The notes beneath the pieces are model-generated. The model was not told the DNA's origin, ran no database searches, and saw only the letters and a list, made by a program, of their open reading frames with translations. A stretch of DNA of 32,000 nt, taken from Synechococcus elongatus PCC 6301. Lineage in GTDB: Bacteria; Cyanobacteriota; Cyanobacteriia; Synechococcales; Synechococcaceae. The position numbers and the translations under genes were made by a program. Location: the NCBI RefSeq assembly GCF_000010065.1, contig NC_006576.1, positions 2,348,051 to 2,380,050 on the forward strand, in the 5' to 3' direction. Shown in pieces: positions 1 to 32,000 of the stretch (within the stretch, counting starts at the first letter, position 1; every line of letters begins with the position of its first letter).

Positions 1-345
1 GCCCGCACGATCGCGGGTTCTTCATTGGTGAAATCGGCAATTTTTGGTCGTGACCCCAACTGGGGTCGGATTGCGGCTGCTGCGGGTCGAGCTGGCGTCC
101 AGTTCAACTCGGAAAATCTGGGGGTTCGGCTGGGTGAGTTTGAACTACTCCGCAATGGCCAGCCGCTGCCCTTCGATCGCAATGCTGCCAGTCAATACCT
201 CCGCGATCGCGCTGCAGGCGCTTACCTGCAAGACGATACGGTACTAATCCAAGTAGACGTGGGTGCTGGTACTGGGCAAGGGGTTGCTTGGGGCTGCGAC
301 CTCAGCTATGACTATGTCCGCATCAATGCTGAATACACCACCTAA
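1..345 (+). CDS. argJ: ArgJ (bifunctional glutamate N-acetyltransferase / amino-acid acetyltransferase), C-terminal ~114 codons. The 5' end lies upstream of the window.
   Basis: Frame 1 is open from nt 1 ([29 protein letters not shown] ... [11 protein letters not shown]). This matches the conserved ArgJ beta-chain C-terminus. Stop TAA 343-345. Confidence 0.9.
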
Positions 346-380
346 AGGGCTCGATGCTCCCAGTGATCGTCAAAACAAAG

Positions 381-408
381 AAGGCCTTCAGGTGTCTTGA
401 AGACCTTT
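381..408. terminator. Bidirectional rho-independent terminator between convergent argJ and the 2OG-oxygenase-like gene
   Basis: AAGGCCTTCA (381-390) pairs with TGAAGACCTT (398-407). The stem is 10 bp with 1 mismatch and the loop is 7 nt. A T-run follows on the + strand (CCTTTTG) and on the - strand (CTTTGTTTTG). Confidence 0.6.
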
Positions 409-416
409 TGAGTAAA

Positions 417-1229
417 TTAGGGCAGGAGTCGCTTGATCAGCTGCTTGAGGCGTTGCCGTTTTGATCCGAGGTCCGCTGTCGTCACAGCGGGGCGACTTTC
501 GGGCAGCTCAAACACCACGTTAAACAGTCGTCGCTGCTGTCCTGCGGGGCAGGTGAGTGCCTCAACGCCATGCCACGCTTCAGGGGTATTGCGGAATAGG
601 AAGCAGCGGTTGTTGAGAAACTGTGTGGGGATGATGGTGCCAAATTGGTTGAAGTCGGGATTCATCACCTTGGTTTTACGATCGCCTAGAACCAGCGTTG
701 CCCCACCCCAAGCTGGATCCCAATTGGCATCGGTATTGAAGTAGAAAATCAGGGTGCCAATCTTCAGCTCGGAATCAAGGTGCGGCGACACTTCTGAACC
801 ACCCGTTCCCACATGCCAGGCAAAACGCATCAGGTAGCGATCGCTACCCAAGGCCTGACGAATGAATCGATGGAAAGACTCTGAAGTCTGAAGCTCAGTC
901 AAGAATTGCTGCCACGGTAAGGGCAGATCTGTGAGTCGAGCGACGCCAGGAGCTGAGGCGCCAGCACTTGGCCCGTGGTAAATCGATGTCTCGTAGGCCA
1001 GGTAGTAGCGATCGTGAGGGCGCTGGCCATAGTGCCGACTGCGGCTTTCATGGCGTTCAAATAGACTGAGCGGAGGGAACTGCGCACACAATTGCTCAAA
1101 TGCAGGAGCCGCAAGCAGCCCTACTGGGTTGAGCCACGGAAAAGGCGATCGCTGCAAGAAAGCATCCACGTCTAGGCCAGCGAGCACCTGCGGGTCTAGG
1201 AACGTTGTGGGAGCGAGCGTAGTGCCCAT
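417..1229 (-). CDS. Hypothetical protein, 2OG-Fe(II) oxygenase superfamily-like
   Basis: 270-aa ORF with an ATG start. It has an HxD...H facial-triad pattern (SPHLDSE ... EAWHGVEAL) and a downstream Arg (QQRRLFNVVF) in a beta-rich context typical of 2OG oxygenases. The substrate is unknown. Confidence 0.55.
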   Translation of the reverse strand: MGTTLAPTTFLDPQVLAGLDVDAFLQRSPFPWLNPVGLLAAPAFEQLCAQFPPLSLFERHESRSRHYGQRPHDRYYLAYETSIYHGPSAGASAPGVARLTDLPLPWQQFLTELQTSESFHRFIRQALGSDRYLMRFAWHVGTGGSEVSPHLDSELKIGTLIFYFNTDANWDPAWGGATLVLGDRKTKVMNPDFNQFGTIIPTQFLNNRCFLFRNTPEAWHGVEALTCPAGQQRRLFNVVFELPESRPAVTTADLGSKRQRLKQLIKRLLP

Positions 1230-1399
1230 CTTTGATTTTTAGAAACCAAGCCAGTTCTTAGTCTAGGGTTCGAAACCAGAAATGAGACTGCCGCCTAGAC
1301 CAGAATACCGGTGGTCACAGGTTGGTCTTTCTCGACAAGGATGGCAGGATACTGCCAAGCCCTCTGCTCCACTCTCTTTCTTCGGCCAAGGTTGACGCA

Positions 1400-2479
1400 A
1401 TGATTGGCTACATCATCCTGCTGGTCTGCACGATCGCGTTGTTTGCCCTGTTCTATGTGGGGCTGAATTTGCACTGGGGCTATACGGGGTTGCTCAACTT
1501 TGGCCATGTGGCTTTTCTGCTGATTGGGGCCTACAGTGTTTCCCTGCTGGCGCAGCAGGGCTGGCCGCTCTGGCTCGCCGCGATCGCAGGAGTGACTCTA
1601 GCGGCTCTCTTGGGCTTGGTGATGGGAGTGGCGAGCTTGCGACTGAGTCAGGATTACCTCGGCATCGTCACGGTTGGACTAGCGGAAGTACTGCGCATTT
1701 TTGTCCAAAACGAAACGGGCTTGACTCAAGGCAGCTTTGGCGTTCAGGCTTATCCGATCATTCTGCAGGGCTGGGAACCGCCAATCTGGCAAACTCATTT
1801 ACTGGTTGTGGGGCTGCTGGCGATCGCTGCTTGGGGCTATTGGCAACTGTGGCAGTGGTGGCGCAGTAGCGCGAGTCGGGGGAAACATTGGCTGGCGATC
1901 GTCGCCCTAGGGAGCAGTCTGATCGTTCTGCCGCCTGCGGCCTTGGGACTAGCGGACTATGAACGCTATCCGCGCTCGGGGCAAATGCTGCTGTTGCTGG
2001 GGGCGCTCTGGCTGACAGTCGCAGCGGTTGACCGCTTGGTGCGATCGCCCTGGGGGCGGGTGCTCAAGGCGATTCGCGAAGATGAAACGGTGGCGATCGC
2101 CCTCGGGAAGAATGTCCTGTCCTACAAGCTGCAATCCTTGGCACTGGGCGGGGCGATCGCGGGGCTAGCTGGAGTGTTCTATGCTTGGCAACTCACCGCC
2201 ATCTACCCCGATAATTTCCGGCCTCAGCTGACCTTTGACGTCTGGACGATGCTGGTACTGGGTGGGACTGCCCACCGGTTTGGACCTGTCCTAGGCGCAG
2301 CGGTGTTTTGGCTCTACGACAGTCTGACGCGATTTCTCCTCCCGGCGATCCTACCTTTGGATGGATCGCAGATTGGTGCCTTGCGAATTGCCTTGGTGGG
2401 ACTGTTGTTAATGGCCTTGATGATTTGGCGCCCCCAAGGCATCTTGGGACGACGGGAGGAACTGAGTCTTGGCCGCTGA
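1400..2479 (+). CDS. Branched-chain/neutral amino-acid ABC transporter permease, LivM type (NatC-like)
   Basis: Polytopic membrane protein whose N-terminus reads MIGYIILLVCTIALFALFYVGLNLHWGYTGLLNFGHVAF, typical of LivM. I prefer the ATG at 1400 over the ORF-track start at 1322 because the extra 26 residues are non-hydrophobic and not family-like. It overlaps the downstream ATPase gene by 11 nt. Confidence 0.85.
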   Translation: MIGYIILLVCTIALFALFYVGLNLHWGYTGLLNFGHVAFLLIGAYSVSLLAQQGWPLWLAAIAGVTLAALLGLVMGVASLRLSQDYLGIVTVGLAEVLRIFVQNETGLTQGSFGVQAYPIILQGWEPPIWQTHLLVVGLLAIAAWGYWQLWQWWRSSASRGKHWLAIVALGSSLIVLPPAALGLADYERYPRSGQMLLLLGALWLTVAAVDRLVRSPWGRVLKAIREDETVAIALGKNVLSYKLQSLALGGAIAGLAGVFYAWQLTAIYPDNFRPQLTFDVWTMLVLGGTAHRFGPVLGAAVFWLYDSLTRFLLPAILPLDGSQIGALRIALVGLLLMALMIWRPQGILGRREELSLGR

Positions 2480-3245
2480 GTCTTGGCTATTGGAAGCTGA
2501 AGGACTGAGTAAGCGCTTTGGCGGCTTGCAGGCGGTTCAGGATGTGCGGCTGCAGGTGGCTGAGGGGACAATCACCGGTTTGATTGGTCCGAACGGAGCG
2601 GGCAAGTCCACCCTATTTGCCCTGCTCTCGAACTTCCTCAAGGCAGATGCCGGAAAGGTGCGGTTTCGGGGCCGTGCGATCGAGAAGCTGCAGCCCTACC
2701 AATTGGCGCAGTTAGGTCTGGTGCGGACGTTTCAGGTGGCGCGATCGCTCTCCCGCCTGACGGTGCTAGAGAACATGTTGCTGGGCGGGCAACAACAGCG
2801 CGGGGAAAAGTTTTGGCAGGTTTGGCTCCACCCCCAAGCGATTCGTCGTCAAGAGCAAGAGCTGCGCGATCGCGCGTTCTCCCTCCTCAGTGATGTGGGG
2901 TTGGCTGCTAAAGCGCAGGACTACGCCGGCAGTCTTTCGGGTGGGCAACGCAAACTACTAGAAATGGCGCGAGCGCTAATGGCGCAGCCGCAGCTCGTGC
3001 TGTTGGATGAACCGGCCGCCGGGGTCAACCCAGCACTGATCGAAAAAATCTGTGATCACATCCAAACCTGGAATCAGCAGGGTATTAGTTTCTTGATCAT
3101 CGAACACAATATGGACGTGATCATGTCGCTCTGCGATCGCGTTTGGGTGTTGGCCGAGGGCAAAAACCTTGTGGATGGTCCGCCTGCCCAGATTCAACAG
3201 GATGAACAGGTTTTGGCAGCCTATTTGGGACTGGAACTTGCCTGA
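2469..3245 (+). CDS. ABC transporter ATP-binding protein, LivG type (NatA-like)
   Basis: Walker A GPNGAGKST, signature LSGGQRKLLEMARAL, Walker B LVLLDEPAAG, and the LivG-typical start LEAEGLSKRFGG. The start is TTG at 2469 (TTG at 2490 is an alternative). Pairing with the LivM-type gene mirrors the natC-natA pair of Anabaena, from memory. Confidence 0.88.
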   Translation: MAAESWLLEAEGLSKRFGGLQAVQDVRLQVAEGTITGLIGPNGAGKSTLFALLSNFLKADAGKVRFRGRAIEKLQPYQLAQLGLVRTFQVARSLSRLTVLENMLLGGQQQRGEKFWQVWLHPQAIRRQEQELRDRAFSLLSDVGLAAKAQDYAGSLSGGQRKLLEMARALMAQPQLVLLDEPAAGVNPALIEKICDHIQTWNQQGISFLIIEHNMDVIMSLCDRVWVLAEGKNLVDGPPAQIQQDEQVLAAYLGLELA

Positions 3246-4030
3246 ACGGAGTCTTGGCAGTGGGAACAGGTTGTTGCGACCACAGGCTGACCACAGGCTG
3301 GGCAGAGTTGATGCTGGGGTGTTTGGAGCTGGCGATCGACGGCAATTCGCTCATCAAAAACGAAGCAGTCCCCTTGCCAGTGATTCTCTTCTGGCGCGAT
3401 CGCTTCCAGATAGTTAAGAATTCCGCCTTCTAGCTGATAAACCGTTTCGATACCCTGTTCTAGGAGATAGGCAGAGGCCTTCTCACAACGGATACCGCCA
3501 GTGCAAAACATGGCAACCTTCGCTGGCGGCTGCGGTAAGAGTTGCTCTTGCACAAAGCGTGGAAAGTCACGGAAGCGATCGGTCTGAGGATCGATTGCCC
3601 GAGGGAAACTACCGAGAGCAATCTCAAAGCGGTTGCGCACATCAATCAGCACAACCTCAGGGTCTTGTAGCAATTGGTTCCAGTCCTGGGGGGCGACGAG
3701 GGTGCCTGTCCGTTCTGCTGGGTTCAATTCGGGACAACCCAAACTGACAATCTCAGGTTTCACCTTCACCTTGAGTCGGGCAAAAGGCCAATCGGTGACC
3801 GTGGCAGATTTGAAGCTGAGGTTGGCGAAGGGAGGATGCTGCTGGAGTTCCGACAGGAATTGAGCGATCGCTTCAGTGTTGCCCGCTAAGCCGGCGTTAA
3901 TGCCTTCAGGGGCCAGCAAAATCGTGCCTCGTAAGCCCAGCGCCGTGCAGAGATCCTGCAGCCACTGTCGCCAGCGATCGCAGTCTCCAAGCGCAACGAA
4001 ACGATAGAAGTTGATGAGAACGAGGCTCAT
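3221..4030 (-). CDS. trhO: Rhodanese-domain protein of the UPF0176/YceA family, tRNA uridine(34) hydroxylase TrhO
   Basis: N-terminus LINFYRFVAL...LLAPEGINAGLAG, the rhodanese active-site loop CTGGIRCEKAS, and a C-terminal Cys-rich tail CPACG...CSHC. Its ATG (4030-4028) overlaps the labA stop as ATGA. Its 3' end overlaps the convergent ABC ATPase CDS by 25 nt. Confidence 0.85.
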   Translation of the reverse strand: MSLVLINFYRFVALGDCDRWRQWLQDLCTALGLRGTILLAPEGINAGLAGNTEAIAQFLSELQQHPPFANLSFKSATVTDWPFARLKVKVKPEIVSLGCPELNPAERTGTLVAPQDWNQLLQDPEVVLIDVRNRFEIALGSFPRAIDPQTDRFRDFPRFVQEQLLPQPPAKVAMFCTGGIRCEKASAYLLEQGIETVYQLEGGILNYLEAIAPEENHWQGDCFVFDERIAVDRQLQTPQHQLCPACGQPVVATTCSHCQDSVQASSSPK

Positions 4031-4587
4031 GCCGGAGCAATGACGGGAGCACTGACAAACGGTTCAGGGCGCTCAGTCTTTTCGATAAAACTGCGAATAT
4101 CGTTCAGATCGATGTAGCGATCAGTGGCATTCCGTAACTCACGCGCGATCATGCCATCGGTCGATACGACAGTGATGTGAGTCTGCTTGGCGCGCAGCAG
4201 TTCAATGGCACGCTCGAAATCACCATCGCCACTGAAGAGCACAATTTCATCATATTGCTCAACCGTATTGAACATATCAATAACGATTTCAATATCTAAG
4301 TTAGCTCTCTGAAAATAACGATTGCCGTTGGACTCATCATGAAACTCCTTCAGCATTTTCGTCCGCACGGTATAGCCTAAGCTAACTAGTGCGTCCCGAA
4401 ACCCCCGTTGATCTTGGGGATCTTTGAGACCGGTATACCAATAAGCGTTAACCAGCTCAATTTCTGGTCGATTCGCAAAATAGTTCAGCACTCGACGAGG
4501 ATCAAAGAACCAACCGTTCTTTTGCTGTGCATAGAACATATTATTACCATCAATGAAGATGGCCAAGCGACTAGGGCGAAATGCCAT
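4027..4587 (-). CDS. labA: NYN (LabA-like, DUF88) domain protein, probably LabA, the 'low-amplitude and bright' circadian output factor
   Basis: The NYN/LabA-like signature is RLAIFIDGNNMFY...FSGDGDFERAIELLR. The specific LabA call rests on my memory of the S. elongatus locus order (labA nine genes from psbU). It was not verified by search. Confidence 0.65.
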   Translation of the reverse strand: MAFRPSRLAIFIDGNNMFYAQQKNGWFFDPRRVLNYFANRPEIELVNAYWYTGLKDPQDQRGFRDALVSLGYTVRTKMLKEFHDESNGNRYFQRANLDIEIVIDMFNTVEQYDEIVLFSGDGDFERAIELLRAKQTHITVVSTDGMIARELRNATDRYIDLNDIRSFIEKTERPEPFVSAPVIAPA

Positions 4588-4744
4588 AAAGTCTTGCCTT
4601 TAACAATCAGCGAAAGGTTACTAGCCTTACAACCATCCTATAAATTTGCTGACCACGCAATTACCAACTGGGTTGTCAGGTCTTGGTGAGTCGAGGGCTG
4701 AGGGGCTGTCAGGATGGTAACAGGAATCGTCTTTTGGGTAGAGC

Positions 4745-5251
4745 CTAGTTGCTGGGACTGAGGGTTGGAAGGGGGGTGGTCTCAGTCAAGCCTGGCGTTG
4801 GTGACTGACGACTGGTGTACCAAAAACCGACGATAACTCCCGCGATCGCGGCGAGAACTATCATCCCGATGAGGCGGTGGCGGTAAGGCTGCGGGACGGT
4901 CTTGATTGGTCGCTGTTCAGCTCTGACTGAGGCGGTTGGTGGTTGGTAGCCTGCGGTGAGGGTCTCTGCGAGCCGTAGGTTAGTTTGCCAGACTAGCTTG
5001 CCCTGGGCGGTACAACCCTGGATTTGCACCATCGATACAGGAATCTGCAGTTGGTGCAGGACCTCTGTCAGATACGGGCGCAGGAGGATCTGCTGCTCGG
5101 CCGTGACTCCCTTCAGCCTAAGCTGTAGTCCCGTCGAGGTTTTCTGCCCGCTGACGGTCACGCCTTGGGGCCGCAACTGGGTATCGAGGAGTGCGGCAAT
5201 GCTGTTAGCGTCCCCTTGCTGGGCTCTTTCGAGCGACTCCGTCATCCGCAT
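4745..5251 (-). CDS. Hypothetical protein with a C-terminal transmembrane anchor
   Basis: The ORF runs 4745..5356, but that start is TTG and its first 35 codons use atypical AT-rich codons. The ATG at 5251 (MRMTESLERAQQGDANSIAALL...) is preceded by GAGGG. One predicted TM helix (LIGMIVLAAIAGVIVGFWY) lies near the C-terminus. The function is unknown. Confidence 0.5.
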   Translation of the reverse strand: MRMTESLERAQQGDANSIAALLDTQLRPQGVTVSGQKTSTGLQLRLKGVTAEQQILLRPYLTEVLHQLQIPVSMVQIQGCTAQGKLVWQTNLRLAETLTAGYQPPTASVRAEQRPIKTVPQPYRHRLIGMIVLAAIAGVIVGFWYTSRQSPTPGLTETTPLPTLSPSN

Positions 5252-5416
5252 CTGATCACCCTCAGTAAAAGCACTTGGCAGTAACGTACACAGATCGCTG
5301 AGCAGTATTGCAAGGCAATAGGCGATCAGGAACTTTATCGATAGAATCTGGGGCAAAGCGGTGATCCCCGTTGATCCCCAGCGAGCGATCGCCAGTCGCT
5401 AAGGAATGATTTCCCT

Positions 5417-7012
5417 ATGAGCCTTGGATATCTTGCCCTAGTTCTGCACGCCCACCTACCCTTTGTGCGGCATCCCGAAAGTGACTATGTCTTAGAAGAA
5501 GAATGGCTCTATGAGGCCATCACTGAAACCTATGTGCCGCTGCTCTTGATGTTTGAGGGGCTGCAGCGGGATGGGGTGGATTTCAAGCTGACGATGAGTA
5601 TGACGCCGCCCCTGGTGTCGATGCTTCGCGATCCCCTGCTGCAAGAGCGCTACAGCAAGCACCTCGATCAATTGATCGAGCTGGCAGAAAAAGAGGTTGA
5701 CCACCATAGCCAGAATGGCCACCTGCGTTATTTGGCGGAGTACTACGTCGAAGAGTTCACACGGGTTCGTGAGACCTGGGAACGCTGCGATCGCGACCTC
5801 GTGTTGGCTTTAAAGCCCTTCCTGGAAAGCAACAACCTCGAAATCATTACCTGCGGAGCGACCCACGGCTATCTGCCGCTGATGCAGATGTATCCGCAGG
5901 CGGTCTGGGCTCAAATTCAGGTCGCCTGCCAGCACTACGAAGAAAACTTTGGGCGACCGGCGAAAGGGATCTGGCTGCCAGAGTGCGCTTACTACGAAGG
6001 AGTAGAGCGGATGCTAGCGGATGCTGGTCTCCGCTATTTCATCATGGATGGCCATGGCTTGCTCTATGCCCGCCCACGGCCACGGTTTGGCACCTATGCC
6101 CCGATTTTCACTGAGACTGGCGTGGCGGCCTTTGGACGCGACCATGAGTCTTCCCAGCAAGTTTGGTCCTCGGAAGTGGGCTATCCGGGCGCAGCTGAAT
6201 ATCGCGAGTTTTATAAAGACTTAGGTTGGGAAGCCGAGTACGAATACATTAAGCCCTACATCATGCCGAATGGGCAGCGTAAAAATACCGGCATTAAATA
6301 TCACAAAATCACAGGTCGTGGCCTCAGCTTGCATGAGAAAGCACTCTACGATCCCTATTGGGCACGAGAGAAAGCCGCTGAACATGCTGCCAACTTTATG
6401 TTTAATCGGCAACGGCAAATCTCTCACCTGAGCAGCATGATGGGCCGTCCGCCGATTGTGCTCTCGCCCTACGACGCTGAACTCTATGGCCACTGGTGGT
6501 ACGAAGGCCCTTGGTTCTTAGATTACCTATTCCGCAAGACTTGGTTTGACCAAAACCAGTTCTCAATGACCCATTTGGCCGACTATTTACGACAGCATCC
6601 TCAACAACAAGTTGCTCGCCCGAGTCAATCGAGCTGGGGCTTTAAGGGTTTCCATGAGTATTGGCTCAACGATACGAATGCTTGGATCTATCCCTATTTG
6701 CATAAGGCGGCAGAGCGGATGATTGAGCTAAGCCGTCGCGAGCCTGTTGATGAGTTGGAATGGCGAGCTTTAAATCAGGCAGCACGGGAATTGCTGTTAG
6801 CACAATCCTCGGACTGGGCGTTCATCATGCGAACAGGAACAATGGTGCCCTATGCTGTGCGACGCACTCGAGTTCATCTGCAGCGATTCACTAAGCTCTA
6901 CGATGATATTCTGGCTGGAAAAATTGACTCAGGCTGGCTTGAAAAGGTAGCAGCGATCGATAATATCTTCCCATCCATAAACTACCGAGTATATCGGCCT
7001 CTCGATGGCTAA
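5417..7012 (+). CDS. Glycoside hydrolase family 57 protein, 1,4-alpha-glucan branching enzyme type
   Basis: GH57 conserved regions are present: LVLHAHLPFVRHPE, GIWLPECAYYEG (nucleophile Glu region) and SPYDAELYGHWWYEGPWF (acid/base Asp region). At 531 aa the length is typical of Thermus/Thermococcus-type GH57 branching enzymes. Confidence 0.88.
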   Translation: MSLGYLALVLHAHLPFVRHPESDYVLEEEWLYEAITETYVPLLLMFEGLQRDGVDFKLTMSMTPPLVSMLRDPLLQERYSKHLDQLIELAEKEVDHHSQNGHLRYLAEYYVEEFTRVRETWERCDRDLVLALKPFLESNNLEIITCGATHGYLPLMQMYPQAVWAQIQVACQHYEENFGRPAKGIWLPECAYYEGVERMLADAGLRYFIMDGHGLLYARPRPRFGTYAPIFTETGVAAFGRDHESSQQVWSSEVGYPGAAEYREFYKDLGWEAEYEYIKPYIMPNGQRKNTGIKYHKITGRGLSLHEKALYDPYWAREKAAEHAANFMFNRQRQISHLSSMMGRPPIVLSPYDAELYGHWWYEGPWFLDYLFRKTWFDQNQFSMTHLADYLRQHPQQQVARPSQSSWGFKGFHEYWLNDTNAWIYPYLHKAAERMIELSRREPVDELEWRALNQAARELLLAQSSDWAFIMRTGTMVPYAVRRTRVHLQRFTKLYDDILAGKIDSGWLEKVAAIDNIFPSINYRVYRPLDG

Positions 7013-7031
7013 GTAATGCTGGATTCGCTGG

Positions 7032-7056
7032 GCTGACTAGGTAAGAATAAGTCAGC
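7032..7056 (+). terminator. Hairpin just downstream of the GH57 stop
   Basis: GCTGACT (7032-7038) pairs with AGTCAGC (7050-7056) around an 11-nt loop. There is no clear T-run. Confidence 0.35.
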
Positions 7057-7079
7057 TCAGTGAGCCGACAGGCAATACA

Positions 7080-7105
7080 ATAACGCTTGCTTAAGCAAGC
7101 GTTAT
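7080..7105. terminator. Perfect 26-bp palindrome acting as a hairpin between the convergent GH57 and methyltransferase genes
   Basis: ATAACGCTTGC-TTAA-GCAAGCGTTAT forms an 11-bp stem with a 4-nt loop. It sits 2 nt from the methyltransferase stop (7108-7110), so it can form in transcripts from either strand. Confidence 0.6.
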
Positions 7106-7107
7106 AT

Positions 7108-8148
7108 TCAGGTTCTTGGAGAAATGCCAACTACTAGATTGCCGCGTAACGATCGCGATCGCTGATGGTCATGGTCCCAGCAGCTGGAATAGTAGCCCCA
7201 GTTGAGGGTGCCCCCTGCCGCCAGAATCAGCTGATCAAGCTCATAGGCGCTGTATTCACGATAGTGATAATGACCGTCCCAGTTCCCCGCAAAGCCTGGA
7301 TGGTAAGGCTGGGGGTTTCTCCCTTGAGTGATCGGTAGAAGATTTTCAGACCGGAAATAGTTGGGAGTGCTGAGAATCAGTTGCCCCGATGGCTTTAAAC
7401 GGGTTAATAAAAACTGTAGGACGACTTGGGGATCAGCACAAAGATGCTCGAGGACTTCTGTAAAAATGATGCAGTCATAAAGACCTTGTTCTGGTAATTT
7501 ATCGGCTTGATCAATGTGCTCTAGATCGATCGCAAAATACTGATCAATTTGAAATTTCTGGCGACATTTAGCCTCAGTAAAGCCAATATAGTCATCTGCG
7601 ACAGGGCGATCGCTCAAGTCAAGAGTTAACTTTTCAAATAAGCGGGGATAAAGTGCAGAAGCTTCTGAGTTGCCGAATTCTAGAAGCCTAGCAGGGCGAT
7701 CGCCAATCACAAATTCAACCGCATTGAAGAGTTCCCAAAAGCGACCTTGATGAACTTTGAGATAGTCCTCTTGGCCGATAATCAACTCGCCCTTCAATAG
7801 TGATTGCCAGAATTGTTGGAAGTGAGTCAAATCTAATCGAGGGTCTTGCACAAATGGTGGCTCAGGCCACGCAGTATAGGCACGATCGGCAAGGATTCGC
7901 CAAATCTCTTGATCATCAATGATTGTGGAAGGAGGCTCTGGTTTAAAGGGCTGAAGGACTTGAGAAACAGTTGCTCCCTGGGTAAATGCCCTTTGAAAGC
8001 TTGCTAGCAGCTGGGCACTAGGGCTTTGGTCTGTGATGATTTGATAAGCAGCGATCGCAATCTGCAAAGAGTTAGCTCTGCGATCAGGAGTTCGGAATAA
8101 GCGATCGCGAATTTTCTTGATCTTTTTCTTGAGTCGGCTCAGGGGCAT
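7108..8148 (-). CDS. Class I SAM-dependent methyltransferase with a ~150-aa N-terminal extension of unknown function
   Basis: The methyltransferase core is LLEFGNSEAS...DCIIFTEVLEHLCADPQVVLQFLLTRLKPSGQLILSTPN (Methyltransf_11/23-like). Motif I is atypical (G-N-S rather than GxGxG). The ORF-track start at 8160 is TTG, and I prefer the ATG 4 codons downstream at 8148. Confidence 0.7.
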   Translation of the reverse strand: MPLSRLKKKIKKIRDRLFRTPDRRANSLQIAIAAYQIITDQSPSAQLLASFQRAFTQGATVSQVLQPFKPEPPSTIIDDQEIWRILADRAYTAWPEPPFVQDPRLDLTHFQQFWQSLLKGELIIGQEDYLKVHQGRFWELFNAVEFVIGDRPARLLEFGNSEASALYPRLFEKLTLDLSDRPVADDYIGFTEAKCRQKFQIDQYFAIDLEHIDQADKLPEQGLYDCIIFTEVLEHLCADPQVVLQFLLTRLKPSGQLILSTPNYFRSENLLPITQGRNPQPYHPGFAGNWDGHYHYREYSAYELDQLILAAGGTLNWGYYSSCWDHDHQRSRSLRGNLVVGISPRT

Positions 8149-8182
8149 TTGTCGATTCAATCTCGTTAGCTGCCGAACAGCT

Positions 8183-9475
8183 TCAGGATATCAGTGACTG
8201 TAGAACCTGCTGGATCTGTTGCTGAACTTGTCCATCAGCAAAAGCCTGGATTTGCTGTGTGGCTCGCGAGCGTAACTCTGACAGCTGAGCAGGATAGCAA
8301 CCCAATTGAATTAGTTGATCAGCAACTTCGAGGGGATGCTGAGGATTCGCATAGGTGGCCGCAGCCCCCATCACTTCACGCAAAACGGGAATATTGGCTA
8401 AGAGGCTTGAGCGTCCACAGAGGGCAGCTTCAATCATGGGAATTCCGAAGCCTTCCTGCCATGAAAGGAACGTTAAGGCACGACAATGGCGCAACAGACA
8501 AATTTTCTCTGCTTCAGTGAGATAGCCAGTCCAAAGAATCTGATCAGTCGAACGAGATCGTTGCTGCAACTGCTGGGCATAGTCTTGCGTATGAACATCT
8601 GCTGTCCCGCCAATCACCAGAGGTAACTGAGTTCTAAGGACAGCTACCTGTTGAGCAGCGATCAGCGTTTCTAAGTTTTTGCGAGGTTCGATCGCTCCAA
8701 CAAAGAAAAAATAGCGATCGCGTTCTAATCCATAGCGTCGGAGAACTGCGGCTGCGAAGTCAGGGCGATCGGTAAGGGCGAGGGCTTCTGCTGAAAAACT
8801 GACAGGCTGATAAAGGGTTAGTGTTCGGGATTCCGCCTGTGGGAACAACTCGAGGAATTGCTGGCGAGTCGTTTCAGACAGACAAATGATGCGATCGCTA
8901 TAATCTGCGGTTGCTTGTAATCGTCTGAGAAAGGTCACTGCTTCATCGGGATGTCGTAAATAGTTTAAGGGAATTAAATCGTGAATGACTTGAATCAGTC
9001 GGCTACTTGAGGACACTCTAAGATTTAACGGTGAGCTGGTTAGGACGACAGGATAGTTCTTAGTCTTAAGAAAGAAAGGGCGATCGCTGATTTTTGCCTG
9101 TAGTCGTAACTTGCGATAGAAAAATGGATGATTGATGAGTTGATCAATCTGCTGAAGATATTGGATGCGATCGCCAATGATTAAGTTTGAATCTACTTTG
9201 ATTGGTGTTTGCCGCGATCGCCCTAGTCGCTCAGCAAAGTAAGACTGCGCGAGCTGAATCCGTGACCAGTTAGACGGTTGATCAAGATGGCGATGGAGAC
9301 TTAGGCTAGCCAAACGGCCCTGCGCTAAACCTCCTGCACCTGTCAATAGATGGAGGGGGTAACCACTCTGGTGCAGTAGGCGAATCATCGCCTTCGCATA
9401 GGTTGCAATCCCTCGATGGATTGGCCCCTCTAGATCGAGTCCATAGGCTAGAAGTAGAGGAGGGAAATTAGTCAT
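8183..9475 (-). CDS. Glycosyltransferase family 4 (GT-B fold, retaining)
   Basis: The C-terminal GT4 core is FFFVGAIEPRKNLETLI...LTFLSWQEGFGIPMIEAALCG (E-x7-E motif). The ORF-track start at 9478 is TTG and is immediately followed by ATG at 9475. Confidence 0.8.
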   Translation of the reverse strand: MTNFPPLLLAYGLDLEGPIHRGIATYAKAMIRLLHQSGYPLHLLTGAGGLAQGRLASLSLHRHLDQPSNWSRIQLAQSYFAERLGRSRQTPIKVDSNLIIGDRIQYLQQIDQLINHPFFYRKLRLQAKISDRPFFLKTKNYPVVLTSSPLNLRVSSSSRLIQVIHDLIPLNYLRHPDEAVTFLRRLQATADYSDRIICLSETTRQQFLELFPQAESRTLTLYQPVSFSAEALALTDRPDFAAAVLRRYGLERDRYFFFVGAIEPRKNLETLIAAQQVAVLRTQLPLVIGGTADVHTQDYAQQLQQRSRSTDQILWTGYLTEAEKICLLRHCRALTFLSWQEGFGIPMIEAALCGRSSLLANIPVLREVMGAAATYANPQHPLEVADQLIQLGCYPAQLSELRSRATQQIQAFADGQVQQQIQQVLQSLIS

Positions 9476-9527
9476 CAAAATACTTGTGCTTGGTACTAAA
9501 ATTGGTTGCTAGACTATCACTAAATAT

Positions 9528-11582
9528 TCAAAAAAGATTCGCTTGAACTTGCGTTCTTCCTTGAATTGAGTTCAGGATCTGCTTAGCTTGTGCCATTAAG
9601 CCTTGTAGATAGGGATGGTCTAAGTCAATCGCTTGCCAATCTTGCCCAGACTTCTGAATCTTTGCTTGCTGGCGATTGCAATCAATTCTGAGAATCGATC
9701 CTTCTGCGTTTGTTAATCGCCAAATTGTTGAGTTGGCAATAGTTTCAGTGGTGAGTTGATAGGTGCGATCGCCATATAAAAAAGTGATCGAATCTAACTC
9801 TTGGCTCAAACGAATGCCAGCAATTTCCAGTTGGAGTTCGCGACGATCGTTCCAGATGTTTTCGCGCAGGTAATAGGCGACATCCACTCGATCCTCGGGA
9901 ACGGGGCGATCGCCCCACCGCCAGTAGACAGCTGTCACCTTGGACTGTCCGTCGCTCAACGTCAGCTTGAGATGCTCTTGACCGTTGCCCATCCGGCGCT
10001 GATCGAGAATGGCCAAATTTTTGGCCCAGTAGAGCGGCTCATCATTGGCAATGCCAAAAGGCTGGAGCTGCTGTTGCTGCTCAAACAAGTTCAGGCTTGC
10101 CAGAGCGATCGGCAATTCTGCATCAATCTGGATGGCTGGACGCCGACAGTCCACCGGTAAACAGTCAGCTGCAAAGGCTTCCAGGCGCGATCGCCAAGCT
10201 GAGAGATTCTCAGCCGACAACGAAAAGCCACCAGCAGCTCGATGCCCGCCAAAGCGACCGAGTACATCGCGGCAATGTTCCAGCGCAGCAAAGACGTCAA
10301 ATTCAGGGGTGCCTCGGGCGGACCCCCGCAGATGCCCGTCCTCTTCGTAGCTAGAAATGAACACGGGTACCCCGTAACGCTCCACCAAGCGGGAGGCCAC
10401 AATGCCAATCACGCCATGATGCCAATTGGGCTGTGCCAAGACCAGTACCGCAGTCTGGCGATTATCAAAGCCCTCTGCCTCAACGATTGCGATCGCTTCC
10501 TCTGTAATCCGATCGCAGAGCCCGCGCCGCTCTTGGTTGGTCACCTCGCAAATCCCAGCCAATTCTTGGGCGCGATCGCGGTCTTCGGTGGTCAGCAGCT
10601 CAATCACCACCTGCGGATCGCCAATTCGACCGATCGCATTGATCCGAGGGCCGAGCTTAAAGCCAATATCCTCAGGTTTAAGGCTGCGATCGCTGGTCTT
10701 GACGCCTGCCGCCTCCATGAGGGCTTGCACACCCACCAGTTGGGACTGAGGCAAGAGCCGGAGTCCACGCTGGAGCCAGCGGCGATTCACCCCCGTGAGC
10801 GGAGCGAGATCGGCGATCGTGCCGAGGGTATAGAGCTCTAGTAGCGGGCGAATCAGTTCTGCTTGGCGATTGAACTGCTCCGCCACACAGAGTGCTAACA
10901 CGTAAGCAACACCGACACCCGCTAGTCCGTGATAAGGCGACTCTTCCGGGAGAAGTTTGGGATTAAGAATGGCGTTAGCAGGCGGCAATTCTGGTGGGAG
11001 ATCGTGGTGATCGGTAACAATCACCGTCAGCCCCAACTCGCGGGCTCGAGCGATCGGTTGATAGGCGGCAATGCCGTTATCGACGGTCAGCACCACTCGG
11101 ACGCCAGAAGCCGCAAACTCTTCGACAATCCGCTCGTTAATGCCGTAGCCTTCCTGCATCCGGCTAGGAATGGCGTACTCTGCCTTGGCTCCCAACTGGC
11201 GAAAGGTGCGCAGTAGTAAGGCAGTACTGGTCATACCATCGGCATCGTAGTCGCCGCAGATGGCAATGCGATCGCCGCTGCGAATCGCTTTCTCAAGCAG
11301 CAGCACGCTCTCGACGAGGTCTTCAAATTCCTCGCGAGGATCCGGTAATTCTTGCTGCTCTGGCTTCAGGTAATCCCTTGCGTCAGCGATCGCACCGAGC
11401 CCTCGGTTGATCAGCACTTGCGCCAATACGGGCGGCAGATTGAGCGCAGTTGCCAGCACCGTTGCTTGAGAACTGCTAGGTGCAAGGATCCAACGCTGCT
11501 CGGGCAAAGGGGTCGCCGCTTGGGCCGGTAGACTGATCAAGACCTCGGTTCCAATTCGCTTCTCAATTGTAGGGAGACTCAA
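9528..11582 (-). CDS. recJ: Single-stranded-DNA-specific exonuclease RecJ
   Basis: DHH motifs are present (IAICGDYDADGMTSTALL, LTVDNGI, VIVTDHH) along with DHHA1 (GGHRAAGGFSL) and an OB-fold-like region. A further ~95-aa AT-rich tail follows. The start is uncertain: TTG at 11582 is the first start codon, and in-frame TTG codons further downstream are alternatives. Confidence 0.88.
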   Translation of the reverse strand: MSLPTIEKRIGTEVLISLPAQAATPLPEQRWILAPSSSQATVLATALNLPPVLAQVLINRGLGAIADARDYLKPEQQELPDPREEFEDLVESVLLLEKAIRSGDRIAICGDYDADGMTSTALLLRTFRQLGAKAEYAIPSRMQEGYGINERIVEEFAASGVRVVLTVDNGIAAYQPIARARELGLTVIVTDHHDLPPELPPANAILNPKLLPEESPYHGLAGVGVAYVLALCVAEQFNRQAELIRPLLELYTLGTIADLAPLTGVNRRWLQRGLRLLPQSQLVGVQALMEAAGVKTSDRSLKPEDIGFKLGPRINAIGRIGDPQVVIELLTTEDRDRAQELAGICEVTNQERRGLCDRITEEAIAIVEAEGFDNRQTAVLVLAQPNWHHGVIGIVASRLVERYGVPVFISSYEEDGHLRGSARGTPEFDVFAALEHCRDVLGRFGGHRAAGGFSLSAENLSAWRSRLEAFAADCLPVDCRRPAIQIDAELPIALASLNLFEQQQQLQPFGIANDEPLYWAKNLAILDQRRMGNGQEHLKLTLSDGQSKVTAVYWRWGDRPVPEDRVDVAYYLRENIWNDRRELQLEIAGIRLSQELDSITFLYGDRTYQLTTETIANSTIWRLTNAEGSILRIDCNRQQAKIQKSGQDWQAIDLDHPYLQGLMAQAKQILNSIQGRTQVQANLF

Positions 11583-11587
11583 TTTCC

Positions 11588-12355
11588 ATGCCTGCCTTGC
11601 AAGCTCTGATCTTTGATGTCGATGGCACCCTAGCCGAAACAGAACGAGATGGACACCGCATTGCCTTCAATCAAGCCTTCGCCGAAGCGGGTCTGGACTG
11701 GGATTGGACGCCGGAACTCTACGGCGAACTGCTGAAAATTACTGGCGGTAAAGAGCGAATTCGTCACTACCTCGATCGCTGGCAACCGGAAGCGCCGGAG
11801 GTTGAGGATCAAAAAGCCTGGATTGCTTCGCTGCACGCCGCCAAAAATGCTCGCTACCACGAACTTCTGCACGGTGGCCACATTGGTTTGCGGCCGGGTG
11901 TCGAACGCTTGCTGCTGGAAGCACGGGAGGCTGGTCTGACCCTTGCGATCGCCACCACCACCACACCAGAGAATGTTCTCACCCTGCTGCGCTGCACCCT
12001 GGGCGAGGAGAGCATCGGCTGGTTTGCTGCGATCGGGGCCGGCGATGTGGTGCCTGCTAAAAAACCAGCACCAGATATCTACACCCACGTGCTCAAGGAA
12101 CTGCAACTGGAGCCAGAGGTTTGTCTCGCCTTTGAAGATACCGCTGCTGGTCTAAAGTCCGCTTCTGGTGCTGACCTAGCAACCTTTATCACCCAGGGTT
12201 ACTACAGCCGCGACCATGACTTTACCGGCGCGATCGCGGTGCTGGATGGCCTTGGCCATGAAGAAGAACCCTGTCAGGTGATCAGCGGGCCGGACTACCT
12301 TGCCCCAGCGGTTCGCCTAGAAGCCCTAGTGGAACTCCACGCCAGCCAAGCATGA
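11588..12355 (+). CDS. cbbY: HAD-superfamily phosphatase of the CbbY type (xylulose-1,5-bisphosphate phosphatase family)
   Basis: LIFDVDGTLAETERDGHRIAFNQAFAEAGLDWDWTPELYGELLKITGGKERI closely resembles CbbY N-termini. The HAD motifs DVDGT and EDTAAG are present. Confidence 0.8.
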   Translation: MPALQALIFDVDGTLAETERDGHRIAFNQAFAEAGLDWDWTPELYGELLKITGGKERIRHYLDRWQPEAPEVEDQKAWIASLHAAKNARYHELLHGGHIGLRPGVERLLLEAREAGLTLAIATTTTPENVLTLLRCTLGEESIGWFAAIGAGDVVPAKKPAPDIYTHVLKELQLEPEVCLAFEDTAAGLKSASGADLATFITQGYYSRDHDFTGAIAVLDGLGHEEEPCQVISGPDYLAPAVRLEALVELHASQA

Positions 12356-12873
12356 GCGCCGTTTACACTCTCGCGGAACTGCAAGCAGCGATCGCGGCGG
12401 AGCCCGATCGCTGGCGACCGCTGGTGCTGACCAACGGCTGCTTCGATCTGCTCCATGCCGGCCATGTGCGCTATCTGCAGGCAGCCCGGAACTTGGGGCG
12501 ATCCTTGGTAATCGGCCTCAACAGTGATGCTTCGGTACGGGGCATCAAACCCCAACCCGAGGGGCAACCGCCCCGCCCGATCGTGCCGGAACAGGAGCGG
12601 GCCGAAGTCCTAGCCGCCTTGGGTGCCGTCGATGCCGTTGTCCTATTCAATGAGCCGACTGCGACGGAATTGATTCAGGCCTTGCAGCCCGAAATCTACG
12701 CCAAAGGGGGAGACTATAGAATTGAGTCGCTACCCGAAGCGCCTGCAGTCCAGAGCTATGGCGGTGCCATTCAACTGATTGCTGTTGAAGTCCCCAGCTC
12801 CACGTCTGCCTTGATTGCGCGAATTCGGGGCGAGTCGGCTGATTCGCTGATCAAATCCAGTACCTCGCGCTGA
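12352..12873 (+). CDS. Cytidylyltransferase-fold nucleotidyltransferase resembling HldE/RfaE domain II (heptose-1-phosphate adenylyltransferase-like), stand-alone
   Basis: LTNGCFDLLHAGHVRYLQAARNLGRSLVIGLNSDASVR...AKGGDY parallels the E. coli HldE C-terminal domain (MTNGVFDILHAGHVSYL...VNSDAS...VKGGDY). Its ATG overlaps the cbbY stop as ATGA (12352-12355). Confidence 0.75.
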   Translation: MSAVYTLAELQAAIAAEPDRWRPLVLTNGCFDLLHAGHVRYLQAARNLGRSLVIGLNSDASVRGIKPQPEGQPPRPIVPEQERAEVLAALGAVDAVVLFNEPTATELIQALQPEIYAKGGDYRIESLPEAPAVQSYGGAIQLIAVEVPSSTSALIARIRGESADSLIKSSTSR

Positions 12874-13592
12874 TGACTTCGTCTTTGTCTTCCCCCGGGC
12901 TCGATCTTGAACAGTTGCGTCAGCGACTCCGCAGTAAAAGCGATCGCCCGCGACGGCAAGCCATCACCCAGTTATTGAGCTTGGGTGAGCCCGGCATCGA
13001 AGTTCTCAAAGACTATCTGCAAGATTGCCGCGATCGCGGCTTTGATTGGGTCGCGGGCACGATTTTTCGGGAGCTACTGGCCCTGCAGGATGAAGCGATC
13101 GCGCTTTACCTCGCGGAAGCTTTTCCCTTTGGGTTGCTCTACCTGCCCTCGGAAAAAGGCATCGACTACCAGCCAATTCAAGACGCGCTGATCGAAGGGG
13201 ACTGGCAGGAGGCCGATCGCCTGACCACGGTCAAACTCTGTGAACTAGCGGGAACGGCTGCCAAAACCCGTAAATGGCTCTACTACACGGAAGTTCTGAA
13301 TTTTCCGCGACTGGATCTGGAGACGATCGACAAACTCTGGCGGGTCTACTCCGAGGATAAATTTGGCTTCTCAGTCCAGCGCGAACTCTGGCTGAGCGTC
13401 GATCGCGTCTGGGAGCAACTCTGGCCTCGCATCGGCTGGAAGCAAGGCAACATCTGGACGCGCTATCCCGGCGCCTTTACTTGGAGTGTGGAAGCACCCC
13501 GTGGGCATTTGCCGCTGACCAACCAATTACGTGGGGCGCGGGTGATGGCAGCGCTGCTAGAGCATCCGGCCTTTTCCGAGCCGCAACCCTAG
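12873..13592 (+). CDS. gun4: GUN4, Mg-chelatase activator / porphyrin-binding protein
   Basis: The match to the Synechocystis Gun4 core runs the full length: GIDYQPIQDAL...DKLCELAG...WLYYTEV..FP..DL.TID.LW...FGFSVQRELW...WPRIGWK.GN.WTRYP..FTW...APRGHLPL.NQLRG. Its ATG shares 1 nt with the upstream stop (TGATG at 12871-12875). Confidence 0.88.
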   Translation: MTSSLSSPGLDLEQLRQRLRSKSDRPRRQAITQLLSLGEPGIEVLKDYLQDCRDRGFDWVAGTIFRELLALQDEAIALYLAEAFPFGLLYLPSEKGIDYQPIQDALIEGDWQEADRLTTVKLCELAGTAAKTRKWLYYTEVLNFPRLDLETIDKLWRVYSEDKFGFSVQRELWLSVDRVWEQLWPRIGWKQGNIWTRYPGAFTWSVEAPRGHLPLTNQLRGARVMAALLEHPAFSEPQP

Positions 13593-13774
13593 CCGTTCTG
13601 GCAGTGGATTGTGCCAAGTTGCAATCGCTCTGTTAACGAACTGCCGAGCTTGTACCCCTCTGGGGTAGGCTATCTCTTAGCTCGTGCGCAACCGAGCCAT
13701 CGGGATGCCTGAGGCAAGCTGCGGCGGCGTTCTGAACCATTGCTCTCAATCTCGTCCAGGAGGTCTACAAGGGA

Positions 13775-14185
13775 ATGAAACAACTTGCACAGCGACTGTT
13801 CTCCTTGGCGCTTGTGCTGGCGCTTGTGCTGGGTATTTCCGTGCAGTCTGCACAAGCACTGTCTCTTCAATCGCCCCTGCTAGCGGTCGCCGAAGCAGAG
13901 ATTCGTAACGAAGCTGATGCTCAGCGGATCGAAGCTGGCGGCAAACTCGACCTCAACAACATTGGGGTTCGGGCATTCCAACAGTTTCCGGGAATGTACC
14001 CCTACCTCGCCAGCAAAATTGTTCTGGGTGGCCCTTACGACTCCGTGGATGATGTGCTGAAGCTCGATCTCAGCGATCGCCAACGGGAAGTCTTCGAGCA
14101 GTACAAAGAGAACTTCACCGTTACTCCTCCCCGCGACGCCCTCAACGAAGGGGATGACCGGATCAACAACGGCATCTATCGCTAA
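13775..14185 (+). CDS. psbU: Photosystem II 12 kDa extrinsic protein PsbU (precursor with signal peptide)
   Basis: A signal peptide is followed by KLDLNNIGVRAFQQFPGMYPYLASKIVLGGPYDSVDDVLKL...NNGIYR, which is characteristic of PsbU. GGAGG lies 12 nt upstream of the ATG. Confidence 0.92.
   Translation: MKQLAQRLFSLALVLALVLGISVQSAQALSLQSPLLAVAEAEIRNEADAQRIEAGGKLDLNNIGVRAFQQFPGMYPYLASKIVLGGPYDSVDDVLKLDLSDRQREVFEQYKENFTVTPPRDALNEGDDRINNGIYR
13807..13830 (+). repeat. Perfect in-frame tandem duplication (2 x 12 bp, GGCGCTTGTGCT) inside the psbU signal-peptide h-region
   Basis: 13807-13818 is identical to 13819-13830. The repeat encodes LALV-LALV. Confidence 0.9.
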
Positions 14186-14206
14186 GGCCTCGTCCCTGGG
14201 TTTGTA

Positions 14207-14241
14207 AGCTCGCAGCGGTCGAAGTCGCTGCGGGCTTTTCT
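14207..14241 (+). terminator. Rho-independent terminator of psbU
   Basis: AGCTCGCAGCG (14207-14217) pairs with CGCTGCGGGCT (14226-14236), including one G-U pair, around an 8-nt loop. TTTTCTGT follows. Confidence 0.7.
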
Positions 14242-14272
14242 GTAGCTTGATCCCTTTGCCAACGCCCTGCCT

Positions 14273-15925
14273 TTGTCTGACTCTGCTGCGCCTGCTGCCG
14301 GTTCCACCGCCTACGACGTGATCATCGTCGGTGCCGGTGCGGCTGGCCTCTACACCGGTCTCTGCCTGCCGTCCCATTATCGGGTGGCAATTCTCAGTAA
14401 GGATCTGCCGCAGCGATCGGCCAGTGACTGGGCGCAGGGGGGCTTGGCGGCAGTGACAGCTCCAGATGATTCAGCCGATTTGCACTACGCTGACACCCTT
14501 AAAGCGGGTGCAGACCTCTGTGAACCGGCAGCGGTCCGCTTGCTGGTTGAGTCGGCTCCACGTTGTGTGGCTTCGCTGCTTGAACTGGGGGTTGCCTTCG
14601 ATCGCACGAACGATCATCTGGCCTTGACCCTGGAGGCCGCTCATTCCCGCCATCGGGTGTTGCACGCGGCTGACACCACGGGGCGGGCGATCGTGACGAC
14701 GCTGCTTGAGCAAGTTCTGCAGCGCCCCAATCTTGAAATTTTGGCTCAGAGCCTGGCAGTTGACCTTTGGCGCGATCGCGAGGGTCACTGCTGTGGTCTC
14801 TTGCTCCTGCAAGGTCAGCAGCTACGCTGGCTAGCTGCCCGCGCCGTCATTCTGGCTTGTGGCGGTGGGGGGCAAGTCTTCTCGCAGACGACCAATCCAG
14901 CTTTGAGCACCGGCGATGGCGTGGCTTTGGCAGGCCGAGCAGGAGCGAAGCTGCGAGATCTCGAGTTTTTCCAATTCCATCCGACTGCACTGGTTTGGCC
15001 GGGTGCACCGCGCTTTTTGATCAGTGAAGCAGTCCGGGGCGAAGGGGCTCATGTGGTGGATGCCCAGGGCGATCGCTTCCTGTTTCGCTACGACGATCGC
15101 GGCGAACTGGCACCCCGCGAAATTGTCAGCCGTGCTATCTACCGGCATTTACTAGAGACGGGTACGGAGCAGGTCTGGCTAGATTTGCGACCGATTCCGG
15201 CAGCGACCGTCGAGCATCGCTTCCCCAATATCTTGCAGAAGTGTCGCCGCTGGGGTTTGGATCCCCTCCAGCAACCGCTACCGATTGCGCCTGCTGCGCA
15301 CTACTGGATGGGTGGCGTCTACACCAATCTCAACGGCGCAACCACTTGTCCTGGCCTCTACGCCGTTGGCGAAACAGCTTGTACGGGCGTGCATGGAGCC
15401 AACCGCCTTGCCAGTAATTCCCTGCTGGAATGTTTGGTGTTTGGTCGTCAGTTTCAAAACCTGCAACTTCCTGCTGCGATCGCCGCTTCTAGTCGCCTCG
15501 ATTCAGTCCACCCATTAAGCGTGATGGGCGATCGCGATCGCTGGAAAAAGCAACGACAAGCGCTGCAGGATTTGGTCTGGAAAGCTGCAGGCATCTGTCG
15601 CGATGCCGATCGCTTGCAGGCGGCGTTAGCCCAGGTCGAAGTCTGGCAAGCCGACTTGGACGCTGAGCCCCTCAGTCAAGCAATCGCGGCGATTCCCCTG
15701 GGACAGACCCAGCAGCTAGACGGTCTAGACGCTGAAGCGCTGAGGGATTGGGGCGAACTGCGCAACCTCTTAGCGATCGCCCAGTTGATCCTCAAAAGCG
15801 CTGATTTCCGCACAGAAAGCCGGGGTGGTCACTACCGGAGCGACTACCCCAAATCCAATCCAGGTTGGCGAGTCCATACGGATGTTCAATCAGGCCGATG
15901 GGGCACGACCGCGATCGGGCCATGA
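14273..15925 (+). CDS. nadB: L-aspartate oxidase NadB
   Basis: The FAD dinucleotide fold is YDVIIVGAGAAGLY. Fumarate-reductase/aspartate-oxidase family motifs are present (AQGGLAA, FHPT, RGEGA, HYWMGG, GANRLASNSLLE, ESRGGHYR). The start is TTG at 14273, with an in-frame GTG at 14318 as an alternative. Confidence 0.9.
   Translation: MSDSAAPAAGSTAYDVIIVGAGAAGLYTGLCLPSHYRVAILSKDLPQRSASDWAQGGLAAVTAPDDSADLHYADTLKAGADLCEPAAVRLLVESAPRCVASLLELGVAFDRTNDHLALTLEAAHSRHRVLHAADTTGRAIVTTLLEQVLQRPNLEILAQSLAVDLWRDREGHCCGLLLLQGQQLRWLAARAVILACGGGGQVFSQTTNPALSTGDGVALAGRAGAKLRDLEFFQFHPTALVWPGAPRFLISEAVRGEGAHVVDAQGDRFLFRYDDRGELAPREIVSRAIYRHLLETGTEQVWLDLRPIPAATVEHRFPNILQKCRRWGLDPLQQPLPIAPAAHYWMGGVYTNLNGATTCPGLYAVGETACTGVHGANRLASNSLLECLVFGRQFQNLQLPAAIAASSRLDSVHPLSVMGDRDRWKKQRQALQDLVWKAAGICRDADRLQAALAQVEVWQADLDAEPLSQAIAAIPLGQTQQLDGLDAEALRDWGELRNLLAIAQLILKSADFRTESRGGHYRSDYPKSNPGWRVHTDVQSGRWGTTAIGP
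15528..15541. repeat. HIP1 (highly iterated palindrome GCGATCGC), here two overlapping copies, representative of ~90 copies across the window
   Basis: GCGATCGCGATCGC at 15528-15541. Other exact copies include 203-210, 1145-1152, 22493-22500 and 26304-26311. HIP1 abundance is a known signature of many cyanobacterial genomes. Confidence 0.9.
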
Positions 15926-15973
15926 GCAATCAGCCAGTCTTTCAGAATATTGGGCCCGTAGGCCACGCGATCG

Positions 15974-16180
15974 CTAGAGCCAAACGGCTAAACCCAAAAC
16001 ACTGATAAAGACGCCCAGCGTGATTAAGCCAATGATCGTCATCTTGCGTTCATGGCCATCGATTTCATGCTCGAGGGTCTTTTCCATGCCCTCACGGAAG
16101 CTGTCAAAGTATTGCTGCCGCAGCGCTTCCTGTTCTTCGGGGGTCTTTCCTTCGAGGTCTCGATAATGTTTTTGGGGCAC
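15974..16180 (-). CDS. Small (68 aa) tail-anchored membrane protein, hypothetical
   Basis: ATG start. A charged N-terminal half is followed by one C-terminal TM helix (MTIIGLITLGVFISVLGLAVWL). No family was recognised. Confidence 0.5.
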   Translation of the reverse strand: MPQKHYRDLEGKTPEEQEALRQQYFDSFREGMEKTLEHEIDGHERKMTIIGLITLGVFISVLGLAVWL

Positions 16181-16411
16181 AGGACATTCCTCAGTTGCAA
16201 CCGAACGCGAGTAAACCGCTTAAACCAGCCCCTAGCTTGCAATTTCCATCGCTGTTTGGCAATTGTGAATTGAAATCTGCCCAAGCGCGACTGCATTCGT
16301 CGGGATCAGCGCGATCGCAACCAGCGCACTGCAGCGGACGAAAACCGTGCCCTTCGGCACTCCAGAGGGAGAAGGATCAGCGACCATAGAGGGGCTGTTG
16401 TTATCGGACCT

Positions 16412-17350
16412 GTGCCGGTGCTCTCAGAAACCCGTCAACCGTCTGCCTTAGCGACTGTCTTAGCTCAATTACAGACGGTGCTGCTGGGCAAGGAACGACA
16501 AATTCAGTTAGCTGTCGCCTGCTTGTTGGCAAGGGGGCATCTGCTGATTGAGGATTTGCCGGGTATGGGCAAAACGCTGTTGTCTCAAAGCCTAGCCAAT
16601 AGTTTGGGCCTCAGCTATCGGCGGGTGCAATTCACCAGCGATTTATTGCCCGCTGACTTGCTCGGTGTCTCGATTTTTGAGCAGCAAGAACAACGCTTTC
16701 GCTTCCATCCGGGACCGATTTTTAGCCAGGTGTTGCTGGCGGATGAAATCAATCGGGCTAGTCCCAAAACCCAGAGTGCGCTCCTGGAGGCGATGGCCGA
16801 ACGGCAGGTCAGCCATGAGGGGGAAACCTACCCGCTGCCGCTGCCCTTTTTTGTGATCGCTACCCAGAATCCGATTGATCAAGCGGGCACGTTTGCACTG
16901 CCTGAATCGCAACTCGATCGCTTTTTAATGCGACTGGAATTGGGCTTCCCCAATCGTCAAGCGGAGCTAGCGATGTTGCGCGGCAGTGATGGCGATCGCC
17001 CTAGTGCCGCTTTGTCATCCATCCTCAATGCTGAGGCTTTGCAGGAGTTGCAACTAGAAGTTGCGAAAGTCCGCGCCAGCGATCCGTTGCTGGAGTACCT
17101 ATTAGCCTTGGTGCAAGAAAGTCGGCAGCGATCACAGATTCCCAATCCGCTTTCGCCACGGGCGAGTAAAGCGATTCTGGCGGCGGCCAAGGCTTGGGCC
17201 TTTCTATCGGGACGCGATTATGTGTTGCCCGAGGACATCCAGGTGATTTTCCCGGCTGTGGCCGAACATCGACTGCGGGGCAGTGTCACGGGGCAGGGCG
17301 ATCGCCGCTATGCGGAATCCTTGCTGGAAAGCGTGGATCCTGTGCGATGA
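16412..17350 (+). CDS. MoxR-family AAA+ ATPase
   Basis: Walker A LIEDLPGMGKT, Walker B VLLADEINRASPK, and the MoxR-typical QSALLEAMAERQVS and ATQNPIDQAGTFALPESQLDRF. GTG at 16412 is the first start codon in the open frame. Confidence 0.88.
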   Translation: MPVLSETRQPSALATVLAQLQTVLLGKERQIQLAVACLLARGHLLIEDLPGMGKTLLSQSLANSLGLSYRRVQFTSDLLPADLLGVSIFEQQEQRFRFHPGPIFSQVLLADEINRASPKTQSALLEAMAERQVSHEGETYPLPLPFFVIATQNPIDQAGTFALPESQLDRFLMRLELGFPNRQAELAMLRGSDGDRPSAALSSILNAEALQELQLEVAKVRASDPLLEYLLALVQESRQRSQIPNPLSPRASKAILAAAKAWAFLSGRDYVLPEDIQVIFPAVAEHRLRGSVTGQGDRRYAESLLESVDPVR

Positions 17351-18339
17351 ACTTGCGGCGATACCTGATGCATTGGGGGCGATCGCGTTTTGAAGCGTGG
17401 TTGGCGCGACAGTTGCCGCCGCGATCGCCAATTCGCTTGAATCGCGAGCGAATCTTTATCTTTCCCAGTCAGTTTGGGGCAGTTTTTCTAGCATTGGATA
17501 TCGCCTTTTATCTAATTGGCACCAACTACCAAAACAATTTGGTTTTGTTGCTGAGCTTTTTGCTGCTGAGTTTATTTTTGGGCTGCATTTTCCAGAGCTT
17601 TCGTAATCTCGATGGCCTCGAACTGGAAGCCTTGCCCGCCCCGGATGGACAAGTTGGTGAGCCTCTACGTCTGTCGGTACGTCTCAAGACTGAAACGCCG
17701 CGCTATGCCCTACGGCTGCATCTACCCAAGAGCGATCGCCCGCGCATTGCCGAACTACGATCGCCCAGTGAGACTGTCAGTCTGACGGTGATTCCCCTGC
17801 AGCGTGGCTGGTATCGTCCGGGACGGCTGCAAGTGCGCAGCGACTATCCCTTGGGGCTATTTCGGACTTGGACGGTCTTGGATCTGGGCTGGCAAGCACT
17901 GATTATTCCGCAGCCGGAACGCTGGCCGCTCCAAACTGCCGCGATCGCTGCCACGGCTGCCACCGCTGATCAGCCGATCTCTAGCTCGCAACCTCACCCA
18001 GCCACCAGTGAAGACTTTGTTGGTCTGCAACCCTATCAGCCTGGAGAATCGCTGCGGCGGGTGGCTTGGAAACAACTGGCGCAGGGACGAGGTCTACATA
18101 GCAAAGCCTTTGCGGGTGAAAGTGCGCAGCAAAGCTGGCTGAGCCTGCAACAGACGCCAGGACAGGATCTGGAGCAACGGTTACGGCGTTTGACTTGGGC
18201 TGTGCAGGAACTCAGTCGCCGGGGCGAAGCTTTTGGGCTTTCACTCGGGGCTCAACGTTGGGAAGCCGAGACTGGCAGCCAGCATCAGCGCACCTGTCTG
18301 CAAGCGATCGCCCTCTACGGGTTGGAGCGCTCCGTATGA
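17347..18339 (+). CDS. DUF58 family protein (MoxR-associated), with two N-terminal TM helices
   Basis: The DUF58 hallmark is EDFVGLQPYQPGESLRRVAWKQLAQ. Its ATG at 17347 overlaps the MoxR stop as ATGA. The upstream part of the track ORF (17194-17346) overlaps moxR out of frame and is rejected. Confidence 0.8.
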   Translation: MNLRRYLMHWGRSRFEAWLARQLPPRSPIRLNRERIFIFPSQFGAVFLALDIAFYLIGTNYQNNLVLLLSFLLLSLFLGCIFQSFRNLDGLELEALPAPDGQVGEPLRLSVRLKTETPRYALRLHLPKSDRPRIAELRSPSETVSLTVIPLQRGWYRPGRLQVRSDYPLGLFRTWTVLDLGWQALIIPQPERWPLQTAAIAATAATADQPISSSQPHPATSEDFVGLQPYQPGESLRRVAWKQLAQGRGLHSKAFAGESAQQSWLSLQQTPGQDLEQRLRRLTWAVQELSRRGEAFGLSLGAQRWEAETGSQHQRTCLQAIALYGLERSV

Positions 18340-20339
18340 CGGCTGCTGTCTGGTGCCCGCCACGGTTGGGGTTATGCCTGCTGAGCGGCGGCTATCTGAT
18401 TGCCCTACTGCTGCAGCTAGGCGATCTGCCGCCCGTAGCTGCTTTTGTCGCGATCACCCTGTTGATTTGGGGACTCATTCGCCAGTGGCAACAGCGATCG
18501 CTCTTACCCCAAACGCTGCGCCATGGTCTGACCGCGATCGCCCTGATCTTGGCGCTGTTGGTGGGCCTTCCTCAGGGGTTGCTCAGTGTCTTCCTCGGGC
18601 TGTTGACTCTTGCTTTTGCTCTCAAGTTGTTGGAACTCAAGGAAGAGCGAGACTACCAAGCACTGGTGTTAATTGCCTACAGTTTGGTGGCTCTGGGTTT
18701 TCTGCTCCGCCAAAGTTTGCTGGAAACGCTGGTCTTGCTAATGGCAATCGCTTTGGCGACCTTGGGATTGGCAGCCCTCTATCGGCCGCTTAGTCGCCCA
18801 CGCCAGCCCTTTGCAGCTTTGTTGCGACTCCTGGGGCCTGCGATCCCGCTGTTACTTGTGCTGTTTTTGATTGCCCCACGCTTGCCGCCCCTCTGGGGAG
18901 TACCGGTCGGTCAACGGGCCGTGACCGGTTTGAGCGATCGGGTGTCGCCCGGAGAAATTGCTGACCTCAGCCGCTCCTCGGCCTTGGCCTTTCGCTTCAG
19001 CTTCCCCGAGGCATCCCTCCCCAGCGATCGCTTTTACTGGCGGGCAATGGTCCATGAACTGACGGACGGACGGAGCTGGCAGCCGCTGCCCTACCGTGAT
19101 CGCTTCGATCCGGGTGAAGTCGCCCCAGAACTGACTGGGGAAGGCGCGATTCCCTACACCGTCATTGCCGAGCCGAGTCAGCGCACCTGGCGCTATGCCC
19201 TTGAACTCAGTCGGCCAACGAGCGAAGGCATTGTCCTCGATTCGCGCTTCGAGTTTCGAACCAAGATTCCGCTCAGCCAGCAGAGCCGCTATCAAGGCGT
19301 GACTTTTGAGCGCTATCAGGCGGACTTGACGCTTTCAGCGCGCGATCGCCAGCTCAATTTGCAGCTGCCACCAGGGAGTAATCCCCAAACCCGCGCTTGG
19401 GCGCAACGGCTTCGCGATCGCTTCTCGAATGATGATGCCGCGATTGTGCAGGCCAGCTTGCAGGAGCTCCAACAGCAGGAATTTCGCTATACTCTGCAGC
19501 CGCCGCTGCTCACAGCTAACAACAGCATTGATGACTTTCTGTTCCGCAGTCGGGCGGGCTTTTGCGAACATTACGCCAGCAGTTTTGCCTTTTTGATGCG
19601 AGCGGCTGGTCTTCCGGCGCGGGTCGTGACGGGCTATCTCGGGGGGGAGTGGAATCCGCAGGCCAGTTACTACAGCGTCTTGCAGGCCAATGCCCACGCC
19701 TGGACAGAGGTTTGGCTAGAGGGTCAAGGCTGGACTCGGATTGATCCAACTGCAGCGATCGCCCCACTGAGACTCAGTGAAGGGCTGGAAGCTGCGTTAA
19801 CACCGGAAGACCGTGCCCAAGCCGCTGGTGGCCTCCTTGGTGCGGCAGTGCTGCGCCGTCTGCCACTGCTGGATCAGGCTTGGCAACTCTGGGCTTCAAT
19901 CGACTACCGCTGGACCTCTTGGGTACTGAGTTACGACAACCAGCGTCAGCAGGAGATTTTGGCTGCGTTGCTGGCACAGGTAGGACAGGTTGGGCTGTCT
20001 CTCTTGCTCGTCGCAACTTTACTGATCGCCGCTGGGTTGATGTGGTGGCTGTCCCGGTGGTTGGATCAGCGATCATCCGAGGATCCTAGTCTGCGCATCT
20101 ATCAACAGGCCTGCCGCACGATCGCCAAAGCCGGTTGGCCGCGCTACCCCCAAGAAGGACCGGCGGCCTATGCTGAGCGGCTGCAACAGCTTCAGCAACC
20201 CTGGACCGCGGTCTTCAGTCAGCTCACCCAGCAGTATTTGGCTCAGCGTTATGCCCAACAATCGTTGCCTGCCCAGTCCCTGCAGCGATCGCTCCAAGCG
20301 CTCCGGCGGAGTTTGCGGGTGAAGACTCGTTCCTCCTAG
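18336..20339 (+). CDS. Transglutaminase-like membrane protein (polytopic N-terminal domain + transglutaminase core + C-terminal TM/DUF4129-like region)
   Basis: The Cys-His-Asp core is GFCEHYASSFAFLMRAAGLPARVVTGY ... NAHAWTEVWLEGQGWTRIDPT. There are about 6 N-terminal TM helices. Its ATG at 18336 overlaps the DUF58 stop as ATGA. Confidence 0.8.
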   Translation: MTAAVWCPPRLGLCLLSGGYLIALLLQLGDLPPVAAFVAITLLIWGLIRQWQQRSLLPQTLRHGLTAIALILALLVGLPQGLLSVFLGLLTLAFALKLLELKEERDYQALVLIAYSLVALGFLLRQSLLETLVLLMAIALATLGLAALYRPLSRPRQPFAALLRLLGPAIPLLLVLFLIAPRLPPLWGVPVGQRAVTGLSDRVSPGEIADLSRSSALAFRFSFPEASLPSDRFYWRAMVHELTDGRSWQPLPYRDRFDPGEVAPELTGEGAIPYTVIAEPSQRTWRYALELSRPTSEGIVLDSRFEFRTKIPLSQQSRYQGVTFERYQADLTLSARDRQLNLQLPPGSNPQTRAWAQRLRDRFSNDDAAIVQASLQELQQQEFRYTLQPPLLTANNSIDDFLFRSRAGFCEHYASSFAFLMRAAGLPARVVTGYLGGEWNPQASYYSVLQANAHAWTEVWLEGQGWTRIDPTAAIAPLRLSEGLEAALTPEDRAQAAGGLLGAAVLRRLPLLDQAWQLWASIDYRWTSWVLSYDNQRQQEILAALLAQVGQVGLSLLLVATLLIAAGLMWWLSRWLDQRSSEDPSLRIYQQACRTIAKAGWPRYPQEGPAAYAERLQQLQQPWTAVFSQLTQQYLAQRYAQQSLPAQSLQRSLQALRRSLRVKTRSS

Positions 20340-20388
20340 CGGACTTGTAATTACTGGCAGATGGCGTTGCCGCGATCGCGCCTCTAAA

Positions 20389-20796
20389 ATGACTGCGTCC
20401 CAAGTGGAGACTCTGATGCTGAGCCAGCGTGAAAAAGATACCCTCATTGCCCAATCTGCAGGATGGTTGAGCGTCGTCCTCAACTTGGGTTGCAATGGCA
20501 CCGGCTACATCTACCAACGACGCTGGCGAGCTTTCTGGATCGGGGGATTACTCGCTTTTGGCTGTGCCTTCATTGGAGGCGCTGGCGGTGCGGTGTTAGG
20601 AACCGCGATCGCCCGTAGTGAAAATTTGACCGATGAGGAGTCGATTGGAGCTGCAGCCACCCTCGGGCTCGTGGGTGTGTATCTAGGCTTTGGCGGCGTT
20701 GGAATTGGGTCTGCTGTTGAAGCGGGTTTGCGAGTCTCGCGGGTGCGGCAACAGCTGGAGGCTGCTGAAAAAGCTGAGAGTGAGGGATTGGCCTAG
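20389..20796 (+). CDS. Hypothetical small membrane protein (Gly-rich TM helices)
   Basis: 135-aa ORF with an ATG start, 49 nt after the transglutaminase gene on the same strand. It has 2-3 predicted TM segments (WLSVVLNLG..., FWIGGLLAFGCAFIGGAGGAVLG, LGLVGVYLGFGGVGIGSAV). No family was recognised. Confidence 0.5.
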   Translation: MTASQVETLMLSQREKDTLIAQSAGWLSVVLNLGCNGTGYIYQRRWRAFWIGGLLAFGCAFIGGAGGAVLGTAIARSENLTDEESIGAAATLGLVGVYLGFGGVGIGSAVEAGLRVSRVRQQLEAAEKAESEGLA

Positions 20797-20897
20797 AACG
20801 CTCAGGGCGATCGCCTCAGAAAGCAGACTGACAGGGGCGGGCCGAAAGTTGATTCGGGCTGAAATGTCAGAATGAGGGCGTCGATCGCCTCAGCCCT

Positions 20898-22298
20898 GTG
20901 ACCCTCGATTTTGATACTGCCCGTCAGCAGCTAGACGACCTCATTCACCGTTATCGCGATCGCGCTGATTTTCTGGCGATTCGCCTCGAAGAATCCCAGG
21001 CAACGGACATTGCCCTGCGGGGCGATCGCTTTGAAACCCTCAGTGAAAGTTTGGCGGTGGGTGGTCAGGTTCGGGCTTGCTGGAAAGGCGGTTGGGGCTT
21101 CGCCAGTTTCAATCGCCTCAGTCAATTGGAAGAACGACTGCAAGAGGCGATCGCGGCGGCTCGCTTGATCGGCACGGAAACCACGGAACTCGCACCGGTT
21201 GATCCGGTACGGGCAATTTGGACGGCACCGCTCACAGGGCGATCGCCGGACCAAGTGGCGCTGGCAGAGAAGAAGGCGCTCTGCCAGCACTACACCGAGA
21301 TTTTGCGCAGTGGCGATCGCCGCATTGCCAGTACGAGTGTGCGTTACGGCGACAGTCACCAGCGGTTGCTGTTGGCAACCTCGGAAGGCACCTTGCTAGA
21401 ACAGTCTTGGTCAGACTGGGAAATGCGCTTTGCCGCGACAGCTCGCGAGGGCGATCGCGTTCAGACAGGGCGTGAGACGACTGGCTCGCGGCGCGGCTGG
21501 GAAGATCTGCTGGGTCTGGATGGGGCTGTGCAGGGGGCTCGCGATCGGGCGCTGCAATCGCTTTCGCTGCCGGTTGTGGAAGCGGGGACTTATACGGTCG
21601 TTATTGATCCGATCCTGACGGGGCTGTTTGTCCACGAAGCTTTTGGCCATCTGTCGGAAGCGGATATGGCCTACGAAAATCCTGAGCTGCTGGAAGTGAT
21701 GAGCTTAGGCCGTCGCTTTGGCCCAGAGACCCTACAAATTTTTGATGGTGCCGCCCCTGAGGGACATCGCGGCAGCTATGCCTATGACGATGAAGGTGTT
21801 CCCGCTAGCACGACGGCTTTAATTACGGATGGTGTCCTCACAGGGCGCCTGCATTCTCGGGAAACGGCTGGAAAACTCGGGGAAGCGCCCACCGGCAATG
21901 CCCGCTGCTTGGATTTTCACTATCCGCCGATCGTGCGGATGACCAATACTTGGATTGCGCCGGGAACAACGCCGGCAGCCGATCTGATCCAAGGCATTGA
22001 GCAGGGTGTCTTCGCCCGCAATTGGCTGGGTGGCATGACCAATGGTGAGATGTTCACCTTCTCGGCGGGCGAGGCTTGGATGATTCGTAATGGTGAGCTG
22101 GCGGAGCCGGTGCGTGATGTCACGCTCTCAGGCAATGTGTTCTCGACCCTAGCGGCGATCGAAGCGATCGGTGATGACTTTGTCTGGGATGAGTCGGGCG
22201 GCTGTGGCAAGGGTGGCCAGAGTGGTTTGCCCGTTGGCTGCGGTGGTCCGAGCCTGCGAATTCGGGATGTCGTCGTCGGTGGCGAAGCGAGTGATTAA
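20898..22298 (+). CDS. tldD: TldD-type metalloprotease (TldD/PmbA family)
   Basis: A family-wide match includes the TldD-specific HExxxH site (VHEAFGHLSEAD) and the C-terminal GGCGKGGQ...VG motif. GTG start at 20898. Confidence 0.82.
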   Translation: MTLDFDTARQQLDDLIHRYRDRADFLAIRLEESQATDIALRGDRFETLSESLAVGGQVRACWKGGWGFASFNRLSQLEERLQEAIAAARLIGTETTELAPVDPVRAIWTAPLTGRSPDQVALAEKKALCQHYTEILRSGDRRIASTSVRYGDSHQRLLLATSEGTLLEQSWSDWEMRFAATAREGDRVQTGRETTGSRRGWEDLLGLDGAVQGARDRALQSLSLPVVEAGTYTVVIDPILTGLFVHEAFGHLSEADMAYENPELLEVMSLGRRFGPETLQIFDGAAPEGHRGSYAYDDEGVPASTTALITDGVLTGRLHSRETAGKLGEAPTGNARCLDFHYPPIVRMTNTWIAPGTTPAADLIQGIEQGVFARNWLGGMTNGEMFTFSAGEAWMIRNGELAEPVRDVTLSGNVFSTLAAIEAIGDDFVWDESGGCGKGGQSGLPVGCGGPSLRIRDVVVGGEASD

Positions 22299-22374
22299 AA
22301 AGCGTTCGCGCTAGACGGGACTCTAGGTCAGACGCGAGAATCAGAGATTGCTGTGTTTGTGATCGCTCTCTCCC

Positions 22375-22845
22375 ATGCCGCAGGTTGTGCTCTATCAGCC
22401 CGAAATCCCGCCCAATACCGGCAATATTGCACGCACCTGTGCCGCAACAGACACGCCCCTGCATCTGATCGAGCCCTTGGGGTTTGAACTGAGCGATCGC
22501 TATCTCAAGCGAGCGGGCCTCGACTACTGGCCTTACGTCCAGCTGACGACCCATCCTGATTGGTCCGTATTTCGGCAACAGCAGCAACAGCAGGGCGGCC
22601 GACTGATTGCGTTTACAACCAAAGGGGAATTGAACTATCTCGACTGTGACTTTCAAGCCACTGATTGGTTGCTGTTTGGGCGAGAAACTAGTGGCCTACC
22701 GGAAGATGTTTTGGCCAGCTGTGACCATCGCGTTCGTATCCCCACACCTCAAGCAGGAGTGCGCAGTTTGAATCTGTCGGTGAGTGTAGCGATCGGATTA
22801 TTTGAAGCGCGGCGACAAGTTTACTTTGCGACTAATCCTGCCTAG
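22375..22845 (+). CDS. trmL: tRNA (cytidine/uridine(34)-2'-O)-methyltransferase TrmL (SpoU/TrmH family)
   Basis: VVLYQPEIPPNTGNIARTCAAT...LHLIEPLGF...RAGLDYW and the C-terminal knot region RIP...RSLNLSVSVAIGLFEA. It contains a Q6 insertion (FRQQQQQQGG). Confidence 0.85.
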   Translation: MPQVVLYQPEIPPNTGNIARTCAATDTPLHLIEPLGFELSDRYLKRAGLDYWPYVQLTTHPDWSVFRQQQQQQGGRLIAFTTKGELNYLDCDFQATDWLLFGRETSGLPEDVLASCDHRVRIPTPQAGVRSLNLSVSVAIGLFEARRQVYFATNPA

Positions 22846-22922
22846 TTTGAGACTATTACAGCGGAGTCTTGGCAACGCTCTCAATGAACTGACTGAGATT
22901 GGAGCCATGTTTTAGCCTGAAC

Positions 22923-23603
22923 TTAGGGATAGTCGCGAATCACATAGCCAACGCCTCGCACTGTCTGTAAAATTCGTTGCGGATTTGAGGCTTCTAGCTT
23001 TAATCGCAATGCTCGAATATAGACTTCAATAATATTAGACTCGCCCATGAAGTCATACCCCCAAACTTGCTCAAGAATTTGGTCACGGGTAACGACTTGT
23101 CGAGCATGTCTTAGGAGAAACTCGAGCAGATCAAACTCCTTAGCTGTCAGCTCTAGTCGTTGACTCCCTCGATAAACTTCATGGGTTAGACGATGGAGTG
23201 ATACATCAGCAAACTGCAGGCGATCGGGCTCTTCTGGATTGACCCGACGTAATTGCGCCTTAACTCGTGCCAGCAGCTCCTCGATGCTGAAGGGCTTTGT
23301 GACATAGTCATCAGCCCCTGAGTTTAACCCCGAAACGCGATCGGAAATTTCATCCTTAGCTGTCAATAAAATGATTGGTGTTTGAACACCAGTCGATCGT
23401 AGCCTCAAGCAGATATCAACTCCAGAAAGAGTTGGTAACATCCAGTCCAGAATGAGTAAATCGGGTTGAATACTTCTTGCTAAAGATAGACCGTCTAGAC
23501 CGTTGTTGGCAACTGTTACTTGATAGCCTTCTAAGCTGAGTTCTTGCTCAACAAACAGCAGAAGCTTCGGGTCATCCTCAATGAGCAAAATATGATTGTT
23601 CAT
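22923..23603 (-). CDS. OmpR/PhoB-family response regulator (receiver + winged-helix)
   Basis: The receiver has ILLIEDD...LLILDWMLP...LLTAKD. The winged helix has LTAKEFDLLEFLLRH...VRGVGYVI. Its ATG overlaps the kinase stop as ATGA (23600-23603). Confidence 0.9.
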   Translation of the reverse strand: MNNHILLIEDDPKLLLFVEQELSLEGYQVTVANNGLDGLSLARSIQPDLLILDWMLPTLSGVDICLRLRSTGVQTPIILLTAKDEISDRVSGLNSGADDYVTKPFSIEELLARVKAQLRRVNPEEPDRLQFADVSLHRLTHEVYRGSQRLELTAKEFDLLEFLLRHARQVVTRDQILEQVWGYDFMGESNIIEVYIRALRLKLEASNPQRILQTVRGVGYVIRDYP

Positions 23604-25048
23604 GGCAAGGATTCCCAGTTGGGTAAGATGATGGTGAAAGTACTGCCTTCCCCTAGTTTAGACCGCAGCGTAATTTTGCCCTGCATGCCTTCAATCAAGC
23701 TTTTGGCAATTGCTAATCCTAGCCCAGTTCCATCACGCGATCGTGTCATGGCTTCATCCACTCGGTAAAATCGCTCAAAAATGCGACTTTGGTGAGCAAG
23801 AGGAATTCCTACTCCTTGATCGATTATGTGAATTAAGGTCTGTTGATTAGACTGCTCTAAATTAATGTAGACCACTTGATCTTGATTCGAATATTTGGCT
23901 GCGTTATCTAGCAGATTGATCAAAGCTTGCTCTAAACGATTTTGATCAGCGTAGACAACAATTTCACTCTTAGGGGTTTGCATAATAATTTGACGCCCAG
24001 TGACACGTCGTGTCATCTCAGCAACTTCTGCTATCAAAGTATTTAACACAGTCGGCATTAAGCGGAAATGCAGATTGCCGCTATCAACTCTTGCAAGATC
24101 TAGTAAATCTTGAAGCATTCGAATCGTTCTTTCAGCTTCTGCAGATGCTGTTTCTAGGGCTTGATTTTGATAAGAATTAAGATTGTCACCTCTTCTCAAA
24201 AGACTTTGCAGATATCCTGAAATCACTGTGAGGGGCGTTTTTAACTCATGGGAAACATTACCTACAAACTGTTGTTGTTGCTCCCAACTGATCGATAGAC
24301 GATTCAACATGTCATTGAATGCCTTTGCAAGCCCTAAAATTTCCTCGGGAGCGTGGCGAAGTTCAAGAGGATCAGCTCCGAGATCAATGATTGAAATGTT
24401 ACTAGCAATCTGGCTGATCTCCTTAATTGGAGCCATTGCTCTACGGATTCGACTAGCTATCACAACAATCAAGGTAAAAACCAGTAAAATACTGCCTAGC
24501 TGTAGTTGACTAAACAAAGAATCTAACTGTCTTTGATCTTCTGTAATATCTTGAAGCCAATATACATTTCCAATAGGATTTCCATCAAGACTTAGAGCAG
24601 TCTGAGCGAGAATAAAAGACTGCTGCTGTATCTGAAAAACTTTAGGATCATTCGATGCGGGTAACTTGTTAGCCACTTCAATCAGATCACTTGAGGGAAT
24701 ATTCATCCCTCTCGATCGCGCTAAAAGTTCCCCTCTAGGGCTGCGAACCCAAATGAGGAGCCTCGGTTTAGAAACTTGGGCGATCGACCGTTCAAGCTCT
24801 AGTTGAATGGAATCATTGAGACTACTGATCTTAATTATTTCAGGAAAACTATCAGAAATATAACTCAAATTTTGTTTGTAGCCATTAATCAGAGTTTGTT
24901 CTAATCGCCAAGATGACCACAAGGTGATGCTGCATACACCTAATGCGGAGATTAAGGTCAGCTCAAGAGTCAGCCTAAATTGTAAAGAGTTTGTAGCAAC
25001 TCGACTTCCTCCAAGCTTGTTAAAAATTGATTGAATATGGCGAAACAT
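23600..25048 (-). CDS. Sensor histidine kinase (two TM helices flanking a ~140-aa periplasmic domain, then HAMP, HisKA and HATPase_c)
   Basis: H-box VSHELKTPLT, N-box NLLDNAAKYS, G1 DQGVGIP, G2 GTGLGLAIAKS. The periplasmic sensor domain matches no family I recognise. Confidence 0.88.
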   Translation of the reverse strand: MFRHIQSIFNKLGGSRVATNSLQFRLTLELTLISALGVCSITLWSSWRLEQTLINGYKQNLSYISDSFPEIIKISSLNDSIQLELERSIAQVSKPRLLIWVRSPRGELLARSRGMNIPSSDLIEVANKLPASNDPKVFQIQQQSFILAQTALSLDGNPIGNVYWLQDITEDQRQLDSLFSQLQLGSILLVFTLIVVIASRIRRAMAPIKEISQIASNISIIDLGADPLELRHAPEEILGLAKAFNDMLNRLSISWEQQQQFVGNVSHELKTPLTVISGYLQSLLRRGDNLNSYQNQALETASAEAERTIRMLQDLLDLARVDSGNLHFRLMPTVLNTLIAEVAEMTRRVTGRQIIMQTPKSEIVVYADQNRLEQALINLLDNAAKYSNQDQVVYINLEQSNQQTLIHIIDQGVGIPLAHQSRIFERFYRVDEAMTRSRDGTGLGLAIAKSLIEGMQGKITLRSKLGEGSTFTIILPNWESLP

Positions 25049-25107
25049 TGATTTGGCTAGAATTTCCTTTGATCAAGCTGTTGCTTAAGCTTATAAAACA
25101 TTTCTAA

Positions 25108-25150
25108 AGCGAGCAGTACATGATTTTAGTCAAATGCTGAACTGCTCGCT
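25108..25150 (-). terminator. Hairpin between the YHS-protein gene and the kinase gene (possible partial terminator or processing site)
   Basis: AGCGAGCAGT (25108-25117) and ACTGCTCGCT (25141-25150) form a perfect 10-bp stem with a 23-nt loop. It starts 8 nt after the YHS-gene stop, and on the transcribed strand it is followed by TTTAGAAATGTTTTAT. Confidence 0.4.
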
Positions 25151-25157
25151 AGAACTT

Positions 25158-25691
25158 CTATCTTTTTAGGGTGTCATTGTTGAGAATTTTAGGCCAATTC
25201 GCATTTGCTTTTACAATTTTAGTTGCTGTGTCTTGCTTCCATTCCTTCTGGGCTTCTAAACTGTAATTAAGGTAAAGCTTGCCATCGCGAATTTCCCAAG
25301 CATTAGGAATCGTTGTAGCTAAAACACCTGCAGATGCTGCTTTAGCGCAATAACCGCCGTACTGCGGAGCATATTTAGTTGGGTTTTTTGCGAATAAGTC
25401 ACGATTCATTGTGCTTGAGAACTGCCACTTTACACCATTCCAAGTGTGAGTAAATTTTGGACTCCCTTGAACGAGTGAATTGCTTCGAAAATATGCAACA
25501 ACATCTTGGCCATCTAAAGCAATACCATTCTCGTTGTAAACGGCTGGAAAACGAGTGGTTGCTTGAGCGAGCCTAGAATGACTGATAGAAGTTTCGACAG
25601 ATTGAGTAGAGGTTGCAGCTTCTAGGCGGGTAACAACGCTAACAGATGCTAGGCCGACCAAACTGCAGATCAGAAGATAGCTAAGTTTCAT
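25158..25691 (-). CDS. Secreted YHS-domain-family protein (the family annotated as 'YHS domain-containing (seleno)protein'), Cys form
   Basis: The Sec-type signal peptide is MKLSYLLICSLVGLASVSVV. The family-typical core is DGQDVVAYF...GSPKFTHTWNGVKWQFSS..NRDLFAKNPTKYAPQYGGYCAKA...WEIRDGKLYLNYS. AAGGA lies 3 nt upstream of the ATG. Confidence 0.7.
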   Translation of the reverse strand: MKLSYLLICSLVGLASVSVVTRLEAATSTQSVETSISHSRLAQATTRFPAVYNENGIALDGQDVVAYFRSNSLVQGSPKFTHTWNGVKWQFSSTMNRDLFAKNPTKYAPQYGGYCAKAASAGVLATTIPNAWEIRDGKLYLNYSLEAQKEWKQDTATKIVKANANWPKILNNDTLKR

Positions 25692-25948
25692 GGTTCCTTG
25701 ATTGTCCTTGTTCTGCTAAATGACTAATTAAGGTTTCAAGCCTTTGGATGTGAGCTGAAAACAAAAAATCAGATTCAGCTAAAGCAAGATTACCGATGCA
25801 TCACTCGATTTAAGTGATGATTGGATGAGGAGAGGCAAAAGAATGATTAAAAATGAACGATTATCCTGCCCACATTATTCAGGTTTAATTCATTGAGATC
25901 CTGTACAACCTATCCATTTTTCTGACTGATCGCTCAGGACTTATGAAG

Positions 25949-25970
25949 GGTTCAGGTTCCAGTGGGTTCC
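25949..25970. promoter_or_regulatory. Direct-repeat cluster GGTTCA / GGTTCC / GGTTCC, a candidate response-regulator binding site in the divergent intergenic region
   Basis: GGTTCA is at 25949-25954 and GGTTCC at 25955-25960 and 25965-25970. The last two start exactly 10 bp apart, one helical turn. No binding data exist. Confidence 0.2.
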
Positions 25971-26184
25971 TTCTCAAAACTCCTTGGAAACATTTTTATT
26001 GCATTCTCGTCACATCTCCTGTGGCGGCGGGAACTCACGATCGCCTTTGAGAGATTGCTGAGGGCGGCATCCTTACTGGCTATGTGTGCCAGCACACTAG
26101 CCTTACTCCGACCACTGCCGCTCTCATGCAGACTGTAAAGAGATCTTGCAAGTTTGCGTTTTCTGCCCTTCTCATCTTGTCTCC

Positions 26185-27468
26185 ATGACCGTTTTTGCCC
26201 AAGCTCACGCCCGCCTCGGTCTGGCTTGTTTGTTGGTGTCAATCACAGCCTCGGGCTGTCAGATCTTGCCGCCAAGCTCTGCTCAAACCAATCGGGAGCA
26301 GCAGCGATCGCCCATCACTGCGGTGGATGCTGCGGTAGTTGAACGGCAACCCCTCCAAGAAGCCACCCGGTACACCGGCACGACGGAACCTTTCCAATCT
26401 GTGTCGCTGCGGGCTCAAGTTGAAGGTCAAGTGCTGGGGCTTTCCGTCGATGTGGGGGATCCAGTTCAGTCGGGGCAGTTACTCGCCCGCCTAGACGATC
26501 GCCTGCAAAGCACCGCGGTAGTTGCGGCAGCGGCAGAAGTGGCGGCTCGTCAGTCTGAAGTGGCTAGCCAAAGAGCTGAGGTGATTGCTGCTATGGCCTC
26601 CGTCGAGCAAGCTCGCCTCCAGCTCCAACAGGCCCGATCCGATGCAGCCCGCCTAACGCGCCTGTTTCAGGCGGGAGCAATTTCTGCGCAGGAAGCTGAA
26701 ACAGCTCAGACTGCCGTATTGACGGCCGAACAAGCGGTTCGCACTGCCCAACAACAGGTGCAAACCCGTCAACAGGCTGTGGCGGCGGCTGAACGTCGGG
26801 TGGTTGCCCAACAGGCGATCGCCAACCAAGAACAGGCGCGGCGCAACTTCACGCAGCTGATTGCGCCGGTCACCGGTCTGGTTTTAGAGCGCAGTACGGA
26901 AGCAGGTAACCTCGCTCGTGAGGGCGATGAGATTCTCACGATTGGCGACTTTAGCCGCATCAAAGTTGTCCTGCGTGTCTCTGAGCTAGAACTTGCCAAC
27001 CTGCGGGTTGGACAGTCCGTCCAAGTCCGACTGGATGCTTTTCCCAAGCAGACCTTTACGGGGCAAATCAGCCGGATTGCGCCGGTAGCTGATCGCCGAA
27101 CCCGGCTGATTCCTGTGGAAATTACCATGCCTAATCCTGATGGTCGGATAGGCAGCGGTTTATTGGCGCGGGTGGTACTGTCCAGCAGTGCGCCTGACCC
27201 GATCGTCGTCCCTGAAGCGGCGCTCTCGACCGGGGAGACGCCCACTACAAGCGATCGCGGCACTGTGTTCGTCGTCAAAAAGCAAGGCGATCGCACCACC
27301 ACCGAAGCGCGATCGGTGCGGTTAGGACCTCGGGCCGATGGCCGTGTGGTCATTCAAAGCGGCTTACAAGCGGGTGAAACGATCGTGGTGCGCAGTGCCA
27401 GTCCTCTCAAAGCGGGCCAGCAGGTTCGCCTCAGCATTCTGTCCACAGCGGGAGACCAGAACGGATGA
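26185..27468 (+). CDS. Efflux RND transporter periplasmic adaptor subunit (MFP/HlyD family), lipoprotein
   Basis: From the ATG at 26185 there is a lipoprotein signal with a lipobox (MTVFAQAHARLGLACLLVSITASG|C). A long Ala/Gln-rich coiled-coil hairpin, beta-barrel and MP domains follow. The track start at 26146 is TTG and gives a poorer signal peptide. Confidence 0.85.
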   Translation: MTVFAQAHARLGLACLLVSITASGCQILPPSSAQTNREQQRSPITAVDAAVVERQPLQEATRYTGTTEPFQSVSLRAQVEGQVLGLSVDVGDPVQSGQLLARLDDRLQSTAVVAAAAEVAARQSEVASQRAEVIAAMASVEQARLQLQQARSDAARLTRLFQAGAISAQEAETAQTAVLTAEQAVRTAQQQVQTRQQAVAAAERRVVAQQAIANQEQARRNFTQLIAPVTGLVLERSTEAGNLAREGDEILTIGDFSRIKVVLRVSELELANLRVGQSVQVRLDAFPKQTFTGQISRIAPVADRRTRLIPVEITMPNPDGRIGSGLLARVVLSSSAPDPIVVPEAALSTGETPTTSDRGTVFVVKKQGDRTTTEARSVRLGPRADGRVVIQSGLQAGETIVVRSASPLKAGQQVRLSILSTAGDQNG

Positions 27469-30400
27469 GCCCAACGCCGCCTCCGAAGCTCAGCCTCAGC
27501 GGGCTTTCGATTCGTCGCCACATCGGTACCCTGATGCTGACCTTGGCCACAGTGGTTGTGGCAGTCTTTCTTGTCAGTCGGCTTCAGGTCGATCTCTTGC
27601 CGTCGATCACCTATCCGCGAATTGGGGTGCGGCTGACGGCACCGGGACTGGCGCCGGAAATCGCCGTGGAAGAAGTCACCAAGCCCCTCGAAGAATCGCT
27701 CTCGGCGACTGAAGGGGTAGTGCAAATCTTCTCGCGCACCCGCGAAGGCGATGTCAGCATTGACCTCTTCTTCGAGCCGGGAGGAAACATTGACCAAGCC
27801 CTCAACGATGCGACGGCCACCTTCAACCGGGCCCGATCGCGGCTCCCCGAGGGCATTGAAGAGGCACGACTATTCAAGTTCGACCCATCCCAGTTGCCGG
27901 TCTACGAGTTTGCCCTTTCCTCCACTGAGCGATCGCCCCAGGAATTGCGCCTGCTTGCCGAAGAAGAACTGGCCCGAGAGCTGACCTTGCTGCCAGGGGT
28001 CGCAGCGGTTGATGTCACCGGCGGTCTCGAGGAGGAAGTGCGGGTTCTGCTCGACCCCGATCGCCTGCAGGCTTTAGGCATTGGGCTGGAGACCGTCCTC
28101 AATGAATTGCAAGAGAGTAACCAAGATGTTTCTGGTGGCCGACTGCTGGGCAGTGCTGAGCCCCTGACGCGGACAACAGGACGTTTTCAAGACGCCCAAG
28201 ACATTTTAGATCTGACCTTCGAACGAGCGGGTAGCGAAACCGATCCGTCCCAGCAGTTACGGCTGCGAGACTTTGCCCAGGTCATTGACGGCAGCGCTGA
28301 GCAGCGGATTTTCGTCAGCCTCAATGGTCAGCCAGCCGTCAAGGTTAGCGTCCAGAAACAGCCGGAAGCCAACACGATCGCGGTTGTTGACGCTGTTAAA
28401 CAGCGCTTGAACCAACTTCAGGCCAATCAAGTCCTCGGCGAAGGAGTGCAGGTATTGCCGACCTTGGATGAGTCGATTTTTATTCAAAATGCGATCGGTA
28501 ATGTCACCAGCTCCGGTCTGGCTGGGGCTGGCCTTGCCGCGCTGGCGGTACTGCTCTTCCTCGGCTCTTGGCGGCAGACCCTGATCATCGTGATTTCAAT
28601 TCCGCTGGCGACGCTGGCCGCGATCGTGATGATGCGACTAGCGGGCTTCTCCCTCAACATCTTCAGCTTGGGCGGACTGGCACTGGGCGTTGGCATTGTT
28701 GTCGATAACTCGATCGTCATGTTGGAGACCATCGCCGATGGCGTTGGCATCACCCCTGGTCGCGATAGCCGCAGTCTGCTTTCGCCGCGACAGGTGATTG
28801 AGCGGGCGATCGACAGCAGTCAAAAAGTTGAGTCAGCCCTGATTGCTTCAACGACCACCAACTTAGTGGCGGTACTACCCTTTTTGATGCTGGGTGGCTT
28901 TATTTCCCTGCTGTTCAGTGAGCTGATTCTGACGATCAGTTTTGCCGTGGCGGCTTCAATTTTGGTGGCGCTGACGGTTGTGCCGGCTATGGCCTCGCGA
29001 CTGTTGGCTCGCAAGGAAACCAGTGGTCTCGATCGCTGGCCCCCGCTGCTGGCCTTTCAGCACCAATTTGCTCGACTGCAAACGGCCTATGGTCAGGTGC
29101 TCCAGCGTCTGATCAACCGGCCGCTGCGCACGATCGCGATCGCTTTTCTCGTCTTGGGTCTGAGTGGCGCCTCCTTGCTGGGCCAGCTCTCCCAGGAGAT
29201 TCTGCCTCGGATTAATACAGGCCAAGCGCAGCTCTTTGTCCAGTTCCCACCAGGTACTCCCTTGGTGGACAACCAACGGGTGATGGCGGCGATCGAGCAG
29301 TTGATCCTCGAGCAACCCGAAACAGACTATGCCTTTTCGACGATTGGGGGCTCCCTGTTTGGGGCCAATACGACCACCAACGTTCTACGCAGTTCCAGCA
29401 CAATCACGCTGAAACCTGGCAGTGATGTCGATCAGTTTGTTGAACGACTGACGCCCGCCTTCAACCAACTCAATTTGGTGGATACCTTGGTGCGGGTCAC
29501 CCCAGGCTCAGTACGCGGTTTGATCACCAATAACTCGCCGCTACGCGGTGCCGATATCGACGTCATTCTCCAGAGTGAAGATCGCGAACAACTGGCGATC
29601 GCGGGTGAACAGGTGATGCGAGCTCTGGGGCAAGCGCAACTCGCCCGCTATCGACCCGACAGCGATCGCCGCGAACCAGAATTGCGAATCCAGCTCGATC
29701 GCGAACGAGCAGCGGCTCTCGGCCTGAATCCCAGTCGCGTGGGCAATACAATTCAAACCGCGATTGAAGGTTCGATACCAACCCGTCTACAGCGGGGCGA
29801 TCGCCTGGTGGATGTGCGGGTGGAAGTTGCCAACACGGCCATCAATACGCCGGCTCAATTGCTGCAGCTGCCGCTGTTTAGCAACACGGGCTCGCTGATT
29901 CGCCTCAATGACATTGCCCGTCTTGAGACGGGGGCTGCCCCCTCCGAAATTCAGCGGATTAACCAACGACAGGTCTTCCAAATTGCCGGCAACCTCAGTC
30001 AAGGTGCCAGCTTGAGTGCTGCGATCGCAGAGGCTGAGCGCCTGATTGACTCCGTCGATCTCCCCTCGGGAGTCAGTTTGTTGCCCAGTAGCGCTGCCGA
30101 GAGCAACCGGCAGTTGCAGGCCAGTCTGCCGATTCTGGGTGGCTTGGCTGGCTTCTTGGTCTACGTGGTCATGGCGGTGCAGTACAACTCGCTGATCGAT
30201 CCGCTAGTGATCATGTTCACGCTGCCTCTGGCCTTAGCCGGTGGCATCCTGGGGCTCTACTTCACGAACACCGCGATCGGTGCAACGGTCGTCGTTGGGG
30301 TGGTGCTACTGGTTGGGATCGTCGTCAATAACGCGATCATCCTGGTGGAACTGGCCAATCAACTGCGGGAAGAGCAGGGCTGCGATCGCCGCTCGGCCAT

Positions 30401-30719
30401 ACTGCAAGCGGCCCCGCAACGCCTTCGCCCCGTGCTGATGACGACACTCACTACCGTGCTGGGGATGTTGCCCTTGGCGCTGGGCATTGGTCAGGGCAGT
30501 GAGTTCCTGCAACCGCTGGGGATTGTCGTTTTCTCGGGGCTCTCCCTGGCAACGGTGCTAACCCTGCTGGTCATTCCCTGCTTCTACGTGCTGCTCCATG
30601 GGCTTGCTGAGCGCTGGACCCAGCATCCTTTGACAGTGACGGCCCTGCCGTTCGTGCCCGGGGGGCTGCCGCGTCCTTCGGTGGGCTCCACAGCAGACAA
30701 GTCCTCGATTGACCCCTAG
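27465..30719 (+). CDS. RND efflux transporter permease (AcrB/AcrD/AcrF superfamily, 12-TM, 1084 aa)
   Basis: It has the typical N-terminus LSIRRHIGTLMLTLA, TM4 GLALGVGIVVDNSIVMLE, TM10-11 GIVVNNAIILVE, and two large periplasmic loops. Its ATG overlaps the adaptor stop as ATGA (27465-27468). Confidence 0.9.
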   Translation: MSPTPPPKLSLSGLSIRRHIGTLMLTLATVVVAVFLVSRLQVDLLPSITYPRIGVRLTAPGLAPEIAVEEVTKPLEESLSATEGVVQIFSRTREGDVSIDLFFEPGGNIDQALNDATATFNRARSRLPEGIEEARLFKFDPSQLPVYEFALSSTERSPQELRLLAEEELARELTLLPGVAAVDVTGGLEEEVRVLLDPDRLQALGIGLETVLNELQESNQDVSGGRLLGSAEPLTRTTGRFQDAQDILDLTFERAGSETDPSQQLRLRDFAQVIDGSAEQRIFVSLNGQPAVKVSVQKQPEANTIAVVDAVKQRLNQLQANQVLGEGVQVLPTLDESIFIQNAIGNVTSSGLAGAGLAALAVLLFLGSWRQTLIIVISIPLATLAAIVMMRLAGFSLNIFSLGGLALGVGIVVDNSIVMLETIADGVGITPGRDSRSLLSPRQVIERAIDSSQKVESALIASTTTNLVAVLPFLMLGGFISLLFSELILTISFAVAASILVALTVVPAMASRLLARKETSGLDRWPPLLAFQHQFARLQTAYGQVLQRLINRPLRTIAIAFLVLGLSGASLLGQLSQEILPRINTGQAQLFVQFPPGTPLVDNQRVMAAIEQLILEQPETDYAFSTIGGSLFGANTTTNVLRSSSTITLKPGSDVDQFVERLTPAFNQLNLVDTLVRVTPGSVRGLITNNSPLRGADIDVILQSEDREQLAIAGEQVMRALGQAQLARYRPDSDRREPELRIQLDRERAAALGLNPSRVGNTIQTAIEGSIPTRLQRGDRLVDVRVEVANTAINTPAQLLQLPLFSNTGSLIRLNDIARLETGAAPSEIQRINQRQVFQIAGNLSQGASLSAAIAEAERLIDSVDLPSGVSLLPSSAAESNRQLQASLPILGGLAGFLVYVVMAVQYNSLIDPLVIMFTLPLALAGGILGLYFTNTAIGATVVVGVVLLVGIVVNNAIILVELANQLREEQGCDRRSAILQAAPQRLRPVLMTTLTTVLGMLPLALGIGQGSEFLQPLGIVVFSGLSLATVLTLLVIPCFYVLLHGLAERWTQHPLTVTALPFVPGGLPRPSVGSTADKSSIDP

Positions 30720-30745
30720 GAGCAGACTGCAGCAACCTGCGATCG

Positions 30746-31177
30746 CTAGTAACCGCCAGTGGTTGGCTCAAAGGCTGATTGCTGAGCGGTTTTCCAGTAG
30801 CGAGAGAAGCGCTTCAGATCGACATAGCCCTCGATCGCTGCAAACTCTGGCCCATCGCAAATCTCGAGGTTAAAGTCCGCTTCGATCGCATCGGCGATCT
30901 GGTTGAAGCGGGGACTGGGGCTGTCGGTAGTCGCAATGCAATCCGCTCCATGGGCTTGGGCAAAGCGCCGCAGTTCTGTGGCCGGATCACCACGCCGGAT
31001 CGTGACGGGCAACTCCAGCAGACATTCGTAGATGAAGACGACGCGCTTGAGGCTGATCTGCCAGTCCTTGAGCAAAGAGTCATCCCAGACCCAAAGCGCC
31101 GGAGCTTTGGGATGGCGCAGGAGAGCGGGGTTTTGGGGGCTGAGGGCATCCCCGTGGATCCAGACAATTGGTTTCAT
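30746..31177 (-). CDS. Stand-alone photolyase N-terminal alpha/beta (antenna-binding) domain protein, 143 aa
   Basis: PIVWIHGDALSPQNPAL...VFIYECLLEL...GADCIATTDSPSP resembles the Rossmann-like N-terminal domain of cryptochrome/photolyase proteins, especially the LILGDQLSP start of Fe-S bacterial (6-4) photolyases. Its ATG lies 3 nt after the upstream stop (TAA ACC ATG). Confidence 0.6.
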   Translation of the reverse strand: MKPIVWIHGDALSPQNPALLRHPKAPALWVWDDSLLKDWQISLKRVVFIYECLLELPVTIRRGDPATELRRFAQAHGADCIATTDSPSPRFNQIADAIEADFNLEICDGPEFAAIEGYVDLKRFSRYWKTAQQSAFEPTTGGY

Positions 31178-31180
31178 GGT

Positions 31181-32000
31181 TTAGCGCTGGCGAGAGTTAG
31201 AGCGATCGCGGTGCCAGCGTCCGCCTTGGCGGGGTTGGTCGCGAAATTCGGCCTTGGGAAAGAGCTGATCGGCGAGCTCGTCGTAGCTGCCGTCAAAGGG
31301 ACAGCGATCGCGGCTGGGGCAATCCTGACAATCGCGATCGCCGTTGTAGCGCTGCAGGTTCTCGCGGTTAAACCAGTAGGGCTTGGTGCTGAAGGTGCTG
31401 GCTACCCACTGCCACGAGAGGTTATTGCTGGCGGGGTCGCCATCGAGTAAATGCTGAAGAAACCAGCGCGCACCCGCCTGCCAGCGAATGCGCCGCCAAT
31501 GCACCAGATAGGCCGCCATCCACATGCGGGCATGGTTATGCAGGTATCCAGTCTCCTTCAGTTCACGACTGAAGCGATCCATGCAGGCTAAGCCTGTCTC
31601 AGCCGCTTGTAGGTCAGGCGGAAGCGCCTCGCTGTATTGTTGGCTGTCCCAGCCGGTTTTGTAGGGCTCACGATCGCGCCAAATGCGATCGCCCCACTCC
31701 CAATAGATCCGTTGCCAGTAGTCGCGCCAAGCCAGTTCCGTAATCAGTTTTTCGCCATCACTGCGCTGGCGAATTTGAGCCAAGACGCGATCGCGGACGG
31801 TTGCCAAACTAAGAACGCCGTGGCGAATGTAGGGCGACAGGCGTGTCACTGCACCGTCCAAAAAGTTGCGGCTTTTGCCATAGCGCAGCGGGTTGATCGC
31901 CTCGAGCTGAGCGATCGCGGCTTGATAGCCGCCTGGGATGGGACTGACCTGGGCATCCACGGCCGCCGCTTCTGGAAATTGCTGCTGCAGATAGTCGATC
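31181..32000 (-). CDS. Cryptochrome/photolyase-family FAD-binding helical-domain protein with a four-Cys (putative Fe-S) signature. The frame is open to the window edge.
   Basis: RLSPYIRHG, AWRDYWQRIYW, GYLHNHARMWMAAYLV and LLDGDPASNNLSWQWVAS are canonical CPF helical-domain motifs. The only four Cys are C126, C211, C214 and C220, counted from the GTG at 31960. The frame has no stop between 31960 and 32000, so the true N-terminus is unknown. Confidence 0.8.
   Translation of the reverse strand, partial: IDYLQQQFPEAAAVDAQVSPIPGGYQAAIAQLEAINPLRYGKSRNFLDGAVTRLSPYIRHGVLSLATVRDRVLAQIRQRSDGEKLITELAWRDYWQRIYWEWGDRIWRDREPYKTGWDSQQYSEALPPDLQAAETGLACMDRFSRELKETGYLHNHARMWMAAYLVHWRRIRWQAGARWFLQHLLDGDPASNNLSWQWVASTFSTKPYWFNRENLQRYNGDRDCQDCPSRDRCPFDGSYDELADQLFPKAEFRDQPRQGGRWHRDRSNSRQR

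What the first reader, a model, noticed from the sequence alone, without database searches (positions are those of the whole stretch)
22850..26020. A 3.2 kb AT-rich island with no HIP1 sites carries a three-gene sensory module: secreted YHS-family protein, sensor kinase, OmpR-type regulator
Seen in sequence:
- GCGATCGC occurs about 90 times in the window by my manual count, but not once between 22501 and 26303. About 11 copies would be expected there.
- Sampled lines in that interval fall to about 35% GC against about 60% elsewhere.
- The segment holds exactly three same-strand genes: YHS-family periplasmic protein, a hairpin, histidine kinase, then response regulator (ATGA-coupled to the kinase).
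- No integrase, tRNA or clear terminal repeats mark the edges.

Inference: this is a relatively recent horizontal acquisition of a complete periplasm-sensing circuit. The YHS-family protein carries the conserved YGGYC motif, whose Cys is a selenocysteine in some homologues. It could act as the ligand- or redox-sensing accessory partner of the kinase, and I know of no described role of that kind for this protein family.
Basis: partly seen in the sequence, partly recalled or inferred. Interest (0 to 1): 0.6.

Follow-up and report, generated by a model that had tools for sequence, protein, structure and literature searches.

The report
Foreign YHS–kinase–regulator operon island
A 3.2-kb AT-rich stretch in Synechococcus elongatus was acquired from other cyanobacteria and carries a secreted single-cysteine protein of unknown function with a sensor kinase and its regulator; the pair belongs to a widespread, unstudied cyanobacterial system usually linked to periplasmic thiol-reducing genes.

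Summary
Window 22,846-26,081 has 42% GC against 56-60% in the flanks. It has no HIP1 site in 3.8 kb where about 12 are expected (P about 4e-6). It holds three minus-strand genes: a YHS_seleno_dom protein, a histidine kinase and an OmpR-type regulator.

It is a horizontal acquisition, but neither simple nor very recent.
- A sister species and a third lineage carry the same island.
- A closer relative has a different kinase allele (68% identity) and no YHS gene at the same site.
- A recombination breakpoint lies inside the regulator gene.

The kinase/regulator pair belongs to an uncharacterised orthogroup found in about half of 401 cyanobacterial genomes searched. It is usually cupin-kinase-regulator, next to periplasmic TlpA-like thioredoxin and DsbD/CcdA-like genes. 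A conserved 11-bp-phased repeat box lies upstream of these operons. A matching box (TGAAT-N6-TGAAT, twice in 2.7 Mb) sits 201 bp upstream of the YHS start codon.

Across the YHS family, two-component neighbours are not enriched. This particular pair, however, became linked to YHS at least three separate times.

Most likely the operon is self-activated and YHS is its periplasmic thiol-based output. A co-sensor role is not excluded: both YHS-first operons carry His57-to-Tyr in the kinase sensor. I rate it a new variant of a known kind, of moderate interest.

The parts
22846..26081 (.). Compositionally foreign island: 42% GC and no HIP1 site
   Evidence: Right edge: homology to L180 and to the G001 RND locus stops at 26,082. 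Left edge: the trmL stop is at 22,845.
25158..25691 (-). YHS_seleno_dom protein, 177 aa. It has an N-terminal export signal, an invariant Cys115 in APQYGGYC, and no other conserved Cys.
   Evidence: NF041384 150.2 bits against a cut-off of 70; Pfam YHS only 21.2 against 30.3. Alignments of 20 and 91 homologues. AlphaFold model pLDDT 84.9, above 95 for residues 45-177. No PDB relative. dN/dS 0.086 against G001.
25108..25150 (-). Stem-loop 8 nt after the YHS stop, followed by a U-rich run. Probably a partial terminator or RNA-stabilising element.
   Evidence: MFE -29.2 kcal/mol, z -2.7. G001 has a hairpin of different sequence at the same place, z -4.3. Inverted repeat I3.
23600..25048 (-). Sensor histidine kinase, 482 aa: TM1 about 26-44, periplasmic domain about 45-180, TM2 about 180-200, then HisKA and HATPase_c. 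The sensor lacks His57, Glu62, Arg67, Tyr75, Arg143 and Cys148, which are conserved in orthologues.
   Evidence: dN/dS 0.12 overall and 0.10 in the sensor domain.
22923..23603 (-). OmpR/PhoB-type response regulator, 226 aa, ATGA-coupled to the kinase. A recombination breakpoint lies at about 23,300-23,490.
   Evidence: Sliding-window identity among G000, G001 and L180.
25877..25892 (-). Candidate regulator box TGAATTAAACCTGAAT: two direct repeats at an 11-bp period, 201 bp upstream of the YHS ATG and in the same orientation as YHS.
   Evidence: The exact TGAAT-N6-TGAAT occurs twice in the 2.7-Mb genome; the other copy lies inside a 727-aa ORF. It is conserved in G001 and L097 at -200 and -199. 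It resembles the conserved box of orthologous loci.
25860..25865 (-). -10-like hexamer GATAAT, 5 nt after the end of the 22-bp box, with no -35 element (pho-box-like geometry). Inferred.
   Evidence: Read from the sequence. Partly conserved as GATAGT and AACAAT in G001 and L097. The consensus promoter scan did not call it.
22375..22845 (+). trmL, the native left flank. Its 3' 341 bp are duplicated at the far end of the island in G001.
26146..30719 (+). Native RND adaptor (26,146-27,468) and RND permease (27,465-30,719), divergent from YHS. Regulation by this system is possible but not conserved.
   Evidence: The RND genes lie elsewhere in G001. They are adjacent in L097 and L180.

Best explanation
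The segment at window 22,846-26,081 is an old, horizontally acquired island. It carries a probably self-activated operon: yhs, kinase, regulator.

The kinase/regulator pair belongs to a widespread but uncharacterised cyanobacterial orthogroup. Its usual form is cupin-kinase-regulator next to genes for a periplasmic thiol-reducing pathway: TlpA-like thioredoxins, a DsbD/CcdA-like membrane protein, sometimes TrxB/Trx, and in several genomes a YHS protein.

Proposed mechanism:
- On an envelope signal, the kinase phosphorylates the regulator. The signal is inferred to be thiol-oxidative or thiophilic metal(loid) stress.
- The regulator binds the 11-bp-phased TGAAT repeats about 200 bp upstream of yhs.
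- It activates a promoter that lacks a -35 element.
- The hairpin after yhs lets the YHS transcript accumulate over the kinase/regulator read-through.
- YHS is exported and acts as the periplasmic output through its single invariant Cys, which is a selenocysteine in some homologues.

Shown: the composition, gene content, orthology, conserved neighbourhoods, box conservation, purifying selection and mosaic history. Inferred: binding of the regulator to the box, the nature of the signal and the biochemistry of YHS.

The island has moved among S. elongatus lineages by homologous recombination through its flanks, not by an integrase.
For: Composition and HIP1:
-.

Acquisition and recombination:
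- In the kinase tree, G000, G001 and L180 form one long-branched clade next to a Leptolyngbyaceae-like group.
- Mosaic pattern: from 25,840 to 23,300, G000-G001 identity is 0.82-0.92 while G000-L180 is 0.46-0.73. The relation reverses from 23,290 to 22,490.
- YHS is 6-10 points more similar between lineages than the adjacent adaptor and pump genes.
- dS is 0.53-0.59 for YHS and the kinase, against 0.87-2.2 for flank genes.
- G001 carries diverged duplicates of the trmL 3' end and the adaptor 5' end at the island's far edge. This is what a single crossover with a circular [trmL3'-island-adaptor5'] fragment would leave.

Orthogroup and neighbourhood:
- The sensor domain is found in 198 of 401 cyanobacterial genomes.
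- In 43 loci: cupin upstream in 27, DsbD-like in 25, TlpA-like in 24, TrxB/Trx in 4-6, YHS in 2.
- YHS is also linked in L018, L056 and L079.

Box:
- The consensus ...AGATGAATTTTTGCTGAAG, with TGA units every 11 bp, is found in 27 of 45 orthologous loci. It points at the divergent TlpA/DsbD or YHS gene, with a perfect match upstream of YHS in L018 and L152.
- A relaxed form occurs in 18 of 43 upstream regions, against 0.026 per 400 bp of background.
- A forward box lies 118-301 bp upstream of the first operon gene in about 15 loci, the same geometry as -201 in S. elongatus.

Function retained:
- dN/dS is 0.06-0.12 for all three genes.
- A hairpin is kept in the same position in G001, with a different sequence.
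Against:
- The S. elongatus box differs from the 16-nt consensus at 5 positions, and at 3 in G001.
- The S. elongatus kinase has lost the periplasmic residues that are nearly invariant elsewhere (His57, Glu62, Arg67, Tyr75, Arg143, Cys148). Its signal may therefore differ from that of the canonical module.
- The seven closest non-genus YHS homologues have no two-component neighbour.
- The family has no conserved partner gene overall.
- The lower dS of YHS and the kinase may partly reflect their AT-rich composition rather than later transfer.
Confidence: 0.55

Rival explanations
1. Co-sensor. YHS is a periplasmic accessory that senses a ligand or redox change through Cys115 and passes it to the kinase. 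It would replace ligand residues the kinase has lost. It could be both a target and a modulator, as CpxP and ZraP are.
For: - YHS takes the first-gene position that the cupin holds elsewhere.
- His57 is Tyr in both independent YHS-first operons (S. elongatus and L079), but His in 45 of 46 other orthologues. Fisher P = 0.0027 on very few events.
- Cys148 is also lost in S. elongatus.
- The sensor domain is still under purifying selection, dN/dS 0.10.
Against: - In L018, L056, L152 and L153, YHS sits downstream of the outward-pointing box, in the position of the TlpA/DsbD effector genes. Those kinases keep His57 and Cys148.
- L180 has a kinase that lacks Cys148 and other conserved residues but has no adjacent YHS.
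- There is no interaction evidence.
Confidence: 0.25
2. Metal-efflux circuit like CopMRS/CopBAC. The two-component system senses a metal and controls the divergent RND pump. YHS would be the periplasmic metal-binding partner, like CopM or CusF.
For: - The kinase's best family hit is the heavy-metal sensor model TIGR01386. The regulator's second-best hit, after NblR, is the heavy-metal regulator model TIGR01387. All of these are below cut-off.
- The island abuts the RND operon in G000, L097 and L180.
- In L180 a four-unit phased box lies 179 bp upstream of the kinase and points at the RND operon.
- Some cyanobacterial YHS proteins carry (NPCAxK)n Cys repeats.
Against: - In G001 the RND operon is about 680 kb away from the island.
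- In G000 the box points at yhs, away from the adaptor gene.
- The pump scores higher against multidrug models (648 bits) than against CusA/CzcA (414 bits, cut-off 701).
- YHS is not a CopM/DUF305 protein, and the gene order differs.
- The Synechocystis pSYSX CopS is not among the listed best plasmid hits, whereas orthologues on pAQ7 and pPg_02 are.
Confidence: 0.15
3. Decaying or silent remnant. The module lost its cupin, its TlpA/DsbD partners and its sensor ligand residues, and no longer functions.
For: Loss of residues conserved in more than 40 orthologues. No linked thiol-reductase genes in S. elongatus.
Against: - dN/dS is 0.06-0.12 between two species, with all three frames intact.
- The promoter-region blocks and the hairpin position are conserved.
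- An identical kinase sequence is recorded on 256 contigs.
Confidence: 0.04
4. Not horizontal transfer. The low GC and missing HIP1 would reflect local selection or mutation bias on vertically inherited genes.
For: The island is present in at least three S. elongatus-clade lineages at the same site.
Against: - GC3 is shifted by about 0.25.
- The kinase phylogeny is discordant with the core genes, and the identity pattern is mosaic.
- L180 carries an alternative allele without YHS.
- YHS occurs as a single-gene insert at another locus in L175.
- Kinase orthologues lie on plasmids of other cyanobacteria.
Confidence: 0.02

Closest known systems
cpxP-cpxRA and zraP-zraSR of Enterobacteria (from established knowledge)
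   Same: An envelope-stress two-component system with a small secreted periplasmic protein encoded beside it. That protein is a main regulon target and can also modulate the kinase. The regulator is of the OmpR family in the Cpx case.
   Different: YHS_seleno_dom is unrelated to the CpxP/ZraP/Spy fold. Here it is the first gene of the same operon rather than a divergent gene. ZraR is an NtrC-type regulator. The signal here is unknown.
CopMRS/CopBAC of Synechocystis sp. PCC 6803 (Giner-Lamia et al. 2012, as summarised in PMC13421787)
   Same: A cyanobacterial operon encoding a periplasmic protein with a kinase and an OmpR-type regulator. It is self-activated, lies next to an RND efflux operon, and also occurs on a plasmid.
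   Different: Gene order is protein-kinase-regulator, not protein-regulator-kinase. YHS is not CopM (DUF305). The kinase is not a close CopS relative. The RND pump scores as a multidrug type rather than a heavy-metal type. RND linkage is not conserved in G001.
YHS domain-containing (seleno)protein family, NF041384 (Zhang and Gladyshev 2007, PMC1976440; review PMC9312934)
   Same: A clear member: 150 bits against a cut-off of 70, with the invariant YGGYC motif whose Cys is Sec in some members.
   Different: The family has no assigned function in those papers. The regulatory link found here is not described in any paper located.
Scs (suppressor of copper sensitivity) and TlpA/DsbD-type periplasmic reducing pathways under envelope two-component control (from established knowledge)
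   Same: The canonical form of this cyanobacterial module pairs the kinase/regulator with a DsbD/CcdA-like membrane protein and TlpA-like periplasmic thioredoxins.
   Different: S. elongatus lacks those linked genes; only YHS is linked. No experimental tie to copper or any other stress exists for the cyanobacterial module.
HIP1-poor, low-GC xenologous genes catalogued in S. elongatus PCC 7942 (Delaye et al. 2011, PMC3025956)
   Same: The same criteria (low HIP1, deviant GC and codon usage) were used genome-wide. That study noted that transferred genes cluster in operons and are enriched in signal transduction.
   Different: I could not confirm that these three genes are on their list, because the held supplement is truncated. 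The allelic mosaic and the link to the orthogroup are not discussed there.

Membership tests
YHS_seleno_dom (NCBIfam NF041384) | HMM score above the curated cut-off | tested here: met
   150.2 bits against 70, covering profile positions 2-113 of 113.
YHS_seleno_dom (NCBIfam NF041384) | Conserved YGGY(C/U) motif | tested here: met
   APQYGGYC; C115, Y111, G112 and G113 are invariant in 91 sequences. This copy has Cys, not Sec.
Pfam YHS domain (PF04945) | Score above the gathering threshold | tested here: not met
   21.2 bits against 30.3, matching only residues 80-111. This is a distant YHS-like module, not the classical metal-binding YHS/TRASH domain.
Heavy-metal sensor kinases CusS/SilS/CopS/CztS (TIGR01386) | HMM score above the cut-off | tested here: not met
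   232.6 bits against 292.55, although it is the best-scoring model over the full length.
Heavy-metal sensor kinases CusS/SilS/CopS/CztS (TIGR01386) | Two transmembrane segments around a periplasmic domain, then HisKA and HATPase_c | tested here: met
   Hydropathy peaks at 26-44 and about 180-200. HisKA and HATPase_c by Pfam. HAMP is called in homologues.
OmpR/PhoB response regulators | Receiver domain plus winged-helix Trans_reg_C | tested here: met
   PF00072 at 1e-28 and PF00486 at 1e-27. No equivalog model reaches its cut-off.
Cyanobacterial cupin-kinase-regulator module (defined here) | Orthologous periplasmic sensor domain | tested here: met
   37-49% identity over residues 1-250 to the best matches in other genera, and down to about 27% among weaker matches. 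Matches in 198 of 401 genomes at E<=1e-10. The S. elongatus kinases lie within the tree.
Cyanobacterial cupin-kinase-regulator module (defined here) | Cupin gene immediately upstream of the kinase | tested here: not met
   Present in 27 of 43 loci. No homologue in the S. elongatus genome. YHS holds that position.
Cyanobacterial cupin-kinase-regulator module (defined here) | Conserved sensor residues His57, Glu62, Arg67, Tyr75, Arg143 and Cys148 | tested here: not met
   S. elongatus G000 and G001 have Tyr, Ser, Ser, Ser, Gln and Ala at these positions.
Cyanobacterial cupin-kinase-regulator module (defined here) | 11-bp-phased TGA-type repeat box upstream of the operon or its divergent partner | tested here: inconclusive
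   A two-unit box is present at -201 and conserved in three lineages. It differs from the 16-nt consensus at 5 positions. Binding was not tested.
Cyanobacterial cupin-kinase-regulator module (defined here) | Adjacent TlpA-like and DsbD/CcdA-like genes | tested here: not met
   Present in 24-25 of 43 loci. Not adjacent in S. elongatus, which has only weak paralogue hits elsewhere.
CopMRS/CopBAC | CopM-type periplasmic protein, copM-copR-copS gene order, heavy-metal RND pump | tested here: not met
   YHS matches no CopM family. The order is protein-kinase-regulator. The pump scores 414 bits against a CusA/CzcA cut-off of 701.
Integrase-mediated genomic island | Integrase gene, tRNA target, flanking direct repeats | tested here: not met
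   No tRNA and no terminal repeats. The flanking genes are TldD, TrmL and RND genes.
Integrase-mediated genomic island | Deviant composition | tested here: met

The most novel reading that the evidence does not exclude
The reactive sensing residue has moved from the kinase to a secreted partner. In YHS-first operons (S. elongatus and, independently, L079) the kinase has replaced the otherwise near-invariant periplasmic His57 with Tyr; S. elongatus has also lost Cys148. The exported YHS protein, through its single Cys (Sec in relatives), would detect the thiol-reactive or metal(loid) signal and relay it to the kinase. This would give the YHS (seleno)protein family its first function: a periplasmic thiol/selenol co-sensor of a two-component system.
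Probability: 0.2. Interest if true: 0.7.

Novelty: new variant of a known kind. Interest (0 to 1): 0.42.

Why it matters
The YHS (seleno)protein family has been known since 2007 and has thousands of members, but no assigned function.
- Its repeated, independent linkage to one two-component orthogroup is the first concrete functional lead found here. So is its position downstream of a conserved regulator box that elsewhere precedes periplasmic thioredoxin/DsbD genes. Both point to periplasmic thiol or soft-metal chemistry.
- The orthogroup occurs in about half of the cyanobacteria sampled, including on plasmids of the model strain PCC 7002, yet appears unstudied.
- S. elongatus PCC 7942 is easy to manipulate genetically and has the smallest version of the module, so both questions can be tested there directly.
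- The locus is also a clear small example of island exchange among naturally competent S. elongatus lineages by homologous recombination. Composition has stayed foreign despite about 15-18% sequence divergence.

Tried and rejected
- CopMRS/CopBAC membership: rejected on gene order, protein families and RND type.
- Family-wide enrichment of two-component genes next to YHS: not found. 11 of 80 loci have such a gene and no partner gene is conserved; 0 of 7 closest homologues are linked.
- Further regulon members in the genome by box scanning: 81 sites at 3 or fewer mismatches, most of them inside long ORFs. I treated this as noise. The only other exact TGAAT-N6-TGAAT is intragenic.
- Homologues of the canonical partners in the S. 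elongatus genome: only a TrxB/Trx pair at 1.006 Mb, with no adjacent DsbD or TlpA cluster.
- Structure: a 20-sequence alignment gave a poor model, pLDDT 57. The 91-sequence model is good, but Foldseek against the PDB and HMM searches of PDB sequences found nothing informative. The only hits were repeats in adenylate kinase 9 and the short YHS module of monooxygenase hydroxylases.
- Consensus sigma-70 and terminator scans: no more sites than in shuffles, and they missed the hairpin because its loop is long.
- Literature: nothing on the pAQ7 kinase/regulator or the cupin module. The held Delaye 2011 supplement is truncated, so I could not check this locus.

Full report
**1. Observation**

The window holds 92 HIP1 sites (GCGATCGC), against 1.2 expected in shuffles. 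None lies between 22,501 and 26,303. The gap is 3,811 bp. About 12.4 sites are expected at the window's own rate, giving a Poisson P of about 4e-6.

GC is 0.42 over 22,900-26,050, with a 400-bp minimum of 0.355. The flanks are 0.56-0.63.

The window lies in a single 2,696,255-bp contig. From memory, that is the size of S. elongatus PCC 6301. In this genome (GC 0.555, 7,356 HIP1 sites) the island falls in the lowest 1% of 3.2-kb windows for GC. It is the 10th-largest HIP1 gap and one of 26 low-GC regions.

GC3 is 0.34-0.41 in the island genes and 0.56-0.67 in the flank genes.

The three genes are all on the minus strand:
- YHS, 25,158-25,691, 177 aa. NCBIfam YHS_seleno_dom scores 150 bits against a cut-off of 70. 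Pfam YHS scores only 21 against 30.
- A histidine kinase, 23,600-25,048, 482 aa.
- An OmpR-type regulator, 22,923-23,603, overlapping the kinase by ATGA.

The flanks are TldD and TrmL on one side and an RND adaptor and pump on the other. There is no tRNA, no terminal repeat and no integrase.

**2. History of the island**

*Three other lineages.*
- A sister species (G001, about 80% nucleotide identity) has the same three genes next to trmL. GC there is 0.37-0.47, with a single HIP1 site and 82% nucleotide identity to G000.
- A metagenomic contig from a more distant lineage (L097) has YHS at 82% amino-acid identity and GC 0.41. It is divergent from the same RND operon.
- Contigs L180-L182 come from a lineage closer to G000 than G001 is. 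RND is 88.6% identical in nucleotides and TldD 98.7% in amino acids. Synteny is the same: trmL, regulator, kinase, adaptor, pump. There is no YHS gene, the kinase is only 68% identical, and the regulator is 91.6% identical. Their kinase/regulator segment has GC 0.46-0.50 and five HIP1 sites.

*Mosaic pattern.* A three-way sliding comparison shows it.
- From 25,840 to about 23,300 (YHS, the kinase and the first third of the regulator), G000-G001 identity is 0.82-0.92 while G000-L180 is 0.46-0.73.
- From 23,290 to 22,490 (the rest of the regulator, and trmL) the relation reverses: 0.68-0.78 against 0.81-0.90.
- A breakpoint therefore lies inside the regulator gene.

*Signs of later exchange.*
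- YHS is 6-10 points more similar between lineages than the adjacent adaptor and pump genes.
- dS is 0.53-0.59 for YHS and the kinase, against 0.87-2.2 for the flanks. AT-rich composition may contribute to this difference.
- In G001 the RND operon lies elsewhere. The far edge of the island there carries diverged duplicates of 230 bp of the adaptor 5' region and 341 bp of the trmL 3' end. A single crossover with a circularised [trmL3'-island-adaptor5'] fragment from a G000-like donor would leave exactly this.
- In another S. elongatus-like contig (L175), a YHS homologue is a single-gene insert between genes that are adjacent in G000.

*Source.* In the kinase tree, G000, G001 and L180 form one long-branched clade beside a Leptolyngbyaceae-like group. 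The sensor domain was not found in the two other genomes of the family searched, which are 84-88% complete.

*Conclusion on history.* The kinase/regulator pair entered this clade from other cyanobacteria at the trmL/RND site. The YHS-kinase version was later exchanged among lineages by homologous recombination. 'Relatively recent' is therefore too simple. Composition has stayed foreign through about 15-18% sequence divergence.

**3. The two-component system**

The sensor domain (residues 1-250) has matches at E<=1e-10 in 198 of 401 cyanobacterial genomes. Orthologues at 48-52% identity lie on plasmids, including pAQ7 of Picosynechococcus PCC 7002 and pPg_02 of Pseudanabaena galeata.

In 43 orthologous loci the neighbours are:
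- a 203-aa gene immediately upstream of the kinase in 27 loci; it has no Pfam or NCBIfam match and RefSeq calls it 'cupin';
- a DsbD/CcdA-like membrane protein in 25;
- one or two TlpA-like periplasmic thioredoxins in 24;
- thioredoxin reductase and thioredoxin in 4-6;
- a CopZ_Nterm_CC protein in 1;
- YHS in 2.

On the two plasmids, the genes near the module include:
- TVP38/DedA proteins (both plasmids);
- on pPg_02, a mercuric-reductase-like enzyme, ArsM and ArsS;
- on pAQ7, EgtB and EgtD.

The recurring theme is thiol and soft-metal(loid) chemistry in the envelope. I found no paper on this module.

**4. A conserved box**

Upstream of these operons lies a conserved site with TGA-type units every 11 bp. 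The consensus is aGATGAt-N7-cTaAg-N4-AGATGAATTTTTGCTGAAG.
- It occurs with 3 or fewer mismatches in 27 of 45 loci, in 26 of them 14-220 bp from the first operon gene. It points away from that gene, toward the divergent TlpA/DsbD gene or, in L018, L152 and L153, toward YHS.
- A relaxed form occurs in 18 of 43 upstream regions, against 0.026 per 400 bp of background.
- A forward-pointing site of the type TGAGTCTCAGATGAAG lies 118-301 bp upstream of the first gene in about 15 loci.

In S. elongatus, TGAATTAAACCTGAAT sits at 25,892-25,877, 201 bp upstream of the YHS start and in the same orientation.
- G001 has TGAATTTAAGCTGAAT at -200 and L097 has TGAGTTTAGTTTGAAT at -199.
- The exact TGAAT-N6-TGAAT occurs only twice in 2.7 Mb. 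The other copy lies inside a 727-aa ORF.
- A -10-like GATAAT follows 5 nt after the 22-bp box, with no -35 element. This geometry resembles PhoB-type activation. This is my inference from the sequence.

L180 lacks YHS. There, a four-unit phased box lies 179 bp upstream of the kinase and points at the RND operon.

**5. YHS itself**

The closest relatives outside the genus are cyanobacterial, at 64-67% identity. The family extends to Alphaproteobacteria, Vibrio, Acidobacteriota and other groups.

Sequence features:
- Invariant residues include P109, Y111-G113 and C115 of the APQYGGYC motif, and W132.
- The S. elongatus protein has a Sec-type signal peptide.
- Alphaproteobacterial members carry twin-arginine motifs.
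- Some filamentous cyanobacterial members carry (NPCAxK)n Cys repeats after the signal peptide.

Structure:
- The AlphaFold model built from 91 sequences is confident, with pLDDT 84.9 overall and above 95 for residues 45-177.
- It shows two beta-hairpin-plus-helix units flanking the Cys loop.
- Foldseek against the PDB and HMM searches of PDB sequences find no informative relative.

Gene context:
- Family-wide there is no conserved neighbour. Any two-component gene lies within 2.5 kb in only 11 of 80 loci.
- None of the seven closest non-genus homologues is linked to one. Some lie near Fur-family regulators, rubrerythrin, a peroxiredoxin or a disulfide reductase.
- Linkage to this specific orthogroup recurs in Tychonema (L018), an Oscillatoriaceae genome (L056, in a TlpA-DsbD-YHS gene string), L079 (YHS-kinase-regulator order), and G051 and G232.
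- These fall in three separate parts of the kinase tree, so the linkage arose at least three times.

**6. Is the S. elongatus module functional, and how does it sense?**

dN/dS between G000 and G001 is 0.086 for YHS, 0.12 for the kinase (0.10 in the sensor domain) and 0.058 for the regulator.

A strong hairpin follows the YHS stop in both species, at the same place but with different sequences. The z-scores are -2.7 and -4.3. This fits a higher YHS output relative to the kinase and regulator.

The S. elongatus kinase lacks periplasmic residues that are nearly invariant in more than 40 orthologues. His57, Glu62, Arg67, Tyr75, Arg143 and Cys148 are Tyr, Ser, Ser, Ser, Gln and Ala.

His57-to-Tyr also occurs in L079, the only other YHS-first operon. 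It is His in 45 of 46 others. Fisher P is 0.0027, but this rests on two independent events. L180 keeps His57 but lacks Cys148 and has no adjacent YHS.

**7. Interpretation**

*Best explanation (confidence 0.55).* This is an acquired, self-activated yhs-kinase-regulator operon. YHS is the periplasmic, Cys-based output of a thiol or soft-metal envelope-stress system. The box geometry, the position of YHS downstream of the outward box in other genomes, and the hairpin support the output role.

The two roles are not exclusive; CpxP and ZraP combine them.

*CopMRS/CopBAC-like efflux rival (0.15).* RND adjacency in three lineages and the L180 box support it. Separation of the RND operon in G001, the multidrug-type score of the pump, and the box orientation in G000 count against it.

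*Minor rivals.* Decay (0.04) and non-transfer (0.02) are disfavoured by the selection and phylogenetic data.

**8. Novelty**

HIP1-poor, low-GC islands in this species have been catalogued before (PMC3025956). The YHS selenoprotein family is known (PMC1976440, PMC9312934). The parts are ordinary protein families.

As far as I could find, the following are new:
- the link between the YHS family and a conserved, unstudied cyanobacterial two-component module tied to periplasmic thiol-reducing genes;
- its candidate regulator box;
- the allelic mosaic at this locus.

I rate it a new variant of a known kind, with interest about 0.4.

**Limits**

The recombination inference rests on four lineages.

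Noticed in passing
L012:4629-5348 (G001): At the far end of the island, G001 carries diverged duplicates of the trmL 3' end (341 bp, 84.7% to its own trmL) and of the RND-adaptor 5' region (230 bp, 82.5% to its own copy). Its RND operon lies about 680 kb away. This looks like the scar of a single-crossover insertion of a circular fragment.
   Followed up: partly
L180:7325-10126 (metagenome contig, S. elongatus-like): An alternative allele at the same locus. It has no YHS gene, a kinase only 68% identical, GC 0.46-0.50 with five HIP1 sites, and a four-unit 11-bp-phased box pointing at the RND operon.
   Followed up: partly
L175:5612-6628: A YHS homologue (66% identity, GC 0.505) is a single-gene insert between genes that are adjacent in G000 (genome positions 2,601,827 and 2,601,960). 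It lies near a Fur-family regulator and a rubrerythrin gene.
   Followed up: partly
Alignment A1 (P0035, P0042, P0060, P0065, P0085): YHS proteins of filamentous cyanobacteria carry 3 to about 10 tandem NPCA(S/G/A)K repeats between the signal peptide and the domain. Alphaproteobacterial members have twin-arginine signal motifs instead of Sec-type signals.
   Followed up: no
L014:857-7253 (G021): In another small high-GC cyanobacterial genome, the whole module is lower in GC than its surroundings (0.44-0.51 against 0.57-0.61). The module there is CopZ_Nterm_CC, Trx, TrxB, DsbD-like, TlpA-like, cupin, kinase and regulator. This suggests the module is mobile more generally.
   Followed up: no
L173 (PCC 7002 plasmid pAQ7) and L174 (Pseudanabaena galeata plasmid pPg_02): The cupin-kinase-regulator module is plasmid-borne in model and environmental strains. 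On pAQ7 it lies beside ergothioneine genes (egtB, egtD) and a TVP38/DedA gene. On pPg_02 it lies beside TVP38/DedA genes, a mercuric-reductase-like gene, arsM and arsS.
   Followed up: no
window:25049-25157 and L012:6279-6427: The hairpin after the YHS stop is kept in position in both species but with unrelated stem sequences. This argues for a functional RNA or terminator element.
   Followed up: partly
whole genome G000: 26 regions of 3 kb or more have GC at or below 0.46. Several are much larger and more extreme than this one, for example 1,560,401-1,572,801 at a minimum of 0.346 with an 8-kb HIP1 gap.
   Followed up: no
G000 genome position 756,631 (minus strand): TGAACTTTTGCTGAAG is a one-mismatch copy of the orthogroup's box consensus. 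It lies inside a 432-aa ORF in a region of GC 0.47.
   Followed up: no
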